From assembly GCA_964252035.1 (NCBI GenBank), contig OZ176207.1: a stretch of 64,000 nt of DNA. The stretch is one strand, 5' to 3'. Each line of letters begins with the position of its first letter. The stretch's first letter is position 1. Source of the DNA: Podarcis erhardii. Taxonomy: Eukaryota. A program made the translations under genes and the position numbers. Below the pieces are notes generated by a model. It saw only the letters and a list, made by a program, of their open reading frames with translations. It was not told the DNA's origin and made no database searches. Below, piece by piece: positions 1 to 64,000 of this stretch.

Positions 1-1314
1 AAAAACTGAAAGGAGCCCATGATTGTACATAAGAAATTGGGCACATAACCCCAAATATCAAATGTTAGCATTGTGGACTGATTAATATTACGCTACTGCC
101 ATGAGAAGCCTCCATAAAATGGAATGAAGCAGTGATTCAGCTGCCTAATACACTTGATTTAATCTTAAAAGTCACATTTATATAGCAATATGGCCTTACA
201 AGACAGAAGCATTTTAGGGGAAGCAGCCCCCAAAATATTTTTATCCCACAGAATATTGTGTTGTTTGGAAAGCTTCCCCACCAGCCTATTTGATTTTAGT
301 GGTGGCTTTCACAATGGCATAATGGCATGGTGGCTAAGCTAACAAAAGGTATTCTGTGCTCTTTTCAACTGTTTAATAATGTATGGTGTTTAGGGATATA
401 TTAATAATATTCTATAGTTCCATTTCTCTGTATACAATCAATGCACAGCCTTTGTCACTGGTGAACTCAATTATGAGAGCCTACCCCAACCCGATCTGTA
501 GTAATAGGAGTAAAATTGAACTGGGAAAAAACCAAGTCAGCACATCTTTAACCAGGTGTTCAAGACTGTATTCTTTGAGACTGAGAATTAGATTATCTTT
601 TGTGGGAAGAGCTGTTTATTGTACCCCACATAGAATTAGTGAAACATTTCTGTCTTCCATCTTTTTTGGGGGGGAATCCCCTGAATATCCTGTTTGAAAA
701 GGCATAGTAAGAAACAGTGGACATAAATAAACAATAAATACAGCATATCTCCCTATGCAAACAAATGAGATTTGTAATAACATAGCCATGGCAATAAAGA
801 ATGTTTACCTCAATTTTATATAGCATAAGCTTATAACGTTTGGGACTTAGAGAATCCCAGATTCATTTCCTCTTACAGTTCCTTGCACCACAATAAAATT
901 GTTCTCTTACAGCTGCCAACGCATCTTCTGCCAATAGCCTTGGGACTTTCTGAGAATCTCCTTGTTTATCCAAGAACAATTATTTTCATCACAGAGAGGC
1001 TACTTTGTATGTCATGTGCAAGGTTCTTAACAGAAATGGGGGCCACTATACAATCTTTATACAGAAAAGTGCTTTGCTCCCCAGTCAGCGTGAGAAAGAA
1101 TCTACACGGGGTTGCCACCTAATCCATAAAAGGGAGAACAAAAATTCAAGGGTTTAACAAGGATGCTGAGCTTAAATGAACAAGCAAGCAAATAAAACTT
1201 GGGTGTGATCCATAACCATTAAAAGTAGTGGGAAATCTGCCATTTATTTCAACGAGACGTTGATTCCATTCCATTCTGAGAAGCAAAACCACCATTGTTG
1301 TGGCCAGTATTAAA

Positions 1315-1655
1315 TAGGAATTGGGAGAAATTCACGTGTTTTTCATTTTAATACAAACAAACCTAATTCACACCCAATATGCGAACCAAAATGCAATCTG
1401 AGTTTTATGTTGCAGTTCCCCAACAAAAAAATGCATACAACAATTTGTGCGTTCAGGAAAAATGCATGAGCAGAATACATTATATTAGTGAATATTGTTT
1501 GGAAAAAATGGATTATGCTGCAAAACTGCATATAAGATACCTAGGAGAAGTATGCATGAAAATGCATACAAATGTTAATGTAGATTATTTTAAAAAAGCA
1601 TAAACCATCATAAACCAATGTGGAAAGGCAATGAATGAAACCAAAATGGGCAGTG
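1315..1655 (+). mobile_element. Old non-autonomous DNA-transposon-like repeat (hAT-like), copy 1
   Basis: The start TAGGAATTGGGAGAAATTC..ATTTTAATACAAACAAACCTAATT aligns with the reverse complement of 49100-49427 (TAGAGATGTGGGTGAAATT..ATTTTAATGCAAACCTACCTAATT). Superfamily inferred only from the TAGGG/TAGAG-type terminus. Confidence 0.45.
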
Positions 1656-1658
1656 TTA

Positions 1659-1894
1659 TGTACTGAAGTTCTCACCCTGGGCCAGCAGGGGGATACTGTA
1701 GATAGTTTTCACTCAGGTCCACGTCAGTTATTTTAGGCGGGAAACCCTGGGTTGTTGTTGCTACAATGTTGACAGCCGGCTGCCTATAAAAGCAGGCCGG
1801 CTGAGCTGTTTGCTGTTCAGTTCTGTCCAGCTTACAAATAAAGAGCTGCTCTGGAGAAATCGATAGGTATATCTCTAATATTAAACAGTTGACA
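1659..1894 (+). mobile_element. Short solo LTR
   Basis: Starts TGTAC; TATAAAAG at 1785-1792; AATAAA at 1837-1842; ends in CA at 1887 or 1894. TSD imperfect (GTTA/GTTG if the end is 1887), so the right boundary is uncertain. Confidence 0.6.
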
Positions 1895-1968
1895 AGGTAG
1901 GAACCATAGAGCGCTCCAACTCTGAGAGCAGAACAAACTGCTATCATGGTCTGTTCATTCATCTAGAG

Positions 1969-2337
1969 CAGACATGTTCAACCGGTCAACTGCGATCGAC
2001 AGGTAGTGATCGTGGTCGATCACCCCTGGTGATCGTGGTCGATCACGGAATTTAAAGAACTGGGGAATTAATGTCTCCACCCTACTGCTCCCCTCTCTCT
2101 GTCCCTCTGTTGCGTCAAGTGGGCAGTGTTTGGCATTTTCTGTTGGTGATTGGGAATACGATGATTGGCTTTAGCGCTGCGTGCGTTTTTTAGCAGTGGA
2201 GTTTTAGGTGAGCGAATCATGTCATTCCCCCTTCAAAGAAGCTCAGTCAACTCTGGTCAATCCTCAATAACAATTGGTAGATCACTGCCAGTTGTTTTTT
2301 TTAATACTGGGAGTAGATCACAGTCTCTTGGGACCTG
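1969..2337. mobile_element. hAT (Charlie-type) MITE
   Basis: 8-bp TSD ATCTAGAG (1961-1968) / ATCTAGAT (2338-2345) fits the NTCTAGAN Charlie target. Left TIR CAGACATGTTCAACC; right end ..GGGACCTG with a partly deleted TIR; GTAGATCAC subterminal motifs. Confidence 0.8.
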
Positions 2338-2686
2338 ATCTAGATAATGGGCAACCCAACCTACAGTTAATTATAATGATAATTGTATTGTTAAAGGTGC
2401 AGTGGTTTTTCTTACATCCAGAACACAATGAACACCCAAATGGGGTGAAGGTTAAAAGCTAAAGGTTTTATTAAATTGCCCAAAGAAAGCTACAAAGCAT
2501 TGTCATGATCTTACACCCCTTCAGTCTTTCATTGCCGAGAACCCAATCAGCCATGGGCATGACTCCTGAAGATAGAGATGCAGCCCTTTCTGCAGTCTAG
2601 ACTCTGCAGAGCTTCTCCCTAACAGAGGTATTCTCTGGGCTTGTATGCCCACACATAAATTCCCACCAAAGGGAAAGATTGGAATT

Positions 2687-3195
2687 GTTGTTGTTGTTGT
2701 TGTTGTTGTTATTTAGTCGTTTAGTCGTGTCCGACTCTTTGTGACCCCATGGACCAGAGCACATCAGGCACTCCTGTCTTCCACTGCCTCCTGCAGTTTG
2801 GTCAAGCTCATGCTGGTAGCTTCAAGAACACTGTCCAACCATCTCATCCTCTGTTGTCCCCTTCTCCTTGTGCCCTCCATCTTTCCCAACATCAGGGTCT
2901 TTTCCAGGGAGACTTCTCTTCTCATGAGGTGGCCAAAGTATTGGAGCCTCAGCGTCACAATCTGTCCTTCCAGTGAGCACTCAGGGCTGATTTCCTTAAG
3001 AATGGATAGGTTTGATCTTCTTGCAGTGGGACTCCTCCAGCACCATAATTCAAAAGCATCAATTCTTTGGCGATGAGCCTTCTTTATGGTCCAGCTCTCA
3101 CTTCCATACATCACTACTGGGAAAACCATAGCTTTAACTATATGGACTTTTGTTGGCAAGGTGATGTCTCTGCTTTTTAGGATGCTGTCTAGGTT
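2687..3195 (-). mobile_element. Bov-B (RTE clade) LINE, 5'-truncated 3' end with (CAA)n tail
   Basis: Minus-strand frame gives LDSILKSRDITLPTKVHIVKAMVFPVVMYGSESWTIKKA..RIDAFELWCWR..LQYFGHLMRR..EKTLMLGK, the Bov-B ORF C-terminus, with a small deletion in the RRLLRVPW segment. TSD AAGATTGGAATT (2675-2686) / AAGATTGGGATT (3196-3207). Confidence 0.95.
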
Positions 3196-4277
3196 AAGAT
3201 TGGGATTACATAAACCAAACCTGGTGCTTGAGTGACACAATGGCTGCTACTCATCATTAGTATTGTCAGCATACTGTCCCCTTGATTTTATTCTTTCATA
3301 TTAAATGAAAAAAATAATTGTCTCCTTTGTCTTTAGTATCTTTGTCACTTTCTTCTGAATCATTATGTATTTGTCAACATGTTTCTTGAATTGAATGGGC
3401 TACGGTGTTCTTTATGAGACCTCGCCACACTGTTATCTCCTGAGTCTCCTCCTTAATCTACCATGGGTTTGATCTCTTATGTATCAAAAGTTTTCCAGGC
3501 AGTTGCTCCAGTCTAGTTATAGCCTATGTGTAGATAATAGAGGATAGGAATATGCTTGGGGTGGCAAATGAAGGCAGCTTAGCTCTGGTTGCCACTACTT
3601 TTTAAGGGAGAGGCATGCTCCACTGTCAGATGCAATATCTCATTGAAACCAGTGATTAAAAGCAGTATAAAAATGTTGCAAATAAATGAATAAGTATCAT
3701 TTTATTTTGATGTTCAGCCGTGCCACCAACATTCCCCACTCCTTAAGGAAATAAAGTTTATGTTCAAAATCCATCAGAAATGAAAAGCAAAAAAGGATTG
3801 TAGGATTTAATTTGGACTGACTTTGCCAGCACTTCTTTCTTTTGATAGACAATTCAGTTTCATGTGCTATCCTTCAGGTGTCTCACTATATGCCACAGGA
3901 AACCAGTCTTGCTCAGGATTTCCCCACCCATCTCTTTAAACTAAAAACAACTGCAATTCACTTTAATCTCTGAAGGCTATCCAAACATTGTGCTGGAAAA
4001 TGGTCTAAACCAAAATAGCTGGCACAATGTGTGTTGACAAGCTTTAAAGGAATTCTGTCAGATTCTATGGAAAAAAATATTGTTTCATCTAACTAGAAAT
4101 CTGTTAGATATAAATAGCTAAGCCATCAACATTCTCATGTGTTAATTAAAAAAAATGTTTTGGGAAGAAAATACAACACTGAATTTATGTGGAGAGTGTC
4201 CCAGAGAATGTTAGGAAGGCAGTAATGCCATTGTCATCAATGCAATTCTTGGGTTCCATTGACTTCAGTGAGATTTA

Positions 4278-4591
4278 GGGCTTATCCACACTTATCTTTC
4301 CACTGCTCTTTCCAGGCATGGTCCACAGTTTAAAGCTCCATGTCCAAGTGCCCCCCCCCCCTTTGCTCCAGAGCTTTCCATCTGAAAACCCACTCTTTAG
4401 AGTTCAATCAGAGTTCAATCAATATGCAGAAAACCCGAATTGATGTTTGCTCCAATTCAGCTTTAAAGAGCGAGTGTTCACAGAGCAAGCTTGAGGCAAA
4501 AAACCCAATGAAACAAAACACAGGCATGAAGTGTTAAAGTGCAGACCCCTGCCTGCAAAGAGCGGGACAAAAGTTAAGTGTGGTTAAGCCC
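4278..4591. mobile_element. PIF/Harbinger-type MITE
   Basis: 16-bp TIRs GGGCTTATCCACACTT / AAGTGTGGTTAAGCCC (15/16 complementary); 3-bp TTA TSD at 4275-4277 and 4592-4594. Confidence 0.85.
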
Positions 4592-5463
4592 TTAGTTGTG
4601 CTTAACGTTCTCTGGATTGTGACTTAAACCCACTCCTATTGCCTCTGCTTGAAATAAGCAACTGGCAAGCGAACTATACAGAAGCAACTTTAACACAGCA
4701 ACATTACTGGAAGGATTAAAGAAAGCCTGGTTGATTGCTGTTTGTAAGTCAAGACAGAAAGAAAAATTGTGGCCGACATATGGGCTGCATTTTCATAAGC
4801 AACAGGTGTGTTTCATTCTGTTGAAGGCAATTGCTGTATCTTTTCTGTTTTCTGGCAGTAACTTATGAAGGATAAGACAATCCCATTTTCTAGCTTTGAA
4901 CTTCATTTTTGCTTGGCAGTCAAAGCTTCTATTCATTTCAGAGATAGTCTGCATTTGCATTACAACCTCTGCTTTTCTTGGAATGTGAGATCACTTCCTG
5001 GCAAAATGACTACATCTTTACTATCTGTGATTGCCTTGTGAATTCTTTTCTAGTGTCATTCACACCAATATATATTTTGCCCTGAGCTTGTTACATAGGT
5101 GAGCTGCAGAGCATTATTAGATAAAACTAACATTTTTAAGCCCTTAAGATTTAGCCACATGTCATACTACTGGATTAAGTGGTTTCTTAATGATGGCAGA
5201 AACCATTAAGGTTCTTATATTTACACTCACAGGAGGGGTTACCCAACAGCTTGCTTCAGGTGGAACTCAGTACATGTCTCAGGACTGCACATGTGAATTT
5301 GCTCTGAGCAATGGTTGCATCATTGTGGTAAGCAGAGAAGGAGCCCCTTTTGTTGCAACCAACTTTGATCCCAGTATGTGACAACGAAACAGCAATTGGT
5401 TGCATCTGCTTAATTACATTCCTTGGAACTCAACACCACAGTCAATGCAAGCAACACCTATAA

Positions 5464-5644
5464 CTTAGGAAGACAGGAAGCTGCCTTATAGTGAATCAGA
5501 CCATTGGCCCATCTACACTGTCTGCACTGATTGGCTCTCCAGGACTTCAGACAAGTTTCTCTCCAAGCCTGGAGATTCCAGAGATTTGTCATGGACCTTC
5601 TGCATACAAAGTAGATGTTCTGCCACTGAACTACAGCCTTTCCT
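5464..5644 (-). mobile_element. tRNA(Ala-like)-headed SINE with CR1-type tail (Squam2-like, name tentative)
   Basis: Reverse complement gives head GGAAAGGCTGTAGTTCAGTGGCAGAACATCTACTTTGTATGCAGAAGGTCC and tail GGGCCAATGGTCTGATTCACTATAAGGCAGCTTCCTG; homologous to 9288-9463 and 36741-36919. Confidence 0.7.
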
Positions 5645-7011
5645 CATTTGGCCATCAACCATCCCTTGTAGGTGACCCACTTATTAAAATAATATTGGAA
5701 TGGTGGAAACATCATTGTTCTTTTGCTTTAGCCCCATGTCATGAAACTTAGTGGATATGACTCAAGATGCCGCATGAAAACTCATCACCTGGGTTTCTTT
5801 GTATGCAATGATATTTAAGTTTAGCTTGGACTTTTCTGAAAGTGTTCTTAAACTCATCTCAAGGTTTACTATATATATAAAAATCCCTATAACTGGGTGC
5901 AGGTCAGTTGTCCCCATCAAATAGATTCCACCCTTTTTTGCCAGTTTTTGGGGACCCCCCCTCCGAAGCTGATCCACACTGCTCTTTTGCAGATGCTCCA
6001 CACAAACTGTGTAGCTGGAAGTGCAAGACAAAGAGGATAAGAAATGTGACTGACTCGTGATATATCCACATATGTCCCTGTTCAGTATTCCTGATGTTTT
6101 TCTGAATAATAAGTGGCATACCAACAAACAGACACTTACCTATCAAAGAAGACATGAAGCCCTGAAAAACTTCATCACATGAAATTGTAACAGGTTTTTG
6201 GCAAGGAAACCAGCAAATCTCTGTGCTTGTCTTTCCTGTGTGCCCATCTGATAAACTATTCCCTACCAGGATTATTACACTGGGTTTTTTGCACTGCACA
6301 CAAGAATTTAGAATAAGGATTGAGTGGAAAAGAATATACATTTTAATGATTTGGTATTCATTGCTCAGTCTATATTGATGCAGAATATAATTAATCTTTT
6401 AGCCTAAAGAGTGGCTTAAAAGTATAATGGATGTGGTAAATGTTATAATCTGAAAAAATATAAATACAAAATTGGAGGATATCTGTCATTGATGTGATTT
6501 ACACTGTGCCTGCAGCTTTGGAAACAAGCATCTATCTAAACAGCCAAAGCCAGAAACTTGCAACTTGCCTAATAATCTACCAGACCGTCCCAGTTATAAT
6601 TAAATACAGTATGATGCACTGAATCATGCTTGACATAAAGATGTTACTTGTTTTTATTCCCTGAAAATTCAGATTGCTTCCATATGAAGCTCTTTCTTTC
6701 TTTGCACTCTTTTTGTCTCTTCACATTAACCAACAAGTAAAATAAATAATGTAATTATTATCATTAAGTATTCTAAAAGTTTGGTTTCTATGCCCTCACT
6801 CCTAATTTTTCTTCTGCTTTCTTTAGTTTCTGCCTGCCTCTCATCCATACAGATCTCTCTTATATCATAGAACACCCGTGAGCCTATTTTCTTAAACCTC
6901 AGCTGAATGACAGTATGTTGAGAAATAGAATTTCAGTTTTCCACTAAGAGGAGAATGCAGTGATGTTCACAACCAAATCCATGGAGTTTCTGCTTGACAC
7001 AGTTCTTCAAT

Positions 7012-7156
7012 GGATCGCTCAGTTGGTTGGAGCATGGTGCTGATAACGCCAGGGCTGCAGGTTTGATCCCCTTGAGGGACAGTTGTATATTCCTGCATGG
7101 GGCTGGACTAGATGATCCTCAGGGTCCTTTCCAAGTCTACAATTCTGTGACTCTGT
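7012..7156 (+). mobile_element. tRNA(Ile)-derived SINE with CR1 3' tail, copy 1
   Basis: Head GGATCGCTCAGTTGGTTGGAGCATGGTGCTGATAACGCC..GGTTTGATCCCC (A and B boxes), then ATTCCTGCATGG..GGACTAGATGATCCTCAGGGTCCTTTCCAAGTCTACAATTCTGTGA, matching the CR1 end at 44478-44553. Confidence 0.85.
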
Positions 7157-7705
7157 TATTCTTATATCCTGCCCCTCGTATAAGGAGAAAAAAGAAATCT
7201 CAATGACCAAATATAAGTTTCCTCACTCCTTCAAACAGCAGCACTTGTAATTTGATAGACAGCAAATTTGCATTTTATACAGGAGCCAACTGCAGAATCA
7301 TAAACTGTTATATTAGAAAGGCTGTAATAGACTCATTGTGCTTCCTTTAAACATTTATTTCACATATTGATAAAAGAGGAAACTAGTCAAACAGGGTCTC
7401 TGAATAAATTTTTTTTTAAAGCAAAATACTAAACTGATCAATGTTTGGCTTTCTAGTATAGCTTTCCACATTCAGTTGTTTCTGCTTTTTTGACCCAATT
7501 TCCTCTGGACAGAAGAGACCATGAAAGTTTTGCTCTAAACATATAGTTCATTTCCCCAATTTGCCCTCTCTTATTATTATTGTACCTTGGCAACAAAGAT
7601 GCATTTAACTCAAAAGCACACCATATTTTAATTACCATTTTAAATCCTTCCCCTGGGTGAGAGTATTACCCAGATGGGAAGTTTCTGAAATCTTTAATAA
7701 AGATT

Positions 7706-7829
7706 CTTACAGCACCTTAAATACTAACAAACGTATTATGGCACAAGCTTTTGTGTATCTGATGAAGTAGATTGTAGCCCACAAACATTTATGCCATAAT
7801 AAATTTGTTAAGTCTTTAAGGTTCCACAA
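7706..7829 (+). mobile_element. Penelope-like element terminal remnant (inverted arms) with decayed hammerhead core
   Basis: About 48-bp imperfect inverted arms (CACCTTAAATACTAACAAACGTATTATGGCAC / ATGCCATAATAAATTTGTTAAGTCTTTAAGGTTCC) flank CTGATGAAGTAGATTGTAGCCCAC; resembles the recalled reptile Penelope terminus CTGATGAAGTGGGCTGTAGCCCACGAAAGCTTATGC. Confidence 0.7.
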
Positions 7830-8146
7830 TTAACAGCTTTTTGAAAATCATTCCAAATGTTTACAAACTGGGGTAAGCAGCAGCAAAAATGGCAAGTCTA
7901 CAGCTTATACTGAATTGGAATGTTTATTTTTAGTAAAATCATAAGAATCTCAGAGTGTATTGAGGAAAAATCATGTTCTTTTTTTCTCCAAAAAGAAAAA
8001 AATGTTGGGATGTTTGCTCTGAATAGATATTTCTTAAAAGGATATCATTGTTCTGAAAAATAATAAAACTACTTGTAAGATAGCTTTAATGAATCAAATA
8101 TGGGACAGAATTTTTATTAGTTCAAATCCATCATGGAAAATAACCT

Positions 8147-8197
8147 AAATTAGTCCAATCTGAAATTAGTCCAATTTGAAATTAGTCCAATCTGAAA
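8147..8197. repeat. 16-bp tandem repeat x3 (AAATTAGTCCAATYTG)
   Basis: Units at 8147, 8163 and 8179, read directly. Confidence 0.95.
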
Positions 8198-9287
8198 CAG
8201 ATTTTTACTGTTTCTGCAATAAATGTGAGTGTTGCATTTGCATTTGCAAATTATTAAGTGACAACAAAGTAACCCTTAAAGAAATGTACCTTCCCGGTTA
8301 GTTATTTTAACCCGTGAGGCCTCCACCGTTCATCCATCTCTTCTTTGAACACTTTTGCTTCTGAACTGAAGCATTTCAAAGGTCAATACAGACATTCATT
8401 CCTACATATGTCTAATCTTGGACATTAGAGCTTTACTTTTACCTCTATCAGAGACGCCTTGGTCAATATCTAGTTAATCTTTACCCTATATAACCTGGTC
8501 CTTGCTTTATGTGAAAAGCAAATGCCAGCAGAACTAATTATAGAATTGAGAGAGTTAAGTGAGCCTCACCCCCACCCCCCATTTTCTTTTAAAAGAGCTG
8601 CAGGGGCTGTTTGCACAGGCTGGAGTCAACCATCAAGGTGACTTTACCTAAGATTTATTTGAAATGCTTTTTTCCAGAGAATAAAGCAATGACAAATTAT
8701 ATGTTTATATACTGAACGGATCTTAAGCTAGCAAGACAGTATCAATCATCCACTATAGTTGTGATGCATTGGTGTCCAGAAACCCAGCTTTTTTTTTATT
8801 TAGGCAGTAATTAGTGCAAAATATCTTTTGATGTCAATTTGAAATTTGCTCTTGCCTATCAAAGTGTGATAGGTTGTTTCAATACACTCCAAGATATGGA
8901 CAGTGCTGTATATGCTGATGGAAAAGTTCAGGCATAGGCCTAATAGCTTTTAATATGAGAAAAAGAGAGCCAATATACTACTGAACATAGCTTGTTAGTG
9001 AGTAACTGAGATGCACAGGTGGAAGGATGACTTCCAGGGTACCTTGAACTTTGGGAAATGCTCTGCGTGTGCAGTAGAAATGCACATAAAAAATATTTCA
9101 AAACAACGATGGCCTAACCACAGCCTTAAGCAGCAGCCAGGGCTCAAATGCAGATGGTGAAGAGCTTCTGTGATCCAACACTTTAGTATTGCCTGCATAG
9201 GTACAGACAACTCCCAAGAACATATGGCAGCCAGGATTCCCTGCTTCATCAATTCTGATTCTAACTTACCGCTTGCTAAGTGAACAT

Positions 9288-9463
9288 CATAGGAACATAG
9301 AAAGCTGATTTAAGCTGAGTCAGACCATTAGGTTCATGTAGCTCAGCATTGTCTACACTGACTGGCAGTACCCCCCCCTCCGCTGGTCTTTCCCAGCCAG
9401 GGATTGAACCTGGGAATATCTAAATCCAAAGCAGATACTGTTCCACTGAACCACGGCCCTTCC
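9288..9463 (-). mobile_element. tRNA(Ala-like)-headed SINE with CR1-type tail (Squam2-like)
   Basis: Reverse complement: GGAAGGGCCGTGGTTCAGTGG..CCCAGGTTCAATCCCTGGC..CCAGTCAGTGTAGACAATGCTGAGCTA..TGGTCTGACTCAGC..CTATGTTCCTATG. Confidence 0.75.
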
Positions 9464-9645
9464 TGCCTCCCTGACCGTTGGTTCTGCCTTCTCCAAGGTA
9501 AGACAATTGAAGAAAGTTGCTCTCATCCACTTAGGTCATGGTGGCGGGGGAATTTTGAGGTGCTTGTGATATACTCCTACCCACATAGACTGTTATTCAC
9601 TTCAGCTGAGAGAAAAGCTCCATGCATACATCACCTTTGCGTGTA

Positions 9646-9684
9646 TAAAGGTAAAGGGACTCCTGATCATTACGTCCGGTCGCA
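9646..9684 (-). mobile_element. Sauria SINE 3' tip
   Basis: AAAGGTAAAGGGACTCCTGATCATTACGTCCGGTCGC matches the tail ends of the copies at 33371 and 37227. Confidence 0.6.
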
Positions 9685-10584
9685 TGTATAGCTGCTCCTT
9701 TATTAAAACAAATGAGGCAAGCTGCATGTGCAGCAATTCAGTCCTTGCTAGGTTAAACAACTGCCATCCTCAGAAGCCTTGGCACTAAGAAACCCCATGG
9801 AAATAAATGGGATGTAAACACATAGTTAAATAACTTGGTCAGCAGACTTTTGGTGTCACTGTTATCCTGGTGTGGTTTGAAAGGATTTGTCAAAACACTT
9901 TTGTGAGCTTTTTCTTTTTTCCTTCTTTTCAACCTCCTGCCCCAGAAGTTGAAGTGGAAGAATGATTTAATAAGGAAAGGATGCTGCGTTGGTAGAACAT
10001 TAGGCTTAGAGCACTTTCTTCCTGCTAGTGTTGTGGACATCTGGAAACATTCCACTGCTTCATTTTATTAGAACATTTAAGTCACCCCATTAAAAAAAAA
10101 AAGGGGGGGGGGGAGAAACAGACAGAGAAACAGACTGAGTGAGTACTATAGATTATTGTTGATAGATCAGTCGCAGATTGCACTGCCCACACTATTGCCA
10201 CACTTAATATGGCTGTTGACTGTCCTGCTTGGAGGGTTTGTGCATCATCTCACAAGAGCAATGAATGACTCATGCCAATATTTTCCTAGTCTTTGTTGTA
10301 GAGAGAGAGCAAACTGATAAGAAACAAAGTACATGTGCCAAGTGGCTCTTTTAATAGCAACAGTTTATTTTTGAGTAAAATGTCCACAGGCCTTGCAAAT
10401 AGAATCTCAGCTGCTTACTCATACTGGCATCATGGGCCCTGTTCACACAAGGACCCCATGTCTATATTCTGCTCATGGCAGGGCACAAAAGCAACCGCCA
10501 ACCTGGTTCAGCATTCCTCACAATGTGTAGAACACGTTGTTTGATGTGAATGGGGCCTGTATTTGCAATGGCTGTGCACAAGTA

Positions 10585-10948
10585 CAGTGGTACCTTGGGT
10601 TAAGACCTTAATTATAATAATAATAATAATAATAATTTATTATTTGTACCCCGCCCATCTGGCTGGGTCCCCCCAGCCACTCTGGGCGGCTTCCATAAAA
10701 ACCAGAAATACACTAAAATATCACAGATTAAAAACTTCCCTGAACAGGGAAGTCCGTTCTTAACCTGAAACTGTTCTTAACCTGAGGTACCACTTTAGCT
10801 AATGGAGCCTCCTGCCGCTCTGCCACCGCACAATTTCTGTTCTCATCCTGAAGCAAAGTTCTTAACCCGAGGTACTATTTCTGGGTTAGCAGAGTCTGTA
10901 ACCTGAAGCGTCTGTAACCTGAAGCGCCTGTAACCCGAGGTACCACTG
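10585..10948. mobile_element. Tc1/mariner (Tigger/pogo-like) MITE, family A copy 1, interrupted by an L2 tail
   Basis: TIRs CAGTGGTACCTTGGGTTA / TAACCCGAGGTACCACTG with TA on both sides; colinear with the copies at 39705, 47953 and 51712 except for a 136-bp insertion at 10614-10749. Confidence 0.9.
10614..10749 (-). mobile_element. L2-clade LINE 3' tail with (ATT)n tail, nested in a MITE
   Basis: (TAA)n then TTTATTATTTGTACCCCGCCCATCTGGCTGGG..GGGCGGCTTCC..AAAAACTTCCCTGAACAGGG, the reverse complement of a lizard L2 3' UTR (recalled consensus). Confidence 0.7.
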
Positions 10949-11273
10949 TATTTCAACTTTTGCACTACACAAATCGTAGCAGCTGCCCTTGCTAATGTAT
11001 GAATAACTGTAACGGTAGCTGTTAAATTGCTGTGCTGTAACTTCAACAATATCAATTAAGAGAAAGCTATTTTGTTCAAAGTAACTATCACTGTTCCTTT
11101 CTCAAGGCTACCACTGCTATTACTAGACAGGCTGCCAGCACTTTAAATAAATAAATAACATCTGTTACTTGGGCAGTTCAAGTGAGAGGCCTATGTAAAG
11201 GTCCTAGAGCATATAAAGTTTATGCTATACAGACTGTCAAATGAATTTATTTAAGCCAAGTTAGTAATGGCAG

Positions 11274-11293
11274 TAGTAGTAGTAGTAGTAGTA
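11274..11293. repeat. (TAG)n microsatellite
   Basis: About 6 GTA units, read directly. Confidence 0.85.
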
Positions 11294-11313
11294 CTGAAAA
11301 GACAGAACATTGA

Positions 11314-11542
11314 GGCCGTGTACACACTCCTATTTACTCTGCATCCAATGTGTTTCCACTGCTGGTTTGGTTAATATTGTATACATGTTATTAGCCACAA
11401 TCCATATCTGTCCTGTATCTGTCCTGTAATTTCTTATGAAATATTGCATTTTGATGCGTTCCCCCCCCCCAAACTAGCTTTGATCCAAATGGGAGGAAAA
11501 AACAACCTAGCTGTGTTTTGAGCCAGAAGTGTGTACATAACC
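11314..11542. mobile_element. PIF/Harbinger-like MITE
   Basis: TIRs GGCCGTGTACACAC / GTGTGTACATAACC (11/14 complementary); 3-bp TGA on both sides; interior homologous to 25119-25520. Confidence 0.65.
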
Positions 11543-12569
11543 TGAGACATTCACTATCCTGTTATACAGGACTTCATTTTTGTTACCAAATCACAACTTC
11601 ATTTTCACAGGCTTTTTCTAGCTCAGCACAAGCAGTGTTTTTTGGTAGATGACTCCCAGACGTAGCTACCGGTACTTTCTTGGGATGAAAAGGCCTGCTT
11701 AAAATGTACCGGCTCACCCCACTTCAGAAAAGCACCTTTGTTTCAGCCGTGGGTCATACAGTAGAGACTATCAGACAGCAGGTGCATCTTATAGTGTATG
11801 TCATGGAGCAATAAATCACATAATTACAGGTCATGAGGTGCAGCTCCCCTTTGATGTGACTTTTTTGTTGCTCTTGCAGCGGATACAATTTGGCTGAGAT
11901 ATCAAATGCAGATAGCAGTAAAAATTTAATTTAAAAAATCAAAGCATTTATTTGGATTTATTAGAACTCAAGCCAACAGGTTTCTTAAATCTTAAAGCAC
12001 TTGCAGAGGTGGAGAGCAAAAGACAGCATCTTTGCAGCGTCTGAAGCCCGTGACTTTGAAAAATAATTGCTTCCAAAGATAAAGATTCTAGTAAAGTGCT
12101 TTTCATTTATTAAAGATGTGTAGATCTTCCCAGCAAGAGGGCATGTTCAATGTTCTCATTCTGGTCTCCACTCCTGTCTTTCCCTTTTACCTCTTAATAA
12201 AATCGTGGCAATAACTTTATTAAAAGGCTCTGTCCTAAATCTTTTTATGAAGCCATTTTCTTTGCTTCTGGAACTTCTGAGAAGTTTGTGCTGGTGTGGA
12301 TTTTTGACCGCTAAAATCTCTGTGTTACCATGGAAGAAATTCCATGAAATAAAAGCAGTGAAATTACTGCACACTCGTAGCATAGTCTTATGCAGTAGCA
12401 GCTAGTGTGGTGGGCTAGCCCAATGGAGTTGCCCTTCTGACGCTTTTGCTCCTTTATCTTATTTGGACAACACTAGGGCAGGGCAGGGCTGCAGTGAGGT
12501 CAGAGAGAGGTTTCCCTGTGGGGTGTCAATTGTGTAGGTGGCTGTAAAGTGTAGTCAAATTCAGACATG

Positions 12570-12693
12570 ATATTGTATCCAATAAAGTCATGCCCACTCA
12601 CTCAGACCCAATGAAATCAATGAATTTGAGCTAATCCATTCTCAATCCACTGATTTCAACAGACCTATTCTGTGATTTACTTGGATATTACCC
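12570..12693. repeat. About 120-bp foldback (palindromic) element, copy 1
   Basis: Arms TATCCAA..AGACCCAATGAAATCAATG / CACTGATTTCAACAGACC..TTGGATA; homologous to 51116-51236 and 54884-55008. Confidence 0.6.
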
Positions 12694-13765
12694 ATAAACA
12701 AAGTAAGGGATATAGTTGGAACTAAGTTCATATGCCAAGTTAAAAGAGCAACAGCAGAGTAACCCTGTGGGGAAAATGGAGCAGGGATGGAATTTCAGCT
12801 CAAAGCATTCAGATAATCTGGGTCATAGCAAAGGGCACAAAGGGGAAAAGGAAGTGTATGGGGGCAAGAGTGGTCCAAAAGGAAAGTACTGATTGGAAAC
12901 AGGAAACCCAGAATGAGCCCTAACTCAGGTGTGAATTTAAGAATATACAAATTATTTTCTTCACTTTCTTTTGTATTTTTTTAAAAGGAGCTGAAGTAGT
13001 TTCCATCTTATCAAATTAACTTTAACCTTCCAAAATAGTTTCCATCTTTTCAAATTATCATGAAGATGTGCTTGAGAGTTGCAACTTTTAACCTCCGGCT
13101 ACATTCCTGTTTCCAATGCACACCAGCTGAATTTGTACTTGTTATTTACTCATGTAGATAAAAAGGACAGTTAGAATTGGGTATCATCACTATAGCAATG
13201 GCTTCTTACCTCACATAACTTCGCACAGCAGCTTAATATAAAAATATCATGCAGATTGTAGAAGGTGATCCACAGTGGACTAGGAGTGCTGTCTTTGAGT
13301 GGCATTCAATCACATTCTAGCAGTTTCAGGTTTCACAGTTGAAGTGGATTTGAAGCTCTTGCACAAGATGTTTTCCCCCACCCCAAAACTGGGATTTTTG
13401 CAATAAGGGAAGTGACTGGAAGATGCCCTGGAAAGTGTGGCATATGGAGTGTTGTCTAACTTTCACACAGCTGTTAAAAGAACAGGGTCTCTGCCAGGAA
13501 AATGCACAGACACACCTCAGGCAATTCAATAATGGGTCTGTCATTTGGCCAAGCTCCCGAGAAACAGCTCTATATGCACTTAAGAGTAGTGTGACAAGAG
13601 ATTGGAAAATGTGAGGGATTAAAATTTAGTAATGAAAGCATGTAAGATAATTTAAGCTAGTTTACACTTATACTGTTTGTACATTGATTTTATATATTCA
13701 GAGCCAAATGACTCTCAGCCAAATGAGTACGGTAAATCATTTTCTTTTTCTTTTTTTAAAAAATG

Positions 13766-13961
13766 TTATATTTATATCCCACCTTGGGATATAACATAGA
13801 TATATAATAAGGACCTTGGGCAATGTAAATGACCCTTATTCCCAATTTTCACCCCCAAACAATTATGTGAGCTAGTTAGGCTGACAGAGTAAGGAGCTTT
13901 GAGGCTGAGGATGGAATTAAAGCTTGGTCTCCCTAACGGCCACTGCTATACCACACTGGCG
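13766..13961 (-). mobile_element. CORE-type tRNA SINE (Squam3-like), degenerate
   Basis: Reverse complement: GCCAGTGTGGTATAGC..GGGAGACC..CTCAGCC..TCAGCCTAACTAGCTCACA..GGTGGGATATAAATATAA; same layout as 30173-30398. Confidence 0.55.
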
Positions 13962-16664
13962 CTATTTTGTTTGAGTTGACATTGGATGTGAGAAAAAGCT
14001 TTATCTGTAGTCATAATTACATAATGGCTCATTGATACATGGCAACCCTTTCATGCTATAGACTATCAGGAATGACTCTCCTTCAGTGGAAGTCTTCAAG
14101 CAGAGCCAAGACAACCACCTGGATTTCCGGCAGTAAGCAGACTTGATAGTCACCAAGACTTCCTTCAACTCTATGATACTTAGTGAACTGGTCTGTAGTG
14201 AGAAGCAATTGTTTCTGACTAGTGATTTCAGAATCCTGTTTCAAGCCACATTGTTATTAACATCAGAGTGTGGATGGGGATGTCTTCACCCAATGTGCAT
14301 AATCTTTTCGGTTTCCTGCATCTGCAACCTGTCCTCCCAGGAACTTCTATTCGCTAAGTTGTCATCTGTGCTCATCTGTGCATGCCTGATGAATGTTAGG
14401 GTATGTTCACATTCACATTACTACTTATTCCACATTCAGTTTTCTCACTAGATTGAAACTGGTTTGAGGAAAGACTGCAGTATTTGTCGAGAAAATATAG
14501 GATCCGTATGGATTGTGACTAATGTTGTGCGATGAGGCTTCAACAATTAGCAGTGGGAGCACCCTGGATGTGGAGCAAGCTGTACTGTGAACATGCCCTA
14601 GGTTTACATGCCCAAGCAGTTCCTTATACCACATGGCAAACTTCTGCAACGGATGGGATTTGCAAAAACAGTTTTTGGTATTTATTAGCCATTTCTCTAC
14701 TGAAGTCTTCAAAGCAGCAGAGAAATCGTGCAGCATAAAAAACACATACAATAGATACAACCAAAGCTAATTAAAAAACAACTTCAAAGTAAGCCCCAGG
14801 AAACAGCAGCAAATGGAATTGTGCTTATTGTTCAAAGTGGGTGGGTGGAAAGTCCGACTGTACATGCCCAGGCCATTGAACCCACCTAAAGTAGATCACT
14901 GGATTCATGCCAGTGCATTTTATGGCGGATTTAGTGGTGAAGCTTGATGAGTTGTTCTGGTTAACTACTCAGGTCTAGAAGTTATGGGGTATGCCACAGT
15001 AACAAATCAACTGTTTTCAAAGGAAACCCAGTTCTGAGAAAAAAAAATCACACACACACACACACATATAGGAATACTGTTTTTGTCCCTGAAAATATGG
15101 ATCATGTTGAGGATATTTAACATTTTCATAAATTTTATATTGAGCTAAAGAGAGAAAAAATGTCTCTCACTTTTGGAGGAAATTATCTTGTTCATCCTAA
15201 TGCACTGAAGAGATTCCTCCCCCCCCCCACACACACTGCAAAAACAATCAGTTCTACACCATTTACTTACATAAACCTGAAAAGAAATGTACGGTAATTT
15301 GGAGAGTTTTATTATGTATTTATAGTAGTTTCAGTTACTTGTTTCATAACAACACAATCCTATGCATGATTACTCATAAATTAGTCCAATGAGTTCAATA
15401 CAGCTTACTCCAAAGGGAAGAATGTATAGGGTTTTAACTTTAGATTTGCTTTATTAAACATATACTTTAAGTTATATGACATTAGTTATTTAAAGTACTG
15501 TATTGTACTATTTCTGCTTGTGATTAATATAATTAATTTTAATGAAATCTGATATATCTGTAACAGAGTTAAAATAAAATCCAACTTTTAAAAACCAAAT
15601 ATGTTTTGTTCTTCTATGATTGAACCATCACTTAAAAAAAGAAAAGAAAAAGATTATGGTAGAACCAGTACTACAAATAGCTCATGAGATAAAAAGGGAC
15701 ATCATGGTCTGAGCGTTGGAATAAAAAGGTGGGAACTGATCAAAGACAATATAATTGATGGTTCCATGAAGTAAAAAACTTGGGATGAGTGCCATAAGGT
15801 ATTGCTGAATTTCAACACATGCATCTTGAGTAAGAAAGTGGGGGGGGGGGACACCCACACTGTCACTACAAACAACATCAGAAACTTTAAAAGGCTGCAG
15901 TGGAAATCAAAAGGAAGAAAAAGGTTTTGCCATCTTTTGTGTTTAAGGGAAGCAAATTAACTTCTTGACATTTGCGTTATTAATTTTTATGCTTTGATGG
16001 AAATAATCTGTTGCAGTGCTTTAAAGTCCTGGGTTTCACCTCGAGGAGGGAGGAGGAGGGAGAAGGAGCAAAAGACTTCAAAGTGAATGATTACCTGTTG
16101 ATGATGTATTGTATTTAAACACTCTGGCTGGGGATTAAAGCCAATCCTTAGGGCTGTTAACAACCTGCCGTAAACAACTAATGAATCAGAGGACTAGGGC
16201 ATAACTAACCAAAGCTGAAGGATTTTCCCATTATGACTACAAGCTGTGGCCAGACTATGGCACTATTCTGATATAGTAAAAGGGATTTAGGTCACTGCAT
16301 ACCCTGATATATAGGGACCACTTATTATTCCTGACAACAACACAGCTCCAGCCAGGCTTTGCCTAGATATCTCCCAAAAAGTTTTTGATGTAATAGAGTA
16401 ACACAGTATTTCTCATTACTGTATATCCATAGTCATCCTCAGAAGTATTGATAGTGCTATAGAGAGGGGCTGCCACGTTACAGGAATTTCAGTATTAATT
16501 TGTCTTAATTTAACAGCATTTGTATACTGGTTACTCAACAGAAAACTTCTAAACAGTTTACAAAGCACCATCTAAAATACTGATACGTATTGATAAAATG
16601 CAAACATTAGAGAAAAGGTTGACATAATCAAAATATAAATAAGACCATCAAGACATCCTACATG

Positions 16665-16738
16665 TGTTGTATGTCTGCAGAGGGCTCCATTCATAGAGGG
16701 AGCTGCATGTTGTATGCCTGCAGAGGGAGCCATTCATA
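16665..16738. repeat. Local duplication of a 31-bp unit
   Basis: TGTTGTATGTCTGCAGAGGGCTCCATTCATA (16665-16695) and TGTTGTATGCCTGCAGAGGGAGCCATTCATA (16708-16738). Confidence 0.9.
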
Positions 16739-17224
16739 TCTCCCTGTTCCCACTCCCTGATGCCCACAGGCTGAATGTGGAATTCAGAGAAGGAAAGCTG
16801 TCATGCATATAACCTTTTATGTACTCAGGAACCCCAGTCACTCAGGTATTCCAGATCACAGCCTATGCATGTAGAGCGCTGAGCATGTGTAGGCTTTCCT
16901 TCCTCAGCCATCCACACTCAATACATGGTCCTGGATTCAACTAACCTGGTGCACAAGGGTTCCAATTAGTGCAGCAGGGCTCCCCCCCCCCATATACTTT
17001 TACCAGAATTTATGGAAAGGTTGGGGGGGAGGTTTGCCCCTCCAGCAGACATCATACACCCCCCGACTATCAAAATCAGCACAATCACTCCTGCAAATGT
17101 TCCCACAAAACACTTCATCACACAGTTTTTTCCTATCTCTATTCAAAGGGCCATTGCTGCACATTACCAAATGTAACAATTCACTGATAAATGAATCTAT
17201 GTGCTGGCTCAATGGGAAAACTTT

Positions 17225-17425
17225 GTTGTTGTTTAGTTGTTTAGTCGTTTAGTCGTGTCTGACTCTTCATGATCCCATGGACCAGAGCACGACAGGCATT
17301 TCTGTCTTCCACTGCCTCCCGCAGTTTGGTCAAACTCATGTTAGTAGCTTCAAGAACACTGTCTAACCATCTCACCCTCTGTCGTCCCCTTCTTCTTGTG
17401 CCCTCAGTCTTTCCCAAGATCAGGG
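17225..17425 (-). mobile_element. Bov-B LINE, short 5'-truncated 3' end
   Basis: Nearly colinear with 2690-2900; minus frame LILGKTEGTRRRGRQRVRWLDSVLEATNMSLTKLREAVEDRNACRALVHG. Perfect 11-bp TSD GGGAAAACTTT at 17214-17224 and 17423-17433, with GGG microhomology at the truncation point. Confidence 0.95.
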
Positions 17426-18712
17426 AAAACTTTAGAAAGTCATATAAAATCGCTCCAGTATCGGATTTGTGCCATTCCAACTTTGATCTGTTCAGGAAAG
17501 GAATGGCTACCAAGAGAGGAGCCTGGGACGTGGGCAGGGGCAGCCACCATCCCCCAAGCCTGAGACCACATACTCAGCAGCCTTCTTGCCTAGATGATAA
17601 TTGCTGGCATCCTGGCCCCTGAGTGCCAGACAGGTAGCCATTCCAGAAACAATAGTAAACCCAACCACAGTTTATTAGTATCTTGGTCAAGACAAAGGGG
17701 TGTGCTTAACTTGACAGTGAGAACAGGAACATGTACATACTTGCCTTTGTTCTACTTAATGTGTGTGAGGTGGAGATCAAGGGAGGGATGGGGGCAAACT
17801 TGATACTCAGGTTTCTGCCAGAAGACCCCTCCCATATTATGACATAGCTATGATGTATATATGATGTATGTATGATGTTTCACTAAGGGTATTGTGGGTA
17901 AAAAGGGAAACTTATATAAAAAAGGAGCCATCCTTTGTTCAGGGCTTCTTCCTGCTTCTTCCATATGGTAGTTGGAAGTCCTATTGCAACAGTTCCTACA
18001 GGCTGCTGTTTTGCTCCAATACTCTTGGCGGGTGTCTTTGTTTGGCAAATCCAAGTGAGCTTGAATTTTCCTATAACAATACCTTCCCCAAGTCTACTCT
18101 GTAGGGCAGACCCCTATAATAGTGCATGAGGGTGAGGAGATGGAGGATCATTCTGTCTGGCCAACAGAAATACACAACACTGAATTTCATCCCAGGACAG
18201 CAACAGGGGCCACAATATGGGCCCATGTCCATTTCTTAAGTGTGGAGTCCACTTCACATATATATTATGATCACATTTTAAAACATAGAACTACAGCTAA
18301 GATGGGCTTACTAAAGGACTTTAGCCTGTGTTCCCTTGAGTTTAGTTTTAACATTTTGTCCACCGGACTGTTTGAAAAAGTGATAGCTATTACTGCACTC
18401 CTTACCCTCAGCCACTCCTACTTTGTGTGTAATGTAAGTTCAGAAATATGTGCTCAGATTATAAATGTATTGCCTGGATTCAGCATACTTTGCAAAGTTT
18501 TACCCTCCCTGCAAGAATGTGATGAGTTGTAATCTGAGACATGCATTAAATGAGCCTGGTTTCATCTATTGAAAAGTGTTGACTTTATGACTATGTGAAT
18601 GGGTCCAATGTGATGGGCTAGGAGAGGAGCACAAGCAGCTGTTCTGGACCGGATATATATGGGGAACTGTCCCAAGAGGGCCAATTTTTCAATTATAGAG
18701 TGTATATGTGAA

Positions 18713-18713
<1 letters not shown>

Positions 18714-18744
<31 letters not shown>
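18714..18744. repeat. (CA)n microsatellite
   Basis: About 15 units, read directly. Confidence 0.95.
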
Positions 18745-18746
<2 letters not shown>

Positions 18747-19413
18747 TGTGTGTGAGCACACAAATACATTTCTAATATAGACAACCACACCTGGCATGAT
18801 GACATTCTTCTTGAAATGCAAAGAACTCGTTGACCTTTACAGTCTTTCTTTTTTTGGGGGGGGGGATCTTTTTCACTAAAAGGAATGTAAACAAGAACAC
18901 AAACAAGAATGAAGACTTCAGATTTAGCATACACCGGCTGCTCTTTTGAGGAATAGAAATCAGCAGTATTTGCCTTTTATCAGGGGTGTGTGTGCAGTGT
19001 GGGATTGTCAGTGCTCTCAGCTAAGATTCAGAAAAGAGAACTGAAAATATGGGAAAGTAAATACAGACACAGTGAATGGAATGTAAACAGTCTCTGAGCA
19101 GCCAAAAGGCATCTTAGAGGAGGCAGGCAGACTTTTACCCCCTGGATTACTTGCTTTGAAGATTTATGGTTTGTGGAACTCTAATGCATTACTTGTGTGT
19201 ATTATATAGCTTTATTACAAACTATCAGCCCAAAGCAAGAGCAGTCATGCCAAAAGACTGATGTGCATGTACAAGCTGCAGTGACCACAATACATCTCTC
19301 CCTGTGAGACTCCCTCCCTCCTTATGGGAGTCACCTGCCTTTTAACAGGTGCAAGGTAGAAAACGCTCCAACAAGTGAAGCTTCTCCCTTCACGGCATTG
19401 CTACTAAACCTGC

Positions 19414-19623
19414 AAAGGTAAAGGTAAAGGACCCCTGACAGTTAAGTCCACTTGCAAACAACTCTGGGGTTGTGGCGCTCATCTTGTTTTACTGGTCGAG
19501 GGAGCCGACATTTGTCTGCAGACAGTTTTTCTGGGTCATGTGGCCAGCATGACTAAGCTGCTTCTGGTGAAATCAGAGCAGTGCACGGAAATGCCGTTTA
19601 TCTTCCCGCCGGAGCAGTACCTA
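19414..19623 (-). mobile_element. Sauria SINE, 5'-truncated
   Basis: AAAGGTAAAGGTAAAGGACCCCTGAC..GGGTCATGTGGCCAGCATGACTAAGC..TTCCCGCCGGAGCAGTACCTA; colinear with the 3' 60% of 33371-33723. Confidence 0.9.
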
Positions 19624-19703
19624 AGCTGTTAATGGCTGTCACGTTGAAATGACTCTTGTACCCTAAAGAACTGCATAGAACAGAAAACACAGAGCAAAAG
19701 AGG

Positions 19704-19890
19704 CTTGGGGTACCGTAAAAGCCAACAGATTCATTGTGCCATAAGAGACTGGAGACTGCTTTGCCAGGTCTACTTTATCAAGGCTCCAGCCTCCAAAAGC
19801 TCATTGCACAATAAATCTGTTAATATTAAGGCACCCCAGTCTCTTTTGCTGTGTTTACTGTGACAAACTAGCACTGCTACCTCTCTGAAA
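19704..19890. mobile_element. Penelope-like element terminal remnant (inverted arms), copy 2
   Basis: Arms GGGGTACCGTAAAAGCCAACAGATTCATTGTGCCATAAG / CTCATTGCACAATAAATCTGTTAATATTAAGGCACCCC; downstream GACAAACTAGCACTGCTACCTCTCTG resembles the recalled Penelope terminus. Confidence 0.55.
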
Positions 19891-20517
19891 TAGAACAGGG
19901 TTTAAAAACCAAATCACAGAGGTCTAGCCCTGGCTCTTGAGCTATTCCCTGCTATATGTTAGGTACAGGAACTCCCACATAATCTTCACTAGACAGTTCT
20001 AAGTCTAAATGTCTGTGATCAACATTAATTTGTCCTAATTCAGTTTTTGGCAACTTAGACAAAGCATTTCTTAATGCATACTTAGATTGTTTCTAGATCT
20101 CAAAAAATTATTGGGCATTGTTTTCTGAACTGACATGCATTAATTAGTACACTCCTAAGGCAGTACTGCGTTGGAAAGAAAACCTTGTTGTGTAAGGCAC
20201 TTTCTATGCATGCATTTGAAAGCCTTGATCTGTTTGGTCCAAAAATTGTTCTCACGCTAGCTGCCCTGTCTTTTGGTTCCACAATGTTCCTTGCTGTTAT
20301 TGAGCCTAATAGGTTCCATTTGCCACTTCTATGAGAAAATTGGCTTCTTCTGCTTAGGAAATATATTAGCATAAAACAGAAGATGCAGCAATCCTTTCAT
20401 TAGTGACAGTGTTCATTACTCAACAAATGTCATCCCCATATTTCTTTTTGCTTGGTCTGTCCCAGGACATGTGTTTGTAATTGGTGTTGTTTGTCAATTG
20501 TTGTTTCAGGACACAAT

Positions 20518-20578
20518 TTAGAATCTTAGAATCATAGAATTTGAAGGAGCATGGGAAAGGTCTGAAGTTCCAGCCTCT
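20518..20578 (-). mobile_element. CR1 3' tip, degenerate
   Basis: TTAGAATCTTAGAATCATAGAATTTGAAGG is the reverse complement of the CR1 (ATTCTATG)n tail. Confidence 0.5.
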
Positions 20579-20700
20579 TTTAATTATTCTGAGGCCCAGC
20601 ACACGTGACTATCTTGTGTTCTTCACATTATCATGCCTCTGATTCCAGTGTACAGTGTGACTTTCCTTTATTTCTCCACATACAGCAGCTCCAAGGGTAC

Positions 20701-21047
20701 TGTAGTGGACAAGTGTTCAGCTGAGTGGGGTGAACGTAGCCAATGAACACAGTGAGGAGGAAAGCTCAAACAGTTTATTCAACTATAGCAGATGCCACAG
20801 AGTAGGTTGACACCCAGAGAATCTGTTCAGCTCCTTGAAGTGCACAGAAAATATTTATATGGTTCTAATACATCGTTACATGTGAAAAATGTGTGATCAC
20901 AACTACTATTGGTCACACACAAGCATGTACTGCTCCATTACTAATTAACATTAAGCATAGACATGGGCCTCAAAGTGGGGAAAAACCCTTGAGGTCAGTC
21001 TTCAGTTAGACTCGAGGGTTTAGTTTCTCAGAAAGCAGGTTTTAACA
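20701..21047 (-). mobile_element. Probable solo LTR
   Basis: TGT..ACA termini; 5-bp flanks GGTAC (20696-20700) / GGTTC (21048-21052). On the minus strand, a TATA-like TATAAA (20859-20854) precedes AATAAA (20779-20774), about 75 bp from the end. Confidence 0.45.
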
Positions 21048-21104
21048 GGTTCTATGGTCAGCCTCTGTCTCTACCCTCTTCCTCCTGGACATGGCCTTTT
21101 TAGG

Positions 21105-21222
21105 GATGCCAGGAACTCTCCAACCACAAGAACTGTGAAAATGGACAATTGCTGCCAGTCATTGTGGACAATATTCAGTTAGGTGGACTAATGGTCTGAT
21201 AAGGCAGCTTCCTATGCACCTA
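21105..21222 (+). mobile_element. 3' part of Squam2-like SINE
   Basis: GCTGCCAGTCATTGTGGACAATATT..GGACTAATGGTCTGATAAGGCAGCTTCCTATG. Confidence 0.6.
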
Positions 21223-21312
21223 ACCCAGCTCACAGGGTTGTTGTGAGAATGAATGGGAAGACTACATAAGCTACCCTGAACTCCCTAGAGAAAGGTTGAA
21301 AATAAATAAATG
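21221..21312 (+). mobile_element. 3' part of CORE-type SINE (Squam3-like)
   Basis: TAACCCAGCTCACAGGGTTGTTGTGAGAATG..CCTGAACTCCCTAGAG..AATAAATAAA; matches the tail of 30173-30398. Confidence 0.6.
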
Positions 21313-22185
21313 TAATTAATATTTTTAATTATTATTTTTTAAAAATCCACAATAATTGTTAGATTCACTGAGACAGCTCCATCCCATGTTGTTGTTCACC
21401 AAAAGGTGAGCACAAAAAACCACCTCAATGATTTACAGATCTTATTTTCCAGGAAAATTTTTTCCTGATTACAGTTTTGGGAACTGATCTTTCTTCTTTC
21501 TTAACATGCTGAGAATGCACACTCAGCCATCATCAAAGGCACATCCTTTATGTACTGTAAACCCTGTAAACTCTATTGACTGACTTATGCTGATTTCTTG
21601 ATAACAGTAGGGAAGAGAATCCTGTTGCCTTCCCCCTCATATCTAAAAAGCAATCAGGCTTGCGGTGTCTAAATTGTTTGTGATCAACTGTCTGCTTTTA
21701 AGTAAGAGGACTCATTAGAATGGATGTTGAAAGCAATCCATGTTTAGTTTGGAACTTGTGTGTTCAGTTCTTATTCCTTACTTGAGAAGAGCTTACAGGC
21801 AAACTGTAACATGCCATGTCTCTCAGTACAATAATGTTTCCCCAAAGCCAACAGCAACAAAAAGAAAAAGGTGCTAAAATAATTCCTCCTTGTGGCATTT
21901 GGCTACATCAGATTTCGTTTTGCAGAATCTGCTTTGAACCTTCAAAACTGTGTTTTGCTCATAGCTATGTCAACATCATCTCTGAGTTCCAAAAGACAGA
22001 GAACCTGACACTATTACCCTTCTGGAAATTGACATTAAATTGTCATTGATATCTGCTGGAAAGAGGGAAAGAAAGCAAATCATAGTAGAAGGACTTTAAA
22101 CAACAACAGATAGGAATCTATGTAAAATCTCTGCCGCCATTTGTATTGTGTAACAACAGAAGGGCAGGCTTTCCACCCAAACAAC

Positions 22186-22211
22186 TAACTAACTAACTAA
22201 CTAACTAACTA
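22186..22211. repeat. (CTAA)n microsatellite, target of the adjacent MITE
   Basis: Read directly; continues as TAACTAA after the MITE. Confidence 0.9.
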
Positions 22212-22472
22212 CCGTATTTTTCGCTCTATAAGATGCACCAGACCACAAGACGCACCTAGTTTTTGGAGGAGGAAAACAAGGGGGGAAAAAATTCTGAATC
22301 TCAGAAGCCAGAACAGCAAGAGGGATCGCTGCGCAGTGAAAGCAGCAATCCTTCTTGCTGTTCTGGCTTCTAGGATAGCTGCACAGCCTGCATTTGCTCC
22401 ATAAGACGCACACACATTTCCCCTTACTTTTTAGGAGGGGAAAAAGTGAGTCTTATAGAGCAAAAAATACAG
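22212..22472. mobile_element. Tc1/mariner (Tc2/pogo-like) MITE
   Basis: TIRs CCGTATTTTTCGCTCTATAAGA / TCTTATAGAGCAAAAAATACAG; TA on both sides; internal 30-bp inverted repeat at 22303-22371. Confidence 0.9.
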
Positions 22473-22837
22473 TAACTAAAAATCTGCAGCCTTGTGAGCA
22501 GCTAAGGGCGCAGCTCCATGTGACATACAAATAAGGGTAAAAAACACAAAAAGAGCTGTTTTCTTTTATTTGCATTTTTGTTATAGAGATTTAGAATGTG
22601 GTCTCCCTCAGTTCAGAAATTGATGCTCCTTTATTAGATGAGCCCCAATACACACCCACACACCTCAGATCTGGCTGATAAATGGATTCTCTGCTGCTAG
22701 ACAACCTTTCCTGTTGGTTCCTAAATGACTTTACTCTTGTGAGGTGTGGCGAGACTGGTGGCAGGGAGGACTTTGTGGAGACAGGAGATGTTTTCTTGAC
22801 CTCATCCTTAGGGTCTGGGCACTGAGAAGCATAGCAT

Positions 22838-23285
22838 GAGAAAGGATGTTTATGAAGTTTATAACATTATGCACGGAGTGAAGAAAGTGGACAGAGAAGT
22901 TTTTCTGTCTGTCATCCTACTAGAACTCAGATTCTTCCAGTGAAATTCCTTGGCCATAGATTCAGAACAATCTTTACATAACAGATGGTTAGCTTAAAGG
23001 AATTTGCTGCCACAAAATGTGACGATGACTAGTAGCTCAGATAGCTTTAAAACTGGATTAGATAAATCAATAACAGGATAAAGTCTATCACTGACTCCTA
23101 GTCATGATGGCTGTATGGAAATGTTCCAGTCAGGATGCCCCTCTGTCCCAGTTTCTGGAAAGCAGCAGTGGGAGCAGGCTATTGCCCTCATGTGCTGCTT
23201 GTGAGTTTCCAGAGACATCTAGCTGGCCGCTATAGGAAAGAGCATGGACTTTGGTTTGATCCAGCAGGGCTCTTCTTCTGTTGTT
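22838..23285 (+). mobile_element. CR1 LINE 3' end, degenerate
   Basis: Frame YEVYNIMHGVKKVDREVF matches the CR1 ORF2 C-terminus (IEVYKIMHGxEKVDRE); 3' UTR ends TGATCCAGCAGGGCTCTTCTT. Confidence 0.8.
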
Positions 23286-24909
23286 ACAATGAAGTCATTT
23301 TCAACAGCTGCCCTTACAGTTGAAGTGATGATGTGATAAGTAGAACTTCTATATCTTCTATATTTGTCATGGTGAGCAGCTGAGTCCCAAGATGGACCCT
23401 ATACAGTATCTCATCAATCTTGCCAGAGATATGCTTTACAAGCTAGGTTGGCTCTACCATACCAGAAGACTATGTAGCTAGTTAAACCAGGACAGTTAAA
23501 GAGACATCCCTTATCTAGAATAAATATGTGTAGATGTTTGGGCTCTTATGCTGCTTCCAGCATGGCCCACTTGCCATGCAAACTGAGCATTGCTACAACT
23601 TTTCAGGGAGTTCTAAAGTAGACTCTCCACTCCTGCAGTGTTTCTGTCATCCTGCACATGGTATAAAAATTGTTTTACCAACAGATGTCATTACTGAATA
23701 TGTGGACTTATAACATGATTGCCTATCACTCTAAATAACTTTTTTACATGAAGGCTAGCTGCAACCAGGATTTCAACCACCCAACAATGGAAAACCTTGA
23801 AAAATCTACATTTGTCTTTGTGTTATAACAATTTACGGATTTTTGCTATTACAGAAAAAAATGACACATAAATTGTGTCTCCAAGAGGATGGAAAACCCA
23901 GAGTACTTTTACGTTATCTGGTGGCATTTTATTTATTATGCTTCAGACTTAGCTGTTCAACATTCACCGTCTACACCAACTCGAGAAATATGGGTGTTTT
24001 GATTTATATTTGTGTGTTACCACATGTTCCTCTTATTATTTTTTGCTTCTTTCTTACCTTACTTTGTATGTGGTACCCTGCTACTGCACCTTTGAGTTAG
24101 CAATGGCCATTATGTTACACACACACACACCACAGAGAGAGAGAGGGGGGGGCAACCCCTGATTTGCATGGGGGTCGCGTTCCTGGCGGAACGTGCATAA
24201 ACTGCCCTACCTTGTTCTGCCCCACCCCTGTTTTGCCCAGTTCCGCCCCCATTATGCCCAACTGGTGTTTCTTGAGTACAAACAAGGCACACAGATTACT
24301 TCTCTTTACATAGCCTTCCCCTACCAAACCCCACCTCCTTTTGGGGGGTGTGGGGTGTTTTTTGTTTTGAACATCTATTACATGAGAGTTTGAAAACTCT
24401 CCAGGCACATTTGGATACATTAGTGCAGTCCTGGAGTAGCTGAAGTCTTTTTTGGCTGTGTGCCTCACAAATCACCCTAGGCAAAGAAGCAAATTTCCAG
24501 AAAGGCATGGCTTGTCATGTTACATTGCTCCACTGATGAAACTCAGATCCTCTAGGGATAGAAATATTTGTCTTGGCTAAAATGAGATAAAACTTTACCT
24601 CAGCTTACCACAGAATTAGATAAAAGGTGTTTGGATTTGTTCGCCTGGCCTCTGTACCCACTCAGTATGTGTCAGTGTCACACATTTTGAACTGAACCAA
24701 TTTCTTATCTATTTTGAAAGGGATTACCTAAGCATACCGGAAGACTTATAAGCAGAAGCAACAAAACTTAGCAGGCCATCAATAAGTATCACAGTTGCTG
24801 TAAATTAGGGGGGGGGGTGTTTTGAGGTAGTTTAATGGGGTAATCAGTGTTTACAAATGGCATTAGTTTCCGCAGTTCTCACCAAGAGTTTGGATAACTG
24901 TTTATATTT

Positions 24910-25048
24910 GCATAGCTCAGTTGATTAGAGCGTGGTGCTGATAATGCCAAGGTCATGGGTTTGATCCCCTAGGGGTGCATATTCCTGCATTGCCGGGGGT
25001 TGGACTACATGATCCATGGGATCCCTTCCAACTCTATGATCCTATGAT
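24910..25048 (+). mobile_element. tRNA(Ile)-derived SINE with CR1 tail, copy 2
   Basis: GCATAGCTCAGTTGATTAGAGCGTGGTGCTGATAATGCCAAGG..GTTTGATCCCC..ATTCCTGCATTGCCGGGGGTTGGACTA..CCCTTCCAACTCTATGATCCTATGA. Confidence 0.85.
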
Positions 25049-25118
25049 ATTGGTGTGTGTTTCCCTGCTTAAGAACAGTGAGGATTTCTAATGGGGAATG
25101 ACTGGCTTTTGTCATTAC

Positions 25119-25520
25119 CATTTACTCTGCATCCAGTGCATTCCTAACACTGGTTTTTGAAGCCATGTACAGTGGAACCTCTATATGCGAACGGGATCCG
25201 TTCCAGAGCCCTGTTCGCATCTAGAAGCAAACGTAACCAGCGACGGCACGTCTGTGCACATGCGCGCCACTTTTCGCCACTTCTGCGCATGTGTGTGATG
25301 TCATTTTGAGCGTCTGCGCATGCTCAAGCGGCGGAACCCAAAAGTAACGCGCTCCGTTACTTCCGGGTTGCCGCGGAGCGCAACTCAAATGCGCTCATCC
25401 TGAAGCACGTTCAACCCGAGGTATGACTGTATAGCCACAATCTATATCTATCCTGTTGTTTCTGGAGAAATATTGCCGTTTGATGCATTATCCCTCAAAC
25501 CAGCTTTAATCTGAACTGAA
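25119..25520. mobile_element. Older Harbinger-like MITE (same family as 11314-11542), split by a Tigger-like MITE
   Basis: TTTACTCTGCATCCAGTG..CATGTA | TAGCCACAATCTATATCTATCCTG..GAAATATTGC..TGATGC; rejoining the halves reproduces the 11314-11542 interior. Confidence 0.6.
25170..25429. mobile_element. Tc1/mariner (Tigger-like) MITE, family B
   Basis: Ends CAGTGGAACCTC / GAGGTATGACTG; TA on both sides (25168-25169, 25430-25431); CpG-rich interior. Confidence 0.85.
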
Positions 25521-26665
25521 AGCTGAAGGCACAGTGCTTGCACATGCACAAATGACAACTTAATGAATAGGAGTTCCAGGGAGTGTTGCATCCCTGCCTG
25601 CTCTCCACCCATTGGCATGGACAGACAGTGGGTGACTTAGAAACACATCAGACTTTACCAATGTTTATAACAATATGCAAATATGACTTTAAATGCACCC
25701 CTCCCCCAAGATCTTACTGTGCTTTAAGCTGGTAATGTGTATATAGTCATGGTTTTCTTGGGGTGGGAAAGTGCACTGGAAGGCACCTCCAGATGACCTG
25801 TTTATTGAGGATTCATCCTGATACGTTTCCAGGGTTGGCTATTTAATAGGTGTTCATTCTCATTTGTTTGCAGGGACGTTAGATGATGTTGTGTCAAAGC
25901 AAGTGTTACCCCACACTTCCCTCATAACTTTTTTTTTAAATTGCAAAATGCCTAATCTTTTGGGGAAGCAGATTTCTTTTGCTGGAGCACCAAATGAACT
26001 ACAATTGCACAAACTTAATTTGTCAATGTGTGATTGAACCTTGCGTGAAAATAGTGGCTGTCTGGAAGTACCTATAATATCTTCATAACATTTAGTTACA
26101 AATATACAGCAGCAGCACATCTGCTGGTTTTGCATCATATTCCCAGAACCGCCCTTCCACTCACCCTGCTTTTTAAGGAACTAACAGGAAAATCACAGCT
26201 CTCTGTTCTCCAAATGGAAACTGAAATCTGGCTCTGTATTATTTCTTTGCCTTCTTCTTAGCTAGAGGGATGTCATGTTCTTCAAACTCTGATGTTAATC
26301 ATATACCAGCAGCTAGACAGAGATGCCTAGTTATCAGGAGGAAGCTGCCATTGGTTACTTATAATTAAGGAAGCATTAAGTGATCACCCTGGACTTTGAG
26401 TGAGCCATCAGGCTAGGAAAGCTTGTTCTCCCAGTATCTGCAAGGATATATCTAGTGGCTTCTTTGAAGTGTTTTCTGCTTTGATCCTGAGTTTTAAAGT
26501 GCACAAATATCCTGTATTAATGTGCACACTATTTTCAAGGACATCTGCTTAGAAACACGATGATCAGCCATTTTCCGCCACCAGGGGATCATTTAAGTAT
26601 TACTATCTTTGTGGTGAAATTGAGGACAAGAATTGTTTATGTCTTTGTCCTGCGACAGATTTATA

Positions 26666-26900
26666 TTGGGGCAGGGAACCTATTTCAGCCTGAAAGCCAC
26701 ATTCCACCATAGGCAACCTTCCGTGAGCCATATACTGTGGACTATATCCTCTATTCAGCCTAGCAAGAGGTATTGTCACAGTTCAATAATACATTACAGC
26801 AAGGTAAAGTCAGTAGAAGACGACACAGAGCAGGGTAGGGAGAGGTAGTCCAGGCAGAGTCCTGAGGGCCAAACAGAGGCAAAAAACATACCTTAAGGCA
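26666..26900. mobile_element. Degenerate hAT-like MITE
   Basis: GGGGCAGGGAACCT..GCCACATTCC..GGCAACCTTCC..GAGGGCCAAACAGAGGC resembles common lizard hAT MITEs; no clean TSD. Confidence 0.35.
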
Positions 26901-28620
26901 TAAATAAAATTTGAACCTAAAACGTAAATTAAACTCTGTTGCAGAAACTGACAGGCATGGCAAGAATCACACAATAATTACTCTCTTCAAAGTACAGCAG
27001 AAATGTCACGACACCAAAAAAATAAACAGCTATGAGTTCTACAGAGCAGTATAATTAGATGGAGGCATTACAACATTCATTTTCTTACTAACATGCAGTA
27101 CAAAATCAAACCATTCTGATCCAATCTATCCCTCTTTTTAGTCCTCCAAGCCAATTTTATTTGTCAATTTTTCAACCAAGACTATATCTCAAACCTTTTG
27201 ATTCAAATATTCTTTTATAGCTCCTTCCAAAAAAAGGGTAATCACATTTCTGTAGCATTTAGAACATGCCTGCACAATGTCTGACCCACTAAGCCATATG
27301 GAGCCCAGCAGTCTTGTGTGGCTTGCCTGGTGCTGACAATTTCACTGTTCCACCATTACTAGAAGGCAAGTGAAACATTTACTAGGCCATCATATGTATC
27401 CTGGTGATAATTTTGGGTTTGCTGGGTCACACATTGTGGATGATTGCTTTAGAAGCCAATAAAATGTACCACCAACTCACAGGGCACAAAATTTGCTTCC
27501 CTTGAATTCAGGAAAGTTTTGTGAACCTGGAACAGTCGAAGCTCCCTCATGTATTTATATAGGTCATATGAAACTGATTTTGAAGTAGGTGACTGATGAC
27601 TGATAGATACAGATTACTGGCTTGCATTATATAGTCCAGAAAGCATACATGACCATTCCCAGCTGTGGCTCCAACATTGGGTAAAAGCATCTGCCACATT
27701 AAATTACATTACTAAGGAAAGAATAAAGGAGTCCCTTCCATGCTCTTTTACCCAGAAAAAACAACAACCAAGAAACTTTAAAAGCCTGAGGATTTTTTTG
27801 TCTTGTTTTTATAAATATTGATTCATCTGATTGCTCTCTACCTTCCAGGAAACAGGGGGTAAACATAGTGCAAACTCATTCTGGTATGCTCAGTGACTTC
27901 CAATTCCTGCTTTTTAGAAGAATCCATTATGAACTTCACTGGCGCAGTAATTGGATTTCTTTAAATATTCCCCAGAATCCCATATCTAGAGATTTATTTA
28001 TTTTTACAGATAGATGCACTAGAACCACACTAATTACTGAACAAGATTCCTTGATACAGACGGCTTACTGTTTTTTCCAGTGGCAGCGATTGTAGCTTGG
28101 CATGGCTGTGGGGGAAGTGGGGAGGGCAAGGGTCCTCACCTACATGACTGCCAGTGGCACTAACAGCATTGGCCACTTGGGGGTCTTCTGCGTCAAATCA
28201 CCAAAAAATGAACTTCAGATTGGCCAGTTGTGGCTGGTTCAGTGGACGTGGTTTAGGGAGACAGAACTGGGGGAGCTAGTCTTCTCTCAGATACATCTCT
28301 ATAGTATAAATTCCAGCTGCGCTGTGAGTGAGCGGCACAGTTGGAAATGGATGCCACCCCCCCACCCCCCATATCTCTTGGCTGTGCCTGAAAGTAGGCA
28401 GACAGTTCTGTAGCACAACCTTGCTGTGGAATTAATTGGTCACCATATTCAGGGCCAGGGAGGACTTTGCTTGCAGGCAAATGGGGCATGTCTGGAGGTT
28501 TTGCCTATCTCATATTAAGAGTCACAGCTTTTGACAGGAAATGCATTCAGTTGGATCCTTAGTCAAAACTAGAACCAATTTTTTACTTCGCTAAAGAGGT
28601 CCATGGGAAAAGTTTTGTCT

Positions 28621-28973
28621 GATTAGTTGTAGTTTCTGGGTCACCTTCAAAGGTAGTCCCACATAGAGCGCATTTCAGAAGTCCAAGCAAGAGATAATTA
28701 GAGCATGCACCACTCTGGCAAGACAGTCTGCGGGCAGGTAGGGTCTCAGCCTGTGTACCAGATGCATACCAGCTGCCCTGGACACAGAATTGACCTGTGC
28801 CTCCATGGACAGCTGTGAGTCCAAAATGACTCCCAGGCTGCACACCTGGTCCTTCAGGGGCACTGTTACCCCATTCAGGACCAGGGAGTCCTCCACACCT
28901 GCCCGCCTCCTGTCCCCCCAAAACAGTACTTCTTTCTTGTCAGGATTCAACCTCAATCTGTTAGCTGCCATAT
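28621..28973 (-). mobile_element. L2-clade LINE internal ORF2 fragment
   Basis: Minus frame MAANRLRLNPDKKEVL..LGVILDSQLSMEAQV..LRPYLPADCLARVVHALIISCLDF*NALYVGLPLKVTQKLQLI; L2 RT C-terminal motifs with one premature stop. Confidence 0.9.
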
Positions 28974-30172
28974 ATTTCAAATATGATAAATATATAATTT
29001 CTTACTGTGCAAGAAGGTAAAATGAAGCCAAGACATTCCAATCACCTTTTTACTTTCTATGCCTATGCAACATGCACTGGACCTGATTTTAATTAGCTAC
29101 TGAATGTCTTCTTAAAAGATATTCATCTCTCTCTCATGTAATCTTTTCAATTACTTAAAAGTTTAAGGTAGAAATTTTCCGTAGGTATATTTTACTACAC
29201 AAGCCTACCATGGAAATTTACTCATGTTAGTCAAAATCTTGAATTCTCATTCTTTTCTAGGATTAGCAAATATGGCGAACTTGCTTCATAAATATCCTAG
29301 AAAATTTTTTTTGTCTTGAAAAGGGTTTTTAATAGTCACACCCAGTTCTTGGGGTCAGATTAGGATAAGGACCAGCTGGTTAAGCCTACACTTTAGGCAT
29401 GTGTAATATTTGTTAAATCTGTATGCCAAGAAATCTGATAACAATGGATGCCATGCATATCTCAGCTTGTTTTTAAAGGAGATTGTGCTATAGAGTGTTT
29501 TCTGCGCATATTGCTTTAAAGTTCTAATATTCTCTTACATAACATATGGGAATAATATATATAATGGTGTTTAATAGTAGTTATATACAAGACTGCAGTA
29601 TAGTATCTTTAACTTTTGTATTAATATAATTCTTACCCATAAATAAACATCATTATTGAAAGACCTAATGTGATCTGCCCATCAACATCAGTCATGCAAA
29701 CTGTTGAGGGTCCTGCACAGCAATAAATTGTAGAAACCAATCTTCACATATGTATATCAACATCTTACATAAGGGAGTGCACTGAAAAAATAATAAATCA
29801 GTGTCATGCCTAATTCTTTCCCCTAGATTTCACATTTACACGGGTTTCCTTGAATGAGATGACAAATGGCCCATGAGGAAACCATGGAGTTCCAAAGGAG
29901 TCCTAAGCTCTTGATTAGATAATTGTGCCTTTAAGGTATATTGAAGCACTTGGTTCAGAGATAGCAGGGCTTACTCCAGCACCTAGGAGCTCAGTTTGGC
30001 TCTGGCTGTTGTAAGAGCAAGTTGGCTGCCTTGATGATGTCTATACCCATCAGACTGTGTCTGACCAATGGGTCTTCCCAACTGATCAGCTTCCTCATCT
30101 TTCCCTTCAGATTTCTGCTATATTTTTTCAAGTACAAACCCCTAACAAACCCCAGTCTAGGATCTGAATGTT

Positions 30173-30398
30173 GCCAATATACGTTAGTGGTTAAGGTGTC
30201 AAACTAGGGCTGAGGAGACCCAGATTCTAATGAATCTCACTGAGTGATCTTTGGCCAGTGACTCTTTCTCAGACAAACCCCCACCACAGGGTTGTTGTGA
30301 GTATTAAACCAGGGGCGGGGTAAAAACCTTGTATGCCTCCTTGAGCTCCTTGATCGATGGAAGGAAGGAGATACCGGTAAGTGGAGTAAATAAATAAA
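30173..30398 (+). mobile_element. CORE-type tRNA SINE (Squam3-like)
   Basis: GCCAATATACGTTAGTGGTTAAGGTGTCAAACTAGG..GAGACCCAG..CTCACTGAGTGATCTTTGGCCAGTGACTC..CACAGGGTTGTTGTGAG..CCTTGAGCTCCTTG..TAAATAAATAAA. Confidence 0.7.
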
Positions 30399-30399
30399 C

Positions 30400-30798
30400 C
30401 ATTGTTTCGCAAAGTGGGTGATACTGCCCGCTAGGGGTGCTGGAACGATCCAGGGGGGTGGTAGTAGCCTCGGGTGCAATTGGGGGCATTGAATAAAAAT
30501 AAGGGGACAGTGGAAGCATAAAGAAATACGGTAAGTGAAGAGAAGAAAATTTTGAAAAACCATTCATACATGTTTCATCTGTTGTGTGATGACGCTTATC
30601 GCCAGGTTGAGTGCCATTGCAGGACGGCGACAACGCCTCCCTTGGCTCTGGAGGCGAGGGGTTTTCCTGGGCTTGGGTGAACCCCTTTCAGCTTCATCGG
30701 GAAGTGGAACACAGCTTAAAGAAGGTAGATTACCAGGGGGTGCTGAGTACCTTTTTTATGAAAAGAGGCAGAAGGCCAAATAAGTTTGGGAACCCCTG
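30400..30798. mobile_element. hAT-type MITE
   Basis: Left end CATTGTTTCGCAAAGTGGG and right end AAGTTTGGGAACCCCTG are Charlie-like TIRs; the 8-bp flanks match only 5/8. Confidence 0.6.
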
Positions 30799-30954
30799 AG
30801 ACAAAACATCTGATGGATCTTCTTTTTTCTCTCAATCAGACTGGGACCCAGTATTTTTGGAGAAGTAGTGTTTGGAGGATTTTTGCTCTATAACCTATTA
30901 AGATTGGAAGCTTGTCATCATACTTGCCATGAGAGGCTGCACACAGAAGAAGCA

Positions 30955-31018
30955 TAGGCATGGTGTTTCTAGGTGAGTTTCTAGGCATGAGTTCCTAGGT
31001 GGGTTTCTAGGCATGGTG
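30955..31018. repeat. Short degenerate tandem repeat (GTTTCTAGG(CA)TGR) x4-5
   Basis: Read directly. Confidence 0.8.
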
Positions 31019-31787
31019 CAACTATACACAGCGGAAAACAAAACAAATGATATTAGCAATAACCTTTGAAGCAGTTTGAATAGCAGTTCCAAGAGATGAT
31101 AAGAATTCTAGGAAACCCAGGGACAATATACAAAGGACATCTAGTGGTCTATCTATTCTGGCCCAGACAGGTGGCTTATATGGAATGCTGCAAGATATTA
31201 AGATATAATAGGAACCAAATACTAATGTAATGCTCCATGTAAGATTTAAATTATGGGTGAACTATTGCTCTATTTCAGGCTAATAGTTTGATCCAATGCA
31301 CATACATTCACACATATGATTTATCTTAAGGAACCTTATGTTAGAGCAGGGATGGGGACCCTCAAGGATGGGGAATCTCAGACTCATAGTGCAAATGTGA
31401 CTTTCTAGGCCTCTCTATTTGGCCCCTGAGATTATGCCTGCCACTGTGTTAGATTATAGCTATGACTCCTGATCTGTGCTGTAATCCCATGCATGCCCCA
31501 CCATGGGCCCATCATGGTGCCTTTTTGCTTGTTTATCTTCCTTTAGCCATGCAGTAGTAGACCTACATGTGTGAGGATGTAACATTTGGCTGAATTTATG
31601 GAAGATGAGGAACCATGGGCATAATCCAATCCAGGCTGAAGGGCTATGAGGGGCAAAGAAATTACTCTAGGGGATTTTACCTGGAAGGGAACAAGGCCTA
31701 GACACTGCTTTACCTGCAGCACATTTGCAAAGCTAAGTAGGGAACGTCTGGTATGGTTTCAAATTGGATGGAGAAACCACATTTTAA

Positions 31788-31859
31788 GATTACTGCATTG
31801 CAGACGGTTGAAGAGTTGACACTCGGGGTCCCTTCCAACTCTACAATTCTGTGATTCTA
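31788..31859 (+). mobile_element. 3' tail of CR1 or of the tRNA(Ile)/CR1 SINE
   Basis: TACTGCATTGCAG..GGGGTCCCTTCCAACTCTACAATTCTGTGATTCTA. Confidence 0.7.
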
Positions 31860-32228
31860 AGCCTCCTGTCTGGAAGCATCCATTGTAGGGGCTCATCCAC
31901 ATTTTAGCTTGTGCTGCACAGGTCAGAGTGGCTTTCTCCTTGCCACTCCCTTCCAAGGGAAAATCCGTTCTTTAGCGATAGAGCAGAACAAATGGCAATC
32001 TGGGGAAAACTCAAATTGCTGTTTGCTCCAACTGAGAGCTAAAATGTGCTTTTCCCTGGAGAGAAACATCAGGACACTAGGAAATATGAATAAGCCCTGA
32101 GTTGGTTTACAGAACCAGCACAACCAAATATTAAAGCTTTGTCCTGAACTGTGCTACCTAGATTGGATTGCTTCCCCATAACAAACTCCATGCAGGTGGA
32201 AACAATTGTGCCAAAGGACGACTACTAT

Positions 32229-32287
32229 TTCTTCTTCTTCTTCTTCTTCTTCTTCTTCTTCTTCTTCTTCTTCTTCTTCTTCTTCTT
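32229..32287. repeat. (TTC)n microsatellite, about 19 units
   Basis: Perfect run, read directly. Confidence 0.95.
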
Positions 32288-33370
32288 TGTGAGTCAACAT
32301 TCAAACACACAATGTTTTCCTTGAGGACACAGTCCAGGAAAAATTAACATATTGATCCTGCTGTAAAAATGGATTGCACTGAGAAGTGATCCAGGAATGA
32401 CACTGTATTATTGGACCCAGACCCTTTTCAATGACTATATTTAGAAGCTTGAAGAGTTTGATCTTGAACATTCAATTGTCCAGAGTTCCATGAGGATTGA
32501 CTGATAAATTTAATAACAGGAGCAGCACCTTGCCAGCTGGCAAGTATATGGGCAAGACTTTTATGCAACTTTTTGGATATCCAACACATATGTACAGTCA
32601 CTTTTCAGAAACTTTACTGAAAGTTTGCATCCTGAGTAGACTTTGCTGTTTATATTATCTGACATCCACATATTCCAAAAGCTTTTCAATATGGAGCAAC
32701 CTGAGGATATTTTAAAGAGAACTAAGATAATAGGATATCTGATCCAAAACATTTAACATGTGGGAAAGCTCTCTCTCCCCACCCCCCTTCCTTTTTAAAG
32801 AGAAAATGCAGTTCAGTCACATAAACCCATGATACCTATAAAAACTTCCACATAAGTGCAGATTTAGCAGTATAAATGGTCAACTTTAAAGTGCAGTTAG
32901 GACTAACATTTTCTCCCTTGGCTTCGTTTCAGAGCCTCCACATGAAGGTTTATGAACACAAAACACAGAAGGAAGATTGTGTTTGATTACACTGACTGTT
33001 AAATGTGGCCTCTTAAAAAAGCTGAACTTCTCAACTTGATTATTTTTTAAAAGATACTTCAATAGACTTGAACATTCTGTTTGTACTCCCCCCCCCCCTT
33101 CCCTTGTGCAGGATTTTGCATCAAACAGATTCTGGAGACTGAAAAAAGAAACTTGGTTCAGCTGTTCAGAACTGTAAGTGAAGAGTTATATACTGTATAT
33201 ATAAAATGTCTGTTGAACAGTGAAGTATTTGTGATATGTCTTCAGGAAGATGTCCATATTTTACAGTAGAGCCAGAATTGTTTTAAAAATAGCAGTTGAG
33301 CTTAGTTACCTTTAGTCACATTACCCAGCATCAATTTTTGTATGTAAGATTTTCCTATTGTTCCTAAATA

Positions 33371-33723
33371 GTAAAGGTAAAGGAACCCCTGACCATTAGG
33401 TCCAGTCATGACCGACTCTGGGGTTGCAGCGCTCATCTCGCTTTATTGGCCAAGGGAGCCAGCGTATCGCTTTTGGGTCATGTGGCCAGCATGACTAAGC
33501 CGCTTTTGGCAAACCAGAGCAGCGCACGGAAACACCGTTTACCTTCCCGCCGGAGCGGTACCTATTTATCTACTTGCACTTTGAGGTGATTTCGAACTGC
33601 TAGGTTGGCAGGAGCAGGGACTGAGCAACAGGAGCTCACCCCGTTGCGGGGATTCGAACCACCAACCTTCTGATCGGCAAGTCCTAGGATCTGTGGTTTA
33701 ACCCACAGCACCGCCCGCATCCC
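33371..33723 (-). mobile_element. Sauria SINE, full length
   Basis: Reverse complement starts GGGATGCGGGCGGTGCTGTGGGTTAAACC..GGTTCGAATCCCCGC (tRNA head, B box intact) and ends GGGGTTCCTTTACCTTTAC; short TSD-like CCTAAAT on both sides. Confidence 0.95.
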
Positions 33724-33757
33724 AGCGGGTGTCCCTAAATGCAACAAATATAATCAC

Positions 33758-33933
33758 CGCCAAGTTCAATGGCTTTAAAGAGGATTGGATGAATGAATGG
33801 ATGATAAAGTTATCAATGGCTACTAGCCACAATGTTGCTGGAAATTCCAAGTGAGGAGAGGGTTGTTGCGTTCATGTCCTGGTTGGATTAGATGGGCCTT
33901 TGGCCTGATCCAGCAGTGCCATTTTTAAGGTTT
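33758..33933 (+). mobile_element. CR1 3' fragment
   Basis: ATGGCTTTAAAGAGGATTGGATGAA..ATCAATGGCTACTAGCC..GATGGGCCTTTGGCCTGATCCAGCAG. Confidence 0.65.
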
Positions 33934-36740
33934 AAGGATTTATTTTCTATAGCTCTGCAGCTTTCCCAGTTCAATAGTTATTTTAATAGTAAAATACAGG
34001 TATCGGCAGATGTTTTTCCATTGCTTTGTTAAGATGGCTATTTTGAAGGTAAAACTAGGGGTGAGAAGCAATAGCACACTATGGAAGGCTCATCCTTCTG
34101 AGCTATTCCTGATTTGGGGGGAGAGAGGGGAAATACTTGGATCATGCCTGTTTTAATCTAAGATGAGCAGGAGGAGAGCTATCTCATATCTTCAATAGCT
34201 CCTCTGTCTCTTACCTCAGCACAATACTGAATTCCAGTGGGAAAATGACATTCCTTGCTCTTGCCTTTCATTAGTTAGTTTGAGGCAGGAAATATTTTTT
34301 TAAACAGGTTTGTCTCACATGTGAATCATGTTTTTGGGGCAGACCTTTGAGTGACCTTGGGTACTAATGACGGCTACTTTAGGCAGTACTCAATTACGGT
34401 GGTTGTGGGTAGCCAACAGGATGCTAAACCTAAGAAATGGTCTTGTAGGGTTTGTTATGCATATACCTACCCATGCATATACTTACATTCTGCTTTCTTT
34501 TTATTTTTCATTCCCATTAAAGAGAAAGTACCAATTTCCCAGAAGAAATGGAACATTAGCTTCTTATTTAATAACAGCTGAAAGATATCTTTTTTTTCTT
34601 AATGTTGGGACATTTTCTCTGGAAGACATGTTTGCAGTACAAAATGATTCCACTCTACCTCTTACGGCACCATTAACAATTTACTGTCATTTCTTTAACA
34701 TACTGTTAATGTTGAACTCGGTATAATCTCTAGTACTCTTTTATATGCTGTCTGCTGGCGACTGTAGCAGACCTTATGGCTCCAACACCTATTTTCCCTA
34801 AGAAAAACTCACAGCTACTTTAACCAAGCCAAAGTAAAACACAGTTATGAAATATGACTTTTGTCAAATAAAGTACCGTATACTAACTAGTATCCATATG
34901 GATCCCAGAGTGAACAAGAGAGAGAGAAGTGTTTTATTTGTCATAGTGTTAATCAACATTAATTTGCTATACTTTGGCCGTTATTCCAATTAAGCTTCTG
35001 TAATGCTAAAACATTACTGCTACTATTATGTTCTAGATTAGAATCTCAAGTAATTATTATGTTTTACTTTAAGCCTACCCTTAAAGACAATAGATAATTA
35101 AATTTAACAGCACATGAGAATTGAAAAGCACGAGTTTGGTTTCATTTTCATTCAACTTCTTGTTTCTAATATTTCAGGTATTTTTGTAATCATATTGTCT
35201 TCAAATGCATTTCTGCTCATGCAGAAGCTTGTATTATTTTGAAATGACAGACCCGGCAGCCTGTAGAGAAAGTACCTCTCTGGCTGCATTTGGCTCATTT
35301 GTTGTCCATTCCTGGTGCTTGTTTAAAGGTGTTTGAGAGCTGATTTAAAAGCTGTTAAGCATCAGCCTAGTGATGGGTGAACTCTCCTCCGCTTGATTAG
35401 GTATTGATTTGGTCTTTATAAGTTTTTTTGGTTAGCATTCAGAAATGGATTGTAGTTCTTTCTCAGTTTGTAACGTTGGCTCATACATACGGAATTGCAC
35501 ACAGGCACATTATTGTATTGTTCCCTTGGTTTCATTTGCCTTGCACTCATCCCACTCATTTGCCATAGCAGGGAGCTACCTGGAAGCTCAGCCACCCTAC
35601 CTCCAGACAAATACACTTCCAAAATAAAGAGTGCTTTAGAGATGGCTGGGTACCAACACACACACACACACTGCAAGAAACAAACAAAAGAAATGACCCC
35701 AATCTTATTTAAAGCATTTGTATCCTGCTCTTCAGTTTTAAAAAAGTTCCCAGAGGAGCTTACAAAGATTAATAATAAGACAGCAGAGAAAATAGTCATC
35801 AAATAAAAGACTGCTTGGTTAATTGGTCTGGGTCATGAGTTTTATTGAAAGTTATGTGTTAGCTAATGTTACAAATGTCAATACACACTACCCAAAAAGC
35901 ATGTGGCTTTGAGGGTCCTAGCCTATAGAATGCTGACTGTTCATGCATTCTGAGTTAGAGAAGAGCTTCTTGGAGAAATGGCACTTGACTATACAGTATA
36001 GGTAAGCATTACAAGCTCAATGATTTTTCTTGTAGCATATTTTGTAATTTGTTATTTCACCTTTGTTTTGGAATGCTCTGAAAGCAGACCATCATATTCA
36101 TCTGCATGCTATTAAAGTGATTTCCACAACATTTTACTTTTGTTTTAGACTTTCCACTGTGTATCATGAATGTGCCAGTCACTTCGTAATAGGTTTAACA
36201 GCTTGTATGCATGGTTTGTAATGAACATTGTTTCCCGCCACCACTCAAAAAATGATTGCCTGAACTGCAGCTACTACTACTGCTAAACTACTTTTTTCAT
36301 AGTTAGCAACTATGTATGATGTGACTATACTGGCAATTTGAATAATTGGCTCTGTGTATGTGGGGACATCCATCACTTTCACCGATCCTTCAACAGTTAA
36401 ATCCCTATGAATTCATTCGTGAACTGTGGTTTCCTGCCACGTAGTGTGTCCTTCTCCACCAGAGGCATAATCCATAAATTGGCTGAAAGCACTGAAAGTC
36501 TTGGTTGGTGCTGAGCAAAGCCTCCATCCTAATAGAGTTACTAGTAGTTGGTTATAAATGTGAACATGACAAGCAACTTATGATCTGATGAATGAGCTGA
36601 CCTTAGATCACTGATGGTCTGGTTTTCTGGGAATGGAAGTTGAATAAAATAGGCTTCTTGGATACAGTTGGTGGTGCCATCAATCAACCACTTTCCCTAA
36701 ACAACTCTTGATAGTGAGAACAGTGTTAGATCATATTCGT

Positions 36741-36919
36741 GGGGGAAGAGACATAGCTTAGTGATAGCATACATGCTTTGCATACAATCTCTGGTATCTT
36801 TAGGTAGAGCTCAGGAAGATTCATGTGTGGACAGCTGCTACCAGGCTGTATAGACCAGGGTTAGAGATGAAAAAAAATCCCCTAAGCTAGATGGACCAGT
36901 GGTCTGACTCTTATTTAAG
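36741..36919 (+). mobile_element. Squam2-like SINE, degenerate
   Basis: GGGAAGAGACATAGCTTAGTG..ATGCTTTGCATAC..GCTAGATGGACCAGTGGTCTGACTC. Confidence 0.6.
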
Positions 36920-37226
36920 ATACTAAACTGCAAGAAATGGGGGATAGTGGTAGAATTGTATTATCACGCGGCTGAAAATATCCTTATTATTATTATTTAT
37001 TAAATACTACCCTGGTGCAGATGGCTTTTAAGCATCACTGGCAGACCGGAGTGGAGTCATCCGGCTCACAGTCTGTCAGGGATGCTTCCACACACTAGTG
37101 GGCCTCTGTTTGGCCCATTTAAATTTTGCAGTCTGGGCGGAAGTCCTGCCCGTTGAAATCCTGTCTGCCAGAGATGGTGGCTGACCAGTGAGGGACCATA
37201 ACTGCCTACCAACCAGAAATGGGTAA

Positions 37227-37589
37227 AAGGAAAAGGGACTCCTGACCGTTAGGTCCTGTCGCGGACAACTCTGGAGTTCCGCACTCATCTTGCTTTACTG
37301 GCCGAGGGAGCCGGCGTTTGTCTGCAGACAGTTTTTCTGGGTCATGTGGCCAGCATGACTAAGCCGCTTCTGGCGAAACGAGAGCAGCGCTCGGAAATGC
37401 CATTTACCTTCTGCTGGAGCGGTACCTATTTATTTACTTGCACTTTGACGTGCTTTCGAACTGCTAGGTTGGTAGGAGCAGGGACCAAACAACGGGAGCT
37501 CACCCCGTTGCGGGGATTCGAACTGCCAACCTTCTGATCGGCAAGCCCTAAGCTCTGTGGTTTAGACCACAGCACCACCCGCGTCCCTT
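37227..37589 (-). mobile_element. Sauria SINE, full length
   Basis: Reverse-complement head GGGACGCGGGTGGTGCTGTGGTCTAAACC..GTTCGAATCCCCGC; perfect 12-bp TSD AGAAATGGGTAA at 37215-37226 and 37590-37601. Confidence 0.95.
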
Positions 37590-38391
37590 AGAAATGGGTA
37601 AGCGATCATTAAATTAATATACCGCCTTTCATCCATAGATCTCAGGTCAGTTTACAACATAAAAATACATTATCTAATATTATCTGATAATAGTTTGTTT
37701 TATCTGTTGTATCCTGGTGGATAGCTCTCCTGCCTCTCCATGTGGAGTTGGGCTGCATGGCCTTTTGGATCCCATCCAGCTTTGTGGTCTTGCTTGGACG
37801 TGCATGGGTCTGACTTAGCCAGATGCCACTCATAGGTGAAAATCATCAAGTAAACAAAGCAAACTACGGTATTTTCTATCTATGCTGCCTCTGATGAGCT
37901 TAATTGTTTGGAAAATACTGAGCTGAAAATAATACAAATGTGTTTTAAAATGTTATTTATAAAAGAAGAGGGTGAGTTGATATTAACATGATTAAAATCA
38001 GCTGTTGTTTAAAGTAATCTTCTGCATTAATCGAAAGCAAGAGGTGCTAAAATGCCTTTATGGCATGCCAGCAAGTGATAAAAACAAGAAATAGCAATCT
38101 TTATGGAAAACATTAAAGGCACAGCCTTTTAGTCTCAAAGGAAAGAGTTCATTCATGTTAAAATCAAGTTGTTCAGATACATATATCACAAAACTATTCC
38201 CTTTTCTAAAAAAGTACTTTTTACTTTAAACAGTAATAATTTCCTAATATATTGTAACTTTTTTCTAGTAGCCCTAGAATTTTGATCTGATTGGATCAGC
38301 CGGGTATGTTGTGACTGGACATCAAACTAATGAATTTCTCAATTATTTCCTCTCAACATCTCACTTATCCTTGAAAGCTGTTGTGCCGAGC

Positions 38392-38455
38392 TTGTTTATT
38401 TACTTGGATGTTACTATCCCACTGTTCTATGATGAAATCAAGCTCAAGGCAGTTC

Positions 38456-38498
<43 letters not shown>

Positions 38499-38790
38499 CT
38501 CACAACAAAATGGAAAAACAGATCTAACCACAAAATAAGCAACAGAAAAACATCATAATACAACATCTTCATAAAAACATATGAGGTAAAACATATCAGA
38601 GGCTCATCTAAAAAGAAGAAGAAGAAAGGTCTTCTGCTGATGCGCTAACGGTGGCATATTAAGCATGCAAGTAGGGAAGCAGCAGCATCCTGCACGGCTC
38701 AACTCTGGCAATGCCATCATAAACAGCAACTGACAGGTATTTGGTTTAGAGACGTCCATCAGCCAAAATGCTGTTAGGGCAAGCTTCACC
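38392..38790 (-). mobile_element. Degenerate L2-type 3' end containing an (AT)n microsatellite (38459-38491)
   Basis: TTTATTTACTT..CCCACTGTTCT..CTCAAGGCAGTTCAT tail motif followed by an A-rich 3' UTR on the reverse strand. Confidence 0.45.
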
Positions 38791-39704
38791 CAACAACATA
38801 AATAAGATGCAAAAGCTCTTTAAAAACAAAAAAGGCTATAATAAAATGGAATAAATAGCAATGTCACAGTACAACTTACAAAATATGAATCAGCTCAATC
38901 TAGAGATATGCACACCTGGACGATCTCTTGAAATAAGTGGGATTTAAGCAAAAAGCTAAAGTCCCAATAACATCATGGTGGAATTGTATCATCTTAAAAT
39001 TTTGAATTGTATCTTCTGGTCCAATTGCCCACCTCAATTTTACATTTGAGCATTCAATTTTTATTTATTTTTTTAAAAGATCTCATGTAAGAATACTCAG
39101 AGAATGGTAGTGTTTATATGTCACTAGATGCCACTGAGTGGAGAGCCTCCAACAGCTATAAATTTCCCAAAGTGCACATGCGATATACTATGCACAAACA
39201 CCATGTGTGACAATCCATGTCTCAGTTGCCTGTTGCTTTGAGCACAGCAATTTAATTTTTTTGCCTCGACAATTTGTCATAACTGAAGCATTTCTCATTC
39301 TGCTTTATCACCTGTCTTCCCTAGAGGGAAGGCTGGAGAGAGAGAAGAGATCAAAGCAAGGGCTTCCTTCAGGAAGAGGCTAGAGGCAGAGAGACAGCCG
39401 TTCTTATTCTCAACTCAGATCTAAGGTGGTTTAGCAAAAAAGATGCACCAAAATACAGTATTTCATATTTGAAAAACCCAGGATAGATACAGGATAAGTA
39501 TGGATTATGGCTAACATCATGTGTTCACTGCTTCCCAAACCAGTGGTAGGACCACACTGGATACAGAGTAAGCAAAAGTGTTTTCGCTTCTAGAGACAGT
39601 GTATGTGAAATTGTCAGTGAATTGCCAGTGACAGATAAAGCAAAGATAGACATTAGAGATAGGTATTAAGAAAGAATTTAAAACAGAAACCAAAGGGATA
39701 GATA

Positions 39705-39946
39705 CAGTGGTACCTTGGGTTAAGTATTTAATTCGTTCTGGAGGTGCATTCTTAATCTGAAACTGTTCTTAACCTGAAGCACCACTTTAGTTAATGGGGC
39801 CTCCCGCTGCTGCTGTGCCGCTGCTGCACGATTTCTGTTCTTATCGTGAAGCGAAGTTCTTAACCCGAGGTAATATTTCTGGGTTAGCGGAGTCTGTAAC
39901 CTGAATCGTATGTAACCTGTAGCGTATGTAACCCGAGGTACCACTG
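39705..39946. mobile_element. Tigger-like MITE, family A copy 2
   Basis: TIRs CAGTGGTACCTTGGGTTA / TAACCCGAGGTACCACTG; TA on both sides; two 14-bp GTAACCTGAAGCGT-type subterminal units. Confidence 0.95.
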
Positions 39947-40054
39947 TACTGGAAAATATTCTTGCTATATTGAATGGCTATTAACAAATGCAAAAGGACA
40001 TATCCAGTTTTAAGGAATGGGAAGCATGCAAAGATTGGGAGTAAAAAGGTACAT

Positions 40055-40089
40055 GAGGAGAAAGGGGACAGAGAGAGGGAGGGAGAGAA

Positions 40090-40125
<36 letters not shown>
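40055..40125. repeat. Polypurine tract ending in (GA)n, about 17 units
   Basis: Read directly. Confidence 0.9.
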
Positions 40126-40131
<6 letters not shown>

Positions 40132-41549
40132 GCTGTGAGGATATGAGTTATATAGGTAACTGAAAAGTGTCAAGGTTTAATCAAAATTAATAGTAAATCA
40201 TGACAGCAGAATTGTAAACCAGGACACGGATGACAACAAGGAAAGCCAATGGATGTATCTCAGTAGCTATCTGATACTTTGAGTAAGGACGGGAAGGTGT
40301 AGAGGAAAAGCTAAGATAACACACATACCTCTCCCCACACTGGTTAACCTTGGTAAGGAAACATGAGTCACTGAACTAAATAAAGTTGGGAGAAGATGCA
40401 CTGAAAATAACACACAACACCCTGTAATTCATCTGAGTATCCTTTCCCCTCCCCCCAAAACAAAACAAAAAACCTAACAACAACATAAAAGTCTCTTCTT
40501 TTTAAGTTGCTGCTTGCCAAAGTTTTGCTTTTCTTGCTGTAGAAAAAGAACCCTCTGTCTAGGGGGTGAAATTCCTCCCTTTCATTTGGTAAGGATGGTG
40601 CCACAGACTTCAAGGACTAATCTGCACGCAACAGCTCTGATGAGAAATGCCAAGAAACAGCCCACTTGGAACAGATGGCAATAAAGAGTTTTAAATTAAA
40701 CAAAATTAGGAACTCACAATATACACATGAAAAATTAATTTCCAGACATAAAGTTCCACAGATGAATCAGTTTAAATCTGGAAAATATTAATATTCCCAG
40801 TGCATTACAAGGCCAGCACCCCTTGAGCTGCAGCTCATCCTTCTTGTAAAGGCAATGACATGTAAAAAATAATAAGGCTTAGGAACCAAATTATGCTTGC
40901 AAAACATCACTGCTTGCAGTGCAAGAGGGTTGCTAAATAAGGTTGTAAAGTCGGGATAGATCTGGATAGATGGCCCTTTAAGAATCACACTCTTTCTGTG
41001 CAGAATACCCACATTAAACACAGATCCAGGATATTTGGAGGATCAGCCAGGGAGAACAAGCACATAGATAGGAGAGCCAACAATGTCTTCTGAGGTAGTT
41101 AGGCCCATTCAGTATCTCACAAGCTTTTTCTTTTTCTTGGACACCACTTCCCATTGTTCCATTCAGCTGCAAAAGTTCTGAGAATAGTCCCCAGATTCTA
41201 AATATTTTCTTGAACTCACTTTGCACAGTGCAATATAGCAAAGAAGGCATTTCCACAAACCATCTTGGCTGTGAGTCCTGGAACTGCTCCCTGCCTTGCA
41301 GGCCTTTCCCCACCTGGCCTGCGTATCCTCAAACCCGTTGAGGTAAAAAACCTGGGGATGCATCTTCCATGTCATATGACCCATGTGAGATCATGTCTCT
41401 GGGGGGAAAAAATCAGGGCAAGATTGCAGCTCAAGATCAATGTCAAATGGGCACTGTACTCACACAAAAAATAATAGGATGTCCCAGGTTTTCAGGACAC
41501 TTGAGGGATGTGGGCCTAGGAGGGTGGAGCCCTGAGTGACTCTAGCTAC

Positions 41550-41831
41550 AAAAAGCTGAGGCTGCTGAACAGACCTTTGGGCTTGGGGCATTGCTTATGG
41601 GGTTTTGTTGGGGGTGGGGTTGTTATTGATATTAATTTTTTGTATCTTTATTTTATATTTTATGATTTATGTGGCAGTGGTTCTGTTTGGTTGTGTACTT
41701 TTTTGATGTTTTATTTATTGTTTATGACTACTTTTATCATGTTTGTAATTATGTATTTTTCATGTTGTATGGCACCTTGAGCATGGTTTTAACTTTGGAA
41801 AGGTGGCACACAAATAAGATGATTGATTGAT
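41550..41831 (+). mobile_element. L2-type 3' UTR
   Basis: GCTGCTGAACAGACCTTTGG, then a T-rich UTR and GGCACCTTGAGCATGG..GAAAGGTGGCACACAAAT tail. Confidence 0.5.
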
Positions 41832-43350
41832 ATGCAGGATGAAACCCATATGTAGTTTAGCATGTCTGCCAGTCCCATGTCTGGAGTTGTGGTGATATTT
41901 CCAGTCACTGTACGTATGCCGAGAAAGCTGTGGCCGGTGATCACTTCTCAGAGGATGTATCCCCCAAAGAAAAAGCCCATGTATGCAGTCGTCATTATAA
42001 GATTCTGAACATGTGTGATGCACATTTTTGGCTATATGCAAGTGCCCTCTCTGTAGGGATTTTAAAAAAACATGTTTAAGCAGCACCTGAGGATTATATT
42101 TTTTTTAAGTGAGGATAAGCAACTGCTCTCATTTTGCATCTTTCTTGTTGGAGTTAAATGGATTGAGAAGATTTAACTATTTTATAGGCTGACCCACAAA
42201 ATGCTTAAATTATACTCAGTTCAAATAAGTGATTTCTTCTGGATATAGGAATCTCTGAATTTCCCACAGTAGACTGGCTGCTCAGTTCCTTTGTTGTTTA
42301 CCCATAACTTTTCCCCCAGTATCCCAAATCACAATATTCTTCTCCATTTTTAATGTACTATTAAATGTCAATATTAAGAGCTGGAATAACTTGCACAACA
42401 TACTCTGTTGTTTCCTACAACACACGAATTTCCTCCATTTGTCATAAATTAATACCCTTTTGAAAAATATAATCTCCTCTAAGCATTTTCTTATGAGCTT
42501 TTACAGAAATAAATTTCCCGCTCACTATGGTTTGCAATATTTCCCAGTTCCCAGTGCATATTGTGACTCACATTCTCAGTTATGTTAGATCTCAATAACA
42601 TAACTTCATAATCGCTCTCAGCCACAACATGCCTGTCTCCCAATAATATAAGTTCCTCTCTCCAGATACTAGATTTATATTTATTCCCTAATGCAGGAAC
42701 CACTCCCACAGAGGCATGATCAGAAGGAAATCATTAGCCATGCACAAGTCTCTTTCTCTATTGCAGCAAAAAGTAATCTATTCTAGCCTAGTAATTTTGT
42801 AAATATAAATAAAATATGCAAAACTTCTCCATAGGTTGCAACATTCACCAAATTTCTATTAATCCCTCCACCTCTAAATTCATCTGAAGGAATGTTTGTT
42901 TCTAACTTGACTTTGGACCTACCAAAGGTTTATTTATTTCTATAACAGCATTGAAATTATAGCTGCTAACTGAGGTAGCTTAGAAGGGAATTACTGAAAT
43001 TCATAGAAGATAGGTATATCAGTAGCTATTAAACATGATGACTAATAGTGCAATTCTAAGGCTTAGTAGTAGCCTGCAAGAAAGCCATGAAATGGGGTGT
43101 TTGAGGCTAGCGACCTGCTGGATCCAAAGTGTGGATTCTCTTAAGAGACCCAATCCTTGGAGCTGTTGGAACAAAAAAAGCTCCCCCCCGCCCCCATTTC
43201 CTCCCTTGGCAACACAAGCCCTGGGGCTTGGGAGGCAGTTCTGGTTCTGTAGTTCTATTCTGCCCCATGGTTCCCCAGCTGGTATTTAGGATTATTATGC
43301 CTGTGAAATTTCCATGCCCTATAGCATGCAGAATATTAGTTGTCAGTGGA

Positions 43351-43568
43351 CAGGCGCGCCAACTCTAGGGGGCCGAGGTGTCTTTGGGCCCCTCAATATT
43401 TGTTCGAAAGGGGTCTGGCCCCCTCAGTGTTGAGGGGGCCTGGCATGTGCTGTTACGTGCATTGCACGTTGCACATCGCAGCTTCAGCGGCTGGCTCCTC
43501 CAGACAATGTGTCCCGCGTGCAATGTGCGCTGAGCCCTCTCAATCTTGGGCGCAACCTGGCGCCTCGG
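43351..43568. mobile_element. GC-rich hAT-like MITE
   Basis: Ends CAGGCGCGCCAACT / ACCTGGCGCCTCGG (imperfect TIRs); 8-bp flanks TCAGTGGA / CCAGTGGT (6/8 match). Confidence 0.6.
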
Positions 43569-44477
43569 CCAGTGGTTGTGGGAGAAACAGCAGGTGGGGG
43601 TTGGTTCTTATTATATTCTCCATCTAGTGCCATCACTTATGTCCGATAATGTCAAACTAAATATTGCCCTTCTTTGAAATGGCCTAGTGTCTTACATAAA
43701 GGACAAATATCTTTTGGAGGATTAACATTAGGAAAAAGTCCAAAGAAAAATCAATAAGGTTATACAACTGAAGCTCTGTAGCAACACTTCAAAGGCTAAG
43801 GCCAATAAGCTCCTGGCCACCAACTAATTCATGTTATTTTCTGACAAGAAGGTACAATTCTTAATAATTATGAAAACACATGAAGAGAGAGGAAGGCAGG
43901 GAGAGAGGTCGGGGGGGGGGGAGAGAGAAATTCTGTGAGTATTTTATGACAACCTCCCAAAACCTCAGACGCAACACAGACGCCTATTAATTTATTCCTT
44001 TGCGTGGCCTGAGAGTGCTGACCTCCTATCTAATCCTGCCCTTCAGGGTTCTTCATTTCCAGCACTGCTCAACCCAGTCAGGCCTGTTTAACAATTCCTT
44101 TTCTGAATTAGGCTCTTTGAAGAGGCCCACTTTCTGTTCAGTGACATGAAAGAGATACTGATGCTGATTATCAAAGGCATGTGCTCTAAACCACCAAGCG
44201 TCTAATGCCCTGGGGAGGTAATATTATCTCTGCCTTTGGATTTTACATCCTCCCATTGCAAAGAAATTGGTTGTTAACTTGTAGCTCTTCTCTGTAACCC
44301 CTTTCTCTCCCCTCCTTCTTCAAACCTCTTTCCTTGCTAATTTTTCATGAGATATTAATCTGAAAGTAGATGAATTAATCGTTTAAGCAGGTAGGTCACA
44401 CTAAGGCAGCATGTTATTTTTAATTCAATGCGCTAGGACTTTGAGATGAGTTGTACCAGAGTGCTTATGAGTGTTAA

Positions 44478-45625
44478 ATCATAGAAACACAGAATTGTAG
44501 AGTTGGAAGGGACCCTGAGGGTCATCTAGTCAAACCTCTTTCCATGCAGGAATCTCAACTAAAGCTTATATAACAGATGGCCATCCAAACTCTGCTTAAA
44601 AACCTCCAAGGAAGGAGATTCTACCACCTCCTCAAGGAGACTGTTCCACTTTTGTACATCTCTTACTGTCAAAAGTTGTTCCAGATGTTTGGTTGGAATC
44701 TCTTTTCTTGGAACTTGAAGCCATTGGTTCGAGTCCTAGTCTCTGGAGCAGGAGAAAACAAGCTGGCTCCATCTTCCATGTGACAGCCCTTGAGATATTT
44801 GGAGATGACTACCATGTCTCCTCTCCATTTCCTCTTTTCCAGGCTAAACATACCCAGCTCCCTCAACTGTTCTTCATAAGGCTTGGTTTCCGGACCCTTG
44901 ATCATCATGGTCAACCTCCTCTGCATACATTCCAACTTGTCAATTTCCTTCTTAAATTGTGGTGCCCATAAATGGGCACTGTACTCCAGGCATAATCTGA
45001 CCAAGACAGAATAGAGTGGTACTATGACGTCCCTTGATCGATACTTCTCTTGGTCCATCCTAGAATAACATTGTTTTGCTTTTTTAAGTTATTGACTGCT
45101 GAATCACATTGTTGACTCATGTTAAACTTGTGATCTAATAAGGCCATTAATCCTTTTAACATGTACAGCTAGCAAGCTGGGTGCCCCCTATCTTATATTT
45201 GTGAAGCTGGTTCCTCCTGCCTAAGTGTAGAACATTACATTTGTCTTTGTTGAAATTCATATTGTTAGTTTTTGCCCAGTTCTTCAATCTATTATGGTGA
45301 TCTTGAATCCCAATTCTGTATTCTGTGGCATTGGCTACCCCTCCCAGTTTGCTGCCGTTTGCAAATTTGATGAGCATCCCTTTAATCCATTCATCCAAGT
45401 CATTTATAAAGATGTTAAACAACAGCAGGCCCAGGACCGACCCCACTTGTCACTTTTTCTAGGATAATGAGGAGCCATCAGTGAGCATTCCTTGGGTTTG
45501 GTCATAGTTACCACATCCAGCCCACATTTTACTAGTTTCTCCAACAAGAATATCATGGGGGACTTTGTCAAAAGCTTTACTGAAATCAAGATACACTATA
45601 TAGACCGCCATTAAACCAGCAGATT
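44478..45625 (-). mobile_element. CR1 LINE, 5'-truncated, frameshifted ORF2 (reverse transcriptase)
   Basis: Minus frames give VYLDFSKAFDKVPH, GSVLGLLLFNIFINDLD..KFANGSKLGG (FADD motif decayed), FNKDKCNVLHLG and VPLYSVLVRLCLEY..WAPQFKKEIDKLECMQRR; the 3' tail is TCCCTTCCAACTCTACAATTCTGTGTTTCTATGAT. Confidence 0.95.
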
Positions 45626-46049
45626 CCACACCTATATAAACAACTGGAATGATAGTAGGCATTATGAGCTTGTCTTGTGAGAAGAGGATGAAATATCTGA
45701 GCCACTATTACTTATGAGCAAGGGTGCAAAAGGGGATGTACTTTTGGAAAAGCAAATTCTGTAAGTAGGTATGAAGAAGAGTAAGTAACTTGGGCCATGG
45801 GGAGTGGGAGGCAATAAAGTATAAAAGGTACATTGAAGCAGTGAGATGAGGGCAGTAGTATATTGAGGTACATTGAGGGAGTGTGGTAAGGGAGGCAATA
45901 AGGTATAAAAGGGACACTGAGTCATGAAGAAGTTTAGATTTTCACCAGTGTTTAGATAATTAAGTTATTCTACTTAAGCCAATCAGATTGTTCCAAATAA
46001 GCTATTCTGATAAAACTGCTCAGGCGTGAGGTGGTTTTATAATATTTTA

Positions 46050-46156
46050 TTGATTGATTTTACTGTATTGTTTTGTATTGTTTTTATTTCAATATGACCC
46101 CTGCTCCTCGAGATCACTTGTAATAAAGGGCAGGATAGAAACCAAATAAATAAATA
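46050..46156 (+). mobile_element. L2-type 3' tail
   Basis: T-rich UTR then ACCCCTGCTCCTCGAGATCACTTGTAATAAAGGGCAGGATAGAAACCAAATAAATAAA. Confidence 0.45.
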
Positions 46157-47149
46157 CCGATTACAAGGCTAGTTGGTAGGATCTATGGGGATCAAATGCA
46201 GATCTCCAAGTTCAAAAACAATTGTCATACCAAGTTAGCAAACCTTTATGGTTAAGTACCACATGACACACTCATGGGGAGGCAGTTGCCACGGAGTGGG
46301 TTGGGGGAGATGAACTATATTGTTCAGATTCTGAGATTCAGTTTCTTTCATCCCCAAATTGTGACAATCACCTGAGATTGGAATCTGTACTTACAGAAGT
46401 ATGTAGGTAGGCAATACATGTTTCACAAACCTCTTGTAGCCTCCAAAACAATATGGTATGATTATCTGTAGCCTCTTTTCAGAGTCCAGTTATTCATCAT
46501 TTTTTGGGTGTGGGTGTGTTAAGATTCTGTTTCACATGGTTGTAAAAAATAGCTATGTAAAATGCAATTTGATAAGATGTCTGCCTTAATGTCTGCCCTG
46601 AGAAGTTCCCTCAGAAGGTTAAGATACTGAGGTATGTTGCATGAGTAGTTTCCTTCTTATTTGCTTACAACATGTTTTATTACTTACCCACTATTTTCTA
46701 ATATTACTTAACCAAAAATACATTTTCTTTTTCTTCAGCAAAATGTGCATTCTTCCCTTATCAGGGCCATATGGGAGCCCAGATTAATGTTGGATTGTTT
46801 AACACAAAGTTATTTTGAAGAATTGGCATACAGAATATTCATCTGAAATATGTCAAAAATCTCTTTTAGCAAATGTATAGTTCAAAATTGGGCCACATGG
46901 AACTTTACCAAAAGAAGTGTACTGTATCTGGGCACTAGTTAAGCAACTAGACAGAAAACTGAGATTTAGCCAGAAAGTCTGACAAGAAAGCTTAAAGTAG
47001 GAATAGAAAACTTTCAGATGCTAATATATTTTATTTATTTTACTAATTGCACATTTGGGTATCCAGTGCTAGTACACTGCATATATAGTTTTTGTGTGCA
47101 GTGCCTCTGGTTGTGGACACAGAGAAACACCCTATTCCTGCCTCTCCCC

Positions 47150-47515
47150 ATATGAACTGACCTGGAACCTGCAATCATAATCTGAGGCTCTTCTTTGTGT
47201 GCCTCCTCTACAAGAGGTCTGGAGGGCGGCAACACGAGAATGGGCCTTTTCTGTGGTGGCTCCCCATTTGTAGAATGCTCTTCCCAAGGATGCTTGTCTA
47301 GCACCTTCATTACATATATTTAGGTGCCAGGTGAAAATGTTTCTCTTCAACCAGGCACTCAGCTGATTAACTTTCTATGGCTTTTTAAATGTGTTTGTGG
47401 GAGGAGGGTTATTGGCTTGTTTTTGTTTTATTATGTATTTTGTACTCTTCTTTTGTATTTTTCTGTTGTGAAGCGCCATGGGATCTTCGGATGAAGGATG
47501 GTACACAAATCATCA
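47150..47515 (+). mobile_element. L2-clade LINE 3' end
   Basis: GGGCCTTTTCTGTGGTGGCTCCCCATTTGTAGAATGCTCTTCCC (AFSVVAPxLWNALP-type motif), T-rich UTR, tail GCGCCATGGGATCTTCGGATGAAGGATGGTACACAAAT. Confidence 0.75.
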
Positions 47516-47664
47516 TAATTATGGATTTGGAGTACAGTGTGAATTCCTTTTGAAATCTGTGGAAGTTCAGTACTGTCTTTTAGTTCAATAAGCTATGGTC
47601 TGGTGCAGGGCAGCCAAAACCTGTGGTCCTCCTAATGTTGTTGGACCAGAATGTAATATGGACC

Positions 47665-47706
47665 ACTGATATATAGGAAGCATATGACTGATATATAGGA
47701 AGCATA
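47665..47706. repeat. 22-bp-period tandem duplication
   Basis: ACTGATATATAGGAAGCATA at 47665 and 47687. Confidence 0.9.
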
Positions 47707-47952
47707 CTGTTCACATTAAACAACAGCACTGTATGGATGAACCCTTCCTTACCAACAGCCACTCTCTCTGTCACTTCTCATGGTCATTTGTCTAGCTACA
47801 TCGGGCATCAGTTTCCTACCAATTACTACTTCCTTTCTTTGGTTGCTGGCCTAACCTGACCACCAGCTTATATATTCCTGTGTCATATACATCCATTTGG
47901 ATTCCTGCCCCAGGCTGGTTGTTGACCTACAGCGCATATATATAGAGAGAGA

Positions 47953-48194
47953 GAGTGGTACCTCGGGTTAAGTACTTAATTCTGTCCGGAGGTCTGTTCT
48001 TAACCTGAAACTGTTCTTAACCTGAAGCACCACTTTAGCTAATGGGGCCTCCCACTGCCGATGTGCCGCCAGAGCACGATTTCTGTTCTCATCTTGAAGC
48101 AAAGTTCTTAACGTGAGGTACTATTTCTGGGTTAGCGAAGTCTGTAACCGGAAGTGTATGTAACCTGAAGCGTCTGTAACCCGAGGTACCACTC
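47953..48194. mobile_element. Tigger-like MITE, family A copy 3 (termini overlap microsatellites)
   Basis: Interior colinear with 39705-39946; ends read GAGTGGTACCTCGGGTTA / TAACCCGAGGTACCACTC; no TA TSD. Confidence 0.9.
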
Positions 48195-49099
48195 TCTCTC
48201 TCTCTCTCTGTGTGTGTGTGTTTGTTTGTGTGTCATGAACATGTAGATTCTACAGGTACACATTTATGAAAATTCCAGCTATAATCACACAGCTACTGCT
48301 GTATGCACAATCATTAAGATAACATCTGATCCATCTGTTTTGCTGTGGTGGCTTTGAAGCTGCATAGCCCATTGGCCTTCTGGAGGCAATAAAACATCAT
48401 TTATTTGTGATTAGCTGCATCCTGCCTGAAGTCATACATTTCTTGTAGCAGCAATATAGTAGCGAGAGGTTACACACAATAACAGTGTGTCTGTCTATTG
48501 TGCCCAAGATGCCCCAAGTATACAGATGAAACACATTGGTGGCCTAAACCGTGTGTCCAGTAAGTACCCTTGAAAGACTCTAATTATGGCATAGACAGAA
48601 AGCAAAGCTTCAGCTTTTACCAAAGCATAGTAACATGCTAGAATTAGCATCCTTTCCAGACCAATGAGTGTGTGAAAAGGGGAGATCAGAATTAAGCCTT
48701 CTGCCATATTTCTCGACTACCACACTTTTAAGCTCAGTGTCCAACGAAACTGAATCACCTCAAGGTTAGTATATCTCTTATTTAGCTATAGCAGTCATTA
48801 CTATTACTTCCTACCCCACAAAACAAAACTGAGTGTGGGGAGTTGTTGGATCAGGATGGTTTGATAATAATGATCACCATAATCTGCTTTTGGGGTCATA
48901 GGTTACACTTGCAAGTACCAGTAAACATATTAAGTGAGTTAAAAGTGATTACAAGATCCATATATTCATGCATGGGTAATGAAATGATGAAAGGAGCTTG
49001 TTTCCAGTCAAGCAACCAAAAAAAAGGTCACCTCTCACCTTTACTTCTGATGTCTCATGATTGCTTGTGCTGGAAGAGTTCATGATTTATTTATTTTTA

Positions 49100-49427
49100 G
49101 TCTTTGTTAAAATTCACTAGCATTTTAGTGTGTATTTCTCCTAATACCCACCATTTTTTACATGCAATTTTGCCTAGTATGCACATTTTTGCAAGCAATT
49201 TCCAATAACAGAATGCATTTTTGGTTGCCGTTTTCACTATCACGTGTATTTTAATGCACCCTTTTATCTAATATATGCGTTTTTGTACACATTATTTTGG
49301 ACTGGAGAACTGCATTGCGAAAGTGTGAATTTCAAAGATAGCTTTAATTCAAGGATCATTTCAAGAAGTGCAAATTAGGTAGGTTTGCATTAAAATATGA
49401 ACTGAACCAATTTCACCCACATCTCTA
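49100..49427 (-). mobile_element. Old DNA-transposon-like repeat (hAT-like), copy 2
   Basis: Reverse-complement homolog of 1315-1655. Confidence 0.45.
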
Positions 49428-49999
49428 TACCTTTTCATGTCTGTGTGATGGCTTCATGTATTTAGTTGTACATACAAAGGCTTTATCGGTACAAGTAGCA
49501 CCTTGCTTGAAGGCTATGGGGCAGGATCACTCAACACATCCTTGTACCCATGTTCCATAAGACTGGAGTGATATTGTCTGATTAAAAATCATATACTTCA
49601 TAAAACAACATTTTCAAAAAAATTCACTAGCTGCAAAATGTGTACATTTTTTTTAGTTGTTTTAGAACCTGTCCTTTGAGCATAATTAGATGAATGGTGA
49701 AATGGCAATGTATTGTGAGTGCTTATCTACTTTTAAAATTTTTTCATATATGATCTGTTTTTTTACTTTTTTATTCTCTTTTTGTTCCCTTTTTCTTTAT
49801 TCTGATATCTTACATTTCATTTCACTGTGTTATCATGAATAGCATTTTATAGAGGTATAAATAACTGTAAATATGAAAAGAGACAAAATATTCTCTAATT
49901 CCTTTTCCTTGGATAGATGTATTTGTTTTTCTCTTTTGTATTTTCTTTTGTTGTGATTATGTATGTATTTTAACTTGTATTGAATAAAAATTTATTTAA

Positions 50000-50136
50000 N
50001 NNNNNNNNNNNNNNNNNNNNNNNNNNNNNNNNNNNNNNNNNNNNNNNNNNNNNNNNNNNNNNNNNNNNNNNNNNNNNNNNNNNNNNNNNNNNNNNNNNNN
50101 NNNNNNNNNNNNNNNNNNNNNNNNNNNNNNNNNNNC
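50000..50136. other. Assembly gap (137 N)
   Basis: Run of n, read directly. Confidence 1.
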
Positions 50137-50884
50137 ATACAAACACTCTTGGCTAGTTTCTTTGCCAGCTGTTTTTGAAAGCCTGTATTTTTGAAGACTA
50201 TGTATTAACATGGCCAATTGGATCTCTGCAAGAAATAGTTTCTGAACCCATTTCCCCATTCTCAATCTTTTGCACATTAAAGTACAGAATCGTCTTTGTT
50301 TTATTTAAACATGGAGTTAAAAGAAGGCTCTTTCCCCTCTAGCTACAGCATTCGACCATAGTTTAGCAATGATCAAAGAGATGCTGGTGGTCTAAAGCCT
50401 GGATTGTTCTATTTTCCCAGTTGTCAACACTTGCCTAGCATATCCTATCGCCCAATTCTGGGTTGTTGTTTTTCTCAGTAGAAATTTTGCATACAAAGCA
50501 AGAAATGTAGCTTGTGGTTAGGGAATAATACCATTCTTTTTAACCATCCTCAGTCAGCTATTTCAGTCTTAAGCAACCACATTTCAACATTGTTTGCATG
50601 GGCATGTTATGACATATATACATGGATAACTTAAAACTGATTTTAATATATTAAATTGGTTTATTCCCCCCCCCACACACTTCTTTTCCACAAAGCACAT
50701 AGTTAAAACTAGAAATAATATAAATAGTTAAAACTGCTGAATTTGTTCTCACAAGATGTACTTGTGGCCACCAATCTCAATGGTTTTAAATATGAATTCG
50801 ACCATGAGGATACAACTGCCAATGGTTGCTAGTTATGATGACTGTGCTCTAATTCCACTATCAAAGACTGTATGCTTCTGTATA

Positions 50885-51025
50885 CTAGTTTCTGAGAATC
50901 ACAGGTATGGACACTCCTGTTGTATTCAGGTCCTCCCTGCAGGGTTCCCATAAGTTTCTGGTTGGCGACTGTGAGAACAGGATGTAGGACTAGATGGTCT
51001 GATCCAGCAGCTGCTCTTGCGTTAT
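50885..51025 (+). mobile_element. CR1 3' UTR fragment
   Basis: CTGGTTGGCGACTGTGAGAACAGGATGTAGGACTAGATGGTCTGATCCAGCAGCTGCTCTT. Confidence 0.65.
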
Positions 51026-51115
51026 TATCAATGGTTGATGTTTGAGACTTTTTATTGGGGATAATGGATGGGTTTTGAGTTACAGCTTTATTTTATACGC
51101 ACTTAGCTGATGCAA

Positions 51116-51236
51116 GGAGTAGCACTCAACTAAATCTTTACTCAGAATAGACACACTGAAATTAATGAGCATAATTAAGTTAGATCCATTAATTTCAGTT
51201 GGTCTGCTCTGAGTACAACTTAGTTGAAGACCACCC
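51116..51236. repeat. About 120-bp foldback element, copy 2
   Basis: Arms TCAACTAAATCTTTACTCAGAATAGACACACTGAAATTAATG / CATTAATTTCAGTTGGTCTGCTCTGAGTACAACTTAGTTGA. Confidence 0.75.
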
Positions 51237-51711
51237 GTGGTGTTTTAACCTTTCAACTAATGATGTCCGGTTGGTGTTCCCCTCCCCTCCTGATTTCTGC
51301 ACCCACTTTTTTCATTGTGACATGCAGCTGTAGCAACACAATTATGCTGGCATTGTACATTACAAAATATATTATGTTCATACAATGTTGCATTGGGGTT
51401 TCTTCCAGTTGTTACCTGGGAAGCTCAGTGGGGTGTGTGGGAAGGATTGGCCTGTAAATCTACATTTGTTTTTTTTCTTTTAAGAACTGCAGTGGTTGTT
51501 TTTTGTTGGGGGGGGCTTGGACAATATAAAATTGGAAGGGGCAAAATACATGTAGCACAATCATTCACTTGTTGAACTGCAGGTAATTCTAAATGTTTGT
51601 AAATAGAAACAACCATTGTTGACCCATCATTAGCAACATTCACTCATTTCTCCATTCATCATTCCAACATGTCTGAAAGTGGAAGGTCAACTGACTTCTG
51701 CCTCTCTATTA

Positions 51712-51943
51712 CAGTGGTACCTCGGGTTAAGTACTTAATTCGTTCCGGAGGTCCGTTCTTAACCTGAAACTGTTCTTAACCTGAAGCACCATTTTAGCTA
51801 ATGGGTCCTCCTGCTGCTGCTGCTGCCGCGCCGCCGGAGCACGATTTCTGTTCTCATCCTGAAGCAAAGTTCTTAACCCAAGGTACTATTTCTGGGTTAG
51901 CGGAGTCTGTAACCTGAAGCGTAGGTAACCCAAGGTACCACTG
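51712..51943. mobile_element. Tigger-like MITE, family A copy 4
   Basis: TIRs CAGTGGTACCTCGGGTTA / TAACCCAAGGTACCACTG; TA on both sides; only one 14-bp subterminal unit. Confidence 0.95.
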
Positions 51944-52071
51944 TAATGAAACTTCCACTATTTAAGGAAGAGTTAGTTTTAATATATGCCTTGAAGAGTA
52001 GGTAAATATGTGCATTTGGGGACTAAGTTTGGAGCAGATGCCTCTTTGGGTACTTTAAACTATCCAAGCCT

Positions 52072-52220
52072 GGATAGCTCAGGTGGTTAGAGCATGGTGC
52101 TGATAATGCCAAGGTTGCAGGTTTGATCCCTGGATGGGACAGTTGCATATTCCTGCATTGCAGGGGTTTGGACTAGGCAATCCACAGGTTCCCTTCCGAC
52201 TCTACAGTTCTATGATTTCT
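52072..52220 (+). mobile_element. tRNA(Ile)-derived SINE with CR1 tail, copy 3
   Basis: GGATAGCTCAGGTGGTTAGAGCATGGTGCTGATAATGCCAAGGTTGCAGGTTTGATCCC..ATTCCTGCATTGCAGGGGTTTGGACTAG..CCCTTCCGACTCTACAGTTCTATGATT. Confidence 0.85.
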
Positions 52221-54883
52221 ACAATCCTTTTTTTCAAGATAGGCTCTCCATCTGCAGTGTACTTGTTTTTTGTTTTGGTTTTGGTTTTAATCCACATACT
52301 GGGTGATTGTCAGAAGAAAAACTCTGTCAAGCAGTGGCTTATTTAAAGGGAAACACAGCTTCTTCCAACATGTATTGTAGTTGTCCAGTTAAGAAACCAT
52401 AGCCCTTTTATAACCAGAGTGATTCTAGAACTGAGCAAGCCAGACAGTTTGAAGGTGGAGCCAAACCATAGCAAAGCAAGCCAACAATTTGAGTCAGGTC
52501 GGTGAAGCTGACTAAGTGCATATGAGTGCTCAAAAGAAAATACATCATTGATATATGAGGTCACTGCGACCGCCAGATGAGAATGCCAGAACAGGCTCCC
52601 TGCCTTGGCTCTGCTGTGCTCAAGCATATGCAAAGCAGAGTCTTGGGCCAGATTTTCAGCATTGAACGTGATCTGGGCTTTCTTCAATGTGAGAACCTTG
52701 CATGGATGTGTGGGGTAAACAGCTTGCATTTCATAGACCCTAATGTACGAAACAGCAGCCAAGTAATGAGACTCCACAGCTTACAAGTTTGATTCCACTA
52801 AATTTATGTATCCCTTGGGTATCATGAGAACAACTGACTTGCCAAAATAGCTGGCATATTCAAACCCAAGCCCTATGGTTTTCTTAGTACATTCTAAAGG
52901 CCTGATCCTATTACCTGCTATACTAGCTAAGTAAATGTTAAGGATCTGGTGTACAGCAGCTGCTATAAGACTAGAACGATGTCATGCTCTATGTATATCA
53001 TTGCAGTGCCATACTAACTTGACCCACTGTCGTGATCGCTTAATGGCAATCCCTTAAAGGGAGGAAGAATCTCAAATTGTTTCAGTAGAGTGTATCATCA
53101 AATATTCAGATATACCAAGAACCTTAAAAATTGCAACTCTGAATACTTTTGTCTTTTCAAATATGGGAATGCTATGAGCTTTGCCAACAGTAGGTTGTGT
53201 GTAATATTAAAATTAGATCATGAACCTTAGACATTACAGTTATGGAGACTTATTTGTCCTCTCAAACGCAGGATTGTTATCAACATTGCTAATATATATT
53301 CATCAGTGTGATCTTAATGTCAGCTTAGGATAGATTCCCATGCTTCATTGCTGAGATGGTATGGACCTCCCACACAATTGAAGCCACTTTTGTTTTCATT
53401 TGGGAAGCCACTGGTTTCAAAGCAGTCCTATGTCGGTGGGGGGGGGGCAGAATTCTATGTTTGCCTATAATAAACCGGCATTTTACTTAGTAGAGCTAAG
53501 AAACCCAACTGAGTAACAAAAATACTGGTTATGGTGGTTTACAATTAGCACTGAGGCAACCCTAAAGTCTCTTACCATCTAACACATTTCGGAATAAGAC
53601 TGATGTTTTCATTGACTTCAAGATAAATGAAACTAACAAGTCCAATTTGGCAAAGTATTGTCAGATTTTTAAAAGCCTCAAGCATAAGAGCTGTTGGGAT
53701 CTGGGCTTGTGACTTGCAAGTTATTGCTAACATTAGCTATGTTAATCATTTCACTCTTGAGAAAATGACAGGAGGGAGAACTTTGGCTGATCTTTTGAGT
53801 TTTTATAAATCCCTGTTGGTTTTGCAGTCCCCTCTCTAGATGTATAATTACCCGCCTGGCTCCTATTTCGGTATTGTTTTATTGTTTACTCTTCTTTAGT
53901 TCAAGTCACCAAATCTGAGCAAAACATTGCCTCCTGTTGTGTTGCAAGCTTTAAAAAAGGTCAGATTTGCAGGAGCAGGGAAGCTTTGAATTACTTGCTG
54001 GTGTTTAAAGATGATATAGGAGAAAAGATCATTTCAAAGCCTCTTGCTGTGCGTTTCTTAATTAAAATTCTTTCTAAAATATAAATGTGGGGAGAAGGGA
54101 GGAGTAGGACAGACTGACTTCTCTTATTTGTTGAGTTTGATTTTTTAAATCATAATGCAGTTTTGATCATTTATGCTGCAAATATTGGTGCAAAGGAATG
54201 GCAAGTACAATAATCAACAACTAACTTAGCACCAGATGTGATCCTGCACTCAAAGGCAGCTTTGCAGACAAAGAGGAAACTGAAGTTCTATATTCAACCC
54301 AGCTTATAGTTCCATGGATTTCAACAGGAAAGAGTTAAGCATATGTTTAGCAGCTCACTGAGCATATTAGGACTTAAATGTGCTTAAATCATACAAATTC
54401 CTGTGTATTCCAATGTGGTCTTCCAATCCTGCAATTCCTCATTTACATAGTATGTATTTGCAATGATTTAGTTAAGAGGAGTAAATTTATTCAATAAATA
54501 GAGCCTAATGTCAGGAACAAATGACCTCTACCATGGTGATTTTTTTCCAGCTACATATCCCTTGCATCTGCTGACCTGCTAGAACAAAGCTTTCCAAGCT
54601 AGGGCTTAGGGACCTATTTCCATATATGCTCTATCTTTTTTCCATATGGTTTACAAAGTGCCTCTGAGCAATTTGAACACAATGCATAATGTTGCAGGGG
54701 GTAGCCGAGTCTGGGTTCTCGACCATTGACTTTTGGTCTCCAATAAGTGTTAAGCGAAGACAATGAAGTATGGTGATCATTGGCCAGGGAGTGGGGGAAG
54801 AATACAGCTTTGTAATCCTCCCAGAGCATAGCATATCTGTGTCAAATCTATGTGTGTAGTATGGCAGAGTGAGAGCACATAGA

Positions 54884-55008
54884 GGATGGTAGCTGACTAA
54901 ACTATACTCCAAGTAGACCCATTCAAACAAATGGACTTAAGGTAATCATTACTAACTTAAGTCCACTGGTTTCAATGGATCTAAGTATGCCTTAATTGGA
55001 TGCCAGCC
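54884..55008. repeat. About 120-bp foldback element, copy 3
   Basis: Arms AGACCCATTCAAACAAATGGACTTAAG / CTTAAGTCCACTGGTTTCAATGGATCT. Confidence 0.7.
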
Positions 55009-55699
55009 ATAAAATCCATTATAGTAATACAGAGAACAGATAAAATCCAAACATATTCAGAGGAGATTTTATCAGCTGTGTTAAGCAAATACATTTCTTG
55101 CCTGGTTCTAGGAAAAAGCAAATTTAAAGGCAAAACCCTAAGCAGCCTAACAATGGCTTTCACTCATGTGTAAAATTTGCAAAGGCCACCTGTCAAATCT
55201 CTGGTGGAAAACAGTATTTTTTAAAAAACATGGTAGCTGGCTGGTTGCCATATTGAAATATTGAAGTGTCTGAGAATTTGTGAGTCTTTCTTCAAAGAGT
55301 ATCCTTCACCTCTTCAGTAACTAACAAATGTGCTGGCTAATAGGTATGAAGACAGCAGGCAATCACAGGTTCTTATTGACAATAGTTAATTTTACCTTCA
55401 AAAAAAAGTTCACTTTTTCACCTTAAATAGTCATCACTGATTGTCTGTGATATACACATACACCATGTACATATGATTAATATAAATGTATTGTATGAAT
55501 TCCTTCCCTCACTCAAGCCTACAATTTGCTAAGCAGATCAGTAACATTTATTTGATTATATCCACTTTGAATTTTGTGCACAAAAGTGTATAGGCAAAAG
55601 TAACAATAATAATTCCTCCACATTACTGTACTCTTTCTCTGAGCTCTTCTGATGCCTACAAAAAAAAGTTCTTGTTTAGGCATGGCTAACCAGATTTGT

Positions 55700-55866
55700 A
55701 AACCTGACATGTTTTTTAATCTGTAATTTTAGCTTGTAGTGTCATTTTAACTGTTGATTTTATTGACAAATTTAATGTTCATTTTATATTATTTATAAAC
55801 TGCTTAGAGGTTGGGTTTACAATTAAGAGGTATACACATTTGCTTACATGAAATAAAATAAATAAA
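55700..55866 (+). mobile_element. L2-type 3' tail
   Basis: T-rich UTR then TAAACTGCTTAGAGGTTGGGTTTACAATTAAGAGGTATACAC..AAATAAAATAAATAAA. Confidence 0.5.
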
Positions 55867-55986
55867 TTACATTTGCCTGCTAGAGGCAACTTAACTTCAT
55901 TTAATTTAATGCATTTATAAATGTAGATCATTGCTGTATGTTGTTTGAGGATAAAAGGGAATTAATATTTACTATGGCAAACCTGT

Positions 55987-56752
55987 TGTCAGGGGTTCAG
56001 GGAGAGAGACGCAGAGTGAGGGGGAAGGATTCCAGACTGACGAGGAAGAGGATGACAATGACCCAAGATTGTCCATGAGTCCGTCCAGTGAATCGGAGGA
56101 CTCCCAAAAGGGAGCCCCTCTGGTCAAGCCAAGGGGAGCTAGAGGGGGAAGCAGTCAGGAGCAGGGAAAGGAAGGGGGAACCCCCAGTGGGAGTTGGAGA
56201 GCGAGACCGGCTGCTCCGCTGGAACGGAGTGAGGGGGGAGGAGTGACCAGTGTGTCAGAAGGAGCAGAACAGGAAGCAGAGAGGGGAAGGAGATCAGGGC
56301 AAAACGTGCTGCCGGAAGGGGAGGAAAGTAGTATTGAGGGCAATGTAACTGTCGAAAGGAAGGTCAAGAGCAACGTAAGCGCGCCAAGTTCAAAATGGGA
56401 GGCGCGCGGAAATGAAGAGAGTCCTGGGGAGGAGCCTGGTCCCAAAGCCCGAAGGAGGGGGGAGGAGGTGGCAGAGGATTCAGCCTCGGGAGAGTCCCGA
56501 AGGGAGAGAACACAGGGGGGCAGAAAGACCCTGCGGAAAAGGAAAGAGAGAAAGAGGTGGACCAGTACAAGCCTCTTAAACTGGTGTCGAGGGGGGAGCG
56601 AGTCAGAGGGGACTTCAGCGGTCTAAGGGTAACAGACGTAGGGTCACGGACCTCGGATCTAAAGCTACTGATGTTCTTGAATAAAAGCTTTTGTACATAA
56701 GCTGGAGTGGACTTTGGTCTCTTGTGAGCTGGGGCCACGGGTGACTCTGACA
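55987..56752 (+). mobile_element. Solo LTR, 766 bp (probably Ty3/Gypsy)
   Basis: Perfect inverted termini TGTCAG..CTGACA; perfect 5-bp TSD CCTGT (55982-55986, 56753-56757); AATAAA at 56680-56685. Confidence 0.9.
55988..56626 (+). CDS. Stop-free reading frame filling the U3 of the solo LTR (212 codons; first ATG at 56075); acidic, Ser/Gly/Glu-rich with a basic C-terminal cluster
   Basis: The track ORF 56069-56626 extends 27 codons upstream without a stop (VRGSGRETQSEGEGFQTDEEEDDNDPR) to the LTR edge; the C-terminus contains RKRKERKRW. No homolog recognised; translation not shown. Confidence 0.4.
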   Translation, partial: VRGSGRETQSEGEGFQTDEEEDDNDPRLSMSPSSESEDSQKGAPLVKPRGARGGSSQEQGKEGGTPSGSWRARPAAPLERSEGGGVTSVSEGAEQEAERGRRSGQNVLPEGEESSIEGNVTVERKVKSNVSAPSSKWEARGNEESPGEEPGPKARRRGEEVAEDSASGESRRERTQGGRKTLRKRKERKRWTSTSLLNWCRGGSESEGTSAV

Positions 56753-58662
56753 CCTGTCATTATTTAAAGTAATAAGTCATATTTAAAACACAATCTTATA
56801 GCCAGCTGTAGAGCCATAGGTTTCAGCAAAAGCCCTGCGGTGCCAGGAGAAAGCCAGATATGCTGCCACCATGACAGATACACCAGCAGAACTGCTCAGA
56901 TACACTGGGAAGAGTCATATGGGAAGAGATACATATGGGAAGAGTCATGGTTGTGTCATGGGCAACACATGGTGTGTCTGTTTGTGAGAGGAAGCAGACC
57001 ATATTCTATACTCCTTCAGTTCACTGCCATATATGGTGCAACTTCGCAGCAATCATTTCTCCATCCACAGTGTAACTTTCCATCAGAATGGACACAAAGC
57101 ACTTCCTCTCATGTTTGTTCACCATGCTTCTCATGCCGTGAGTGTTCCCACACTTGGGCAAGCTTGAGAAGCCCCAGCCTACTTCCCAACAGCAGGAGGG
57201 AGCAAGCTTTCTCCATCTTTACCTGGCAGTCTTTGCCTTCTCTACAGCTCCAAGTACCTCAGCAGGACCAAACTCAAAAGCCCTTCCCACCCTTTCCAGC
57301 TCCAGACTTGGAACTGGGGAAGGAAACAGGACATTGCCCCTGGCCGCATGTTTTGTCTTGGTTGCTGGGCCATCAAAAGCACTGCTGTTATCATCGGCAC
57401 ATGTTGATGCCTATGGATTTCTGCCAAGCTACAGCCTACATAGCTTGGACTGCTCACTTAGCACACACACTCTCTCACCATTTTGGTGTGCTCAGTCACA
57501 TGGAGGACAGTAGGTGTTCCGCAACACTCCCAAACATCCACGCGGTCCCATAGTATCATAAGAACTTTTGTTCCTAGACTGACATGACTCTGAATGCTTC
57601 CAGGACCTTTGCTAACCCCATGAACATTCTGACATTTTAATAAATAAATAGAGAGCAGAGACAGCAGTGGGTTTCCCTGGCTCTCCATTTATTTATTCCA
57701 CACCGACCAACATAAGGTTTACTCGCAAGTAAAGCGAGCGCAAGTTGTGGGCTTACTGTACTTACTGAACTATGGAAACTACTAATTGTTCATGAACTTA
57801 GTATGTATAAAGTACACTGCTACAATATATCATTTTTATGGGGTGCAAACCACTTTGGGTAGAGTAATTAGGAAGGTTATTTATAAAATGAAATTAAGTA
57901 AATAGGACCCACCAGAGGTACGTGGCAATTCGTCTCCAGTTTTGGGTAAACAGATTTATCTGCTGAATTCATCAGCTTGATTTTGCCTATTTCTAGCATT
58001 TTCATCTCTATTTATACTTCCTGTGCAATTTCTTATATTTGAAATATTGACTTGGTGAAACAAACTTCCAGATGGGTGTGAAATTCTGGACAGGCCAAGG
58101 CCTGGCAGTGAAACTCTGCCCTCAAGTGGAACCATTAAAAAAGACTTGGCTAAATGAACAGTCCATATGACAATTTTCTTTTCTTAATGTCCCTTACCCA
58201 TCCAGAGACAGCAGACTTTGAGAAGTTTAAGCAATACGTGGGAAAGTGACAACTTTGTAATATAGTACATCTCTACCAAGGTCATTGAGGATGTCCGATA
58301 ACAAACAAACAATAATCACCAAGGTTTCTGAACCAAAAATAAAGAAATCCCCCCCTGCTCACATTTGCTCTTCTTTCTGCTTTTATACTATGAATTTATG
58401 TCTCCTACAACAGAAAAAAACCTATTGTTCAAACTGTTGGTGTTCTCTGTGCAGTGTATATGAACTACAGATTAAGACTTTAGTATTGTGGAAAGTAATT
58501 TTATCTGTAATACTTTCAATTTATTTATATATGTTCTATAATCCAGTTTTCAGTTTGGCAAACAGTATTATTTTTTACTGCCTTTTCCCTTTAAAAATGC
58601 CATTCACTATGTATTCTGCTATCAAGAGCATCGTTCCAGTGCTGCTACTATTTTTTGTGCTT

Positions 58663-58825
58663 GCATTCATACTATAAAGCATATTTAAAGCACATTTCTC
58701 TCTCCCCCAAATATCCTGGGAACTGTAGTTTGTTAAAGCTGGGAACTGTAGCTCTATGATAGATAAACTACAGTTCCTAGGATTCTTTGGGGGAAGTCGG
58801 GTGCTTTAAATGTATGGTGCTATGT
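58663..58825. repeat. Foldback MITE-like element
   Basis: Arms ATTTAAAGCAC..CCCCCAAATATCCTGGGAACTGTAGTTT / AAACTACAGTTCCTAGGATTCTTTGGGGG..GTGCTTTAAAT. Confidence 0.75.
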
Positions 58826-59249
58826 ACAACTGCCAGTATATCAGAAGCTGCTGTCATCTCTGTGTCGCTGCCCCCTGTGGTGAACAACTGGAAATTTCTT
58901 GACAGAAAGGAGTATACAGTAAAAGACTTCCTTTTTCAGCAGATCCTTGTTTGATTGAGAAGACCTACCTGAGCTTTAAGTGTGTTTCTGGCCCTGCTTT
59001 TTTTAAAGGGAGTTACTCCTGGCTTGTTCTACAGGTCTTGCATTCAGGTTTGCTTTCTGGTGCTGATTACTCATCAGTTCTGACCACTGTCTTGTTTCAT
59101 GGCTGCTCCTAACTCATCTATAGCCTGGCCCTAACATGGATCAACCCTATACATGCCTGAAGTAACTCCCATTGAGCTCAGATTTTCAGAGTTCAGGTTT
59201 GATATTTATCCTCATATTATTTTAAAAGATGCTCTGAATACACTTTAGT

Positions 59250-59339
59250 CATAGCTGTCAACTTTTCCCTTTCCTTGCTAGGAATCCTATTCGGAATAAG
59301 GGAATTTCTCTTAAAAAAAGGGAAAAGTTGACAGATATG
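59250..59339. mobile_element. 90-bp hAT-type MITE
   Basis: 22-bp TIRs CATAGCTGTCAACTTTTCCCTT / AAGGGAAAAGTTGACAGATATG (1 mismatch); 8-bp flanks ACTTTAGT / ACTTATGT. Confidence 0.8.
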
Positions 59340-61955
59340 ACTTATGTGCTGTATAAATACTTAGTATGGTTATCCTTTTAGGTTCCATGATTGCACACAC
59401 CAAACAAATCCTTTGAGTTCTACTAATCCCCACCACCTTTTAGACTGTGATGTCACAGTGCTGGGAATCTCAGCCAATGAGATTCCATGTACCTCCACCC
59501 TCCCACCTTTCTCCCTGTCACTTAACCAGCTTTCCTCTTCCTAGTTTTTCCCTGTCTGTCCCACCTGCAGGAACATATCACTCCTGACTAGTATTTGCCA
59601 ACTTGAATTTACTGCTGCACCACTAATCGCCGTAAACATTTGTACAGTATACCAAAATGGGATGCTGGTCTTCTGGAATGTGTCCAAAAGCTTGGCATCA
59701 TCTGATAGATGTTTCAACCCAACCCCATAATGCACCTGACAGTTGGGTATTATTTTATCAGTGTAAGAGGAAATTATTTCCTAAACCCAGCAATAAGGAT
59801 TGTTGCCTCTTTGTTTTTCTCTCTAGCCTGGTGTACTTGCAGATACTATTCTTGTACCCTCCTACATATCTAATCCTATTTTTAATCTTACAAAGCTGTT
59901 TGCCTTTCTAATATCCTGTAGCAGGATATTAACTAGACTTTATTGTCTGCTGGTGTAGTTTTGAATGCTCAGAAGCTTGTCAAGTAACCTGAAATAACTC
60001 AGAATGAGCAGCAGAAAGCAAAGAGCCACCCCTCCACCGCTCTCTAAATGCCATCACCACCCTTTTCACTATAGTCATAAAGAAACAGGATGTTGATTTT
60101 ATTAGCACTGGATTTTTTCATAGATATAATCTGTTTTAGCAGCTAAATGTCTACACAGTTGCTTTGGAGCAAAGCTGGAAAACAAGAAAATGTAGTGAAG
60201 CTCAGAGAGGGAAAAGCAAAAGGAGGGAAAATACATAGCAGTGGGTGAGGAAAGCTACATCAAATTCTTGCAGTTTTATTCACCCTACATGTTCTTTTTA
60301 AAATATATTTATTTATTTGCAAATTTAACAAAGAAAAAAGAAGAAAAGGGGAGAATAATGCTGTAGAAACAACAAAAGAAAGAAAAAGCAGTATGTGAAT
60401 AATACCTATAATAAAAACAAAACAACAAGCATAATCTATCTTCAACCTGTTTTATCTTCAAATCTGGATTACATTAATTTAGTGTGAGCATATGGGTCAA
60501 ATTGAAAGTGATGAGCACCAGTCTATGCAATATCTCTCTAGCTGCAAAAACTGAAGGTGTTATAAATCCTTTCGTTTTATTATTCACAGACCCTGTCATC
60601 CAAATAAAGGTGTTAAATAAACCATCTCTAAAATTACCCAAGCTGGCTAATTCACAAGAGAAACTTGCCAACCTTACATGCTAACAAATATGCCTTTTGA
60701 TAGAAATTAAGACCTAGAAAACTAAAGCAGCCTTCTGATACTGGCAGCAGCATTCTCTTAAGTGAAAAACAAGGCAGAGAAATACCCCAAATAAATTTCC
60801 TAAATGTCCCATTAACCTTTTGAAAACATATATAATTAATATATAATGAAATACCATTTAGTATATATTATTCATGGCAGAATATTATTCTTAAGTGTAT
60901 TAACCTTACCCTAGTACTAAATTTAAGTGATACCCATTTTCCAGATTACTGGAAACCCCCTGAATCAACACACTCAACTCCCCGGCTCAGAAGCTGTATC
61001 AGAAATTATAGGGAAGGCAGTACAAAGTCAATTCACTTGTCTCCTACCTCATGCATGAACCAAAAAGGGAAGATGCCATAACACATTCATTGTGATACCC
61101 AAGTGGGAGATCCCACTGAACCCCAAAACACCTACAGTCAGGGAGAAGTGTGATTGGTTATCAGCACCATCAATGGAGACAGCAGACTGTGATCTATGGA
61201 TTGGTCTTTAGAAGGGCAGGTTTGTCCAGAAATTCATTTGGGCCCCGTGCTGCAAACTTTTCAGCAGGCTTTAAAAGCTCATTTATTTTGGATCACCCTC
61301 TCTTAAATAAAGCCTTCATTATTACAGAGCTTTATTAAGATGGATGGCTTTTCTATGCCTGCAGGAATGTTTATGTTGTTTTATTTGTTTTAGCTGGCCT
61401 CTGTTTTAAAGGATTGTTAATATCACAGCTATTGTAAGTTTCTTTTTCTATGTGGTTTTTTTAATACTGTGTGAGCTGCCTTGAGGCGACCTATAAATAA
61501 TTCTATAAATAAAAATATAAACACTCTGCATCAGAGCCCATACAAATTAAACACACAAAACTAGGCAACACACACACACACACACAAGTCTGGTATACCT
61601 CCTCTAGCAATGGTTGTGCCTTCCTAAGAAGGCTTGTCTCATGCTCTGAGAGCCCAGGCCCATATCTATATTAGAACACCAGGCAACGGCAGCATGGTGG
61701 AAAACTAGGCATAGCTGGAGTGAATGGGTTTGGGACATAGGTCACCTTTACTCTAGAAATACAGTTTGAGTAGACTGGATCAGTAGCGGAAGAAAATATG
61801 CCTGGTTTGGCACCATTACAGGACTGTATTCAGGGCTCGAAGTCTATATAGGTGGATCTACACTCATGGTTTATAACGTTAAGAAAAGGGTTAAGGAACA
61901 ATGTAATGGACACATTATGTTTTGCTGGTAATGTTAATAATGTGTTATTAAAATA

Positions 61956-62206
61956 CAGTCGTACCTCGGAAGTCGAACAGAATCTGTTCCAGAAGTCCGT
62001 TTGACTTCCAAAACATTCAACTTCCCAAACACGGCTTCTGATTGGCTGCAGGAAGCTCCTACAGCCAACCAGAAACCGCAGAAGCCCCGTTGGACATTTG
62101 GCTTCCAAAAGAACGTTTGAAAACCGGAACACTCACGTCCGGTTTTCGATCGTTTGGGAGCTAAAACATTCGACTCCCAAGGCGTTTGGGAGCAAAGATA
62201 CAACTA
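61956..62206. mobile_element. Tigger-like MITE, family C
   Basis: Ends CAGTCGTACCTCGG / AAAGATACAACTA (decayed TIR); TA on both sides; internal inverted repeat TTCTGATTGGCTGCAGGA..TCCTACAGCCAACCAGAA. Confidence 0.75.
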
Positions 62207-62225
62207 TAATGCGTTATTAAAATGT

Positions 62226-62243
62226 AACACCAGAGGGCACTGC
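62226..62243 (+). promoter_or_regulatory. Candidate CTCF site
   Basis: ACACCAGAGGGCACTG differs from the CCACCAGAGGGCAC-type core at one position; motif match only. Confidence 0.4.
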
Positions 62244-64000
62244 AGAGCAACCACGAACCAGGCAGTAAAGGAAACTGATGTTTTGAAGGAACATTTAAGA
62301 TAAGGCACATTTTTTTGGCAGTATTCCTGTGATGTTTTAGAACGATATAGCTAATATAGTTCTAATAACATTAAAAGGGTCATTGTAGATACAGCCTAGG
62401 TTACCAGCCAGGGGCAGTAATGTAGGGTGTATAGGGTGTGTGGTGCATGAAGGGCCTACAGGTTCTTAAGTGGTCCCCCAAATACAGAAATCTTAAATTA
62501 TCATATAAAATAATTTCATTGAATATGACAGTTATATGATAAAGTTTGTTTATATTTTTATTCTCTGAAATTAAAAAATCCAAAACATTCTCTTGCTAAG
62601 CTTCTATGATATCTGCATAGTTTTAATGCTCTTTAAAAAAACCCTATACCTATTCCTGTTGCCATAGTAAGTTTCCAAACTTAACATTGATTTGAGACAT
62701 GCTTTAGGTACATAACCATTCAAGAAGGCTTTCAGGAATAGCTGTGAACATGTTTGGTTGTGAATTTTCTTTGAAAAAGTCAAAAGTTGTCAATGTTTAA
62801 AAAAATGAAAATAGATCTTTAACACATCAATTAATATTATCTATAAAGATTCATATATGAGCACTTTGATGATACATGCTTCATATTTCATTTCATTTCT
62901 TCTTCTCATAATTAATGTTTCATCTCCAGTCAGAAGTTATGTAATTGGATGCTGGTGTACAATCAAACTAAATTGGGAGAATACCTCTAGGAATGGATGC
63001 TATGTGACAATATACTGTTTTTACAGAGGGGGGGGGGGAACATGGCTGTCCCTAAATCTTGTCTGTCAGGGATGGACATGAGCAAGAGCTACATTCCTAC
63101 AAGTGCTCCCAGGCTATAGAAGGCAAAGTGTCACTTGGGGAACATCTTCTCACCAATTGACTCCCTGCCAATTGACTGGTAGTACGACACAAGAATCACT
63201 ATGGATGGAGGATGACTGTCAGTTGACAATGCCAGAAAGCTGTTGCTTCCTGGGGTCTGCCCTGGTTCCCACCTCAAGTGTGATGATTGTGGCTCTTAGC
63301 TGGTAGTAAGAAAGAGATCTTTATTCTGGAAACATGATACAGGCTCAGCACCAAGCATTAAGTTATAACAACTTCAAACTTCTGACTAGGCAACAAAAGG
63401 GCTTGATTGGGCAGAATAGAAACAGAGCTTAAAATTCAAGAGTCGAAGGAGTTCAGGACTACACAGGAGCTATGGAGCTATCCCAATAGATTTCAACACC
63501 CACCCGCCAAGCTTTCAAAGGCGAAGTATGGCAAGGTTATTTGTGAAATCCCTGTGCTAGGGTGGAAGCTTGCAGGCATGCGCTGCACTTGGGAAGGGGA
63601 ACCTGTCCCCACCTGAGGAGGTGTTGCCGGGTCCAAGGCAACAAGGCTGAGTCCTTTCTTTTCAACTCCTGTTCATCCATCCTGAGAAAGCTGGTTGTTG
63701 TCCTCCTTAGCCCCCAATGAGGCTTTCTACTTTCCAGGAGGGAAGGGGAGAGCTGGGCTCTGAGTACTAGATTTGGAGAATGGTGAGGACTTCTCTCTTC
63801 TGTTCCAGTACTTTCTATCTTGAAATTCGAAAGTAAGTTGAGAGCAAGTGCTTCCACCCAGACTGGATAAGAGCAATAATTCCCTGCATTGGACTCTGCC
63901 CTCAGTCACTGTCACACCCATTTCATTATCCATCATTTGGGTCCTTGCCTTCTATTGCCAAACTGTTTGGGGATTTAATGAAGCTGTGGCCTATTTCCAT

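Follow-up and report, generated by a model that had tools for sequence, protein, structure and literature searches.

The window, a 64,000-nucleotide stretch of Podarcis erhardii contig OZ176207.1, contains a solo LTR of a young Ty3/Gypsy chromovirus. Solo LTRs arise through LTR-LTR recombination. The copy belongs to family A, cluster 1, represents the 212-codon variant of that cluster, and has two differences from the LTR of a full-length copy, L031. Its features are listed below.

55982..55986, plus strand: left copy of the 5-bp target-site duplication (TSD), CCTGT, from the sequence
55987..56752, plus strand: solo LTR, TGTCAG..CTGACA, 766 bp; young Ty3/Gypsy chromovirus, family A, cluster 1
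55987..56604, plus strand: U3, putative extent set by the self-primer position; pol-coding throughout in full-length parents
55988..56626, plus strand: 212-codon open frame, the final 212 residues of a 1,541-codon pol frame, from the frame and the parents
56075..56077, plus strand: sole in-frame ATG (giving 183 aa), upstream of the putative transcription start and not conserved in sister subfamilies
56534..56584, plus strand: basic patch RKRKERKRW followed by LLNW, candidate NLS or tether, from the sequence
56576..56580, plus strand: TATA-like TTAAA, putative promoter, 29 nt 5' of the self-primer and overlapping the L-N codons
56605..56615, plus strand: 11-nt self-primer AGAGGGGACTT, complementary to the PBS of full-length copies; putative start of R
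56624..56626, plus strand: pol stop codon TAA, 19 nt past the self-primer start
56680..56685, plus strand: AATAAA polyadenylation signal, from the sequence
56753..56757, plus strand: right copy of the TSD, CCTGT, from the sequence

The first-pass annotation of this DNA had reported LTR edges flanked by CCTGT duplications, and a stop-free sense frame running from 55988 to a stop ending at 56626, ahead of AATAAA. We confirmed both, with the duplications at 55982–86 and 56753–57 and a frame of 212 codons closed by TAA at 56624–26. The sense codons occupy 55988–56623, and the remaining forward frames carry 10 and 5 stops over the same stretch. The product is acidic in its N-terminal part, rich in Ser, Gly and Glu in the middle, and basic at its end. 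Comparison with composition-matched shuffles, proposed alongside the frame, showed that 212 codons are rarely reached by chance: when the 640-nt U3 plus stop was shuffled 10,000 times by each method, at least that many open codons, in any forward frame, appeared 3 times with mononucleotide and 55 times with dinucleotide shuffling. For shuffles of the whole LTR, the counts were 5 (mononucleotide) and 28 (dinucleotide), each per 10,000. T accounts for 75 of the 640 nt of U3 plus stop, and 150 open codons were attained by 1,075 of 10,000 dinucleotide shuffles; T-poverty aids the openness of the frame but is insufficient to explain it. On the minus strand, U3 also carries a 155-codon open frame (56155–56622), which is probably a shadow of the sense frame.

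A DNA search of the same genome with the LTR returned 2,763 candidates; the 40 that were scored are 99–100% identical, and many are paired ~5.7 kb apart. Full-length family A copies are 6.49 kb long with 5-bp TSDs, and their only long frames are gag (377 codons) and pol (1,541 codons, stop to stop), with no env. The pol frame is unbroken in five of eight full-length copies, and in all eight the last pol segment stops at the same LTR stop. In these parents pol runs PR-RT-RH-IN-SH3, followed by a weak chromodomain, then a linker of 136 aa and lastly the U3 tail, and the peptide across the PPT/LTR junction reads ...GGMD on the upstream side and VRGSG on the LTR side. Hence the suggestion that the parent element reads an internal ORF through the PPT into the 3' LTR was correct, and that ORF is the C-terminal tail of pol that follows the chromodomain. 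In L031, the Pfam families are Ty3 capsid and CCHC for gag, while pol has protease, RT, RNase H, integrase and a Tf2-type SH3; the best PDB match of the parent is Ty3 Gag-Pol (E 2e-136). Its closest named proteins are from Podarcis muralis, and its nearest proteins come from vertebrate and fungal chromodomain elements. Two Podarcis proteins, P0002 and P0007, likewise end via read-through into U3. The gag and pol frames overlap, with GGGAAAC at L031:2081. Judged by these sequence features, the element is a Ty3/Gypsy with features of the Tf1/sushi type. In runs X1 and X2, contigs join across the L031 copy in its entirety (L031:232–6731), and the insertion therefore has an empty allele. Directly after the 5' LTR (L031:1004–1009) is GTAAGT, which resembles a splice donor and overlaps the PBS; subfamily 2b and family C have a different sequence there.

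Two related families also read through U3: family B, whose Pol is ~73–83% identical to that of family A, and family C, whose Pol is 56% identical. Family C (L108–L119) has a 396-bp LTR that lacks AATAAA, a 96-codon U3 frame with a similar basic end, and 1,040 junction copies dispersed along chromosome arms. The basic patch at 56534..56584 is identical to the family C stretch at 10 of 25 positions (pairwise E 0.005). Among 117 chromodomain-bearing relatives, the median length of the tail following the chromodomain is 12 aa; 14 tails exceed 100 aa, nine of them from Podarcis, and that of the long-tail element is ~350 aa. The family A chromodomain scores below the Pfam cut-off (E 0.014; 15.8 bits versus 25.1), and members of the long-tail clade score 15.8–16.8 bits or give no hit, as in family B; family C, at 38.2 bits, is over the cut-off. 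The family A segment aligns at the same place as that of family C, with the W of the family C YLVEW replaced, and by this alignment the family A chromodomain is degenerate but homologous. Family C has two acidic FxGF motifs after its canonical chromodomain, and an FxGF, which belongs to the linker upstream of the LTR, comes after the chromodomain in all three families (A, B and C) as well as in 9 of 9 Podarcis tails. A TND-interacting motif has been described as FxGF with an acidic linker and an obligate helix (PMC9987994). The conserved linker FxGF resembles TND-binding motifs, and this resemblance extends to the non-telomeric family C. Neither the U3 peptide nor the 374-aa tail matched any family in a Pfam search, and a search of the ESM Atlas gave no usable match. 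AlphaFold, given the chromodomain and tail with a 12-row alignment, returned no confident structure (mean pLDDT 38.6, with the chromodomain itself below 60).

We saw no tRNA-type PBS in the full-length copies; rather, the PBS matches the element's own LTR. The sequence AAGTCCCCTCT sits 2 bases past the 5' LTR and is complementary to LTR bases 56605–15. This self-primer/PBS pair covaries across families A, B and C and L117, and in predicted RNA folds the self-primer pairs with the PBS in both the MFE and centroid structures (z -1.98). Tf1/sushi elements are defined by self-priming, and their self-primer is the RNA 5' end, according to the published descriptions (bioRxiv 2022.12.06.519325; PMC6317226). 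We infer from this that R starts at ~56605. The pol stop lies 18–22 nt past the self-primer in 5 of 5 subfamilies checked, including families B and C. In the 3' LTR, the pol frame takes up the whole of U3.

3' LTRs were sampled by the PPT/LTR junction pattern alone, as the first 90 among the matches listed, of 648. Samples drawn with protein queries were left out of frame counts because they favour intact frames. We also left out six of the 90 junction copies before clustering, as they lack a TATA anchor, and 29 copies without an intact U3 frame from the codon alignment. The U3 frame is open to its usual end in 61 of the 90 copies, and in 32 of 33 from young clusters 1 and 2. For nine clusters that are up to 39% apart, dN/dS in U3 was 0.21–0.44 in all 36 pairs; in the same clusters, it was 0.08–0.11 for the IN core and 0.25–0.46 for the linker. 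A maximum-likelihood fit gave omega 0.38 (kappa 3.05), with lnL 71.6 better than for omega=1. Under a null that preserves the mutational spectrum, 146 of 500 U3 differences were expected to be synonymous, versus 243 observed (P ≤ 0.0052 in 7 of 7 pairs). The U3 tail contains 58 invariant residues, in motif-like blocks. Between natural subfamily representatives, U3 indels are of 3, 18 or net 63 nt, and indels of 1–2 nt occur past the stop in 6 of 10 comparisons; the exception is a 1-nt deletion at the stop codon itself, between clusters 8 and 9. Thus, of the two copy-based comparisons put forward in the first-pass annotation, dN/dS indicates constraint, and indels preserve the frame between subfamilies; by contrast, 20 of 25 private U3 indels are non-triplet. 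Private substitutions, meant as a neutral control, are a weak one (pN/pS 0.35), probably because the copies derive from different source lineages. Nor are changes between paired 5' and 3' LTRs a clean neutral control: 20 are synonymous and 32 non-synonymous, i.e. 38% versus ~29% expected. From the codon-level comparisons, we conclude that the U3 frame is under purifying selection at the protein level. The distance from chromodomain to LTR is in frame in 23 of 26 cluster-1 copies versus 16 of 53 copies from older clusters. G-runs just 5' of the LTR (L150–L239) contract often, and in different runs, disrupting read-through in most older copies; hence, most old copies cannot make the tail.

We consider it likely that the frame represents the last 212 pol codons of a Tf1/sushi-type chromovirus with putative self-priming, that it is under selection, and that it encodes a probably disordered, partner-binding integrase tail that is probably silent in a solo LTR. 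The first-pass annotation had further envisaged that a potential 183-aa nuclear protein, starting at the ATG at 56075, is carried by every solo LTR; on such a proposal, the LTR would act as an accessory gene of the nef or sag kind. Intact solo copies number in the hundreds, transcription could read through from a host promoter, and an equivalent ATG is found in clusters 1, 2, 6, 8, 9, 10, 11 and 12. However, this ATG lies in U3, ~530 nt upstream of the putative transcription start, and has T at -3. It is replaced by ACA, ACG or ATA in clusters 4, 5 and 7, and an in-frame Met is present in just 1 of 30 subfamily-2b LTRs and missing from 29. Moreover, constraint on the first 55 alignment columns, a stretch that includes the codons preceding the ATG, matches that on the remainder. 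Since the ATG precedes the putative start and is not conserved, a solo-LTR protein is unlikely and the frame is likely silent there; we regard the accessory-gene proposal as very improbable. We give slightly less credence still to an accidental origin, whereby U3 is T-poor and purine-rich for reasons of DNA or RNA (promoter, G-quadruplex) and pol simply runs on. The low T content, the ease with which dinucleotide shuffles reach 150 codons and the low AlphaFold confidence all fit such an accident, as does the overlap of TTAAA with the LLNW codons, which means that the "LLNW" motif is partly DNA-coded. An accident is nonetheless contradicted, at the level of sequence comparison, by the codon-position and indel tests: omega is 0.38, synonymous changes are in excess under the spectrum-preserving null, and U3 indels between subfamilies are triplet only while 1-nt indels are fixed directly past the stop. 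The position of the stop relative to R is, in addition, kept in families that are 56% identical in Pol.

HIV nef, MMTV sag and foamy-virus bel are separate accessory genes with their own starts, and their coding sequence overlaps the 3' U3. The lizard frame shares this overlap, but it is the end of pol and lacks a conserved start of its own. As a precedent, nef and sag are therefore not the best fit, and plant CRM chromoviruses are closer: their gag-pol ORF is described as extending into the 3' LTR (PMC3059260, PMC3605345). The entry of pol into the 3' LTR is thus already known from plants, and CRM group A resembles the lizard element in having a tail coded in the LTR. As that group is characterized in these sources, membership fails on priming (tRNA-Met in CRM, a putative self-primer in the lizard element), on the CR motif (which replaces the chromodomain in CRM, whereas a weak chromodomain still lies upstream of the lizard element's PPT), and on location (centromeric in CRM versus telomeric enrichment); the lizard frame also spans all of U3, with ~210 codons. 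With the Tf1/sushi group, as described, the element shares the PR-RT-RH-IN-chromodomain order, a CCHC gag, overlapping gag and pol frames, and a self-primer of 11 nt that has complementarity to the PBS and a nested duplex, with no tRNA-type PBS seen (bioRxiv 2022.12.06.519325, PMC6317226). It is set apart from that group by its ~350-aa tail, wholly coding U3 and degenerate chromodomain.

The long-tail clade is concentrated at chromosome ends. Of the long-tail junction hits, 21 of 60 fall within the terminal 0.5 Mb of contigs; the corresponding figure for family C, counted over the same territory, is 3 of 100 (P 7e-8). We surveyed the outermost 10 kb at each of the 40 ends of C1–C20 (400,000 bases). 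At least 300 bp of telomere repeat is present at 25 of the 40 ends, and the long-tail clade at 23 of those 25. The clade covers 166,261 of the terminal bases (42%) and family C covers 1,608 (0.4%), as compared with genome-wide shares of 0.5% and 0.4%, respectively, by rough estimates. Twenty LTR edges adjoin telomere repeat, and in seven truncated copies the repeat is confined to the side facing the tip, as breakage and putative healing would predict. The insertion phase is CTAAC or GTTAG at 15 of 15 junctions scored, and in 8 of 9 and 10 of 11 pattern hits. Two of the pattern hits were disregarded: L267, in mid-C17, is off phase, and L293 does not involve telomere repeat. The sequence preference seen in solo-LTR TSDs (n=44) predicts the CTAAC phase (6.1x; 1.3x averaged over the repeat). 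Telomeric copies occur in both orientations with different flanking repeat variants, and on a tree the telomeric 2b LTRs (11 rows) are intermixed with arm copies (29 rows; 6 changes versus a shuffled mean of 7.9), which argues that they are independent insertions. We count ~17 insertions of cluster 2/2b in repeats, versus fewer than one expected even if telomere sequence totalled 2 Mb, with estimated denominators.

The telomere bias is partial, since most copies, including those of 2b, are on arms, and the older clusters are the most end-enriched. Telomere-repeat insertions account for 6 of an estimated 66 copies in cluster 2 and 0 of an estimated 600 in cluster 1. The window's own cluster 1 is mostly dispersed, with 2 of 27 copies terminal and 0 of 6 A-type 5' telomere junctions; at telomere tips it is represented only by an older variant, at C1 and C14. 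Changes specific to cluster 1 at otherwise shared sites number four in U3 and three in the linker. [FY]xLxP is the TRF1/TRF2 docking motif, and inspection of the tails by eye revealed no conserved instance. Centromere targeting was rejected, as the enriched ends are TTAGGG arrays, although in acrocentric chromosomes one telomeric end may also be near a centromere.

Two further explanations concern the end bias. The first is that the tail is real but has a general job, such as nuclear import or RNA/capsid binding, and that telomere insertion is set by the chromodomain, linker or IN core; we put this at slightly below an even chance. In its favour, U3 tails are present in cluster 1 and in family C, neither of which shows clear insertion at telomeres, and the long-tail clade also differs from family C in its chromodomain (15.8–16.8 bits or no hit versus 38.2) and linker motifs. 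Weighing on the other side, 58 invariant residues in motif-like blocks are more than an NLS needs, and the part that the LTR encodes in plant CRM group A is described as a putative targeting domain (PMC3059260). The bias may be set by the U3 tail, by the altered chromodomain or by the linker, and that the U3 part itself is the telomere tether is a tentative proposal, to which we assign about a one-in-three likelihood. Alternatively, copies may accumulate at ends by retention or copying rather than targeting, because at ends insertions are tolerated, blocks are exchanged and few elements are lost. The end enrichment of the oldest clusters, the location of most 2b copies on arms, and regularly spaced, identical-scoring copies near the C7, C15 and C16 ends, which point to block duplication, would all be expected from retention. 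Yet family C, which is of similar abundance and also young, is nearly absent from the same terminal bases and terminal 0.5 Mb; on the tree, telomeric 2b LTRs intermingle with copies from the arms, and they lie in both orientations and have differing flanking repeats; and sequence preference accounts for the phase but gives only 1.3x averaged over the repeat. We consider retention improbable as the explanation.

If the frame is a selected integrase tail, Gag-Pol would be made by a -1 shift at GGGAAAC, and genomic RNA would start at the self-primer in the 5' R, such that U3 is transcribed from the 3' LTR only. Ribosomes would read the 3' U3 to the stop in R; U3 would then be promoter in the 5' copy and coding sequence in the 3' copy. 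The tail would stay on integrase, with the basic patch promoting nuclear import, and its short motifs may tether the intasome to chromatin, as do the integrase C-termini of Ty1 and Ty5 and, perhaps, the LTR-encoded CR motif of CRM. Solo LTRs would retain the frame only because they are young. To our knowledge, the targeting motifs of Ty1 and Ty5 are not LTR-encoded. In these yeast Ty1/copia elements, integration is reported to be directed by the integrase C-terminus, through short motifs and an NLS, Ty5 being sent to heterochromatin near telomeres via Sir4 (PMC7459421); the likeness is a functional analogy only, tethering in the lizard being a proposal. MoTeR/FoTeR, HeT-A/TART/TAHRE and Penelope-like Terminons are reported to insert into or at telomere repeats and to build up ends (PMC12857005, PMC12477314). 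These are non-LTR or Penelope-like elements, and FoTeR is described as having a fixed orientation and being confined to ends, whereas the lizard element has LTRs, uses an integrase and leaves a 5-bp TSD, and it is inserted in both orientations, with most copies on arms.

What is new here is the occupation of telomere-bearing ends by the long-tail clade, with independent insertions inside (TTAGGG)n. We found no report in the open-access literature of a fully coding U3 in a vertebrate element, or of an LTR retrotransposon inserting in vertebrate telomere repeats; Butler et al. 2001, Piskurek et al. 2009 (Anolis chromodomain Gypsy) and Repbase/Dfam may already note the read-through. The proposed dual role of U3, as promoter in one copy and as selected protein in the other copy, would couple LTR turnover to the evolution of integrase. 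At its most speculative, and in our estimate rather unlikely as a whole, the proposal is that in a vertebrate LTR clade a promoter-bearing U3 became an integrase tail of 210 residues. This tail would take the place of a decayed chromodomain and tether the intasome to telomeric chromatin; successive subfamilies would insert in (TTAGGG)n, be cut back and be recapped with telomere repeat, and the subtelomeres of these lizards would be the product. If the bias reflects targeting, the element offers a natural telomere tether and a model for vertebrate subtelomere formation; if the tail is the tether, it would be a telomeric counterpart of the plant centromeric CRM elements. Near-identical subfamilies differ in telomere use, and hence the determinant is mappable. 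For annotation, caution is warranted, as hundreds of solo LTRs bear a convincing but probably silent ORF.

Other structures were noted near the chromosome ends. Identical-scoring copies are spaced ~115–270 kb apart at C15:44.5–45.2 Mb, C7:0.16–0.90 Mb, C16:0.1–0.2 Mb and C13:56.0 Mb, and this arrangement suggests a large amplified subtelomeric block. At C13:55.868–55.882 Mb (L287, L296), ~300 kb from the end, an internal telomere tract with at least three elements inside is perhaps a former chromosome end. The start of C18 (1–3000; L256) is filled by a 51-bp tandem repeat of 68% GC.
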